44,878 bases of DNA, taken from assembly GCA_041686025.1 (NCBI GenBank), contig JAWLEP010000023.1, positions 1-44,878 on the forward strand, written 5' to 3'. The notes under the pieces were generated by a model. The model searched no databases. It worked only from the letters and a program-made list of their open reading frames with translations, and was not told the DNA's origin. Below are positions 1 through 44,878 of this stretch, in pieces (position 1 is the first letter of the stretch; every line of letters begins with the position of its first letter). The translations under genes and the position numbers were made by a program. Origin of the DNA: Candidatus Fermentibacteraceae bacterium. GTDB taxonomy: Bacteria > Fermentibacterota > Fermentibacteria > Fermentibacterales > JCC-6.

Positions 1-327
1 GACTATCCGCTGCTCGACGGAGAAGGGGACGGGGGCGGCCGATGGCATGACCTCGTGGCTTCCGCGCAGGCTGGTGTACTGGGCATCAACTACTTCTATG
101 CCCTGCGCCCGGCAGCCGGTGGGCAGCGCGATCCGCACCGGCATGATGGGCAGGGCCGGAAGGCCCTCTCCGTGGTATGAGGGCAGGCCCTGCACGCTGA
201 CCTTCGTATAGGGGCCGGCGTCGTCCAGGCACACCCTTGTCTGATCAAAGGGAATGTCCACCGTCAGCTCGGATGCCGCCAGGGGCACCGCGGCCAGCAG
301 CAGAATGGAGGCAAGAAGGAATCGCAT
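1..327 (-). CDS. Secreted protein with gingipain-type (C25) propeptide; partial, runs off the left edge
   Basis: Not in the ORF track. Manual translation from ATG 327 (RBS GAGGAG): MRFLLASILLLAAVPLAASELTVDIPFDQTRVCLDDAGPYTKVSVQGLPSYHGEGLPALPIMPVRIALPTGCRAQGIEV... It has a Sec signal peptide and the G-x-P-x-LP-x5-IALP pattern typical of Propeptide_C25. The catalytic domain would lie outside the window. Confidence 0.7.
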   Translation of the reverse strand, partial: MRFLLASILLLAAVPLAASELTVDIPFDQTRVCLDDAGPYTKVSVQGLPSYHGEGLPALPIMPVRIALPTGCRAQGIEVVDAQYTSLRGSHEVMPSAAPVPFSVEQRIV

Positions 328-479
328 CTCCGCTCCTCTCACATGAAATGATGGTTTTGTGTTAGCTTACGATAACTTAATACGCCAGAGGCGGCTATGG
401 TTCCCAGGCAATGAAGAAGAACGACGTAGAAAACCGTAGAATAGAGATACCCCTGGAAGCGGGACGGGTCAAGAGCCTT

Positions 480-1148
480 CTACCTGGGAAGGGACTCCCG
501 AATCATCTCCGATACGACCTCGACGTCGGCTTCCTGCAGGGTGTCGGAGGCCAGCCGCGCTCCCTCTCCGTCGAGAAGCTCCACCTTCAGCAGACCGCTG
601 TCCAGGGGCTGCAGCGACAGAAAGAGGTCGGAGGAGAAGAAGTCGGCCACCATCCGGGCCTTCTCGGCGGACGTGTAGCCCTGGCCGATGCTCACCGGGC
701 TGGGGTCGACCTCTACCGGGGTGTCCGCCAGGATCAGGCCCAGCCGGGAGGCCAGCAGCTCCGAGGCGGAACCCCCGTCCTCCCCCGGAAGCGTCTCCAC
801 CACCAGGGCCAGCGATTCGGGCTCTTCCTCCCCGGCTTCTTCTTCCGCCCGCCCTCCGGCCACCGGTACGCTCTCCCAGTCCACGCCGGTGTCCTCCACG
901 GCGGCCCCGGCGGAGTCTGCGGCCTCCTCCTCCCGGGCTGCGTCGGAGAAGATGTCGTAGAGGATGATGGACACCACCACGGCCGTGGCGCCGATAGCCA
1001 GATACAGGTCAGAGTTTTCGGAGTCCTCCTCGGAGGACCCCCCGCCGGGGTCTCCCAGCGGGGAAGCATGGGCGACGGCTCCCGTGAAAAGCAGGACCGC
1101 CGCCATCAGGGCCGAGAGGACCCCGGCGGGCAGGGAGCGTCTACTCAT
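480..1148 (-). CDS. Hypothetical exported/membrane protein, acidic
   Basis: Signal peptide (AHA-S), a second hydrophobic segment and an acidic linker. Its ATG overlaps the EF-G-like stop (ATGAGTAG), indicating translational coupling. Confidence 0.7.
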   Translation of the reverse strand: MSRRSLPAGVLSALMAAVLLFTGAVAHASPLGDPGGGSSEEDSENSDLYLAIGATAVVVSIILYDIFSDAAREEEAADSAGAAVEDTGVDWESVPVAGGRAEEEAGEEEPESLALVVETLPGEDGGSASELLASRLGLILADTPVEVDPSPVSIGQGYTSAEKARMVADFFSSDLFLSLQPLDSGLLKVELLDGEGARLASDTLQEADVEVVSEMIRESLPR

Positions 1149-3201
1149 CCTCCTGGGCCGCCCTTCTGTTCTCCTCGGCCACCTTCTGCTGGATGTCCCT
1201 GGGGACCTTCTCGTAGTGGGAGAAGGTCTGGGAGAAGTTGCCCCGGGCCTGGGTGAGCGACCGCAGGCTGCTGGTGTACTGGTAGAGCTCGGCCTCCGGC
1301 ACCTGGGCCTTGATAACCTGGAAGGAGCCCTCGGCCTCCATGCCCTGTATCTTGCCGCGGCGGGAGTTGATGTCGCCCATCACGTCGCCCATGAACTCCT
1401 CGGGGACCATGATCTCCAGCTCCATAACCGGCTCCAGCAGAATGGGCCCGGCCTGCATCATAACCTCCTTGAAGGCCCTGTTGGCCGCGTACTTGAAGGC
1501 CATGTCGGAGGAGTCCACCGGGTGGTAGCTGCCGTCGGTGACCACGGCCTTGATGTCCACCACCGCGCATCCGGAGAGGGGGCCCTTGTCCATGGCCTCC
1601 TGGAAGCCCTTCTCCACCGCCGGTATGTGCTTGGTGGGCACGTTGCCGCCGGTGACCTCGCTGTCGAACTCGAAGCCGCTTCCCCTGGGCAGGGGCTCGA
1701 GGCGGATGTGGACGTGGCCGTACTGGCCGCGGCCCCCGGTCTGCTTCTTGTGCTTGTACTGACCGCTTGCGGCCTTGGTGATGGTCTCGTGGTAGGCTAT
1801 CCTGGGCTTCACCAGCTCCGCCTCCACCCCGGTCATCTCCTTGAGGCGCTCCAGCATCACAGCGTGGTGCTGCTCGCCCATTCCGGATACGGTGGTCTGG
1901 CCGATCTCCGACTCGTTGCGCACCACATAGGTGGGATCCATGGCGGACAGCGTGGAGAGGCCGCTGCCCATCTTGTCCTCCTCGCCGCGCTTCTTGGCGT
2001 AGATGGCGGCCCTGTATACGGGCTCGGGGAAAGCGATGGGCCTCAGCTCCACCTGGTCCTTCTTGGTGCAGAGGGTGTCGTTGGTCATGGTGCTCTTGAG
2101 CTTGGCCACCGCGGCGATGTCGCCGGTGACCAGCTTCTCGGTCTCTATCCGCTGCCCGCAGCTGATGTAGTAGTAGTTGTTGAGCCGCTCTCCCGTCTGG
2201 CGCTCGGTGTTGTAGGCCTCCTCGGTGCCCTCCACGCCTCCGCGGAGGACGCGGATGAAGACCATGTCGCCCACGTGCTTGTCCACCTTGGTGCTGAAGA
2301 CCCTGGCCACGAAGGAGCCGTCGGGGTCCGGCGCGATCTCGGCCTCGCCGGTGGCGTCGGGCTGGGCCGGCCGCTCCAGGGGGGAGGGGATGAAGGAGAC
2401 CATGGAGCTCAGGAGCTCCTTTGCCCCCAGGGCGGTGGTGGATACCCCGCAGAGAACGGGGAAGAGGTCCCTGGCCGCGATGGACTTCTTCAGTCCCCGG
2501 CGCAGCTCGGCCTCGGTGAGCGTGTCGTTGGCGAAGTACTGCTCCATCAGCTCCTCGTCGGACTCGGCCGCCGTCTCGATAAGCTCGTTGCGCAGCTCGT
2601 CCAGGCGTCCGCGGGCTCCGTCGGGCACTTCCATCTCATTTCCCTCCGGGTCCAGCGCCCTGTTGCCCAGGACATCCACCAGGGCCTTCAGCTCTCCCCC
2701 CTCCATGACGGGGAAGACGAAGGGGACCGCGTGGCGGTGAAGGCTGTCGCGGACCTCCTCCAGGACCCGCTCGAAGCTGACGTTCTCGCGGTCGAGGCCC
2801 CCCACCCAGATGAGCACCGGCAGCTGGTGGCCGGCGGCGTAGGACCACGTCTTCAGCGAGCCTACCTCCACGCCGGAGGCGCCGTCCAGCACCAGCACCG
2901 CCCCGTCGGAGACGGAGATGCTGCCGATGGTCTCGCCGTAGAAGTCCGCAAGGCCGGGGGTGTCCAGCAGGTTGATCTTGTGCTTCTGCCACTCGCATAT
3001 GCCGGGCGAGAAGGTCAGGCTGTGCTTGCGTTCCCTGCTCTCCCCGGTGTAGTCGAAGCTGCTGTTGCCGTTGTCCACCGAGCCCAGCCGCTCCACCGAG
3101 CCGGCGGTGTAGACCAGAGAGTCACACAGGCTGGTCTTTCCCACCGAGCCGTGTCCGATGACCGATACAGTTCTGAGCCTGTCAGGAGTGTAATCTTTCA
3201 A
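1141..3201 (-). CDS. fusA2: Elongation factor G paralogue (EF-G2 / EF-G-like)
   Basis: Full EF-G layout: GHGSVGKTS, DTPG, SGMGEQH, YHETI, KKQTGGRGQYG, GSYHPVDSSDMAF, LLEPVM, GDINSRRG. Start re-called to TTG 3201 (LKDYTPDRLRT) after GAGGAG. Not in an rpsL-rpsG-tuf context. Confidence 0.92.
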   Translation of the reverse strand: MKDYTPDRLRTVSVIGHGSVGKTSLCDSLVYTAGSVERLGSVDNGNSSFDYTGESRERKHSLTFSPGICEWQKHKINLLDTPGLADFYGETIGSISVSDGAVLVLDGASGVEVGSLKTWSYAAGHQLPVLIWVGGLDRENVSFERVLEEVRDSLHRHAVPFVFPVMEGGELKALVDVLGNRALDPEGNEMEVPDGARGRLDELRNELIETAAESDEELMEQYFANDTLTEAELRRGLKKSIAARDLFPVLCGVSTTALGAKELLSSMVSFIPSPLERPAQPDATGEAEIAPDPDGSFVARVFSTKVDKHVGDMVFIRVLRGGVEGTEEAYNTERQTGERLNNYYYISCGQRIETEKLVTGDIAAVAKLKSTMTNDTLCTKKDQVELRPIAFPEPVYRAAIYAKKRGEEDKMGSGLSTLSAMDPTYVVRNESEIGQTTVSGMGEQHHAVMLERLKEMTGVEAELVKPRIAYHETITKAASGQYKHKKQTGGRGQYGHVHIRLEPLPRGSGFEFDSEVTGGNVPTKHIPAVEKGFQEAMDKGPLSGCAVVDIKAVVTDGSYHPVDSSDMAFKYAANRAFKEVMMQAGPILLEPVMELEIMVPEEFMGDVMGDINSRRGKIQGMEAEGSFQVIKAQVPEAELYQYTSSLRSLTQARGNFSQTFSHYEKVPRDIQQKVAEENRRAAQEDE

Positions 3202-3320
3202 CGCTTTCCGCTCCTCTTCCCATTCCGTTCCAACAGGGTACCGCTCCGAAGGCGGCCGGCGCGGGGAAACCGGCGCGGCCATCACGGGCAGTGCAGATAA
3301 CTTGCTTTACAGTGTGCTGT

Positions 3321-3349
3321 TATCTACAGGGGAGGCCAATCGCTGTCAA
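3321..3349 (-). promoter_or_regulatory. Putative sigma70 promoter for the EF-G-like gene
   Basis: TTGACA-17 nt-TAGATA on the minus strand, about 120 nt upstream of the TTG start. Confidence 0.45.
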
Positions 3350-3478
3350 CTACTGCGGTAGGCGGGCGAAGGCCGGCCGCCGGCTTCCGGGTGCACTACC
3401 ACCACCGGCCCCGGCTGGTATATATGTGTACTTTGCCGGAAGTGAATACCATCCCACCTGCACCATCGGGGAGATGTA

Positions 3479-3820
3479 ATGGGCTCCATCGGCACGCTGG
3501 CTGTAGCTGCGGGCATCGCCCTCTTCCTGTACCTGGTAAAGAAGCTCTTCGACTCATTCTCCGGGGAGAGCAGGGAGGAGCAGTACCGCAGGCTGGAAGG
3601 CGAGATGCGTCAGGAGGACCGGCAGAGCACGGCGTCCGGGGACGTTGCCTGCCCCGTCTGCGGCTCCCCCACCAGGCTGGTGGAGTATCCCCACATCAAG
3701 GTACACAGGTGCGTCCGCTATCCCGAGTGCAGGGGGTTCGTCAAGGCCCGTTCCGCCTACCGGCCCAGGTTCGCCAGGGAATGGGACCGGAAGAAGCGGC
3801 GGCGGCCGGCCCGTCAATAG
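3479..3820 (+). CDS. Small membrane-anchored protein with topoisomerase-type C4 zinc ribbon
   Basis: N-terminal TM helix; CPVCGS...HRCVRYPECRG zinc-ribbon motif; basic tail; RBS GGGGAG. Confidence 0.75.
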   Translation: MGSIGTLAVAAGIALFLYLVKKLFDSFSGESREEQYRRLEGEMRQEDRQSTASGDVACPVCGSPTRLVEYPHIKVHRCVRYPECRGFVKARSAYRPRFAREWDRKKRRRPARQ

Positions 3821-3838
3821 ACTCGAAGGAGATCTCAG

Positions 3839-5929
3839 TTGCCACAGAAAAGACCTGACCCGGGACGGATAGAGAGGCACCCGATTCTCTCCCCCTCCGA
3901 GGGTGAGAGGGTTTCCTTCACCTTCAACGGCCGCAGTCTGGAGGGGGTCGGAGGTGAGGCGGTGTCCTCGGCCCTGTTCGCCGCCGGGGTCCACGTCTTC
4001 GGCCACCATCACGCCGACAGCGGCCCGCAGGGCATCTTCTGCGCCAACGGCCAGTGCTCGCAGTGTACGCTGATCATCGACGGGGTCCCCAGGAAGAGCT
4101 GCATCGTTCCCCTGCACGAGGGCATGGAGGTCCGCAGCCTGGAGGGCCTGCCCCGTCTGGAGGACAGACCTCCCCCGGATCTCCGGCCCCCGGAGACCGT
4201 GGAGACCGACGTCCTGGTGCTGGGGGCCGGGCCCTCCGGCATGGCGGCCGCCATCGAGATGGGGCGGCAGGGCCTCTCGGTGATCGTGGTGGACGACAAG
4301 GACAGGCTGGGGGGCAAGCTGGTCCTGCAGACCCACAAGTTCTTCGGCTCCGTGGAGGACTGCAACGCCGGCACCCGGGGTATCAGGATCGCCGAGCTGC
4401 TGGCGGCCGAACTGGAGGAGCTTCCCTCGGTGGACGTCTGGCTGGAGAGCATCGCCCTGGCCGTGTACAGCGACGGCCTGGTGGGAATCCGCCGCCCCGC
4501 GGGATACTCGCTGGTTCGCCCGAAGGCCTTGCTGGTGACCACCGGCGCCCGGGAGAAGTCCCTCACCTTCCCCGGCAACACACTTCCCGGAGTCTACGGC
4601 GCCGGAGCCTTCCAGACCCTGGTGAACCGGGACATGGTGAGGGCGGCGGAGAGGATCTTCGTGGTGGGGGGCGGAAACGTGGGCCTGATAGGCGCCTACC
4701 ACGCCCTGCAGGCGGACATGACCGTAGTGGGGCTGGCAGAGGCCCTTGCGGAGTGCGGCGGCTACTACGTCCACGCCGACAAGATCCGCAGGCTGGGGGT
4801 TCCCGTATACACCCGGCATACGGTCCTGGCCGCCCACGGCACCGAGCACCTGGAGGCGGTGACCATAGCGGAGGTGGACGACTCCTTCACCCCCATAGCC
4901 GGCACCGAGAAGAGCTTCGCGGTGGACACACTGCTGGTGGCCGTGGGCCTGGAGCCGGTGAACGAGTTCGCCGAGAAGGCCCGAAGCTTCGGCATGAAGG
5001 TCCTCTCTGCGGGCGACGCCGAGGAGATAGCAGAGGCTTCAGCCGCCATGTTCAACGGGAGGATCGCCGGCCGGGAGCTGGCCTGCGAGCTGGGGGGTAC
5101 CGAGGCCGCCTGTCCCGCGGACTGGCACGAGAAGGCCGAGATACTCAAGAGCCCCGGGGGAGAGGTTCATCCGTACACGGTTCCCGACGACAGGGAGGGC
5201 GTATACCCGGTGATCCACTGCAACCAGGAGATCCCCTGCAACCCCTGCATGACCTCCTGCCCCCTGGACCTCATCGGAACCGAAGGTCACCCCATCATGG
5301 GCGTTCCCGAGTACTCCGGAGGCTGCTCCGGCTGCCGCCGGTGCGTGGCCATATGCCCGGGCCTCGCCATTACCCTGGTGGACTGGCGGAAGGATTCCGG
5401 AAGACCGCTGGTGACCGTTCCCTTCGAGCTGGGACAGTGGAGGCTGGAGGGCCATGACGGCCTTCCGGTGACCGACATGCACGGGGAGGTGCTGGGCACG
5501 GGTGGCCTTGTGGACGTCAGGCCTGCCGCCGGCTTCCCCCAGACCCTGATGCTCACCCTGGAGGTGGACCCGGAGGTCGCCTCCCGGGTGGCCGGGGTGC
5601 GAATACAGGACCCCTCGGACGTGGAGCCCGAGGCGCAGCCCCGGAAGCTTCCCCTGGCCGACGACGCGGTGGTCTGCCGCTGCGAGCGGGTCACCGCCGG
5701 CGAGATCAGGCGGCACCTGCGGGCCGGGGTGCGGGATCTCAACGAGCTGAAGGCTCTCACCAGGGCCGGCTTTGGAGCCTGCGGGGGAAAGACCTGCCGG
5801 GCCCTGATAGACCGGATATGTCGCGAGGAGGGGATCCCTACCGGGGAGATAGAGCCCATGACCGAGAGGCCGCTCTTTGCAGAGACCCAGCTGGGCTTCT
5901 TCTGCGGAAGTGGGGACGGCCGTGAGTAG
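3839..5929 (+). CDS. Fused flavo-iron-sulfur subunit of a dye-linked proline dehydrogenase / sarcosine oxidase-alpha-like complex
   Basis: N-terminal [2Fe-2S] (CANGQCSQC...SC); FAD Rossmann GAGPSG; second GGGNVG; ferredoxin motifs CNPCMTSCP and CSGCRRCVAICP; C-terminal BFD-like CRCE...CGGKTC. Confidence 0.85.
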   Translation: MPQKRPDPGRIERHPILSPSEGERVSFTFNGRSLEGVGGEAVSSALFAAGVHVFGHHHADSGPQGIFCANGQCSQCTLIIDGVPRKSCIVPLHEGMEVRSLEGLPRLEDRPPPDLRPPETVETDVLVLGAGPSGMAAAIEMGRQGLSVIVVDDKDRLGGKLVLQTHKFFGSVEDCNAGTRGIRIAELLAAELEELPSVDVWLESIALAVYSDGLVGIRRPAGYSLVRPKALLVTTGAREKSLTFPGNTLPGVYGAGAFQTLVNRDMVRAAERIFVVGGGNVGLIGAYHALQADMTVVGLAEALAECGGYYVHADKIRRLGVPVYTRHTVLAAHGTEHLEAVTIAEVDDSFTPIAGTEKSFAVDTLLVAVGLEPVNEFAEKARSFGMKVLSAGDAEEIAEASAAMFNGRIAGRELACELGGTEAACPADWHEKAEILKSPGGEVHPYTVPDDREGVYPVIHCNQEIPCNPCMTSCPLDLIGTEGHPIMGVPEYSGGCSGCRRCVAICPGLAITLVDWRKDSGRPLVTVPFELGQWRLEGHDGLPVTDMHGEVLGTGGLVDVRPAAGFPQTLMLTLEVDPEVASRVAGVRIQDPSDVEPEAQPRKLPLADDAVVCRCERVTAGEIRRHLRAGVRDLNELKALTRAGFGACGGKTCRALIDRICREEGIPTGEIEPMTERPLFAETQLGFFCGSGDGRE

Positions 5930-7073
5930 GGTCTGGGACGTGGTGGTGGTCGGCGCGGGCAGCGTGGGGACTCCCCTGGCCATGGAGCTGGCCGGCCGGG
6001 GGACCTCCGTACTGTGCATAGACCCCGCCGCCTCCGCGGGCCAGGGCAACAACAAGTGCGCCATTGGCGGAATACGGGCCACCCACAGCGAGCCGGCCAA
6101 GGTGTTCCTGGCCCTGCGCTCCCTGGAGGTCTTCCGGACCTGGGAGGAAACCTACGGCGACTCCATCGGCTGGAGGCAGGGGGGCTATTCCTACGTGGCC
6201 TACGACCCCGAGACCGCCGGGCTGCTTCGGGGCATGATCCCGGGCCAGCAGGAGGCGGGCCTGAACATCGACTGGCACGGCCCGGAGAGGATCGCCGAGC
6301 TGGTTCCCGGCATCAGCGGGGAGGGGCTCATCGGAGGCACCTACTCACCCGAGGACGGCAGCGCCAACCCCATGCAGAGCTGCTACGCCTTCTGCCGCCG
6401 GGCGCAGGCCCTGGGGGCGGAGTTCGCCTTCGGAGAGACCGTAACGGCCATCAACGTCCATGGCGGGCGGGTGATCTCCGTGGAGACGGACGCCGACACC
6501 TACGCCTGCGGGGCGGTGGTGAACTGCGCCGGCTCCTTCGGCCGGGAGGTGGGGGAGATGGCGGGCCTGGACCTGCCCGTCCACCCCGACAGCCACGAAG
6601 CGGGGATAACCGAGCCCGTGGAGATGTTCTTCGAGCCCATGGTGGTGGACATCCGCAGCGGGCCCGGCTCGGCCAACTACTACTTCTACCAGCACGACAC
6701 GGGCCAGGTGGTGTTCTGCATCACCCCCGACCCCCCGATACCGGGAACCGACGTCCGGGAGACCTCGGAGTTCCTTCCCATGGTCTCCTCCCGCATGGTG
6801 GACCTCTACCCCAGGCTGGCCAACCTCAAGGTCCGCCGCACCTGGCGCGGGTGCTACCCGCAGACCCCGGACGGCTCGCCCATACTGGGGCAGGCGGGGC
6901 CGGAGAACAGCTACATCGCCGTGGGCATGTGCGGCCAGGGCTACATGCTGGGCCCCGGGGTGGGCACGCTGATGGCCAGGCTGGTCACCGGCGGGGCCAC
7001 CCGGGAGGACCGGGAGGTCCTGGAGGCGCTATCTCCGCACCGCGACTTCGGAACGGAGGAGGCGCTCAAGTAG
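5922..7073 (+). CDS. FAD-dependent amino-acid oxidoreductase (DAO family; proline dehydrogenase/sarcosine oxidase beta-like)
   Basis: GAGSVG dinucleotide motif, DGSANP, TPDGSPILG, GMCGQGYMLGP. GTG 5922 overlaps the upstream stop (GTGAGTAG). Confidence 0.85.
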   Translation: MSRVWDVVVVGAGSVGTPLAMELAGRGTSVLCIDPAASAGQGNNKCAIGGIRATHSEPAKVFLALRSLEVFRTWEETYGDSIGWRQGGYSYVAYDPETAGLLRGMIPGQQEAGLNIDWHGPERIAELVPGISGEGLIGGTYSPEDGSANPMQSCYAFCRRAQALGAEFAFGETVTAINVHGGRVISVETDADTYACGAVVNCAGSFGREVGEMAGLDLPVHPDSHEAGITEPVEMFFEPMVVDIRSGPGSANYYFYQHDTGQVVFCITPDPPIPGTDVRETSEFLPMVSSRMVDLYPRLANLKVRRTWRGCYPQTPDGSPILGQAGPENSYIAVGMCGQGYMLGPGVGTLMARLVTGGATREDREVLEALSPHRDFGTEEALK

Positions 7074-7157
7074 TTGACTCTCTCGAACAGGTACGCGGCT
7101 GAAGACATTCTACGCAGCGCAGGCTGATCTCTCTGCACAAGGAACGGTGAGACTGAC

Positions 7158-8840
7158 ATGAGATACTTGCTCCTGATACTGGCGGCGGCTTCCCTGGGCA
7201 TGGCCGAGACATCGGTCTGCGGCACGGAAGAGCTTCTTCCCATCGGCTTTACCGAGGAGGAGCTGCAGAGGCTCGACGAGATAGGGATGTACTCCCCGGC
7301 GGCGACGGACCCGCCGCCCTCGGGCACCCGCAACCCCGGCGAGTTCGAGCCGGCCACCGGCGTCATGTTCCGCTGGCCCCTGGGCATTCCCTACGACCTC
7401 ATCGTGGACTTCTCCAACGAGGGCATGGTCTGGGTGATCTGCGAGAGCTACCAGCAGGGGGACGTGGAGTCGGCCTTCATCTCCGCCGGCGTGAACATGG
7501 ACAACGTGGACTACATACTGGCTCCCACCAACTCCATCTGGGTCCGCGACTACGGCCCCTGGTTCATCGCCCTTCCCGACGGCGATATCGCCATCTTCGA
7601 CTACGTCTACAACAGGCCGCGTCCCGACGACGACCAGATCCCCTGGGAGATAGGCGACCAGTGGGGCCTGGAGGTCTACGCCTCCGACATAGAGCACACC
7701 GGCGGCAACTACATGTCCGCCGGCTTCGACCAGTCCATGTCCACCGACATGGTCTACGAAGAGAATCCCCAGGGGGAGGACTGGGTGGACTCCCAGATGG
7801 AGCTGTACCTTGGGGTGACTGATTACGTGACAATGGAGGACCCCCAGGGCAGCTACATCGACCACATCGACTGCTGGGCCAAGATGCTCAGCCCCGACCG
7901 TCTGATGGTCCTGGAGGTGCCCCCGGGACATCCGGACTACACGGCCCTGGAATCCGCCGCCGAGATGCTTGAGCAGACGACAAGCCCCTACGGCACCGAC
8001 TGGCAGGTGTTCCGCGTCTACTCCGGGGGCACCGAGGGCTACACCAACAGCCTGATCAGCGAGGACCGGGTCTACATGCCCACCTGGAACACGTCCAACG
8101 ACTACCCCGCGATCATGGCTTACGAGGAGGCGCTGCCGGGCTACCAGGTGGACGGCTACTACTACAGCGGCTTCAGCAACACCGACGCCCTGCACTGCCG
8201 TACGCGCAACGCCATGGACGTGGAGATGCTCACCGTGTGGCACGTACCCGTGGACTCGGTGCAGCCGGCATCCCAGCCGGTGGAGATAGAGGCCCTGATG
8301 AGGCCCCATCCCGACAACAGCCTTGCCTCGCACCTTCTGCACTACCGCACCGGCACCTCCGGGCCCTTCAGCGAGGTGGACATGTCCGCCGCCGGCGACG
8401 ACATGTACACCGCTCAGGTCCCTGCCCAGACCGCCGGCACCACGGTGCAGTACTACGTCACCGCCTCCGACGACTCCGGCCGCGACGAGGAGAGCCCCCG
8501 CTTCGCGCCGGACACCTGGTTCCACGAGTACCAGACCTCCATGACCGGCGTTGCCGACCAGACCCGGTTGGCCCCCGGGGCATGGATAACCGACCCGACT
8601 CCCAACCCCTTCGCCGGCAGTGTGGCCCTGACGCTGGCTCTGGAGGAGGCCGGCAGGGCGGAGGCCGCGGTCTACGACCTTTCAGGCCGCATGGTTGCAC
8701 GGCTGGCCTCAGGCGAGATGCAGGCCGGCGCGCACCGGCTGCGCTGGACCCCGGAAAGCTCTGTACCCTCGGGCGTCTACGTGGTCCGCGTCAGCGCCGC
8801 CGGAAGCACCGCCACCCGCCGCGTCACCCTCCTCCACTAA
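7158..8840 (+). CDS. Secreted peptidylarginine deiminase (PPAD-type, PAD_porph) with Ig-like domain and T9SS/FlgD-type C-terminal sorting domain
   Basis: Signal peptide; WVRDY, YNRPRPDDD, TGGNYM, YIDHIDCW, YTNSLI, TDALHCRT; Ig-like VQYYVTASDDSGR; CTD PNPF...VYDLSGRMV...SGVYVVRV...RRVTLLH. Confidence 0.88.
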   Translation: MRYLLLILAAASLGMAETSVCGTEELLPIGFTEEELQRLDEIGMYSPAATDPPPSGTRNPGEFEPATGVMFRWPLGIPYDLIVDFSNEGMVWVICESYQQGDVESAFISAGVNMDNVDYILAPTNSIWVRDYGPWFIALPDGDIAIFDYVYNRPRPDDDQIPWEIGDQWGLEVYASDIEHTGGNYMSAGFDQSMSTDMVYEENPQGEDWVDSQMELYLGVTDYVTMEDPQGSYIDHIDCWAKMLSPDRLMVLEVPPGHPDYTALESAAEMLEQTTSPYGTDWQVFRVYSGGTEGYTNSLISEDRVYMPTWNTSNDYPAIMAYEEALPGYQVDGYYYSGFSNTDALHCRTRNAMDVEMLTVWHVPVDSVQPASQPVEIEALMRPHPDNSLASHLLHYRTGTSGPFSEVDMSAAGDDMYTAQVPAQTAGTTVQYYVTASDDSGRDEESPRFAPDTWFHEYQTSMTGVADQTRLAPGAWITDPTPNPFAGSVALTLALEEAGRAEAAVYDLSGRMVARLASGEMQAGAHRLRWTPESSVPSGVYVVRVSAAGSTATRRVTLLH

Positions 8841-8862
8841 CGGGGACGGAGTTTAAGTTCAT

Positions 8863-8899
8863 CAAGTTGGCTGGCGGTTTAATGCCGCCAGCCAACTTG
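8863..8899. terminator. Perfect 15-bp hairpin between convergent genes; likely bidirectional terminator
   Basis: CAAGTTGGCTGGCGG-TTTAATG-CCGCCAGCCAACTTG; no long U-tract. Confidence 0.6.
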
Positions 8900-8963
8900 C
8901 TTGATGCCCCTAGCCATCTGCAGAGCAATTACATAGCAATTCCCGACCTAAGGGACGTTCAAT

Positions 8964-9830
8964 TCAAGTGCCTGGCACTTTCGCGGGACTTTCGCGGGAG
9001 CGGTAGTTGAGCCAGCCCGCGGTGAGCACAAGGGCGGCTCCCACGGCGGTGGAGACCGAGGGCAGTGCGCCCCAGAAGGCCAGCTGCCAGACCACGGAGT
9101 AGACCACGCTCAGGTAGCCGTACATGGCCACCTCGCCCCCGGGGGCGTGACGGTAGGCGGCGGTCATCAGCAGCTGGCCTGCCACCCCGAAGACGCCGTT
9201 GCCCACAAGCAGGAGGGCCTGCCGGAAGTCGGGCATGGTGGCGCCTCCCAGGAAGGTCAGGGGGAGGGCCATGAGGGCGATGAAGCCCGAGAACCAGAAG
9301 ACCACCGCCTCCGGCCTGTCGTGCCTGCGGAGGGCACGCAGAGCGGTATGGGCCCCTCCGGCGAGAACGGCGGAGCCCAGTGCAAGTAGGGCGTAGGGGC
9401 CGGCGGGAACCTCACCGGGCCGAAGGATGACGGCCACTCCCAGGAAGGCCAGGGCGATGGCCGCCATCTGGACCGGACGAAGCCGCTCGCGCAGGAAGGC
9501 GGCGGCGAAGATGGCTACGAAGAACGGACTGAGCCTGTTCACCGTCACCGCCTGGGCCAGGCTGAGGCCCTCTATGGCGATGAAGTAGAAGAGCATGGCG
9601 GTACCGCCGAGAAAGGCCCGGGCCAGCAGGAGGGAGGGGCTGCCGGGAAGCAGCGGAATTCCCCGTCTGCGGGCCGCCGCCCAGGCCACGGCCATGCTCA
9701 CACCGCCCCTGAAGAGGAGCTTCTCGCCCACCGGTATGCTGGAGGGCAGGGCCTTTACCATGACGGGCACCAGTGAGAGGCAGAGCGCCGCCGAGATCAT
9801 CATCAGCGCCGCTTTGGTGCCCTCCCTCAG
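8964..9830 (-). CDS. DMT/EamA family transporter
   Basis: About 10 TM helices, two EamA repeats (LSPFFVAIFAAAFLRE; GQLLMTAAYR). Start is either ATG 9803 or the in-frame CTG 9830, which overlaps the upstream TGA. Confidence 0.85.
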   Translation of the reverse strand: MREGTKAALMMISAALCLSLVPVMVKALPSSIPVGEKLLFRGGVSMAVAWAAARRRGIPLLPGSPSLLLARAFLGGTAMLFYFIAIEGLSLAQAVTVNRLSPFFVAIFAAAFLRERLRPVQMAAIALAFLGVAVILRPGEVPAGPYALLALGSAVLAGGAHTALRALRRHDRPEAVVFWFSGFIALMALPLTFLGGATMPDFRQALLLVGNGVFGVAGQLLMTAAYRHAPGGEVAMYGYLSVVYSVVWQLAFWGALPSVSTAVGAALVLTAGWLNYRSRESPAKVPGT

Positions 9831-10927
9831 TCGAAGCCCCCGATCTCGACGATGCGGTACTCCTGCGAGCCCAGGCCGATTTGCTCGGCGGCCTCCAGCT
9901 GCTGCAGGGGATCGCTGCTCTCGTGGACGGCCGTGAACTTGTCGTCCCCGGAGCCGGCACTGCCCGCGACCTCCGAACCCTCGACCGAAGGAGCCTCTCT
10001 GACCAGATCGTAGCAGGCCCGGTCCAGGGCCACCGGGTCATGGGAGGCCAGCACGCCTATGTCGGCCACCAGCGGGTCTCCCTCGTCTCCCATGCAGTCA
10101 CAGTTCGGGGCCACCCTCAGCAGGAAGCTCACGTAGACCGCAGGCTCCATCAGCCTTGCGGCACCCAGGGCGTACTCGGCCATCCGTCTGGCGAACTCCC
10201 CCCGCTCCTGGTTCCAGCTCACCTTCACCGCCCCCGTGGGGCACCGCTGAATGCACTCGCCGCAGCCCACGCACACCTCACGGTCGATATCCGCCGCCTC
10301 ATCGATGGTGATGGCGTCCACCGGGCAGTGCTCCGCGCAGGCGCCGCATGCTATGCACTGGTCCTTCCTTATCGAGGGCTTCACGTTCGAGTGCTGGTAG
10401 AGCTTGCCGCCCCTGGCGGCGCAGCCCATGCCCAGGTTCTTCACCGCTCCCCCGAATCCCGAGAGCAGGTGGCCCTTGAAGTGGCTGACCACCACCGCGT
10501 GGTCCGCCTGCTCGAGTTGCCTGGCCAGCCGGGCCGAACGGGTACGGCACTCCTCGGGAAGCTCCACCTCGACCTCGTCGGTGCCCCGCAGACCGTCGGC
10601 CACTATCAGCGGAGGAGTATGCGGCGGGCCGAACCCGTGCTCGGCCGCCAGCTCCAGGTAGTCGGGCGCCGTCATCCTCCGGCCCCGGTAGAGGACGGTG
10701 GTATCTGCCAGGAATGTCCTGCGCTCCGGCAGCTCCAGCGCCCGCACCACCTCCATGACCTCGTCGGGCCTAACGTAAGACCTGTTGCCCTCCTCACCGG
10801 GATGCAGCTTCACCGCCACAAGCTCGCCGTCCCCGATGTCCAGCTTGGCTCTCAAGTCCGCCAGCAGCCTGCGGAAGGCTCCCTTCCGCGGCATGTGCTC
10901 GGCTCTCAGAAAGTAGACTTCGCTCAT
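9827..10927 (-). CDS. DUF362 domain Fe-S protein with 2x[4Fe-4S] ferredoxin insert
   Basis: VKLHPGEEGN, SHFKGH, FGGAVKNLGMG, CIACGACAEHCP and CVGCGECIQRCP, PNCDC, DPVALD; GGAGG RBS. Confidence 0.85.
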   Translation of the reverse strand: MSEVYFLRAEHMPRKGAFRRLLADLRAKLDIGDGELVAVKLHPGEEGNRSYVRPDEVMEVVRALELPERRTFLADTTVLYRGRRMTAPDYLELAAEHGFGPPHTPPLIVADGLRGTDEVEVELPEECRTRSARLARQLEQADHAVVVSHFKGHLLSGFGGAVKNLGMGCAARGGKLYQHSNVKPSIRKDQCIACGACAEHCPVDAITIDEAADIDREVCVGCGECIQRCPTGAVKVSWNQERGEFARRMAEYALGAARLMEPAVYVSFLLRVAPNCDCMGDEGDPLVADIGVLASHDPVALDRACYDLVREAPSVEGSEVAGSAGSGDDKFTAVHESSDPLQQLEAAEQIGLGSQEYRIVEIGGFD

Positions 10928-10986
10928 GCTCACCTCCAGTCCCGCTGATATGTGAAGCCGCGGCAGTTTCGCAAAGCCCTTCGTGG

Positions 10987-11015
10987 TTGCTGGGCAGTAT
11001 GGGCCCGTGTATGCT
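10987..11015 (+). promoter_or_regulatory. Putative sigma70 promoter giving a leaderless alr transcript
   Basis: TTGCTG-17 nt-TATGCT, then 7 nt to ATG 11023; no SD in between. Confidence 0.55.
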
Positions 11016-11022
11016 ACTGCCT

Positions 11023-12171
11023 ATGGGTACGATCGTTTGGGTGGAGATAGACGCCGAGGCCCCGGACTGGAACCTGCGGCAGCTGCGGTCCTGCTCCAGC
11101 GGCCGAAGGATCTTCTGCGCGGTGGTGAAGGGAAACGCCTACGGCCACGGGGTAGAGGAGATGGTGCGTCTGCTGCCCTCGGCGGACTGGTTCGGCGTGA
11201 ACTCCCTGGACGAGGGCCTGCAGCTGCGGGAGCTGGGCGTGAAGCGTCCCATACTCCTGGTGGGCCACGTGGAGCTGAGTCGGCTGGGAGAGGCCCTGGA
11301 AGCGGACCTCAGGCTGACGGTCTACAACGGCGAGACGCTGAGTGTGCTGGGGGAGCTGGCCGGCCAGGACAGCCCGGCGCGGCTGCACCTGATGGTAGAG
11401 ACCGGCACCTGGCGGCAGGGGGTGCGTCCGGAGGAGGCCGTGGCCTTCGCCCGTAAGGCACTGTCCATCCCCGGCGTGGAGCTGGAGGGAGTGGCCACCC
11501 ACTACGCCAACATCGAGGACACTCTGAACCACGGCTACGCCAGCACTCAGCTGGAGCGGTTCCGGGAAGCTGTGAGCCTCCTGAGGGAGTCCGGCATCGA
11601 CCCTCCGATCAAGCACACCGCCTGCACGGCTGCCACCATCCTCTTCGAGAAGACCCATTTCGACATGTTCCGGGCCGGTGTGGGGATATACGGTCTGTGG
11701 CCCTCGCGGGAGACCTACCTGTCCGCCATCTCCAGCGGCCGGCCGGTGCCGGAGCTGAGGCCGGTGCTCAGCTGGAAGACCCGCATAGCCCAGCTCAAGG
11801 AGGTCCCGGCCGGCAGCTACGTGGGCTACGGCTGCACCTACAGGACTACCCGGAGGACGCTGATGGCCGTGCTGCCGGTGGGATACGCCGACGGGTACGA
11901 CCGGGCCCTCGGCAACAGGGCCTGGGTGCTGGTGCGCGGCCGGCGGGCACACCTGATGGGCAGGGTGTGCATGAACCTGATCATGGTTGACGTTACCGAC
12001 GTGCCCGGGGTGAGCCTGGAGGACGAGGTGGTGCTGCTGGGCCGCAGCGGGGACGAGGAGATAACGGCCGAGACCATGGCGGACTGGGCCGGAACCATCA
12101 ACTACGAAGTAGTGACGCGAATAAGCCCTCTGCTCACGAGAAAGGTAGTGGGGAGCAGGGGCGAGGGATGA
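11023..12171 (+). CDS. alr: Alanine racemase
   Basis: AVVKGNAYGHG (PLP lysine), VGYG catalytic Tyr, GYADG, GRVCMN, TINYEV. Start re-called to MGTIVWVEID. Confidence 0.95.
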   Translation: MGTIVWVEIDAEAPDWNLRQLRSCSSGRRIFCAVVKGNAYGHGVEEMVRLLPSADWFGVNSLDEGLQLRELGVKRPILLVGHVELSRLGEALEADLRLTVYNGETLSVLGELAGQDSPARLHLMVETGTWRQGVRPEEAVAFARKALSIPGVELEGVATHYANIEDTLNHGYASTQLERFREAVSLLRESGIDPPIKHTACTAATILFEKTHFDMFRAGVGIYGLWPSRETYLSAISSGRPVPELRPVLSWKTRIAQLKEVPAGSYVGYGCTYRTTRRTLMAVLPVGYADGYDRALGNRAWVLVRGRRAHLMGRVCMNLIMVDVTDVPGVSLEDEVVLLGRSGDEEITAETMADWAGTINYEVVTRISPLLTRKVVGSRGEG

Positions 12172-12184
12172 TCGGAGAGCCGCT

Positions 12185-12949
12185 ATGTTCCTTGAGGTAG
12201 TGGGGGCAGACGGGTCCAAGCAGGCGGGGAACCACCTGGTGAGCATGAAGCTGGGTGACTCCGTTCTGCTCGACGCCGGATCGGCCTCCAGTCTGACCAA
12301 CTCCGAGCAGATGCAGATAGATGTGGTGCTGCTCACCCACGCCCACCTCGACCACATACTGGAGCTGGGCTTCCTGGCGGACGCCACCGCCAGCCAGCGC
12401 AAGAGCCCGCTGACGGTGATCGGCAGCGAGGCCTCGCTGTCCATAGTCCGCAAGCACTACATGAACGACCTCATCTGGCCCGATTTCAGCGTGCTGGACA
12501 CCGGCAGCGGGGTATCTCTCAGCTACCGGAACATGACGGACGAGGAATGGCTGGAGCTGCCCGGCGGCCTGCGCGCCCTGCCGGTGCCGGTGAACCACGG
12601 CGCCGGGGCCAGGGGCTTTATCTTCGACTCGGGCCGCAACACCATCGCCTACACCGGCGACACCGGCCCCACCGACCGCATCTGGGACCTGGCCGCCGGC
12701 TGCGACAACCTCTGCATGGTGATAGCGGAGGTATCCTTCCCCGACCGGCTCACCGAGGTGGCAATCGCCAGCGATCATCTCACGCCGAAGCTGCTGGAGA
12801 AGGAGATGCACAAGCTCAACCGCTCCGGCACTCCCATATTCGTCTTCCATCTCAAGCCCTGGTTCCGCCACGAGATCGAGCGCGATCTGGCCCGGAGGTT
12901 CCGGGACAGGGCGGTTCTCCTGGTGCGCGGTGACCGTTTCACCTTCTAG
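12185..12949 (+). CDS. MBL-fold class II 3',5'-cyclic nucleotide phosphodiesterase-like protein
   Basis: LLDAG, THAHLDH, NDLIWPDF, VNHG, YTGDTG, EVSFP, HLTP, HLKP. Confidence 0.8.
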   Translation: MFLEVVGADGSKQAGNHLVSMKLGDSVLLDAGSASSLTNSEQMQIDVVLLTHAHLDHILELGFLADATASQRKSPLTVIGSEASLSIVRKHYMNDLIWPDFSVLDTGSGVSLSYRNMTDEEWLELPGGLRALPVPVNHGAGARGFIFDSGRNTIAYTGDTGPTDRIWDLAAGCDNLCMVIAEVSFPDRLTEVAIASDHLTPKLLEKEMHKLNRSGTPIFVFHLKPWFRHEIERDLARRFRDRAVLLVRGDRFTF

Positions 12950-14114
12950 CATTCCCGGGCCTGCCTCGATCGCGTCTGCCGGCGACAGCGATCTGCGCTC
13001 CCTGGGCGACTCGGTGGCCCTGCTTTCCCACTACGCGGCCGTGGACGAAGGCTTCCGCACAACGGCCGAGAGACTGGCCGGGCTGGGCACGCTGAGGTGC
13101 ATCCTCGGCCCGCAGCACGGCTTCTGGGGGGAGACCCAGGACAACATGATCGAGTGGCACGGCTACCGGGACCCGGTGCTGGGTGTTCCGGTGCACAGCC
13201 TCTACGGGGAGACCCGCAGGCCCACCGCCGACATGCTGGAGGGAGCCGACGGGCTGGTGGTGGACCTTCAGGACGTCGGTTCCCGCTACTACACCTACGT
13301 CTACACCATGGCGCTGGCCATGAGGCAGTGCGCGGACACTGGCCTGCCGGTGACCATCCTCGACCGTCCCAATCCCCTGGGCACGAATGTGGTAGAGGGT
13401 ACGCTGCTGGATCCGGAGTACTCCTCCTTCGTGGGCCTGTACCCCATTCCCGTCCGGCACGGCCTCACCATAGGGGAGCTGGCCAGGCTCTTCGCGGAGA
13501 TCGACGGCATTCCCCGGCCGGAGGTGGTGGCCTGCAGTCCCCGCCCGCCGCGCGACCCGCGGCCGGAGTGCGACTGGGTATATCCTTCGCCCAACATGCC
13601 CACCCCACGCACGGCCCTGGTCTATCCCGGAATGTGCCTTCTGGAGGCCACCAACCTCTCCGAGGGCCGCGGCACAACCCGTCCCTTCGAGGTGTTCGGC
13701 GCGCCCTGGCTGGACGATGTCGCCCTCTGCACGGAGCTCAACGGCTCGCCCTTCCTGGAAGGGGCCGTTCTCAGGAGGCACCGCTACATACCCACCTTCG
13801 GCAAGCACGCCGGAACCATGTGCAGGGGCGGACAGGTACACGTGACGGACGCGGGGGCATTCCGGCCCTACCTGGCCGGCCTCGGCATACTGGCCTTCTG
13901 CATGAGGCACCCGGAGTCCGCATGGAAGCAGCCCCCGTACGAGTACGAGAGCGAGAAGATGCCCATCGACATACTGGCAGGAGGGCCGGAAGTGCGTGAA
14001 GCTGTTGACGATGACGATACCGACAGGCTTGTGGAGCTGGCGGCCGCTCCCCTCCAGCGGTGGAAGCGGACGGCTGAAGAGTCCATGATCTACCCCAGGG
14101 AGATGCAGGGATGA
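12930..14114 (+). CDS. namZ: Exo-beta-N-acetylmuramidase NamZ (DUF1343)
   Basis: GPQHGFWG, SLYG, DLQDVGSRYYTY, LDRPNP, RHGLTIGELA, PSPNMP, SEGRGTTRPFE. Confidence 0.88.
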   Translation: MTVSPSSIPGPASIASAGDSDLRSLGDSVALLSHYAAVDEGFRTTAERLAGLGTLRCILGPQHGFWGETQDNMIEWHGYRDPVLGVPVHSLYGETRRPTADMLEGADGLVVDLQDVGSRYYTYVYTMALAMRQCADTGLPVTILDRPNPLGTNVVEGTLLDPEYSSFVGLYPIPVRHGLTIGELARLFAEIDGIPRPEVVACSPRPPRDPRPECDWVYPSPNMPTPRTALVYPGMCLLEATNLSEGRGTTRPFEVFGAPWLDDVALCTELNGSPFLEGAVLRRHRYIPTFGKHAGTMCRGGQVHVTDAGAFRPYLAGLGILAFCMRHPESAWKQPPYEYESEKMPIDILAGGPEVREAVDDDDTDRLVELAAAPLQRWKRTAEESMIYPREMQG

Positions 14115-14887
14115 GAATAGGGGTTTTCACTTCGGTTCACGCCAACCTCCCCGGGCTCCGGGCGGTTCTGGACCGCCTGGAGCAGGAGGAGGTTGACCTT
14201 GCCGTCTGCCTGGGCGACGTAGCGGGCTACGGTCCCTTCCCCCGGGAGGCGGTGGACCTGATACGGGACGCCGGAGTGGAGACCGTGCAGGGCAACTGGG
14301 ACAGGGCCCTGGGCCGCGGCCGCTCCTCCCCCGGGGACAGCTTCGACAACGTCCACTGGGAGAGGCTGGCGGGGGAGTCGCTGCAGTGGACCCTGGGCAG
14401 GCTCACCGGCGGGCAGCGCAGGTGGCTCCGCGACCTGCCCCAGGAGCTGCGTTTCCGGGCGGGGAGGAGGGAGCTGCTGCTAACCCACGGCCTTCCCGGC
14501 AGGCAGCCGCAGGAGCTCCACCGAAAGCTCCCCGGGGAGATATACGATCTGCTGCTGCGGCGCAGCGGATGCCGGCTGCTGGCGTCGGGCCAGTCCAACC
14601 GCCTGGAGCTGGTGAGAAGGCCGGCGGGACTGCTGGTCTCGCCGGGCAGCGTGGGCGGAGGCACCCTTCCCGCCGCTTCCACCGCCATGGTGGTGGAGGT
14701 GGACGACGAGGGGGACATCTCGGTAAGCTGGCACCGGGTGGAGTTCGACATGAACGAGTACCGGGAATCGTACGAGAGAGCCGGGCTTCCAGATATCTTC
14801 CTGGCCTGCGTTGAGCTGGGAAGGGACCAGAGGGGCCCCTGGCACACCAGAGACACCAGACGGAGGCAGCAATGGGCAGAACGATGA
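14111..14887 (+). CDS. Calcineurin-like metallophosphoesterase family protein with degenerate metal site
   Basis: SVHAN, LGDVAGYG, GNWD, THG, GQSN, PGSVG; ATGA overlap with namZ. Confidence 0.75.
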   Translation: MRIGVFTSVHANLPGLRAVLDRLEQEEVDLAVCLGDVAGYGPFPREAVDLIRDAGVETVQGNWDRALGRGRSSPGDSFDNVHWERLAGESLQWTLGRLTGGQRRWLRDLPQELRFRAGRRELLLTHGLPGRQPQELHRKLPGEIYDLLLRRSGCRLLASGQSNRLELVRRPAGLLVSPGSVGGGTLPAASTAMVVEVDDEGDISVSWHRVEFDMNEYRESYERAGLPDIFLACVELGRDQRGPWHTRDTRRRQQWAER

Positions 14888-16125
14888 TCGAGAAGATCCT
14901 GGCCGCCCACGGCGGCGGGGATCCCTCACCCGGAGACATCGTCTGGGTGGGCATAGACAACAGGACGGCGCGGGACTTCGCCGGGGCCAGCGTGGTGGCC
15001 AACCTGGAGGAGCACGGGGGGGACAGACCCGTTGCCGACCCGGAGAAGACCTTCTTCACCTTCGACTGCAACGTACCCGCCAACACCATCCCCTACGCCG
15101 AGAACCAGCAGAGGATACGGCGCTTCGCCCGCGACCAGGGCGTGCGGGTCTACGACATCGACGCAGGCATAGGGTCCCACGTCCTCATCGAGGAGAGGCT
15201 TGCCCGGCCGGGCACCACCACCGTGGGTACGGACAGCCACCTGAACATCATGGGCTCGGTGGGGGCCTTCGGGCAGGGAATGGGCGACACCGACATAGCC
15301 TTCGCCATGAACACCGGGAAGGTCTGGTTCCAGGTCCCCCCATCTTCCCGGGTGAAGCTCAGAGGCCTTCCGTCGGACGATGCCGAGGCCAAGGACGTGG
15401 CTCTGGCCCTTCTGGGACGCTTCAGCCATCACGAGCTGCTGGGCAGGTCGGTGGAGCTCTCCGGCCCCTGGCTGGAGCGGGCGACTGTTGCCGACTGCAT
15501 CACCGTGGCCAGCCAGGCCACCGAGATGGGGGCGGTGATAAGCCTCATCCCTCCCAACGACAAGGTGCTTGGCTACTTCGGCATGGAAAGGGGGGAGGCG
15601 ATCTACCCGGACGAGGACGCCTCCTACGAGGCCGACTACGAGCTGGACATCGACGGCCTGGAGCCCCAGATAGCCGTTCCCTACAGCCCCAACAACGTCC
15701 ACCCGGTCTCGGAGGTGGCGGGGAAGAGGGTGGATACCGTCTTCATCGGGTCCTGCACCAACGGCACCTACCAGGACCTGGAGTACGCGGCCCGTCTGCT
15801 GCGCGGCCGGCAGGTGGCGGATCACGTGACCCTGAAGGTGGTTCCCGCCACCAGGAGCGTGTGGAACCGTCTGCTGTCGGAGGGCCAGATGAGGGACCTC
15901 TTCGGTGCCGGGGCCATAGTCAGCAACGCCGGCTGCGGCGGCTGCGCCTCCGGCCAGATCGGCATGACGGGGGAGGGCGAGGTGCAGATCAGCACCTCCA
16001 ACAGGAACTTCCGGGGCAAGCAGGGCAGCGGAGAGACCTACCTGGCCGGCATAGGAACGGCGGCGGCCTCGGCCGTACTGGGCAGGATCGCATCGGTTTC
16101 CGAGCTGGAGGGAGGCAGGCAGTGA
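14872..16125 (+). CDS. Aconitase-family hydro-lyase large subunit (LeuC/HacA-like)
   Basis: MGRTMIEKIL, GTDSH, IGSCTNG, GCGGC (three Fe-S cysteines), STSNRNF. Confidence 0.88.
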   Translation: MGRTMIEKILAAHGGGDPSPGDIVWVGIDNRTARDFAGASVVANLEEHGGDRPVADPEKTFFTFDCNVPANTIPYAENQQRIRRFARDQGVRVYDIDAGIGSHVLIEERLARPGTTTVGTDSHLNIMGSVGAFGQGMGDTDIAFAMNTGKVWFQVPPSSRVKLRGLPSDDAEAKDVALALLGRFSHHELLGRSVELSGPWLERATVADCITVASQATEMGAVISLIPPNDKVLGYFGMERGEAIYPDEDASYEADYELDIDGLEPQIAVPYSPNNVHPVSEVAGKRVDTVFIGSCTNGTYQDLEYAARLLRGRQVADHVTLKVVPATRSVWNRLLSEGQMRDLFGAGAIVSNAGCGGCASGQIGMTGEGEVQISTSNRNFRGKQGSGETYLAGIGTAAASAVLGRIASVSELEGGRQ

Positions 16126-16640
16126 GCGACGAGCTGAGATTCACTGGAAGGCTCTGGGTCCTCTCCCGCGACGGGGACCTGGTGGACGACATAGACACCG
16201 ACATGATCTACCACAACAACTACCTGGCCGTAACCGACCGCGCGGAGATGGCCCAGTACGCCCTGGGCAACCTCCAGGGCTACGAGGAATTCGCCGAGAG
16301 GGCGCAGGAGGGCGACATGATACTGGCCGGCGAGAACTTCGGCTCCGGCAGCTCCCGGCAGCACGCGGTGGACTGCTTTCTGGCGCTGGGGGTCAGGGCC
16401 ATCATCGCCAGGTCGTTCGGCGCCATCTACAAGCGCAACGCCATCAACAGCGCCCTGCCGGTGGTGGAGGCCCCGGGCATTCCCGCCGACCTCTTCGAGC
16501 ACCTCGAGGAGGCCGACCTGGACCTGGAGAGCGGCGAGATCAGCGCCGGGGACAGGTCTTTCAGGGCGCGCCCCATGAGCGGAGTTGCGCTGGAGATCTA
16601 CAGGGCCGGAGGTCTGTTCCAGTACGCGGCCACGCTGTAA
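16122..16640 (+). CDS. Aconitase-family hydro-lyase small subunit (LeuD/HacB-like)
   Basis: DDIDTDMI, GENFGSGSSRQHA, SFGAIYKRNAINSALP, AGGL. True start is GTG 16122 (GTGA overlap), at the 3' end of the 14811..16640 track ORF. Confidence 0.88.
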   Translation: MSDELRFTGRLWVLSRDGDLVDDIDTDMIYHNNYLAVTDRAEMAQYALGNLQGYEEFAERAQEGDMILAGENFGSGSSRQHAVDCFLALGVRAIIARSFGAIYKRNAINSALPVVEAPGIPADLFEHLEEADLDLESGEISAGDRSFRARPMSGVALEIYRAGGLFQYAATL

Positions 16641-16646
16641 TTCAGG

Positions 16647-16686
16647 CTGCGGGAAGGACGGGTGCAAGTGCCCGGCCTTCCCGCAG
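16647..16686. terminator. Hairpin between convergent genes
   Basis: CTGCGGGAAGG...CCTTCCCGCAG 11-bp stem plus an inner CGGG/CCCG stem. Confidence 0.55.
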
Positions 16687-16695
16687 GCCGGTGCC

Positions 16696-17460
16696 CTAGT
16701 ACTGCCCCAGCTTGCCCAGCTTTCTGGCCCGTCTCTCGAAGACCCGGAACACGGATATTCCAATCAGGAGGTAGAAGAGGCTGTTGCCCGCTATGAGCCC
16801 GTACCACCACGCGGGAAAGGAGGCATCGGCCACAATCTGGCTGTTGATTGTGTACGCTCCGGCGACGAAGGGCAGCAGGGCCCAAGGCGTGAACGGGTAG
16901 ACCGGCAGCATCATCAGCCCGATGAGGCCGAAGCTCAGAATCTGGTTCACGGCTCCGATCCTCTTGTGTATCAGGCCTATGCCCCCCATCATGAAGCCTA
17001 TGCCCTGCAGTGAGAGCAGCGTCAGCAGGAGCATTCCGTAAAACTGTGGCAGATTCACCGAGTGCCAGCGGCCGGTGGTGAGCATCACCAGATACAGCAT
17101 GATGGTGAGGATCACGAAGTTGAAGACGGTACCGATCATGGCTTTCGCCAGGAATATCCTCTCGGCGCCCATCGGAGAGAGATAGAGCTGCTCCAGGGTG
17201 CCCTGCTGGGACTCCTGGAGCACGATCCCGCTGGTGCCCGAAAGCGCGAACATGGCGCTCATCCACAGGACGTAGCCCACCACCATGGAATCCAGGGAGG
17301 CTCCGGAGGCCGCATCTCCGGCGAATGTCCGCAGGCCGGCGAACAGCCCCAGGAAGATGAGGTACATGACCACGACCATGGCCAGCGTATTGAACAGGTA
17401 CCTCTTCATGGTCCAGAGGTTCATCCATGCCTCGGCCGAGAGCAGGCCCGTCAGTCGCAT
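16696..17460 (-). CDS. ABC-2 type exporter permease
   Basis: Six hydrophobic segments, ESQQGTLEQLYLSP motif, C-terminal ARKLGKLGQY. Start re-called to ATG 17460, which overlaps the ATPase stop. Confidence 0.85.
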   Translation of the reverse strand: MRLTGLLSAEAWMNLWTMKRYLFNTLAMVVVMYLIFLGLFAGLRTFAGDAASGASLDSMVVGYVLWMSAMFALSGTSGIVLQESQQGTLEQLYLSPMGAERIFLAKAMIGTVFNFVILTIMLYLVMLTTGRWHSVNLPQFYGMLLLTLLSLQGIGFMMGGIGLIHKRIGAVNQILSFGLIGLMMLPVYPFTPWALLPFVAGAYTINSQIVADASFPAWWYGLIAGNSLFYLLIGISVFRVFERRARKLGKLGQY

Positions 17461-18392
17461 ATTCGTCCCACCAGATCCAGGAATATCTCCTCCAGGCTGC
17501 TCTCCACCGTGGATATGTCCACCGGCTCCTGACCGCTTTCCTCCAGAAGGTCCAATGCGCGATGGAAGGCACCGGGCGTCTCGGGCAGAAGGCTGAGCAG
17601 TATACCGCTCTCGCATTCGGACACGTCCAGGCCCGCCAGATTGCGTATGCCGGCCAGGCACGCCTCCCCGGGCCGGCTGGCCAGGGTCACCTGGTAGACC
17701 TTGCGCGAGAATCTTCGCCGAAGGTCTTCCAGGCTCTCATGGGAGACGATCCTGCCCTCTCGGATTATCAGCACACGGGAGCAAACCGCTTCCATGAAGG
17801 ACATGTCGTGGGAGGTTACCAGAATGGTCCGGCCCCGCTTTCCTGCAAGGTCTGCGATCATCCCCCGAACCTCGGCTGCTGCCTCCACGTCCAACCCAAC
17901 GGTGGGCTCGTCCAGCAGCAGGATGTCCGGGTCGTGCACAAGGGCACAGGCCAGGGCCACCTTCTGCTTCATTCCGCTGGAGAACTTCCTGACCTCCTTT
18001 TCGGCCACCGCGGCCAGTCCCAGCCTGTCCAGCAGCCGCTCCATACGCTCCTGTACCTGACCATGGGCAAATCCGCGAATGCCGGCGAAGTAGCGAAGGT
18101 TCTCACGGGGTGAGAGGTACCAGTAGATGTTCCTGGCACCCTCGAGGACAGCACCTATGCGGCTCAGTACCCGCCTGCGCTGGCGGGGAATCTCCGCTCC
18201 CGCCACCCTGATTGTGCCGGCATCGAAGGTGAGCAGGCCGAGGATGGACTTGATGGCCGTGGTCTTTCCCGACCCGTTGGGGCCCAGTATGCCCAGGACC
18301 TCTCCGGGCTGAACGGAGAAGCTAATCCCCTGCAGCGCCTTTACATCGGAGTAGCTCTTCTCCAGCTCGCTCACGCTTATGAGGGGTTCCAG
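17451..18392 (-). CDS. ABC exporter ATP-binding subunit
   Basis: GPNGSGKT, FSSGMKQK, LLLDEPTVGLD, SHD. Best start is CTG 18392 after GGGAGG; the track's 18686 start overlaps csp. Confidence 0.88.
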   Translation of the reverse strand: MEPLISVSELEKSYSDVKALQGISFSVQPGEVLGILGPNGSGKTTAIKSILGLLTFDAGTIRVAGAEIPRQRRRVLSRIGAVLEGARNIYWYLSPRENLRYFAGIRGFAHGQVQERMERLLDRLGLAAVAEKEVRKFSSGMKQKVALACALVHDPDILLLDEPTVGLDVEAAAEVRGMIADLAGKRGRTILVTSHDMSFMEAVCSRVLIIREGRIVSHESLEDLRRRFSRKVYQVTLASRPGEACLAGIRNLAGLDVSECESGILLSLLPETPGAFHRALDLLEESGQEPVDISTVESSLEEIFLDLVGRICD

Positions 18393-18434
18393 GGTTCCTC
18401 CCGGGCAGTGGGAATACGGGTCTTCATTTTTCCG

Positions 18435-18462
18435 AAGATAACAGCCTCGCAGACGGCGGCAA
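18435..18462 (-). promoter_or_regulatory. Putative promoter of the ABC exporter
   Basis: TTGCCG-16 nt-TATCTT with an extended TG-n before the -10. Confidence 0.45.
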
Positions 18463-18494
18463 ACTACACCCCCATTGTCCTGCCAGCGGGGGAT

Positions 18495-18523
18495 TTGACA
18501 ATCGATACGGGAGTGTGTAGTAT
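18495..18523 (+). promoter_or_regulatory. Sigma70 promoter of the cold-shock gene
   Basis: TTGACA-17 nt-TAGTAT with an extended -10 TG. Confidence 0.75.
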
Positions 18524-18533
18524 CCGCTTGGAA

Positions 18534-18611
18534 GCAGAGTCGGGTTTGGCTTGTGATACACGCTGCCCGCGAAGTTCCGGGGTAGCATTTTTTTGTATCC
18601 TCCCGCTCTGC
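18534..18611 (+). promoter_or_regulatory. Structured 5' UTR of csp
   Basis: Nested stems GCAGAGtCGGG/CCCGCTCTGC, GATACA/TGTATC and GCTGCCC/GGGTAGC, with a T7 run after the inner hairpin. Confidence 0.55.
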
Positions 18612-18639
18612 AGGTAACACATTCAGAGGAGTTGTGAAA

Positions 18640-18852
18640 GTGGCAGAGAGAGAGACCGGGACGGTAAAGTGGTTCAACGAGTCCAAGGGCTACGGGTTCA
18701 TCGCCCGCGAGAGCGGCGACGATGTCTTCGTGCACTTCTCGGCAATCCAGGGTGAGGGTTTCCGCACTCTGGAAGAGAACCAGAGGGTGGAGTTCTCCGT
18801 AGAGGAGGACCCCAAGGGGCTCAGGGCCGCGAACGTCCAGGTAATGGACTAG
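18640..18852 (+). CDS. cspA: Cold-shock protein (CspA family)
   Basis: [43 protein letters not shown] start at 18634 or 18640. Confidence 0.95.
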
Positions 18853-18876
18853 CGCCCGGTAGCTATACATCCCGGG

Positions 18877-18914
18877 GCCCGCACGGTCGAAAGGCCGTGC
18901 GGGCTTATTTTTTT
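18877..18914 (+). terminator. Intrinsic terminator of csp
   Basis: GCCCGCACGGTC-GAAA-GGCCGTGCGGGC followed by TTATTTTTTT. Confidence 0.9.
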
Positions 18915-18924
18915 GCCTTCCACC

Positions 18925-19068
18925 GAATGCAGAATCGCTTGCGATTCTGCCAAGCCGTCAGCGCAAGCTGACGGCCGTCAGCGTTAGCCGACGCCCTTGC
19001 TCTGTAAGACGGAATGCAGAACAGGCTGTGCCTGTTCTGCTCAGGCGTCGGCGTTAGCCGACGCCCTT
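18925..19068. repeat. Tandem cluster of REP-like palindromes (two composite units)
   Basis: Each unit is GAAT + GCAGAA..TTCTGC hairpin + 4 nt + (C/G)CGTC(A/G)GC-N4-GC(T/C)GACG(G/C) hairpin(s) + CCTT. Units at 18925-18998 and 19012-19068. Confidence 0.75.
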
Positions 19069-19744
19069 AGTCCAACATCGCCCCGCTGGCGGTGTTGAGG
19101 CTGTCGAAGGGGATGTCCAGCACCAGCATGCTTCCCGCCTCGTCCCACGAGGGCAGCCCCAGCCGCAGCAGGGGGCCCTGCTCGCCGCGGACGATCAGGA
19201 AGCTCTGGGGGTCCAGCCAGTGGCCGATGGAGATCAGGCCCTGGTCCAGGCTGCCGCCGGGGAGGTCGGCCAGCCTGGCGACAAGCGACGAGAAGCGGGA
19301 GTCCATCTGCACCACGCTCTCCAGCTCCAGGGGAGTGCCGTCCATGAGCCAGGTCCGGTAGGCGGTGAAGATTGACGCGCTCTCCCGGCTGCCGCCGCTG
19401 CGGACGATTATCTCGCCCCCTATGTGGCTGCCGGAGAGGTTGATGAGCCGCAGAGACCGGCTCTCGTAGAGAGTACGCCTTCCGGTGGATATGGCGGCGG
19501 AGATGGCGCTGCGGGGCCTGGGAGCCAGCCAGAAGAGGGTGTCGGAGAAGTCGCCGGCCGCAAGACGCAGGCCCTCCACGTGGTAGGTCAGATTGACATT
19601 CTCGCCGGACACCGTGGTGTCGTCGGAGATCACCTGCAGGATGGTGTCTCCCGGCAGGTCGATACGGCTGCCGTCGGGAGCCACGGTGTACTCCGGGTAG
19701 GGCTGCGCCACGGCGGTCAGCAGCATCATGCAGGCGGCTAGCAT
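19067..19744 (-). CDS. Hypothetical secreted protein
   Basis: MLAACMMLLTAVA-QPY signal-like N-terminus; codon style matches neighbours; no recognised domain. Confidence 0.65.
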   Translation of the reverse strand: MLAACMMLLTAVAQPYPEYTVAPDGSRIDLPGDTILQVISDDTTVSGENVNLTYHVEGLRLAAGDFSDTLFWLAPRPRSAISAAISTGRRTLYESRSLRLINLSGSHIGGEIIVRSGGSRESASIFTAYRTWLMDGTPLELESVVQMDSRFSSLVARLADLPGGSLDQGLISIGHWLDPQSFLIVRGEQGPLLRLGLPSWDEAGSMLVLDIPFDSLNTASGAMLD

Positions 19745-19848
19745 ATCATGCTCTTCCCCTCGGCGGCGGAATGGACAAGGCACAAGTGCCGTCGGATCAA
19801 CATATGCACCGACACCCGCCCCCGGTCAAAGCCGCTCTGCGGCGTCCG

Positions 19849-20520
19849 TCATATGCGGCCGGTCTCCCGAAGGCTCACCGTGCCCCTGTCGGTGACCACC
19901 AGGTGGTCGAGGACGTCGAAGTCCAGGCTCCTGCCCAGCTCCCTTATCCGCTCGGTGAGCTCCACGTCCCGGCGGCTGGGCTCGAGGCGGCCTCCGGGAT
20001 GGTTGTGGACCAGTATCACCGCGGTAGCGCCGGTGGAGACCACCTTCTCCACCAGGTTCCGCGGGTAGACGGAGGCCTGGTTCACCGTTCCGTAGTCTAT
20101 GACCTTGGTGGCCAGCAGCCGGTTGCTGCTGTCCAGGAGCAGGGCTATCAGGCGCTCCCGGCGCTGGGCGCCCAGGCTGCTGCGCAGGTACTCCCGGACG
20201 GCGTCCGGGCTTTTCAGCACGTGTGTCCCCTCCACCGGCCGCTTGGCCCTGGAGGCCAGGTGGCAGATCATGCTCAGGAGTATGGAGGCGGACGGACCGA
20301 TGCCCTCCACCCGCGCAAGCAGCTCCGGCGGCTGGCGCAGTACCTGGGCCAGGGAGCCGAACTCCGCAAGCAGCCTGACGGCTATGGCCTTGGTGTCCTT
20401 CCTGGGAATGGCGTAGAAGAGCAGCAGCTCCAGCGCTTCCCGGTCGGAGAAGCCCGCAAGGCCGGCCCGCATGTACCGGCGTCTCAGTCTCTCCCGGTGG
20501 CCGCTCCTGGGGTCAGTCAT
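19849..20520 (-). CDS. radC: RadC family JAB-domain protein
   Basis: GHRERLR, ELLLFYAIPRKDTK, HhH VEGIGP, GTVNQASVYPR, VHNHPGG, DHLVV; overlaps the mscS stop. Confidence 0.93.
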   Translation of the reverse strand: MTDPRSGHRERLRRRYMRAGLAGFSDREALELLLFYAIPRKDTKAIAVRLLAEFGSLAQVLRQPPELLARVEGIGPSASILLSMICHLASRAKRPVEGTHVLKSPDAVREYLRSSLGAQRRERLIALLLDSSNRLLATKVIDYGTVNQASVYPRNLVEKVVSTGATAVILVHNHPGGRLEPSRRDVELTERIRELGRSLDFDVLDHLVVTDRGTVSLRETGRI

Positions 20521-21577
20521 CCTTCTCGAGGTAGACGGATGTGGAGGGGAAGGCGAACTCCAGGCCCAGCCCGCTCACGATGTGCATTATCTCCAGGTTC
20601 ACCTTCTCCAGCATGTTCAGCCACTCTATGTAATCCGCCGTGGCGAGGAAGAACTTCAGCTCCACGTTCAGCGATGAGGAGGCGAAGGTGGTGAAGTTCA
20701 CGATCTTCATGGCGTCGTCCACGTCGGGGCTCTCGTCCAGCATTGTTCGCAGCCGCGTGAGCAGCTCCTCCATCTTCTCCGGAGACGTGTCGTAGGTGAC
20801 ACCTACGGTGATCTCCGTCCGTCGCATGGGGCGGAGCGACCAGTTGTCCACCACGTCGTCAATTATCTGCTTGTTGGGGATGGTTACCAGCGTCTTGCCG
20901 ACGGTGCGGATCCTCGACGACCGCAGGCCTATCTCCTCCACGGTTCCTATCACGTCGCCCACCTTGACGAAGTCGCCCACCATGAAGGGCCGGTCCAGGA
21001 AGATGGCCACCGAGGCGAAGAGGCCGGAGAGGGTGTCCTGAGCCGCCAGAGCCACCGCCAGGCCGCCTATGCCCAGGCCGGCCACAATGCCGCTCACCGG
21101 ATAGCCCATGGCCTGCATGTAGAACACTATGCCCAGCGCCACGATGAGCACCTTGGCCGCCTTGCGCATTATGGGCACCAGCTGGTCGTCCAGCTGTGAC
21201 TCGGTGCCGTCGGCCAGGTCGGTCATGCTGTCGGAGACGGCGTCGGTGAGCCGCAGCAGCAGCCATACCATGTCGAAGGTTCCCAGCAGCAGCAGAATGC
21301 GTTTGGTCCAGATGATGAGGCCGCCGCTCACCGGCAGAGCCCGGACGGCGGCGTAGATGCCCAGAAGCAGCACCAGGAAGGAGACCGGAGTCCGCTCTCT
21401 GGCTATCAGGGCCCGAAGGAATCCCTTTCCCCTGGCTCCCTTTCTCAGCATAATGGCCCTGACTATTCCCCTGATGAAGAGGGTGATGGCGAGCACCGCC
21501 AGTGCCCCCACGACCCTCCCGGCGGGAAAGTCCCCCATCTGCCAGTCGATCACGCTTCGAAGGAAATCGAGATTCAA
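20513..21577 (-). CDS. Mechanosensitive channel, MscS family
   Basis: GLGIGGLAVALAAQD, DRPFMVGD, GTVEEIGLRS, IPN, FAFPS. Start re-called to TTG 21577 after GGAGG. Confidence 0.92.
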   Translation of the reverse strand: MNLDFLRSVIDWQMGDFPAGRVVGALAVLAITLFIRGIVRAIMLRKGARGKGFLRALIARERTPVSFLVLLLGIYAAVRALPVSGGLIIWTKRILLLLGTFDMVWLLLRLTDAVSDSMTDLADGTESQLDDQLVPIMRKAAKVLIVALGIVFYMQAMGYPVSGIVAGLGIGGLAVALAAQDTLSGLFASVAIFLDRPFMVGDFVKVGDVIGTVEEIGLRSSRIRTVGKTLVTIPNKQIIDDVVDNWSLRPMRRTEITVGVTYDTSPEKMEELLTRLRTMLDESPDVDDAMKIVNFTTFASSSLNVELKFFLATADYIEWLNMLEKVNLEIMHIVSGLGLEFAFPSTSVYLEKDD

Positions 21578-21736
21578 GGGCTGCCTCCATCCCGGGTATC
21601 CCAAGTATGCTGAAGGGGCAAGATTCAGCATGCGCGCGCGGTCGTCAACTTGCCGGAGAGGGCGCGACGATGTTGACGCGCCGCATCCGGGTCCTGCATT
21701 GATTGAGCCCCGGCAACAACGGAAGGAGCTGTAGGC

Positions 21737-22483
21737 GTGAACAAGGCTGCGGCAAAGGACTGGGTACTGCAGATAGCGCTGGCCCTGATCATCTTCTTCG
21801 GCTTCCTCCGCCCCTACGTTGTGGAGGCGTTCCGAATCCCCACCGGCAGCATGGAGAACACACTGCTCATCGGCGACCACCTCCTGGTGCTGAAGGCCGA
21901 GGACGGCCAGTTCATACCCTGGACGGACAGGATGGAGCCTCCCTACCACGCCTTCAGGGGCGATTCACACGGCCTGCTCATGCCGGCCACGGGCTCCGTG
22001 GAGCGGGGGGAGATACTGGTGTTCCGCTACCCGATGAACCCCAGCAGGGACTTCATAAAGCGGGTTGTGGGAGTGGCGGGGGACACCGTTCGCGTCTGGC
22101 ACGACACCCTCTACGTCAACGGCCGACCACTCCCGGGCTACGAGACCTGCTACCAGGACCGTTACCGGGCCAACCCCATAGACTGGGCCTGGCCGGAGGT
22201 GCTCTTCACCATGGAGGGCAGGAGGATGCTGGCCGCCAACTCACCCGAGTACGGCAGGATAGCGGCAGACACCGTACACCTGGGAGGCGGGTCAATGGCC
22301 TACGTGGTACCCGAGGAGCACGTGTTCATGATGGGCGACAACCGCGACCACTCCAACGACAGCCGCATATTCGGCCCCCTCCACCTTGACCTTGTTAAGG
22401 GTGAGCCAATAGTAACATACTGGTCGTGGGCCCCCGGCCATGGACTGCCCAAGCTAGACAGGATTGGCAGGTTGGTTGACTGA
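21737..22483 (+). CDS. lepB: Signal peptidase I
   Basis: IPTGSMENTL (Ser), DFIKRV (Lys), MGDNRDHSNDSR; one N-terminal TM; AAGGAG RBS. Confidence 0.95.
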   Translation: MNKAAAKDWVLQIALALIIFFGFLRPYVVEAFRIPTGSMENTLLIGDHLLVLKAEDGQFIPWTDRMEPPYHAFRGDSHGLLMPATGSVERGEILVFRYPMNPSRDFIKRVVGVAGDTVRVWHDTLYVNGRPLPGYETCYQDRYRANPIDWAWPEVLFTMEGRRMLAANSPEYGRIAADTVHLGGGSMAYVVPEEHVFMMGDNRDHSNDSRIFGPLHLDLVKGEPIVTYWSWAPGHGLPKLDRIGRLVD

Positions 22484-22514
22484 CGATGGTCTTGCATCAC
22501 CCGGATATTGCTGA

Positions 22515-23453
22515 ATGAGTGAGAGAAGGCTGCCCTACTCGAGGACCTTTCTGGAGGGCGTCCCGCTGCGCTTTCTGAATCTCCCCGAGCTGTCCCGGGG
22601 AGCGCTGGACAGCCGCGCCCTGGCCGATGACGGCTACTGGCAGATATGCGACGAGAAGCCCATCGCCCTTCTGCTGCTCCGCGCGGGCAGGCCCTACCGC
22701 ATAGTCGGCCACGAGACACCGGACCTGGCCAGCTTCATCCGGTTCCTCAACCGGGACAAGCGTGAGCTCACCATAACCTTCCGCTTCGTGGAAAGGGGCA
22801 CCCTGCCCTGCATACTCAAGGTCTGGTCGGAAGAGCCGATGCTGCAGGAGCTGCAATGCAGCGAGGGCGACGTGATGGACCTGCTGAGGTCGCTGAAGAG
22901 GGCGGGGGAGTCGGGGCTTCTGGAGCTGGAGTACGGAGAGACCACCTCCCTGGTACCGGTGGACAACGGAAAGATATCGAGGGGATACCTGCCCGGGTCC
23001 ACCATTCGCGGCCGCGACCTGCTCACCTACCTGAGCAAGGAGGTCCCGGACGAGGCCACCGCCTGCTTCTACCCGGGAGAGGTGCCTTCCCTGGCCCCGG
23101 TGGGACTGTCGGAGATAGGCCTGCTGGTGTCCTCATTCAACAACTGGCTGGAGGCCCTGAGGCCCACCTGGCCCGAATGCGACGACATAACCGAGGAGCT
23201 CTTCCGCAGCCTGGCGCGGAAGAACGACTTCCTGGGGGCGTTCGAGTTCTACCCCGACGACGGGCTCTTCCTGAAGAAGCCCCTGGACCGGCCGGAGCGG
23301 CTCCCCGGAGTCTTCGTGGAGCTGATAAAGGGGGTGGCCGAGCGGCATGCGTCGGAGGAGACCTGCATCAGGGTGTTCGGGTCCGCCAACCGCGAGAACC
23401 GGGTGGCGCTGGCCACGGCGGGCCTGAAGGAGATAGTGGGCAGCGGAGCCTGA
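22515..23453 (+). CDS. Hypothetical cytoplasmic protein, tandem DUF4388/PATAN-like repeats
   Basis: Two similar segments (LNLPELSRGAL..DGYWQI..LLLLRAGRP and DVMDLLRSLKRAGESGLLEL..VPVDNGKI) plus a helical C-terminus. Fills the gap between lepB and ktrA exactly. Confidence 0.65.
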   Translation: MSERRLPYSRTFLEGVPLRFLNLPELSRGALDSRALADDGYWQICDEKPIALLLLRAGRPYRIVGHETPDLASFIRFLNRDKRELTITFRFVERGTLPCILKVWSEEPMLQELQCSEGDVMDLLRSLKRAGESGLLELEYGETTSLVPVDNGKISRGYLPGSTIRGRDLLTYLSKEVPDEATACFYPGEVPSLAPVGLSEIGLLVSSFNNWLEALRPTWPECDDITEELFRSLARKNDFLGAFEFYPDDGLFLKKPLDRPERLPGVFVELIKGVAERHASEETCIRVFGSANRENRVALATAGLKEIVGSGA

Positions 23454-23454
23454 G

Positions 23455-24138
23455 CTACACCTCGGCGCTGATGTAGGCCTCGATGTCCTCTTTGGTCCCC
23501 ATCATGAACAGGTGATCGCCGGCCTGTATCACGTCGTCCGGAAGCGGTATGCGGTAGATGCGCCGGCCCTCTGCGGTAAGCCTGCCTATGTAGGCTACAT
23601 TAAGGCCGTATATCCTTCTGATGTCCATGTCCCGCAGTGTCTTGCCGATCATTGACCGTTTGGGGCTGACGTGGACGAAGTCTATTCCTCCCACCAGTGA
23701 GACGTAGTTCTCCACACCGCGCAGGGTCAGCGAGCGAGCCTCCTGCTCGCCCTGGGTCTGCTCGGGCGTGTACACCTTGTCGGCCCCCACCGATCCCAGG
23801 ATCCGTCGCTCCCGCTCGGTGGTGGCCCGGCTGTGGACCCGCACACCCATGTCCTTGAGCATTCTGGTGATCAGCACGTTGGCGCCGAAGTCCTCCCCTA
23901 CGGCCACCACCACCAGGTCCATCTCGCCGAGGCCGTGGGCCCTGACCAGCGACTCGTCGGTGCAGTCGAAGGAGATGGCCGAGGTGACGCTGTTGCTGAT
24001 GTCGTCAACCAGCTTGTCGCTCTTGTCTATGGCCACCACGTCGGCGCCCTGGCGGTAGAGCTCCAGGGCCAGGCTGTAGCCGAAGGAGCCCAGGCCGATC
24101 ACGGCGAATCTGCTGGCTGCCTGCTGCTTCTCTTCCAC
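23455..24138 (-). CDS. ktrA: Potassium uptake regulatory RCK subunit (KtrA/TrkA)
   Basis: FAVIGLGSFG, VVAID, GADKVYTPE, RCK_C GKTLRDMDIRRIYGLNV. Confidence 0.9.
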   Translation of the reverse strand: MEEKQQAASRFAVIGLGSFGYSLALELYRQGADVVAIDKSDKLVDDISNSVTSAISFDCTDESLVRAHGLGEMDLVVVAVGEDFGANVLITRMLKDMGVRVHSRATTERERRILGSVGADKVYTPEQTQGEQEARSLTLRGVENYVSLVGGIDFVHVSPKRSMIGKTLRDMDIRRIYGLNVAYIGRLTAEGRRIYRIPLPDDVIQAGDHLFMMGTKEDIEAYISAEV

Positions 24139-24141
24139 TTG

Positions 24142-25947
24142 CTATCCAATCGTTATTCGTGCCTCGGGGTAGCGGTACTTCAGCTGTCTCTTCAACCCTG
24201 TGGCCGCCGCCAGTGTGGCCGGGCCCACCCTGCCCGAAAACATCGTAAAGATAATCACCAGCTTGCCCAGGGAGGTCAAATGCCCGGTGGCTCCCGTGGA
24301 GAGGCCCACCGTTCCGAAGGCGCTCATGGTCTCGAAGATGTAGTCCATGGGCCCCAGGCCGGATTCCACGCCGCTCTCGGTCAGCAGCAGCAGAAGGGAG
24401 GAAATACCGAAGAGCATGCCACCGAGAACCACCACCAGGGCCGCCCTCTGAAAGTCGTAGAGGGGTATTCTGCGGTTCCAGAGCTCGGGAGTGGGCCGCT
24501 GGCCGTACCGGGAGCCGAACATGGTCGTTCCCCCGACGGGGGAGGTTTCCGCCCCCCTCGTCTTCCTGCGGTGGGGGAATCCCAGCAGAGACCCCAGGGC
24601 CACCAGCATGAGGCCCATCGTGCTGGTCTTCACTCCTCCGCCCGTGCTGCCGGGGGAGGCCCCTACGAACATCAGCAGCACGAACAGCCACTGCATTCCG
24701 GCCGTGACGCTCGAGGTGTCCACGGTGTTGAAGCCCGCCGTCCGGGGAGTCACCGCCTGCAGGTAGGCGTTGGCCAGCCTGTCGCCCAGGGTCATTCCTG
24801 CCAGTGTGTTGTTCCACTCCAGCAGCAGGAAGGCTGCAAAGGCCCCCACTACGAGGACGATTGTGCAGAGGAGAACGAACCTGGTCTGAACCGAGAGGCG
24901 GGCGGCCCTTCCGCTGCGCACCCGCGCCATGACCGTTGCGCCCAGTGCGGCAAGGACCCCGAATCCGAGTCCTCCCAGCACGATCAGGGTACCCATTATC
25001 AGGCAGGTGGACGGGGAGCCCGAGAAGCGCTCCAGGTTGGTGGTGTTGAGACTGAAGCCGGCGTTGCAGAAGGCGGAGATGCTGTGGAATATCGAGTGCC
25101 AGATCACGTTCAGCTGAGAGGATCCAGCCATGATCGGCCGCCAAACGATGTACAGCAGGAAGGCGCCGGCGGCCTCGATGGAAAGCGTCCAGGCCACGAT
25201 GGCCCCCATCATGCTCTTGATGTCGCTTACGAAGTCGGTGTCCATCACCCGGCTCAGCGACAGGGCGTGCCTGTAGCTCACCGAGGACCTGCTGAGGTAC
25301 AGCGTGAAGAAGGCCACGAAGGTCATCAGCCCCAGTCCGCCGATCTGGATGAGGATAGCTATCACAAGCTGTCCGAAGGTGGTGAAGGCGGTGCCCGTGT
25401 CCACCACGATCAGGCCGGTTACGCAGGTGGCCGAGGCGGCGGTGAACAGCGCGTCCAGGGCAGAGATGCCCTCCCTGGTGGCCCCCGGCAGGATCAGCAT
25501 GACAGTGCCCACGGTGATCACCACCAGAAACGAGACCGGCAGGATCAGGGAGGGGGTGAACGTAGACATTATCCACGAGCCCAGCTGGGCTATCATCACC
25601 TTTGTTGCGCTGAGGGAGATGTAGACCACGCTGGCCGCGTAGACCGCTGCGTAGAGCTCCCAGGCGGAGATGCGGCCCACCAGGAAGATGCCCAGAGATA
25701 CGGCCAGGGCCAGCGCGTATCCGCTGGCGAAGAGGGCGGCCCACAGGTCGGCTCCGAAGTCCCGAAGCGGCCCTCTGCGGGAGAGTAGATCCCCGGCCAG
25801 CCAGAACAGGGCAAAGCCCAGCAGGGCCAGGTCCTCGGCCCGCAGGCCGGCGCCCAGTCTCGCCCCGAGGCTGAAGCCGTACTTGATTGCCAGCAGGGCC
25901 AGACCGGTGATGGCAAGGGCCAGCCTGTTGCTCTCTCTCCGTGCCAT
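24142..25947 (-). CDS. ktrB: Potassium uptake membrane subunit (KtrB/TrkH) with N-terminal extra TMs
   Basis: Pore loops SATCVTGL, SAFCNAGF, PRTAGF and SAFGTVGL; GASPGSTGGGVK; GRVGP. Confidence 0.92.
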   Translation of the reverse strand: MARRESNRLALAITGLALLAIKYGFSLGARLGAGLRAEDLALLGFALFWLAGDLLSRRGPLRDFGADLWAALFASGYALALAVSLGIFLVGRISAWELYAAVYAASVVYISLSATKVMIAQLGSWIMSTFTPSLILPVSFLVVITVGTVMLILPGATREGISALDALFTAASATCVTGLIVVDTGTAFTTFGQLVIAILIQIGGLGLMTFVAFFTLYLSRSSVSYRHALSLSRVMDTDFVSDIKSMMGAIVAWTLSIEAAGAFLLYIVWRPIMAGSSQLNVIWHSIFHSISAFCNAGFSLNTTNLERFSGSPSTCLIMGTLIVLGGLGFGVLAALGATVMARVRSGRAARLSVQTRFVLLCTIVLVVGAFAAFLLLEWNNTLAGMTLGDRLANAYLQAVTPRTAGFNTVDTSSVTAGMQWLFVLLMFVGASPGSTGGGVKTSTMGLMLVALGSLLGFPHRRKTRGAETSPVGGTTMFGSRYGQRPTPELWNRRIPLYDFQRAALVVVLGGMLFGISSLLLLLTESGVESGLGPMDYIFETMSAFGTVGLSTGATGHLTSLGKLVIIFTMFSGRVGPATLAAATGLKRQLKYRYPEARITIG

Positions 25948-25976
25948 GGGGCTTACCTCCCACCGTTGATTGGAGC

Positions 25977-26004
25977 ATATTAACCAACAGCGTCATCCGG
26001 TCAA
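25977..26004 (-). promoter_or_regulatory. Putative promoter of ktrBA
   Basis: TTGACC-16 nt-TAATAT, about 30 nt before the ATG, which has a GGAGG RBS. Confidence 0.45.
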
Positions 26005-26031
26005 TAGCAGGCATATTCCGAAGGAGGCATC

Positions 26032-27297
26032 ATGGACAGCAGCAGGTACAGCGATTTCCTCGATCTCAGGCCCCTGAACGTGCGCCTGGCCATGCCGGGA
26101 AGCAGGTGCGGCCTGGTCAGCGGAAGGGACATCGCCAGGACGGCCAGGGAGAACGAGGCCATCGTGCTGGCGGCCAACATCCGAAACCCCCTCAGCGCCC
26201 AGGGGATCTTCCGGGCCGCGAAGAAGGCGGACTCCTTCGTCCTGCTGGAGCTGGCCAAGTCCGAGAACGGATACACCGGCGTGCATTTTCACAACCTGCC
26301 CCAGTACGCCATGATGTACTCCAGCATGGTGGGCGACGGCTTCGTCTACGCTCTGCACATGGACCACTACGCGGTGAAGTGCGAGGAGGACCGCGACGAG
26401 GCGGTGTCCACCGTGCCCTGGGCCATCGGGCAGGGCTGGACCTCCGTGGCCATAGACGCCTCCCACAACCCGGACTATCCCAACCTCGTATACACCCGCG
26501 ACATAGGCATGCACATCCCGAACTACATCGGTCTGGAGGCCGAGGTGGGGGAGATCAAGGGCCCCGGCGAGCTCACCACGGTGGAGGAGGCCGACTACTT
26601 CGTGGGAGGCCTGAACAGCTGGGGCGTGTTCCCCGACTACCTGGCCATCTCCAACGGCTCCAAGCACGGCACCTATGACACCAGCAAGGGCGAGGCCGAG
26701 GGGATCGACCTCGAGAGGACGGCCGAGGTGGCGGAGACCATCGGCCGCTACGGCGCCGTCATCGCCCAGCACGGGATAAGCGGCACCCCACTGGACAAGG
26801 TGGGCCGCTTCCGGAAGTACGGCATAAACAAGGGCAACGTGGGCACCCTGTGGCAGAACCTGGTGTTCGGCCTGGAGGTGGACGAGGAGAGCGGCAACGC
26901 CATAATCGAGGACGGCTCCTACGTGAAGCGCCCCGACAAGGGCATCCCCGAGGAGCTGTGGAGGGAGATGGTGGAGTGGGCCGACTCCCAGGGCTACTCC
27001 CGGGCGTCGGGCAACTACAAGAAGGCCAACCTGCCCTTCCACCACCGGATAATGTCCCTGCCCGACGAGTACCGGTCCAGGATCGTGGACGAGACCGAGA
27101 GATGGGCCCTCCGCTTCTTCGAGAGCTTCGGCTCCACCGGGACGTCCACAAAGGTCATAGAGAGCATTCTGGAGAGGGGCGACTGGAACTCCATGCCCGA
27201 GCAGCGGATAGTTGCAGACAGGGCCCAGTGCGTTCCCGAGCGTGCCCCCGACTACGGCAGCGACGAGGAGTCGGAGGGCGAGGACTACTCCGACTAG
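26032..27297 (+). CDS. fba: Class II fructose-bisphosphate aldolase (long form)
   Basis: LHMDH, IDAS, EAEVGEI, NGSKHG, QHGISG, KGNVGT; AAGGAGG RBS. Confidence 0.85.
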   Translation: MDSSRYSDFLDLRPLNVRLAMPGSRCGLVSGRDIARTARENEAIVLAANIRNPLSAQGIFRAAKKADSFVLLELAKSENGYTGVHFHNLPQYAMMYSSMVGDGFVYALHMDHYAVKCEEDRDEAVSTVPWAIGQGWTSVAIDASHNPDYPNLVYTRDIGMHIPNYIGLEAEVGEIKGPGELTTVEEADYFVGGLNSWGVFPDYLAISNGSKHGTYDTSKGEAEGIDLERTAEVAETIGRYGAVIAQHGISGTPLDKVGRFRKYGINKGNVGTLWQNLVFGLEVDEESGNAIIEDGSYVKRPDKGIPEELWREMVEWADSQGYSRASGNYKKANLPFHHRIMSLPDEYRSRIVDETERWALRFFESFGSTGTSTKVIESILERGDWNSMPEQRIVADRAQCVPERAPDYGSDEESEGEDYSD

Positions 27298-27325
27298 CAG
27301 TCTCTGAAGAGGTGACACCGACCAC

Positions 27326-28624
27326 ATGCCCAGAACGCTGTTGAAGGATGTCAGGATACTGGACCCGGCCACGGCCAGCGACGCGGTGGGGCACATCGTG
27401 CTGGAGGACGGCCGCATCGACTCGGTGCAGACCGGAGATGCCCCGACGGGCTGCCCGCGGGAGATAGACGGCTCCGGCCAGTGGGTCTTCCCGGGCCTGG
27501 TGGACATGCACGTCCATCTCAGGCAGCCCGGGGGCGACGAAGCCGAGACCCTGGAGTCCGGCCTGCGGGCCGCCATCGCCGGCGGGGTCACCGCGGTGGG
27601 CATGATGCCCAACACCGACCCTCCCCTGGACAGCGAGGAGGTTCTGGCGCCGCTGCTGGAGAAGGCCGAAGACCTGGGGCTGGCCCGGGTCTGCCCCATA
27701 CCCTGCGTCTCCATGGGGAGGCAGGGCCGTGAGCCGGTGGACTACGAGGCCCTGCACGCCCTGGGCGCCACCGCCTTCAGCGACGACGGCAGCCCGGTCT
27801 GGAACGGGGCCCTTCTGCGGGAGGCCCTGCGCAGGACCTCGGCCTTCGGGGGGATGGTGGTTGAGCATCCGGAGCTGCCGTCCCTCACCCAGGGAGGCAG
27901 TCTGGACGAGGGTCCCGTCGCGGAGAAGCTGGAGGTGGGCGGCATCCCCTGCCAGGCGGAGACCGGCGACGTGGCCCGCTGCCTGGAGGTGGCCAGGGGT
28001 ACGGGAGGCAGGCTCCATCTCACCCACCTGTCATGCACCCGCAGCGTGGCCCTGGTGGACTCCTCCCGCTCGGAGGAGGCCGGCTTCAGGGCCACCTGCG
28101 ACGTCACCCCGCACCATCTTGCACTGAACAGCGAGGAGCCCCTGGCCGCCGGCCCCATGGCCAAGATGAACCCTCCCCTGAGGTCGGAGGAGATGCGCCA
28201 GGGGCTGGTGAGGCACGTGGCCAGGGGGAGGGTGGACTGCCTGGCCAGCGACCACGCCCCCCACGCATCCGCCCGGAAGAGCCTGCCCATGGCCCGGGCC
28301 GCCTTCGGCATAACGGGCCTGGAGACGCTGCTTCCCGTGTCCCTCGCCGTGCTGGGGGGCGAGGGCATGATGACGCCCCTGGCGGTGATATCCCTTCTCT
28401 GCACCGCTCCCGCCCGTCTGCTGGGGCTGGAGCCTCCCCGCCTGGAATCCGGGGCCCCGGCCAACCTGGTCCTCTTCGACCCCGACCGCGAGTACACCCT
28501 CTCCGATGTGGGCACCTTCTCCAAGTCCATGAACACCCCCTTCATGGGCAGGGTCCTCCACGGACGCGTGCGGGCGGTCTGGCGGGAGAGGCTGCTCTAC
28601 ATGGACGGCAGCTTTGTCGAGTAG
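27326..28624 (+). CDS. pyrC: Dihydroorotase (type I)
   Basis: DMHVHLR, MPNT, SDDG, EH, HLS, TPHHL, KMNPPLR, SDHAPH, FGITGLET, NTPF. Confidence 0.93.
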   Translation: MPRTLLKDVRILDPATASDAVGHIVLEDGRIDSVQTGDAPTGCPREIDGSGQWVFPGLVDMHVHLRQPGGDEAETLESGLRAAIAGGVTAVGMMPNTDPPLDSEEVLAPLLEKAEDLGLARVCPIPCVSMGRQGREPVDYEALHALGATAFSDDGSPVWNGALLREALRRTSAFGGMVVEHPELPSLTQGGSLDEGPVAEKLEVGGIPCQAETGDVARCLEVARGTGGRLHLTHLSCTRSVALVDSSRSEEAGFRATCDVTPHHLALNSEEPLAAGPMAKMNPPLRSEEMRQGLVRHVARGRVDCLASDHAPHASARKSLPMARAAFGITGLETLLPVSLAVLGGEGMMTPLAVISLLCTAPARLLGLEPPRLESGAPANLVLFDPDREYTLSDVGTFSKSMNTPFMGRVLHGRVRAVWRERLLYMDGSFVE

Positions 28625-30335
28625 GCCGGCCGCTGCGGTGCGCGCTCTGATGCTGGCCGCCGCGCTGGCGGGGCTTTCCTGCGCCTACTACAACACCTTC
28701 TACAACGCCAGGGAGAGCTACGAGGAGGCCCTGGAGCTGGCGGCGGAGAACCCCGAAGACCCCATGGCTTCGGAGGAGGACCTCCTGCAGGCGGCGATAG
28801 AGGGTGCCGGAAAGGTGCTGCGCGACTACAGCGACAGCCGGTGGGTGGACGACGCCCAGCTCCTCATGGGCGACGCAATGCTTCAGCTGGGACGCAGAAC
28901 GCTCACCGGCAGCGGCACCTCCAGGTTCCAGGAGGCGATGCGGGCCTACTCCTCGGTAATGGTGATGACCGAGGACAGGGAGAAGGTGGACCGCGCCGGC
29001 CTGGGAATGGGAATGGCCGCCATGGAGCTGGGCCGCTACGGGGACGCGGTGGCCTCCCTGGAGGAGGTCTCCCCGGAGGACGAGAAGATGTTCTTCCGGT
29101 CACGCCTGCTGCTGGCGGAGGCCCTGGTCACCGACGGAAGGTCGGAACGGGCGCTGTCCGTGCTGGACACGCTGCAGAGCCCGGACGACGACAGCCTTCG
29201 GGCAGAGCTGGTTCTGGCCAGGGGGAATGCCCTGTTGGGAGTGGGCCGGGCGGACAGTGCCGCCTCGGTCTGCCAGGAGGCCGCCGAGGTGTTCGGCAGG
29301 GGCGACGGGTACTTCCGGGCCATGCTCAAGGCTTCCGAGGCTTACATAGAGGCCGGAGAGCCCTCCCGGGCGGCCACGGTTCTGGAGCGGCTCCTGGCCG
29401 GGTACCGCTCCGACCTGGAGCTGGCCCAGATATCGCTTCTCCGGGGCAAGGCCAGGGAGATGGTGGGGGACACCAGCGCGGCGCTGGGCGCCTACCTCAA
29501 CGCTGCCGAGAAGGACTCCTACCGGCAGTTCGGGGCGGAGGGCCTCTACCGGAGAGCCATGCTTCTCGAGCGGCAGGACAGGAGGCTGGACGCCATGGAC
29601 GAGCTGGAGGAGCTTGCCGGCCGCAGGGGCGACTACCTCTGGATCAGGCTGGCGGAGAACAGGAAGTACGACCTGGAGCTGCTGCAGTCCTACCACGAGC
29701 GGGTGGAGGCGGAGAGCGGCCTGGAGCGCAACAGGTACAGGCTGATGATCGCGGAGAAGCGCCGGGAGCTCTACGGCCGGGGCGACTCCCTGGCCCTGCG
29801 GGAGCTGAGCCAGCTGGCAGACAGCGACCACCGGAGGATACGGTCCTACGCCAGGGCCGCCCTGGCCTCGGTTCTTCCCGCAGATTCCTCCCGGGCGCTG
29901 CTGCTCTCGGTAAGGGAGGAGGCCGACAGCAGCGACCTGGCCACCGTGATCGAGGACTCCCTGGGCCTCGCCCCGGGCCCGTCGGCCCTGGACAGGCCCT
30001 CCGCCGTCCTGGAAAGGGCCTGGGAGGAGATCGACCGCGGCGACTACCAGTCGGCCTGGGAGCGTCTGGACGCCCTGGTCGATTCCCCCTGGAGCTACGA
30101 TGCCAGGCCGGAGATACTGTGGGCCGCCTATGTGGCCGCCGAGGGCTCGCGGCAGGACGACGCCGTGGTGGAGGGCTACCTTCGGGAGCTTGCCGGGGAC
30201 TACCCCCTGACCGTGGAGGGAATCGAGGCCGAGCAGAGGCTCTACGGCCTGGAGGTGGAGGAGGGCGACGACGGAGACGGCGATGGTGACGGTGACGGTG
30301 ATGGAGACGGCGACGGAGACGGAGACGGGGAGTAG
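28614..30335 (+). CDS. TPR-repeat lipoprotein (SprE/PorW- or BamD-like) with Gly-Asp tail
   Basis: Lipobox LSC followed by AYYNTFYNA; SRWVDDA; multiple TPR-like helices; C-terminal (GD)9. Confidence 0.78.
   Translation: MSSRPAAAVRALMLAAALAGLSCAYYNTFYNARESYEEALELAAENPEDPMASEEDLLQAAIEGAGKVLRDYSDSRWVDDAQLLMGDAMLQLGRRTLTGSGTSRFQEAMRAYSSVMVMTEDREKVDRAGLGMGMAAMELGRYGDAVASLEEVSPEDEKMFFRSRLLLAEALVTDGRSERALSVLDTLQSPDDDSLRAELVLARGNALLGVGRADSAASVCQEAAEVFGRGDGYFRAMLKASEAYIEAGEPSRAATVLERLLAGYRSDLELAQISLLRGKAREMVGDTSAALGAYLNAAEKDSYRQFGAEGLYRRAMLLERQDRRLDAMDELEELAGRRGDYLWIRLAENRKYDLELLQSYHERVEAESGLERNRYRLMIAEKRRELYGRGDSLALRELSQLADSDHRRIRSYARAALASVLPADSSRALLLSVREEADSSDLATVIEDSLGLAPGPSALDRPSAVLERAWEEIDRGDYQSAWERLDALVDSPWSYDARPEILWAAYVAAEGSRQDDAVVEGYLRELAGDYPLTVEGIEAEQRLYGLEVEEGDDGDGDGDGDGDGDGDGDGDGE
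30264..30332 (+). repeat. In-frame hexamer repeat encoding GDD(GD)9GE
   Basis: GGN-GAY units with mixed synonymous codons. Confidence 0.85.
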
Positions 30336-30337
30336 GG

Positions 30338-31117
30338 TTGGCTGAGCCGGTGCCGGTGGATGCAGCCGCCGAGCTGGTGGAGGCGGAGGCCCCGCTCCCC
30401 TGTGTGATCCGTCAGACCTACCGCCTTCCCTCCCTGGCCCGGACGGCGGTCCCCGGGCAGTTCGTGCAGATCGAGGTGCAGGAGCAGGGGCCCTTCCCCA
30501 TGACCCGCCGTCCCCTTACCGTAAGCGACGTCGACCCTTCCGCGGGGACCTTCACCGTGGTCTTCGAGGAGGTGGGAGGCGGCACCCGGGCCCTGGGACG
30601 CTGCGGGCGGGGCGAGTCGCGCCGGGTACTGGGACCGCTGGGCCGGGGCTACCAGACGCTTCCGGGGGACTGGCTCCTCATCGGCGGGGGCATGGGGGCC
30701 GCCGGCTTCCCGCTGCTTTCCCGGAGGGTGGATGTCCGCAGGACGCTGCTGGGGGCCAGGGACGCCGACCACCTGCTGGAGGCCGGCTGCCCGAACGTCA
30801 GCTGCGCCACGGAGGACGGGAGCCGGGGCTCCTGCGGCCTGGTCACGGCGCTCTGCGAAGGGGTGGACTGGGAGGAGTACGACCACGTGGCGCTGTGCGG
30901 GCCGCTGGCCATGATGGAGGCGGTGGCCCGGCTGATTCCCCCGGGCAGGCTGGACCGGGTGCAGGTGAGCACCGAGAGCCGCATGGCCTGCGGCTGGGGA
31001 GTGTGCGAGGGCTGCGCCATCCCCGCCGTTGACGGCTACCTGAAGTGCTGCACCGACGGGCCGGTGATCGCCGCGGACCGCATCGACTGGAACGCCTGGA
31101 GGGAGACGCTGCCTTGA
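30338..31117 (+). CDS. pyrK: Dihydroorotate dehydrogenase electron transfer subunit
   Basis: PGQF, RRPLT, GPLGRG, GGGMG, TEDGS, CGP, MACGWGVCEGC...CTDGP. Confidence 0.92.
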   Translation: MAEPVPVDAAAELVEAEAPLPCVIRQTYRLPSLARTAVPGQFVQIEVQEQGPFPMTRRPLTVSDVDPSAGTFTVVFEEVGGGTRALGRCGRGESRRVLGPLGRGYQTLPGDWLLIGGGMGAAGFPLLSRRVDVRRTLLGARDADHLLEAGCPNVSCATEDGSRGSCGLVTALCEGVDWEEYDHVALCGPLAMMEAVARLIPPGRLDRVQVSTESRMACGWGVCEGCAIPAVDGYLKCCTDGPVIAADRIDWNAWRETLP

Positions 31118-31986
31118 GAAGGGTCGACTCCCTGCGCTGCAGCCTCTGGGGCCGGACCTTCGGCTCCCCCGTCATGCTGGCCTCGGGCACCGCCGGCTTC
31201 GGCCTGGAGCTGCACCGGATGGGATGCCTGGAGGGGGTGGCCGCCGTGGTCTCCAAGGGCACTACCCTCCGGCCCCGGGCCGGCAACCCGCCTCCCAGGG
31301 TCTGGGAGACCCGGATGGGCCTGCTGAACTCCATCGGCCTGGCCAACCCCGGGGTCCACCACATCGTCCGCGAGGTGCTGCCGGAGGCCGACAGCCTGCC
31401 CTGCCCGGTGATAGTGAACGTCTCCGGGGATACCGAGGAGGAGTTCGCCGAGGTGGTGTCGCTGCTGGAGGGGTCGCCGGTGCCCTTCGGCTACGAGGTC
31501 AACGTCTCCTGTCCCAACGTGGCCAGGGGAGGGATGTCCTTCGGGGCCGACCCCCTGGTGGTGGAGCGGGTGTCCGCCCTGGTCCGCAGCGCCTCCTCCC
31601 GCCCCTTCTCTGTCAAGCTCACCCCCAACGCCGGTGACATGGCGGAGACCGCCATGGCCGCCTGCGCCGGGGGTGCCGATGCCATTACGGTATGCAACAC
31701 GTTCCTGGGCATGAAGGTGGACTGGCGCACCGGCAGGCCCGCCATGCGCCGCGGGGTGGCCGGGTACACCTCCCCCGCGCTGCTGCCCCTGGTGGTGGCC
31801 AGCGTACACGCCGTGTCCGAGGCGGTGGGGGTCCCGGTGCTGGCCTCGGGGGGCGTCTCCCGGGCGGAGGACCTGCTGGAGCTGATGGCCGCCGGCGCGG
31901 AGATGGTGCAGGTGGGATCACTGGTACTCCGCAGGCCCTGCGCCGCGGGGGAGCTGCTGCGCGACGCCGGGGAGCTGCTGCGGTGA
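31114..31986 (+). CDS. pyrD: Dihydroorotate dehydrogenase B catalytic subunit
   Basis: ASGT, GNPPPR, NSIGLANPG, NVSCPN, KLTPN, NT, SGG. Start TTG 31114 (TTGA overlap). Confidence 0.93.
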   Translation: MRRVDSLRCSLWGRTFGSPVMLASGTAGFGLELHRMGCLEGVAAVVSKGTTLRPRAGNPPPRVWETRMGLLNSIGLANPGVHHIVREVLPEADSLPCPVIVNVSGDTEEEFAEVVSLLEGSPVPFGYEVNVSCPNVARGGMSFGADPLVVERVSALVRSASSRPFSVKLTPNAGDMAETAMAACAGGADAITVCNTFLGMKVDWRTGRPAMRRGVAGYTSPALLPLVVASVHAVSEAVGVPVLASGGVSRAEDLLELMAAGAEMVQVGSLVLRRPCAAGELLRDAGELLR

Positions 31987-32399
31987 GAGGCCTTCCGGCC
32001 CTCCTGGCCGCGGCCCTTTTCCTCCTCGGCGTCTCCTGCCTCCGGCCCCGGCCCGTCTACAGGGGGGGCGGCACCGGACCGGTGGCGGCGATTCCGGGCT
32101 ACACCCAGAGGGGGGTTGCCTCCTACTACGGGGAGGGCTTCCAGGGCCGCCTGACGGCCAATGGGGAGACCTTCGACACCCGCCGGCTCACCTGTGCCCA
32201 CCGGACGCTGCCCTTCGACACCATGGTACGGGTGAGGAACATGGCCAACGACAAGGAGGTGACGGTCAGGGTCAACGACCGGGGCCCCTACGTGGGCGGC
32301 AGGATCATCGACCTGACCGAGGCAGCCGCGGAGAGAATCGACATGAAGAAGTCCGGCGTGGCCAGGGTGGAGCTCACGGTGGTGTCCTCCCCGGACTGA
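31983..32399 (+). CDS. rlpA: RlpA family lytic transglycosylase lipoprotein (DPBB only, no SPOR domain)
   Basis: Lipobox VSC; GVASYYG, TANGE, AHRTLPF, VNDRGP, RIIDL. Start GTG 31983 (GTGA overlap). Confidence 0.9.
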   Translation: MRGLPALLAAALFLLGVSCLRPRPVYRGGGTGPVAAIPGYTQRGVASYYGEGFQGRLTANGETFDTRRLTCAHRTLPFDTMVRVRNMANDKEVTVRVNDRGPYVGGRIIDLTEAAAERIDMKKSGVARVELTVVSSPD

Positions 32400-32432
32400 G
32401 CCGGACAGCGGACAAAGCCGAATGGAGGACCG

Positions 32433-33131
32433 ATGCCGACACGTCTGTACGTGGCCCTGACCACCGAGCTGGGAGACGGCCTTCTCCCCCTGGCCGAGGA
32501 GCTGGCGGGAATCGAGGGGGCCGGAGTGAAGGTGGGCCTGGAGCTCTACCTCAGCCGGGGGACGGAGATGGTCCGCCGCCTGGCATCCCTGGGCCTGCCG
32601 GTGTTTCTCGACCTCAAGTTCTGCGACATCCCCCATACGGTGGCGGGAGCCGTCCGGGCGGTGGCCGGCATGGAGCCGGCGGTGGTGAACGTCCACGCCA
32701 CCGGCGGCCGGGAGATGATGCGGGCGGCTGCGGAAGCGGCTGACGGTCGTTTCAGCGTCATCGCCGTCACTGTGCTCACCAGCCTGGGCCGCGGCGATCT
32801 GAGCGCCATGTCGATAGGGCTCCCCGCCGAGGACCTGGTGGTCCGTCTGGCCGAGTCCGCATCCGCGGCGGGGCTGGACGGCGTGGTCTGCTCGCCCCGG
32901 GAGGCGGCCGCGGTCCGCCGGGCCTGCGGAGACGACTTCCTGGTGATAACCCCTGGAGTGCGGCCGGCCGGACACCGCCGCGACGACCAGAAGCGGGTGG
33001 CTACCCCCGCCGAGGCCATGGCCGCCGGGGCGTCCGCCCTGGTTGTGGGCAGGCCGGTGACCAGGGCCGACTCCCCTGCGGACGCGGCCCGGGCGATACT
33101 GCAAGAGGCTGCCGGGGCCTTGCCCCGCTAG
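32433..33131 (+). CDS. pyrF: Orotidine-5'-phosphate decarboxylase
   Basis: KVG, FLDLKFCDIPHT, VTVLTS, TPGVRP, DDQKR, VVGRP. Confidence 0.95.
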   Translation: MPTRLYVALTTELGDGLLPLAEELAGIEGAGVKVGLELYLSRGTEMVRRLASLGLPVFLDLKFCDIPHTVAGAVRAVAGMEPAVVNVHATGGREMMRAAAEAADGRFSVIAVTVLTSLGRGDLSAMSIGLPAEDLVVRLAESASAAGLDGVVCSPREAAAVRRACGDDFLVITPGVRPAGHRRDDQKRVATPAEAMAAGASALVVGRPVTRADSPADAARAILQEAAGALPR

Positions 33132-33152
33132 CCCGAGCTTCGAGAGGGCCTG

Positions 33153-35210
33153 TTGAGCCGCCTCCCCAGAGAAGCGACGCTGAGGGCCGTGCTGGTTGCA
33201 GCCGTTACGGCGGCAGTCCTGCTGGCCCTGCTGATGGCGGGTGAGCTGCTGGCGCGCCACGGGGTCATGCAACGGCTGCGGAGGCACGACCCGCGGGCCC
33301 GGGCCGAGGCAATCGGGCTGGGCCCCGGCTGCGTGATACTGGAGGGGGTTGCCCTCCCCGGCAGGGGGGTGGAGCTGGAGGAGGTGGTGGTCCTCCTGGA
33401 GGGGTCGCCTCTGTCTCCGCGGCCCTCCATGGTATCCGTCCGCGGCGGCACCGCCGACCTGCGCAGCCTGGCCGAAGGCGGGAGCGGGGACGGAGGGAGC
33501 TCCTCATCCCTCCCCGACGTGGCCTTCAGCGGCATACTCCTGCAAGACGGCGCCGACTCATCGGTCTGCGAGGGCGCGGTCTGGGGCGGCGGAAGCCGGA
33601 TGCTGGCCGCCATGGAGGGAAGCTGGGGAAGGGCCCTCATCGGGTTGCGAAGGGGCACCCACGCCGACAGCCTCAGCCTGCTCACCATCGGCCTTTCCAG
33701 TGTCCCGCACTTCGGCGGCGGGCTGCCTGTGCGCCTGCAGGGCAGGAGGTACGACGCCCGGCTCTCGGGTACGACGGGGGAGTCCGGGATCAGCCTCTCC
33801 GGCCGGGTCACCGCCATCGACGGCGAGCCGGTGGACATGCCCGTGTCGCTGAGTGACAGCGGCCGGGGGATATCCGCAACCCTTACCCTCAGGCTGGACA
33901 GCTTCGGTTCCTGGATGGAGGAGCGGACCGCAATAGCCGGCCTGGAATACGCCAGCCTTCGCCCTGCCGGCATCGCCACGGTACGGGTCAGGGAGGGCTG
34001 CCCCGTGGCCTTTGCCTGCTCGATGGGGGTGGATCCCCTTCGCCTCTACGACCCCGAGCTCTGCTCCGACACGCTGGACATGACCGCCCACTTGATGTGC
34101 CGGGGAACCTGGTCGCCGGAGACCGGCCTGCTGGCCGTGAGGGCCGGCAGCCTGGCGGTGGGGGAGGCCGGCCTTCTCTTCGATCTGGACTACAGGCCCC
34201 GGCCCGGCCCCAGGCTGCGGCTGCGGGCGTGGTCGGACTCCCTGGGGGGGCGGGAGCTGGCGGCTTCCGTGCCCGACCCGCTCCTGGGCAGGCTCCGGGG
34301 CCTGAGCCTGGGAGGCTCGGCGGCCTTCAGCGTGGAGTGCGTCCTGGACTGGGACACTCCGGACAGCTGCGATTTCCGGGCCGACGTGGACGTCTCCCGC
34401 CTCAGGGTGGAGTACAGCCCCGTCCGCTTCGGCCGGCTGAGGGACACCGGCGCGGTCTGCGCAATGGAGGACAGCTGGGGCAACGCGCGGACCATCGCCC
34501 TGGACACCGCCGCCAACCCGGGCTTCCTGACCCTGGAGGAGCTTCCCCCGGCCTGGGAACCCCTGCTGCTGTGCGCCGAGGACGCCACCTTCCGCTCCCA
34601 CCGGGGGTTCTGCCAGTACCACATACGCAACTCCATAATCGCGGATGTGGAGTCGGGGTCATTCAGGCGGGGAGGCTCCACCATCACCATGCAGCTGGCC
34701 AAGAACCTCTTCCTGGAGCGGGAGAAGGTGCTGTCGCGGAAGCTGCAGGAGATCTTCCTGGCCTGGCGGATGGAGCGCTACCTGAGCAAGGACAGGATGC
34801 TGGAGCTGTACGCCAACATCGTGGAGATGGGGCCGGACGTGTTCGGAGTGGGTGAGGCCGCCCTCTACTACTTCGACACCCCCGCCGGGAGCCTCTCGGT
34901 CCTTCAGACCGCCTTTCTGGTCTCCATACTGCCCGGCCCCAGGCTCTACCACCGCTTCTTCGCGGGCGGGGAGGTTCCAGGGTACTGGCGCGCCTACCTG
35001 GAGAGGCTGGCGGCCATAGCCCAGCGAAAGGGCTGGCTGCGGCAGGGAACTCTGGATGAGGTGGAAGGGGACACGCTGGTATTCAGAGCCGCCCGGTGGG
35101 AAGGTCCGCCGGGACGCGGCAGGAGGGAGTCCGCCGGCACGAGGAACATGTATGAGACCAGGCTTGAACGCAGTCTGTATGGGGCCTCGGAGAACGTTGA
35201 CAGCCCCTGA
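33153..35210 (+). CDS. Monofunctional peptidoglycan glycosyltransferase (GT51) with long N-terminal extension
   Basis: N-terminal TM, about 430 aa beta-rich region, then AEDATFRSHRG, GGSTITMQLAKNL, RKLQE, KDRMLELYAN. No transpeptidase motifs. Confidence 0.85.
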   Translation: MSRLPREATLRAVLVAAVTAAVLLALLMAGELLARHGVMQRLRRHDPRARAEAIGLGPGCVILEGVALPGRGVELEEVVVLLEGSPLSPRPSMVSVRGGTADLRSLAEGGSGDGGSSSSLPDVAFSGILLQDGADSSVCEGAVWGGGSRMLAAMEGSWGRALIGLRRGTHADSLSLLTIGLSSVPHFGGGLPVRLQGRRYDARLSGTTGESGISLSGRVTAIDGEPVDMPVSLSDSGRGISATLTLRLDSFGSWMEERTAIAGLEYASLRPAGIATVRVREGCPVAFACSMGVDPLRLYDPELCSDTLDMTAHLMCRGTWSPETGLLAVRAGSLAVGEAGLLFDLDYRPRPGPRLRLRAWSDSLGGRELAASVPDPLLGRLRGLSLGGSAAFSVECVLDWDTPDSCDFRADVDVSRLRVEYSPVRFGRLRDTGAVCAMEDSWGNARTIALDTAANPGFLTLEELPPAWEPLLLCAEDATFRSHRGFCQYHIRNSIIADVESGSFRRGGSTITMQLAKNLFLEREKVLSRKLQEIFLAWRMERYLSKDRMLELYANIVEMGPDVFGVGEAALYYFDTPAGSLSVLQTAFLVSILPGPRLYHRFFAGGEVPGYWRAYLERLAAIAQRKGWLRQGTLDEVEGDTLVFRAARWEGPPGRGRRESAGTRNMYETRLERSLYGASENVDSP

Positions 35211-35323
35211 CGGGTAGAGTATACGCATTTCCTGGGGGCCGCGTCCGCCGGCTGGCGGCTGCGGCCGCCCTGTACGGGTCAGATACCGGGCCAGCCGGGC
35301 CACGGGGACAGCAGGGGGGACAT

Positions 35324-36382
35324 ATGGCTCAGTCGTCAGCCTACGAGGTCAGGCACAAGGGCAGGATCTACAGGGCACCGGACCGGGAGACGCTGGAAAC
35401 CTGGGCCCGGGAGCTCCGCATATCCGGCGAGGACCAGATGCGGCGCGCCGGCGGCGAGGACTGGCACCCGGTCTCCGACGACGAGGGGCTGGCAGAGCTG
35501 CTCTCGCCGGAGAGCTGGTGGCACGTGACCATCGGAGACCGGTCCTACACCGCCCCGGACTTCGACACGGTGGTTCTCTGGGCCAGGGAGGGCAGGCTCA
35601 CCGTGGGGACGGAGATTGAGGGCCCCAGGACCCCTCCCGGGGGTGTGCTGGCCAGCGGGCTGCCCAGGCTTGCCCCCTACCTGAGAGAGCTGCCCGACGA
35701 GGATACCGATGATGTCCCCGTGATCCGCATAGACGGCAGGGAGTACCATCCCGGCCAGACCGACACGGTCAGGAGATGGATCCGGGAGTCCAGGATTCCC
35801 CCGGAGGCGGAGATATTGCTCTCCGGCGGGGAATGGGAGCCCATCGGCGAATGCGGCCTCTTCGAGCCCGAGCTCTGGCCGGAGGGGGCCTGGGGCCAGC
35901 CTCCCGAGGACGAGGAGCCCGAGGAGCCCGAAGCGCCGGAGGAGCCGGCGAAGGCCGCCCCCGAGGCGGAGGATAGGGACGAAGGCCGGCAGGAGGACGA
36001 GCCGGACGAGGCCGGCGAGGAGGGCGAAAGCGCCGAGGCGGAGCCGGATGCCGGGGGCGACGAAGAGGACGAAGAGGAGCTTGCGCCCACCGGAGACGAG
36101 AGCGGCGAGCCCTACTCCATAGACACGCTCCAGGGCCGCCTGGAGGCGGCGACTCCCCAGACGGTGAAGCGCATGCTCAAGAGGGGCCAGATCCGCACCT
36201 TCGACAGGGTGGTCCACCCCGACCTTCCCGACGGCGAGTGCTCGGTGGCCGAGTTCCTGGAGGCCGAGGGTCTGTCCCGCTCCTACCTGTGGGTCTGGAT
36301 AGTGATCGCGGTCCTTCTGGCGGCGGCCGCCGTGATATTCTTCGACCCCTTCAGCCTGGGGATACTCCAGGGCGGAGCATGA
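35324..36382 (+). CDS. Tail-anchored protein with four GYF_2/DUF4339-like repeats and an acidic linker
   Basis: Repeats of Y/W-x-V/I...G-R-x-Y...T-V/L-x-x-W-x-R-E-x-R-I/L; long E/D/P/A linker; C-terminal TM; ATGA coupling to pdp. Confidence 0.72.
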   Translation: MAQSSAYEVRHKGRIYRAPDRETLETWARELRISGEDQMRRAGGEDWHPVSDDEGLAELLSPESWWHVTIGDRSYTAPDFDTVVLWAREGRLTVGTEIEGPRTPPGGVLASGLPRLAPYLRELPDEDTDDVPVIRIDGREYHPGQTDTVRRWIRESRIPPEAEILLSGGEWEPIGECGLFEPELWPEGAWGQPPEDEEPEEPEAPEEPAKAAPEAEDRDEGRQEDEPDEAGEEGESAEAEPDAGGDEEDEEELAPTGDESGEPYSIDTLQGRLEAATPQTVKRMLKRGQIRTFDRVVHPDLPDGECSVAEFLEAEGLSRSYLWVWIVIAVLLAAAAVIFFDPFSLGILQGGA

Positions 36383-37662
36383 AGGTAACCGATCTGATAG
36401 CGGCCAAGCGCGACGGGCGGGAGGTCCCGAGGGGGGACCTCTACGAGTTGGCCGCCGGTGTGGCCGAAGGCCGGGTGGCCGACTACCAGGCCGCAGCCTT
36501 CCTCATGGCGGCCTACATCAGGGGCCTCTCCCGGGCGGAGACCGTGGCCCTCACCGCCGCCATGCGGGACAGCGGCAGCTCGCTGGAGTGGGGCGACGGC
36601 CCCCCCCTGGCCGACAAGCACAGCACCGGAGGGGTGGGCGACAAGGTCTCCATAGTCCTGGCCCCCCTGGCCGCCGCCTGCGGCCTCCGGGTCCCCATGG
36701 TCAGCGGCAGGAGCCTGGGGCATACCGGCGGCACGCTGGACAAGCTGGAATCCATACCGGGGATGAGGGTGGACCTGACGCTTCGGGAGTTCGCCGCGCA
36801 GGTGAACGACCTGGGGGTGTGCATGATGGGCCAGACCGGTGAGATGGCCCCCGCCGACCGTGAGCTGTACGCCCTGCGGGACGCCACCTCCACGGTGACC
36901 TCCATTCCCCTGATCTGCGCCAGCATACTGAGCAAGAAGCTGGCGGAGTCCACCGACGTGCTGGTCTTCGACGTGAAGTGCGGCGACGGCGCCTTCGTCA
37001 GCGGCCTCGATGACGCCCGCAAGCTGGGCCGTACGCTGGTGGAGATAGCCGGGGAGTTCGGATGCCGGTCCAGCGCCCTTCTCACCTCCATGGACTACCC
37101 GCTGGGCAGGATGGTGGGGAACGCCCTGGAGGTGGACGAGTGCCTGGCCCTGCTGGAGGGGGGAGGCCCGGCGGCTCTTCGAAGCCTCACGGTCCGTCTC
37201 GCCGCCGGGATGGTGGAGCTGGCCGGAGCGGCCCAGGGCCCGGAGGAGGCCGTCGACCTCTGCACATCCAGGCTGGACGACGGGGCGGCCATGGAGGTAT
37301 TCCGGCGCATGGTGCAGGCACAGGGGGGAAGCCTGGAGAGCTTCCGGTCCCGGAAACCCGCCCCGGTGAGGCTGGAGGTCAGGGCCGGACGCTCCGGGCT
37401 GCTGGCCGGCCCCGCCGCCCGCGAGGTGGGAGAGGCGGTCCGCGAGCTGGGAGGCGGACGCTACTCCACGGACGATTCCATCGACCACAGGGTGGGATGG
37501 GAGTCCCTGGTGGAGCCGGGAACCGGGGTCTCCGCAGGGGAACCTGTGGGTCTGGTCCACGCCGCCTGCGCCGAAGACGCCGAGAGGGCCTCGGAGCGGA
37601 TCGGCGGGGCCATGGTCTGGGACGCGCAGCCGCCGGATGACCTGGTGCTGGAGGTTCTGTGA
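36379..37662 (+). CDS. pdp: Pyrimidine-nucleoside / thymidine phosphorylase
   Basis: KRDG, DYQ, DKHSTGGVGDK, SGRSLGHTGGTLDKLESIPG, APAD, LRD, SILSKK, DVK. Start re-called to ATG 36379. Confidence 0.94.
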   Translation: MKVTDLIAAKRDGREVPRGDLYELAAGVAEGRVADYQAAAFLMAAYIRGLSRAETVALTAAMRDSGSSLEWGDGPPLADKHSTGGVGDKVSIVLAPLAAACGLRVPMVSGRSLGHTGGTLDKLESIPGMRVDLTLREFAAQVNDLGVCMMGQTGEMAPADRELYALRDATSTVTSIPLICASILSKKLAESTDVLVFDVKCGDGAFVSGLDDARKLGRTLVEIAGEFGCRSSALLTSMDYPLGRMVGNALEVDECLALLEGGGPAALRSLTVRLAAGMVELAGAAQGPEEAVDLCTSRLDDGAAMEVFRRMVQAQGGSLESFRSRKPAPVRLEVRAGRSGLLAGPAAREVGEAVRELGGGRYSTDDSIDHRVGWESLVEPGTGVSAGEPVGLVHAACAEDAERASERIGGAMVWDAQPPDDLVLEVL

Positions 37663-39380
37663 GAAACTACCCGAGACTGAAGCTGGACGGATTCGAGAAG
37701 CGGCTGAGGAACGCAGGCCTTCTCACGGAGGCGGGAGAGGAGCGCCTGGCCAGGCTCCGCAGCAAGGACGAGACGCCGCTGCTTCAGCTGCTGGTGCAGA
37801 AGGGGCTGGTCCGGGAGGAGGAGCTCTACAGGTTCATCGCCGACGTGGTGGGGCTCCCCTACAAGGAGCTGGACCCGCTGGATCTGGACTACGAGGTGGT
37901 CACCGAGTCGCTGCCCGGGGCCTACGCCAGGAACTTCGGCCTGATCGCCTTCGCCGAGGACGGCCAGACGCTGAAGATCGCCACCTCCAACCTGCTGGAC
38001 ATGAGGCCCCTGGAGGACCTGACCCACCAGCTGGACCGGGAGATCGAGCTCTACGTCAGCCGACCCAGCGAGGTGCAGAAGGTGATCCGGCAGTTCTACG
38101 GGCTGCACAGCTCCCTGGTGGCCGCCGCCGAGGAGATGGGGGCCAGGCCCGGCGACGTGGACCTGGGCAACCTCGAGAGGTACGTGTCCAGCGACACCGG
38201 AGGGGGCATCGAGCCCACCGACCGGCCCATAGTCAACGCGGTGAACCACCTGATGCAGTACGCCTTCGAGGAGCGGGCCAGCGACATACACCTGGAGCCC
38301 CACCGCAGCGGCATAGCGGTCCGGCTGCGCATCGACGGCGTCCTGCACACCATCTACACCATACCCCGCAAGCTCCACCTGCCCATCCTGTCGCGGATCA
38401 AGATGGTCTCGGGAATGAACATCGCCGAGAAGCGCCGGCCCCAGGACGGCAGGATACGCACCAGCTTCGAGGGGAAGCCGGTGGAGATAAGGACCTCCAC
38501 GGTCCCCATAGCCTTCGGCGAGAAGGCGGTCCTGCGCATACTGGACCCGGCCATACTGATGCAGGACCTGTCCACCCTGGGGCTGTCGGAGAAGGACCTG
38601 GAGGTCTACCGCGACATGGTGGACAGGTCCTACGGCCTGATACTGGTGACCGGCCCCACCGGAAGCGGCAAGACCACCACCCTGTACTCCACCCTCACGG
38701 CGCTGGCCACCTCCGAGAAGAACATCACCAGCATCGAGGACCCGGTGGAGTTCATCACCGACGAGTTCAACCAGATAGCCGTCCAGCCGGCGGTGAACCT
38801 GACCTTCATCACCGCCCTGCGCCACGTGCTCAGGCAGGACCCGGACATCATCATGGTAGGTGAGGTCCGGGACGAGGAGACCGCCCGCAGCGCCATGCGC
38901 TCGGCCCTCACCGGGCACCTGGTGCTCAGCACCATACACACCAACGATACGGCTACCACCGCCGTCAGGCTGGTGGACATGGGAATAGAGCCCTACCTGA
39001 TCGCCAGCACCCTGGTGGGCGTGGTGGCTCAGAGGCTGATGCGGACCGTCTGCGAGAGCTGCGCCGAGGAGTACCAGCCGTCGCCGGCGGTGCTCGGCGC
39101 CCTGGGAATCGACCCCGGCCAGGACCTCACCCTTCGCCGCGGCCGGGGGTGCAGGGCCTGCAGGGGTACGGGATACAAGGGCAGAACGGGTATCTTCGAG
39201 GTGATGCAGATAACCGAGCCCCTGAGGGAGGCCCTCACCGGCGGAGGATCTGTGGACAGCATAAGAAGGCTGGCGAAGAAACAGGGCCTTACCACCCTCA
39301 GGGAGAACGCCAGGATGAAGGTGCTGGAGGGCAGCTCCACGCCGGAGGAGATGGTCAGGGTGACGGCGGTGAACGTATGA
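37659..39380 (+). CDS. GspE/PilB family secretion/pilus assembly ATPase
   Basis: ASDIHLEP, RIDGVL, PQDGR, GPTGSGKTTT, IEDPVE, LRQDPD, GEVRD, TGHLVLSTIHTN, CESC...CRAC. Confidence 0.93.
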   Translation: MRNYPRLKLDGFEKRLRNAGLLTEAGEERLARLRSKDETPLLQLLVQKGLVREEELYRFIADVVGLPYKELDPLDLDYEVVTESLPGAYARNFGLIAFAEDGQTLKIATSNLLDMRPLEDLTHQLDREIELYVSRPSEVQKVIRQFYGLHSSLVAAAEEMGARPGDVDLGNLERYVSSDTGGGIEPTDRPIVNAVNHLMQYAFEERASDIHLEPHRSGIAVRLRIDGVLHTIYTIPRKLHLPILSRIKMVSGMNIAEKRRPQDGRIRTSFEGKPVEIRTSTVPIAFGEKAVLRILDPAILMQDLSTLGLSEKDLEVYRDMVDRSYGLILVTGPTGSGKTTTLYSTLTALATSEKNITSIEDPVEFITDEFNQIAVQPAVNLTFITALRHVLRQDPDIIMVGEVRDEETARSAMRSALTGHLVLSTIHTNDTATTAVRLVDMGIEPYLIASTLVGVVAQRLMRTVCESCAEEYQPSPAVLGALGIDPGQDLTLRRGRGCRACRGTGYKGRTGIFEVMQITEPLREALTGGGSVDSIRRLAKKQGLTTLRENARMKVLEGSSTPEEMVRVTAVNV

Positions 39381-40768
39381 GGACGGCGGCGCTGTGGACA
39401 TCGGCGGTTGCGGCGCTCCTTCTGGCGCTGGCCTGCGGCGACGGCCCCGAGCCCTCTCCGGACGTTCCCGCGCCCTCCGGAGACGACCCGGTGGTGGTGG
39501 CGCCTGCCACCCCCCTGGAGGTGGCCCTGGAGTTCTCCGACCTGCTGGGCCGCAACGACCCCGGCTGCTACGATCTTCTGGTGCCTTCCCTGCGGGACTC
39601 CCTGGTGGGTTCGGGGGAGCTGCCCCGGGACGTCTTCGGCAGATGGCGCGGCTTCGACGCCGGCGGGAGGCTCTCGGAGGTCTTCACCGACAGCACCGGC
39701 GCCTCCAGGACCACCTACAGCTGCGCCATATCCCGGCAGTCGCTGCCGGCAATAGTCCGCATAGACTTCCGACTGGTGGGCGGCCGCTGGCTCATAGAGG
39801 GCTTCGGCGAGGAGATACCGCAGACGGTGGCCGACTCCCTCACTGTGGAGCACCTCGCCGGCCTGGTCCTGGAGAACCCAAGGGTCCTCAGCGAGATACG
39901 GATAGCCAGGATGCTCTACGACGACTGCAGTATCGACTCCCTGCGCAGCTACTCCTCGTGGCACGCGGCCAAGGCCGCCGGAGACAGCTTCACCGCCTAC
40001 GTGTGCGAGCTGGACTACGACAGCTACAACAGACTGGCATACAGCAACATCAGAAGGTCGGCCAAGTACCAGATCATCCAGGACAGGGCCACCTACCAGC
40101 TGGACAGCGTCCCCCTGGACCTCCACGGCTTCGTGGCGGCCTGGAGGGAGCTGGGCTACCTCAGCAAGGCTGTGCTCCGCACCCGGCACGAGGCCATGCA
40201 GGAGCTGCGGCAGACCGGCAGGTACGAGGAGCCCGACCTGGCCGAGGAGATGGAGCGGCTGGCAATGCTGCGGAGCTACTTCCTGTCGGTCAGCAACCTG
40301 GTGGAGGCCTCCGACTCGGTCTCCCGCACCTACCCCGTCCTGCTGACGGAGGGGGAGGGCGAGCCGCTGGACGAGCTCTACCTGGAGCTGGACCCCCAGG
40401 TGCTGGAGCAGAGAAGGGAGAACGACGTAGGGGCCGCCGTGTGGCGGGCGCTGGGGGTGGAGATGAACGGGGACCGCAACCCCGAGAGGGTGGTCTACTG
40501 GGCCGGAGACCTCTACCTCTTCGAGGGGACCGAGACCGGCTACAGGCTGGTCTGGCGCAGCTACCTGGGCTACGAAAGCGACTACCACGCCGCCTTCGCC
40601 TCCGAGCCCTCCGCCGGCGGCGAGGGCCGGGACGTGGCCCTGGTGGGCAACGACGATGAGTACGAGTACCGCCTGGGATACCGCGACGGTGTGCCGGTGA
40701 TGACCCGGACCTCCCTCTCCTCCGAGGAGGACGGCGGGCCGGCGGACTCCGCATCCGTCCAGCCCTAG
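39377..40768 (+). CDS. Hypothetical lipoprotein
   Basis: MRTAALW...LALAC lipobox and Pro-rich tether. Start ATG 39377 overlaps the ATPase stop (ATGA). Confidence 0.72.
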   Translation: MRTAALWTSAVAALLLALACGDGPEPSPDVPAPSGDDPVVVAPATPLEVALEFSDLLGRNDPGCYDLLVPSLRDSLVGSGELPRDVFGRWRGFDAGGRLSEVFTDSTGASRTTYSCAISRQSLPAIVRIDFRLVGGRWLIEGFGEEIPQTVADSLTVEHLAGLVLENPRVLSEIRIARMLYDDCSIDSLRSYSSWHAAKAAGDSFTAYVCELDYDSYNRLAYSNIRRSAKYQIIQDRATYQLDSVPLDLHGFVAAWRELGYLSKAVLRTRHEAMQELRQTGRYEEPDLAEEMERLAMLRSYFLSVSNLVEASDSVSRTYPVLLTEGEGEPLDELYLELDPQVLEQRRENDVGAAVWRALGVEMNGDRNPERVVYWAGDLYLFEGTETGYRLVWRSYLGYESDYHAAFASEPSAGGEGRDVALVGNDDEYEYRLGYRDGVPVMTRTSLSSEEDGGPADSASVQP

Positions 40769-40882
40769 GCGCGACGCGGCCCGGAGACCCTCCGGCCGCG
40801 GGGCGCTCAAACCTAGTCCTTCGTGCGTCATTGGCTATATTCCCGCCGTCACCGAAGACCCGCAGCGAAAGGAACGGCTGAC

Positions 40883-43135
40883 TTGTCCACACCCGGCAGA
40901 GGCGGCGGACGGGCAATGCGAATGCTGCGCCCGGTACTGTTCTGGGGCGCCATCGTCCTGGTCTGCGCCGCCTTCTTCGGGGCCGGGTTCCTCTGGCGCG
41001 TCTACCACGACAGCAGCGTTGCTTTCCGGCAGGCCCGGGGAGGGCTGCTGGTGGCCGGGCTCCGGGGCCGGGAGTTCTCCTCTGCCACCGAGATCTACGA
41101 CCGCCACGGCGAGCTGGTCTCCACCGTGTTCGTGGAGAACCGTTACCCCATCCCCGTCGACGAGATGTCCCCATGGGTGATCAGGGGGCTGATAGCCACG
41201 GAGGACAAGAGCTTCTACCGGCACGGGGGCGTGGACGTAACAGGCGGTATAATGCGGGCCCTGATCCACGACATACGTACCGGCCAGCGCCACGGCGGCA
41301 GCACCATAACCCAGCAGCTGGCCAAGAGGCTCTTCCTGGTGCCGGACCAGACCTTCCAGAGGAAGATCCAGGAAGCCTTCATAGCCATGGAGATAGAGAA
41401 GCAGTTCTCCAAGGACCAGATACTGGAGATGTACCTCAACCAGATATACTTCGGCTCCGGCGCCCACGGGGTCGAGGCGGCGGCCAGGACCTACTTCGGC
41501 GGCAAGCACGCCTCCGAGCTGACCCTGGTGGAGGCGGCCACCCTGGTGGCCATTCCCAGGGCGCCCACCAGGTACCATCCGGTCCTCAACCCCGAGAACT
41601 GCCGCAGCCGCCGGAACGTGGTCATATCCATGCTGGAGGAGGATGGCTACATCACCTCCGGCCAGGCCGACGCCGCCCGGGCCCAGCCGCTGGTGGTGGA
41701 CATCACCAGGCCCACCGAGACCCAGGAGAGGGACTACTTCACCGAGTACGTCCGCAAGTACCTGGTGTCCCGCTACGGGTGGAGCGCCGTCTACGAGGAG
41801 GGCCTCCGGGTCTACACCACGCTGGACCAGGAGATGCAGGAGGCGGCGGAGTTCGCCCTGGACAGCGTCCTCACCGCCAAGGAGCCGGTGTGGGACCCGG
41901 AGACGGGGGAGTTCGAGGAGGACCCCGAGAGGCTGCGCTACCCCAGCTCCTACGACCGCTGGCAGGCCGTCGAGGACACCACCTCCGGAGCCCCCGACTA
42001 CGTGCAGGGAGCGGTGGTGGCCCTGGACCCCAGGACCGGGTACGTACGGGTCATGGTGGGAGGCAGGGACTTCGAGGACAGCGAGTACAACAGGGCTGTG
42101 CAGGCCAGCCGGCAGCCGGGAAGCTCCTTCAAGCCCTTTGCCTACGCCGAGGCCATGGAGCAGGGGTGGTCGCCGGGGAGCATGGTTCTGGACCAGCCGG
42201 TGGTAGTGGACATGGACCCCGGCTTCTGGCGGCCCAGGAACTACGACAACCGCTTCCACGGGATGTCGACTCTGCGCCGGGCCCTGGCCATGTCCTACAA
42301 CGTCTCCGCCGTGCGTCTGGGGATGGCCGTGGGCGTGGAGGCGGTGGCCGCCAGGGCCCACAGGATGGGGATCGAGTCCCGGCTGCCCATAGTGAGCTCC
42401 CTTCCCCTGGGCAGCGCCATGCTCAACCCCCTGGAGATGGCCCGGGGCTACATACCCTTCGCCACCGGAGGCCTGGCCAGGGACGCCACGGCCATACTCC
42501 GGGTGGAGGACCGCTACGGCAACGTCCTGGAGAGCCACGAGGAGCCGGACCCCGGCACCAGGGTGCTTTCCCGCTCCGGCGCCTACCTGATGAACAGCAT
42601 GCTGCAGAGCGTCATCCGCGGGGGGACGGCCACCGGCGCCCGCTGGTACTGGGGAGGCCCCTACGCCGGCCGGGAGGCCGGGGGCAAGACCGGTACCACC
42701 AGCGACTACGCCGACGCCTGGTTCGTGGGCTTCACCCCGGACCTGGTGGCCAGCGTGTGGGTGGGCTACGACAACCACGTGGTCCGTCTCCGCCTGCAGA
42801 GGCAGTGGAACTCGGGCCAGTCCGGCTCCAGCATCGCGCTGCCGGTGTGGAACCGCTTCATGCGCCGGGCCCTGGCCGACGCCGACCCGGAGGACGCCCC
42901 GGAGTTCCCCGGCCCCGAGCCGGGCACCATCGAGAAGGTGGTCATCTGCAAGGTCTCGGGGGACCTGGCGGTGGAGGCCTGTGCCGAGAACGCCACCGAG
43001 GAGATGTTCTGGCGGGGCACCGCTCCGGTGGACTACTGCCGCATCCACCGGGGAATGTCCCCCATGGAGGGCGACTCCACCATACCCGACTTCACCGAGT
43101 TCGACCGCAACCAGCTATCAGGCGGGGGTGTCTGA
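40883..43135 (+). CDS. mrcA: Class A penicillin-binding protein (PBP1A family)
   Basis: GT51 TEDKSFYRHGG, GGSTITQQLAK, RKIQE; transpeptidase SSFK, SYN, KTGT. Start is TTG 40883 (after AAAGGA) or ATG 40916. Confidence 0.92.
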   Translation: MSTPGRGGGRAMRMLRPVLFWGAIVLVCAAFFGAGFLWRVYHDSSVAFRQARGGLLVAGLRGREFSSATEIYDRHGELVSTVFVENRYPIPVDEMSPWVIRGLIATEDKSFYRHGGVDVTGGIMRALIHDIRTGQRHGGSTITQQLAKRLFLVPDQTFQRKIQEAFIAMEIEKQFSKDQILEMYLNQIYFGSGAHGVEAAARTYFGGKHASELTLVEAATLVAIPRAPTRYHPVLNPENCRSRRNVVISMLEEDGYITSGQADAARAQPLVVDITRPTETQERDYFTEYVRKYLVSRYGWSAVYEEGLRVYTTLDQEMQEAAEFALDSVLTAKEPVWDPETGEFEEDPERLRYPSSYDRWQAVEDTTSGAPDYVQGAVVALDPRTGYVRVMVGGRDFEDSEYNRAVQASRQPGSSFKPFAYAEAMEQGWSPGSMVLDQPVVVDMDPGFWRPRNYDNRFHGMSTLRRALAMSYNVSAVRLGMAVGVEAVAARAHRMGIESRLPIVSSLPLGSAMLNPLEMARGYIPFATGGLARDATAILRVEDRYGNVLESHEEPDPGTRVLSRSGAYLMNSMLQSVIRGGTATGARWYWGGPYAGREAGGKTGTTSDYADAWFVGFTPDLVASVWVGYDNHVVRLRLQRQWNSGQSGSSIALPVWNRFMRRALADADPEDAPEFPGPEPGTIEKVVICKVSGDLAVEACAENATEEMFWRGTAPVDYCRIHRGMSPMEGDSTIPDFTEFDRNQLSGGGV

Positions 43136-43138
43136 CAC

Positions 43139-43924
43139 ATGTGGGTAAAGCTCGCAATTGTAATCGTGCTCCTGGGGGTCTTCGTCTACCTCTCCAGGAA
43201 GGTATTCACCTCCTCCGCCTGGAAGCGCTACCAGCTGCGCCGGGCGTCCATGATGGCGGCCCGGGGGGAGATCGAGAAGATGATCTCCTACCTGGAGCGC
43301 AACATGGACCGCAGAAGCGTCTCCGACCCCCTCACCAACGCCCTGGTCTTCTTCCACATCCGCTCCGGACAGCTGGAGCGGGCCGAGGAGCTGGTGATGG
43401 ACGCCATGGAGCGGGGCGACGGCAGCGGGCGGGCCCTGGCCCAGCTGGGCTACATAGCCGCCGGACGGGACAGCCGGGAGGAGGCCGAGCAGTACTACCG
43501 CCAGGCCGTGGAGAAGGACCCCGAGCTGAGGTCCACGGTAAACGTCAACCTCGCCGCCATGCTGATAGAGGACGGCCGCAGCCTCGACGAGGCCGAGGAG
43601 CTTCTGGAGGAGGCCCTCGACCTTCGAGAGGGCAGTGCCAAGAGCGGGGTCCACATAAACCTGGCCCTGCTGAGCATGAAGCGGGGCGACTCCCGGCAGG
43701 CCCTGGTTCAGGCCCTCACCGGGTACGAGCTGATGCCGGCGCAGAAGGTAACCGCCCGCAGCCGGGCCAACGCCCTGGCCATCGCCTCCCGCGCCTACCG
43801 GGACCAGGGGGAGGGCAAGGAGTCCTCGCGCCTGGCCAGCAAGGCCCTGAAGATCCTCGACGAGGTGGAGACCCCCGAGGACGACAGGCTCTACACGGAG
43901 CTGGGACATCTCGCAGGCAGCTGA
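43139..43924 (+). CDS. Membrane-anchored TPR protein
   Basis: N-terminal TM; TPR helices (ALAQLG..EEAEQYYRQAVEKDP; VNLA; HINLA). Confidence 0.78.
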   Translation: MWVKLAIVIVLLGVFVYLSRKVFTSSAWKRYQLRRASMMAARGEIEKMISYLERNMDRRSVSDPLTNALVFFHIRSGQLERAEELVMDAMERGDGSGRALAQLGYIAAGRDSREEAEQYYRQAVEKDPELRSTVNVNLAAMLIEDGRSLDEAEELLEEALDLREGSAKSGVHINLALLSMKRGDSRQALVQALTGYELMPAQKVTARSRANALAIASRAYRDQGEGKESSRLASKALKILDEVETPEDDRLYTELGHLAGS

Positions 43925-43946
43925 CCGGGAGGCGCCGGCCCGGGAC

Positions 43947-44878
43947 CTGGAGCGCAAGGAGGGCCGCGGCCTCCGGAAGGCCCTCTGGTCGCTGGCCCTG
44001 GCCATCGCCGTGTACACCGGCATGGTCCTCTACGCAGACGCCGCCGAGGTTGGCCGGGCCGTAGCCCGCCTGAACCCGGCCTGGCTGCCGGTGATACTGG
44101 GCCTGCCCCTGCTGAACTACTTCCTGCGCTTCCTGAAGTGGCAGTACTTCCTTCAAAGAGTCGAGGTCTTCGTGCCCTGGCGGAGGAGCCTGTCGGTCTT
44201 CGTGGCCGGCTTCTCCATGACCGTCTCCCCGGGGAAGTTCGGCGAGCTGCTGAAGTGCTACCTGCTGCGCCGCGAGGACGGGATAGAGGTCTCCCGCACC
44301 TCTCCGGTGGTGGTGGCGGAGCGGATAACCGACCTGATAAGCATGATCGTCATCGCCCTGATCGGCGCGGCCTTCCTGGGGGGACGGACCGGGCTCCTGG
44401 CCGCCGGCGCCGGCGCCGCCTTCGTGGGGCTGGTGATGGTGGTGCTGCTCTCACAGAGGGCCTTCGGCTGCGTCACCAACATCCTGTGCAGGTTCAGCTT
44501 CTTCGCCAGCCGAAGGGAGAGCATCTGCGACTTCCAGGACCACTGCACCAACCTCCTGGACGGCCGCAGCCTCCTGGTCACCGTCCCCCTGGGCATACTC
44601 TCCTGGGGCGCGGAGGCCCTGGTGCTCTGCGCGGTGGCCCGATCGCTGGGTTACACCGTAGGCGCCGGCCTGGCCCTGCTGGCCCACGCCGCCGGCACCA
44701 TCGCCGGAGCGGTCTCCATGATCCCCGGCGGCCTGGGCCTGACGGAGATCACCATAGACGGCCTGCTCACGGACACACTGCCCGTACACACCGCCACCGC
44801 CGTCACACTGCTGATGAGATTCGCAACCCTGTGGTTCGCCGTCCTCCTGGGCCTGGCGGCCCTGGGGCTGCAGAGAAG
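43947..44878 (+). CDS. Lysylphosphatidylglycerol-synthase-TM / UPF0104 flippase-like membrane protein; partial at the right edge
   Basis: Not in the ORF track. Manual translation: LWSLALAIAVYTG...NYFLRFLKW...SPGKFGELLK...AERITDL...IPGGLG...MRFATLW. Start uncertain; CTG 43947 proposed. Confidence 0.82.
   Translation, partial: MERKEGRGLRKALWSLALAIAVYTGMVLYADAAEVGRAVARLNPAWLPVILGLPLLNYFLRFLKWQYFLQRVEVFVPWRRSLSVFVAGFSMTVSPGKFGELLKCYLLRREDGIEVSRTSPVVVAERITDLISMIVIALIGAAFLGGRTGLLAAGAGAAFVGLVMVVLLSQRAFGCVTNILCRFSFFASRRESICDFQDHCTNLLDGRSLLVTVPLGILSWGAEALVLCAVARSLGYTVGAGLALLAHAAGTIAGAVSMIPGGLGLTEITIDGLLTDTLPVHTATAVTLLMRFATLWFAVLLGLAALGLQR

Follow-up and report, generated by a model that had tools for sequence, protein, structure and literature searches.

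The window analysed here (the whole stretch of 44,878 nucleotides) contains a gene for a peptidylarginine deiminase of the type known from Porphyromonas gingivalis (PPAD), which has the catalytic and clamp residues of PPAD and which, as judged from the combined analyses below, is probably secreted to the cell surface and would there turn the C-terminal arginine of peptides into citrulline. The kept residues together with a PPAD-like predicted fold make deimination of C-terminal arginines outside the cell likely. The activity had originally been described as one usually regarded as Porphyromonas-specific, and papers of 2015–2026 indeed confine PPAD to P. gingivalis or to a handful of Porphyromonas species. 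The single gene is no surprise to anyone searching by homology; the useful part is the breadth of its distribution and the retention of the clamp. Within its phylum the deiminase gene is near-core and no rare outlier and, given that hundreds of its relatives occur in environmental bacteria, C-terminal citrullination, generally ascribed to Porphyromonas alone, is likely to be widespread there.

Domain architecture, active site and predicted fold

The PPAD-type deiminase gene (P0001; 7158..8840, forward strand; identified by ORF, domain, BLASTP and model evidence) starts with ATG, stops with TAA and encodes 560 amino acids, with a putative Shine-Dalgarno-like site, GGTGA, 7 nt 5' of the start codon (7146..7150, forward strand). 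Its GC content is 0.66 (GC3 0.90) and that of the genome 0.669, in line with the GC-rich, non-Porphyromonas host that had been predicted, which probably belongs to the Fermentibacterota.

The four-part secreted architecture proposed at the outset was recovered throughout. A Sec signal peptide is predicted for residues 1 to ~16 (7158..7205, forward strand) from hydropathy (Kyte-Doolittle 9-mer mean of 2.7; 112 of 120 homologues reach 2.0) and from a hydrophobic helix at residues 2–15 of the model, with the cleavage site placed by eye. It is followed by a probable propeptide of low model confidence (residues ~17–45; 7206..7292, forward strand), its role suggested by the available part of PMC4487231; a motif in it, LPxx[LFM][TS]xxE, is present in 107/120 close homologues and is a longer conserved motif than that of PPAD. 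By structural alignment, the start of mature PPAD is equivalent to residue 45. The catalytic five-fold alpha/beta-propeller (pentein) domain spans residues ~46–356 (7293..8225, forward strand; PF04371, Foldseek and VIA-align), with the PAD_porph (PF04371) match at residues 84–350 scoring 77.8 bits (cut-off 25). The Ig-like (IgSF) domain (residues ~357–462; 8226..8543, forward strand) aligns with that of PPAD in both sequence and predicted fold, and a T9SS type A C-terminal sorting domain (CTD) at residues 482–556 (8601..8825, forward strand) was matched by TIGR04183 with 33.4 bits (cut-off 23); the Pfam CTD and FlgD_ig models scored slightly below their respective cut-offs. PPAD (PDB 4YT9, 4YTB, 4YTG, 5AK7, 5AK8, 6I0X), at 556 aa, has the same order of signal, propeptide, pentein domain, IgSF domain and CTD.

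A BLASTP alignment with P. gingivalis PPAD extends over 540 columns, through the Ig domain and the CTD, at 33% identity, and a search of PDB sequences returned PPAD with an E-value of 5e-84 and the best agmatine-deiminase-type chain with 6e-10. All five motifs quoted for the protein were found in the ORF translation, and the PPAD counterparts originally given (YNRPRPNDD, YINHVDCWGK, YTNSLI, TDALHCRT and VEYYISAADNSGR) are present in 4yt9_A and in a separately fetched PPAD sequence. Every one of PPAD W127, D130, R152, R154, Y233, H236, D238, C239, N297 and C351 is conserved, as are G182 and T180; mutation of D130, R152, R154, G182, H236, D238, C239, N297 or C351 abolishes or reduces PPAD activity, according to the available parts of PMC4487231 and PMC4893104. 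The Cys-His-Asn triad and the two guanidinium-binding Asp residues are thus present as C347 (8196..8198, forward strand; the catalytic nucleophile by alignment with PPAD C351), H236, N297 (8046..8048, forward strand; aligned as the third triad member), D131 and D238. The NRPRP motif (7611..7625, forward strand) holds R153 and R155, which correspond by alignment to R152 and R154 of the carboxylate/carbonyl clamp of PPAD and are invariant in 120/120 close homologues, and the YIDHIDC motif (7854..7874, forward strand) holds Y233 (Michaelis-loop Tyr), the catalytic H236, D238 and the gatekeeper C239, the roles being those assigned in the part of PMC4487231 available. The clamp residues R153/R155/Y233 align without gaps with PPAD R152/R154/Y233; retention of the two Arg of NRPRP and of the Tyr, as first claimed, therefore stands, with the correction that the Tyr lies three residues before the His rather than next to it.

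The structural model (pLDDT 89.1) matched PPAD in Foldseek (E-value 6.6e-48, rmsd 1.4 Å, TM 0.95 of target) and in VIA-align (Z 53.9, 1.2 Å, 414 residues aligned), whereas the best agmatine-deiminase-type structure, 1xkn, aligned with Z 36.1 at 2.2 Å over 309 residues. Residues 45–461 of the model superpose on residues 44–463 of the PPAD chain, and the predicted packing of the IgSF domain is that of PPAD in that 414–416 residues spanning both domains align at 1.2–1.3 Å. The equivalence of the Arg and Tyr residues was thereby upheld at the level of ungapped alignment and of a backbone superposed at 1.2–1.4 Å. The mature protein is far more acidic than PPAD (net charge −53 vs −10), the loop leading to the catalytic His is GSYID where PPAD has GEYIN, and PPAD H196 is replaced by Asp. 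Identity with the animal and cyanobacterial PADI enzymes was rejected, given that the PAD_N and PAD_M Pfam domains had no match in the deiminase and that human PAD1 is a distant structural match to the model (Z 21.7, 10% identity).

Upstream and co-directional lies a pair of flavoprotein genes (3839..7073, forward strand), one SoxA-like (3839–5929) and one SoxB/DAO-like (5877–7073), that ends 84 nt 5' of the deiminase gene and occurs upstream of it in 12/14 same-phylum loci with at least 1 kb of upstream sequence; a functional link to the deiminase is putative. Downstream, between the deiminase gene and a convergent EamA gene, a long hairpin at 8862..8900 (z −5.7; folding matched by 0/200 shuffles) is a probable terminator lacking a U-tail, and a promoter and terminator scan gave no signal exceeding shuffles. 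Seven RNA runs contain 0.05–0.21 of the words of the gene in a word search run with no silent control, and one run yielded two contigs, patchy and likewise without a silent control, that are identical to parts of the 3' half of the gene; neither result is taken here as a sign of transcription or habitat.

Proposed activity and its physiological setting

In the mechanism proposed here, the deiminase would be exported by Sec and then pass through the SprA/PorV translocon as directed by its CTD, with the CTD and propeptide being removed. The guanidinium group would be held by D131 and D238 while C347 attacks, aided by N297, with H236 as the general acid/base; R153, R155 and Y233 would grip the carboxylate at the peptide end and the carbonyl before it such that internal arginines are excluded, and the products from a C-terminal arginine would be citrulline and ammonia. 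Export to the cell surface appears likely from the genes at hand: the genome encodes SprA (460.8 bits, cut-off 200), a PorV-family protein (253.7 bits, cut-off 90; below the strict NF033710 cut-off) and several PorU-like proteins (297–418 bits, slightly under the NF033707 cut-off of 420), along with 89 frames ending in a CTD. The genome also contains 20 matches to the C25 (gingipain) family, with His and Cys present in all 18 that were aligned; these proteins are remote from RgpB (E-value 5e-9 for one, no match for another), and no Arg-specific protease was identified among them, the S1 Asp not being alignable. Genes of the clostripain family were found in 9/70 genomes of the phylum and not in this one. 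The context of PPAD differs from that of the present deiminase, whose genome has no identified Rgp orthologue and carries genes for OTC and carbamate kinase as well as an ArcE-like one.

Across the phylum, OTC is found in 61/70 genomes and carbamate kinase in 67/70; neither gene adjoins the deiminase gene. The ArcA family (PF02274) had no match in the genome and is full-length in 4/70 phylum genomes, with weak, short matches only in 10, ArgG was found in 3/70 and not in this genome, and CarB gave nothing above the cut-off in the genome, which would accordingly rely on arginine breakdown for carbamoyl phosphate. An ArcE-like gene is present in 69/70 genomes of the phylum; from its motifs and from neighbours named 'cyclic 2,3-diphosphoglycerate synthase' and 'putative GTPase', it is presumably ArcE. 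These names agree with the description in PMC11032458, and no curated family names the gene. The gene set of the genome, with OTC, carbamate kinase and the ArcE-like gene and no ArcA, ArgG or CarB, fits the pattern described for the ArcE pathway of Thermococcus kodakarensis (PMC11032458, PMC13260591), and ArcE itself is a P-loop enzyme unrelated to the deiminase that uses free L-arginine and rejects Ala-Arg (PMC11032458). ArcE would yield ATP from free arginine (PMC11032458), so deimination outside the cell would forfeit energy, which argues against a purely nutritional role. That the deiminase fills a gap in the arginine deiminase pathway is likewise weakened by the near-ubiquity of the ArcE-like gene, leaving the role of a side inlet, and a pairing with a DDAH/CtlX-like hydrolase was discarded, with PF19420 found in 0/70 genomes at 1e-10.

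As to purpose, we entertain, with somewhat less than even confidence, that the deiminase acts downstream of secreted proteases in protein fermentation, stripping positive charge from peptide ends, and that the citrulline then enters OTC and carbamate kinase as a side inlet, in parallel with the ArcE-like enzyme of the cytoplasm. Only slightly less credible is that the same chemistry serves to modify the processed surface proteins of the organism or to disarm cationic peptides: PPAD influences the surface proteins, vesicle production and biofilm of P. gingivalis, according to the part of PMC7847538 available, and the 89 CTD-ending frames, the 20 C25 matches, an ArcE that would make a metabolic role unnecessary and the near-universal presence of the gene in the phylum all fit this purpose, whereas the conserved amino-acid-oxidase-like genes upstream fit catabolism, although gene order shared among kin is weak evidence.

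It is rather improbable that the enzyme performs this chemistry in the periplasm, on peptides taken up across the outer membrane, in an organism without the canonical GldL/M/N motor. Searches with TIGR03513, TIGR03517 and PF19841 found no match in the 94.75% complete genome, as that reading would have it, but the same searches matched in no control genome and so cannot show absence, and SprA, the PorV-family gene, the several PorU-like genes and the CTD ending shared by 89 frames speak against retention in the periplasm.

Less probable again is an exported deiminase for free L-arginine or small N-acyl arginines, supplying citrulline and ammonia. In PPAD, the R152/Y233 clamp binds the carboxylate and peptide selectivity comes mainly from R154, as described in the available part of PMC4487231; free L-arginine also has a carboxylate that the clamp would hold, so the clamp alone cannot separate C-terminal from free arginine. 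PPAD also turns over free arginine, and the portion of PMC7847538 available makes it the sole source of arginine deiminase activity in P. gingivalis 381 and the determinant of free-arginine levels. The apparent dependence of the genome on arginine breakdown and the failure to identify an Arg-specific protease point the same way. Against this use of free arginine stand the invariance in 120/120 homologues of R155, to which the preference for peptides over free arginine is ascribed, and the ArcE-like enzyme of 69/70 genomes, which would use free arginine with a gain of ATP. Action on C-terminal arginines of peptides remains our preferred reading.

Phylogeny, distribution and related enzymes

In a quick IQ-TREE phylogeny of 100 rows, the deiminase falls within a clade of 74 rows that contains PPAD (SH-aLRT 96), apart from 9 agmatine-deiminase rows, and its tree distance is 1.6 to PPAD and 3.3–3.7 to the agmatine deiminases. 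AU tests rejected its grouping with AguA-type (p = 2e-37) or secreted (p = 1e-5) agmatine deiminases, in keeping with the expected position outside these enzymes, and did not reject a root of the PPAD-like family beside the clade of the deiminase (p = 0.32) or a union of that clade with a paralogue clade (p = 0.147). Against TIGR03380, the agmatine deiminase model, the deiminase scores 29.3 bits (cut-off 381.8) and PPAD itself 44, so that 'agmatine deiminase' names are best taken as default labels. The clamp, predicted to be missing from agmatine deiminases, is kept in 0/7 controls. At PPAD position 152, where the deiminase has Arg153, all seven carry Gly or Ala; position 180 is Glu in them and Thr181 in the deiminase, and their position 233 is Thr. 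The AguA/AgDI enzymes (TIGR03380; PDB 2JER, 3HVM, 1XKN, 6B2W) have the pentein fold, PF04371 and the W/D/H/D/N/C core in common with the deiminase; they are ~20% identical to it, lack R152/R154/Y233, carry Glu at 180 and, in the solved structures, have no IgSF domain. A secreted agmatine deiminase, suggested by most database names of the homologues, by CTD-bearing secreted proteins of true agmatine-deiminase type in 3/70 genomes of the phylum and by a family root that may adjoin the clade of the deiminase, is very improbable in view of the TIGR03380 score, both AU rejections, a site lined by two Arg and a Tyr in place of the G/A, W and T of agmatine deiminases, the missing Glu at 180, AguB above cut-off in 0/70 genomes, a genomic transcarbamylase that is OTC (423, cut-off 281) and not putrescine transcarbamylase (286, cut-off 500), and the lack of a match to arginine decarboxylase of the pyruvoyl type, the type searched.

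Orthologues of the deiminase were found in 59/70 genomes and 13/14 genera of the phylum, with identities of 89% within the same genus and mostly 57–69% in other genera. Recent transfer or contamination was rejected: GC and GC3 of the gene match those of its neighbours, and the orthologues span 13 of the 14 genera. More widely, the PPAD-type family comprises several hundred clusters at 50% identity, and the full active site and clamp are kept in 137/149 of the cluster representatives nearest PPAD. Although short of certainty, we favour the view that C-terminal citrullination is old and host-independent in anaerobic fermenters of the FCB group, that PPAD is one twig of this family and that, given a deiminase, Ig domain and CTD already joined and a clamp already in place, Porphyromonas inherited the finished enzyme; with it we would place at least two further putative specificity classes, one with the Arg pair and no Tyr and one with neither. 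One structure paper had instead proposed that PPAD arose from a transferred single-domain agmatine deiminase that was then fused to two new domains.

The full architecture and clamp are thus near-core in an environmental phylum and recur in well over 100 other clusters, most of which carry the label 'agmatine deiminase family'. If the old, host-independent origin holds, anoxic sediments and digesters would perform an extracellular peptide citrullination that is so far unrecorded. The organism analysed here is an uncultured, probably free-living anaerobe that, unlike the host of PPAD, lies outside the Bacteroidota. Should these enzymes be active as predicted, the native, host-free job of PPAD could be studied in organisms that are harmless; the R-x-R plus Tyr signature would mend a common misannotation; and Porphyromonas-only claims on C-terminally citrullinated peptides would need to be rechecked against other anaerobes.

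In a literature search that left subscription journals mostly outside, no paper was found on Fermentibacter and deiminases, nor on T9SS or deiminases in the phylum, and no study of non-Porphyromonas PPAD-type enzymes besides PMC8826395 (Cummings et al.). The available part of that work finds pPAD genes more widespread than believed and, like the present analysis, deals with PPAD relatives outside Porphyromonas; it holds no carboxylate-clamp analysis, no split from agmatine deiminases and no member of the Fermentibacterota. Its Fig. S4 shows, as tree leaves, homologues of pPAD/AgD type that include Lentimicrobium saccharophilum, Cloacimonas acidaminovorans and Caldithrix abyssi. In our own searches, proteins of Lentimicrobium and Cloacimonadota rank among the close matches to PPAD.

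The deiminase and its active site

The open reading frame at 7158-8840 (forward strand) is translated into a 560-aa protein (P0001) in which all the motifs quoted in the original prediction were found; a Shine-Dalgarno-like site lies 7 nt 5' of the start, and the GC and GC3 of the gene are consistent with the genome. The Pfam domain PAD_porph spans residues 84-350, and the predicted T9SS C-terminal sorting domain (CTD) is recovered at residues 482-556 as an NCBIfam type A sorting domain above cut-off; the NCBIfam agmatine deiminase profile TIGR03380 reaches only 29.3 bits, its cut-off being 381.8. The top five PDB sequence matches are all Porphyromonas gingivalis peptidylarginine deiminase (PPAD; E about 1e-83, residues 50-452, catalytic and Ig domains), and the first non-PPAD match is 1xkn (6e-10). 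The mature enzyme (residues 46-462) is strongly acidic, with a net charge of -53 compared to -10 in PPAD and a median of -34 in 100 close homologues. Strong acidity is common in salt-adapted proteins. On the 3' side of the gene, a strong, near-perfect long hairpin lacking a U-tail (8862-8900) separates convergent genes.

The PPAD sequence fetched for comparison agrees with the PDB chain, and a 99%-identical cluster carries the name P. gingivalis PPAD; the window protein aligns to it with 33% identity over 540 columns (BLASTP). According to the available text of PMC4487231 and PMC4893104, PPAD employs the triad C351-H236-N297 and binds guanidinium through D130 and D238, while R152, R154, and Y233 clamp the terminal carboxylate of the substrate. 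In the same accounts, R152 is indispensable, R154 touches the preceding carbonyl and is regarded as the reason why peptides are chosen over free arginine, and Y233 together with R152 excludes substrates extended C-terminally. At the PPAD key positions, the window protein has W128, D131, R153, R155, T181, G183, Y233, H236, D238, C239, N297, and C347, with R153, R155, and Y233 aligned to the clamp, which is therefore kept as originally claimed. The catalytic five are shared with all 7 agmatine-deiminase-family controls taken from plasmid records (2 named aguA, 4 "agmatine deiminase family," 1 unannotated); none of the 7 possesses the clamp, again as predicted, and all carry Glu at the PPAD T180 position.

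An AlphaFold2 model was built on a 120-sequence alignment (mean pLDDT 89.1) and compared using Foldseek, which placed seven PPAD chains on top (best E 6.6e-48, rmsd 1.4 Å, TM 0.95 by target length), followed by 1xkn (3e-22). With VIA-align, the predicted fold superposed more closely on PPAD (6i0x_A; Z 53.9, 1.2 Å, 414 residues) than on 1xkn (Z 36.1, 2.2 Å, 309 residues), in agreement with the proposed relationship.

Phylogenetic placement and breadth of the family

For phylogenetic analysis, 116 sequences were selected, including 45 cluster representatives drawn at random from 146, and 16 near-redundant ones were removed; a quick IQ-TREE tree (LG+G4, SH-aLRT support only) was then built from 100 catalytic domains. 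The window protein falls in a Fermentibacterota clade whose sister is a group containing Edwardsbacteria, and a 74-row clade unites it with PPAD (SH-aLRT 96), leaving outside the Tyr-less homologues and the paralogue clade, with 9 agmatine-deiminase rows set off by a long branch (SH-aLRT 99). In a 38-row subset, forcing the window clade together with AguA-type proteins (p 2e-37) or with secreted agmatine deiminases (p 1e-5) was rejected, so that membership in the PPAD-like family is firm. The branching order within the family is not, because, and this speaks against our reading, neither moving the whole agmatine-deiminase branch beside the window clade (p 0.32) nor joining that clade with the paralogues (p 0.147) was rejected.

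The closest named homologues are from Aegiribacteria, Fermentibacter, and Sabulitectum, which makes Fermentibacterota the most likely phylum of the window genome. Matches to the window protein were detected in 59 of the 70 phylum genomes (43 of 46 high-quality genomes, 13 of 14 genera), 50 nearly full length and 9 fragmented. According to the text available (10.1101/146886, PMC10116835), members of Fermentibacterota are uncultured and strictly anaerobic, and they live in sediments and digesters by fermenting amino acids and sugars. When PPAD was the query, 4167 of 6636 candidates passed E 0.001; among the 120 matches listed, six are 55-99% identical and the remaining 114, with Bacteroidales, Bacteroidota, Lentimicrobium, and Cloacimonadota among the names, 49-55%. 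All eight key residues are present in 107 of these 120 best matches. A search of 1.84 billion cluster representatives gave 538 matches at E 1e-30 or better; the eight residues are complete in 137 of the 149 alignable sequences from the best 150, every one of which scores at least 336 bits. Since the window protein scores 286 bits against PPAD (in a separate search), it belongs to a large family in which it is, judged by bit score, rather remote from PPAD.

At PPAD positions 231-235, the loop NTYID is the commonest among the cluster representatives (39 of 149) and, with 49 occurrences, second to GTYID (53) among the 120 best PPAD matches, where the reference GEYIN occurs once. Given this frequency, NTYID, which the accessible part of PMC13201384 presents as a variant occurring naturally in P. 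gingivalis (PDB 6I0X), may resemble the usual state of the family. Three clusters named for P. gulae (P0125, P0127, P0128), 55-57% identical to PPAD and of unusual composition, sit beside PPAD on a long branch (0.69) and are possibly a second, diverged PPAD copy of that species.

The consulted portions of PMC4487231, PMC4893104, PMC6147916, and PMC13686182 treat PPAD as exclusive to P. gingivalis or a few Porphyromonas species, and PMC4487231 (same portion) proposes that it originated from a transferred single-domain agmatine deiminase fused later to two domains. The accessible text of PMC8826395 reports that pPAD genes have a wider distribution than had been assumed, and that of its Fig. S4 has Lentimicrobium, Cloacimonas, and Caldithrix entries; a Cloacimonadota paper (PMC8542988) mentions a C25 peptidase but no deiminase. 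Our search, outside which lay subscription journals and other supplements, found no paper examining the clamp or assaying a non-Porphyromonas enzyme. We lean toward the view that, in anaerobic FCB-group fermenters, C-terminal citrullination is an ancestral trait independent of any host, which passed to Porphyromonas in complete form.

Export, substrate, and arginine metabolism

The sequence, domains, residue equivalence, family placement, and gene inventory of the window deiminase are matters of observation, and the residue pattern supports its interpretation as a C-terminal arginine deiminase. By analogy with PPAD, the protein would quite probably leave the cell by Sec and then a T9SS-like translocon, lose its propeptide and CTD, and deiminate C-terminal arginine, with a thiouronium intermediate formed at C347. 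Profile matches identify a T9SS-like kit, here outside Bacteroidota, in three loci of the window genome (L053:5316-19881, L055:5215-10866, and L057:4297-12622), comprising SprA (1883 aa, over cut-off), a PorV-family gene, a two-gene PorU-like cluster, an M6-like cargo, and a protein that matches SprA weakly; the PorU-like genes score just below cut-off. A CTD-like domain ends 89 frames (90 matches among 12,683 frames). GldL, GldM, and GldN were not detected in the genome by a search run without a positive control. The genome also has 20 C25 peptidase matches, with His and Cys kept in all 18 aligned.

The biological purpose is less certain than the deimination mechanism. Tentatively, it would be the conditioning of proteolysis products; a role in modifying surface proteins of the cell itself, or cationic peptides, is possible, if somewhat doubtful, and PPAD influences both arginine pools and surface/vesicle behaviour (PMC7847538, in the part available). 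A periplasmic location, whatever the substrate, is unlikely, and free arginine as the main substrate more doubtful still. Agmatine is highly improbable: AguB is over cut-off in 0 of the 70 phylum genomes, and no pyruvoyl arginine decarboxylase was found in the window genome.

The window genome encodes ornithine carbamoyltransferase (OTC) and carbamate kinase, and no ArcA-family gene, ArgG, or full CarB was found in it; across the 70 phylum genomes, OTC is present in 61, carbamate kinase in 67, ArgG in 3, and a full-length ArcA-family gene in 4. A search with motifs that we take to be those of arginine synthetase (ArcE) located an ArcE-like gene (L076:3087-4415, contig C77, reverse strand). Of the 70 phylum genomes, 69 carry it, the full-length copies being about 70-94% identical, but its identity as ArcE is not backed by any curated family. 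Filling of an arginine-pathway hole by the deiminase, our first reading, was weakened once this gene was found. As far as the accessible text goes, Thermococcus has the same gene pattern with the gap filled by ArcE (PMC11032458, PMC13260591), which uses free arginine to gain ATP and does not accept Ala-Arg (PMC11032458); the names of the ArcE-like neighbours agree with the latter description. The ArcE-like, OTC, and carbamate kinase genes, with ArcA and ArgG nearly absent from the phylum and CarB not found in this genome, predict by analogy with T. kodakarensis that the phylum draws carbamoyl phosphate from arginine. Because ArcE gains ATP from free arginine, catabolism could begin without the exported deiminase, whose citrulline could still enter at OTC. 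Amidohydrolase, PyrK-like, PyrD, PyrF, and pyrimidine nucleoside phosphorylase genes lie in the same window (26032-33131 and 36238-37662). Carbamoyl phosphate is required for pyrimidine synthesis.

On the 5' side of the deiminase, sequence matches identify a SoxA-like and SoxB-like flavoprotein pair (3839-7073, forward strand). Among the 14 same-phylum loci that include 1 kb or more of upstream sequence, 12 have the pair upstream; this is weak evidence of linkage because related genomes are not independent. The SoxB-like gene best matches 1y56_B (E 4e-51) and the SoxA-like gene also matches 1y56_A. As 1Y56 is, we presume, the Pyrococcus dye-linked proline dehydrogenase, a role of the pair in ornithine/proline catabolism would fit.

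Related deiminases of other types

A paralogue in the window genome (P0122; L056:4791-6683 on contig C72, forward strand, with the start likely about 70 codons further in) has the signal-catalytic-Ig-CTD layout and intact catalytic residues, with a longer DGYPWIPGGPY insert instead of NRPRP and Gly for Y233; it is full-length in 9 of 70 phylum genomes and forms its own clade (SH-aLRT 100). A third PF04371 match in this genome is weak, partial, under the family cut-off, and incomplete in the assembly, so that a further divergent pentein gene may exist; similar C-terminal-only matches were seen in a few related genomes. In a third class, found in 10 of 26 loci (L021 and L023-L031) from Ignavibacteriaceae, Zixiibacteriota, LCP-89, Eisenbacteria, and unnamed others, R152 and a second Arg are kept and G-I-H-H replaces Y-I-D-H. 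Because the PPAD Tyr blocks C-terminally extended substrates, this Tyr-less class might take other substrates. Among the four genomes of loci L100-L103 (G051, G052, G040, G038), three encode true agmatine-deiminase-type proteins, secreted and with a CTD-like tail, and the fourth encodes one very divergent pentein protein.
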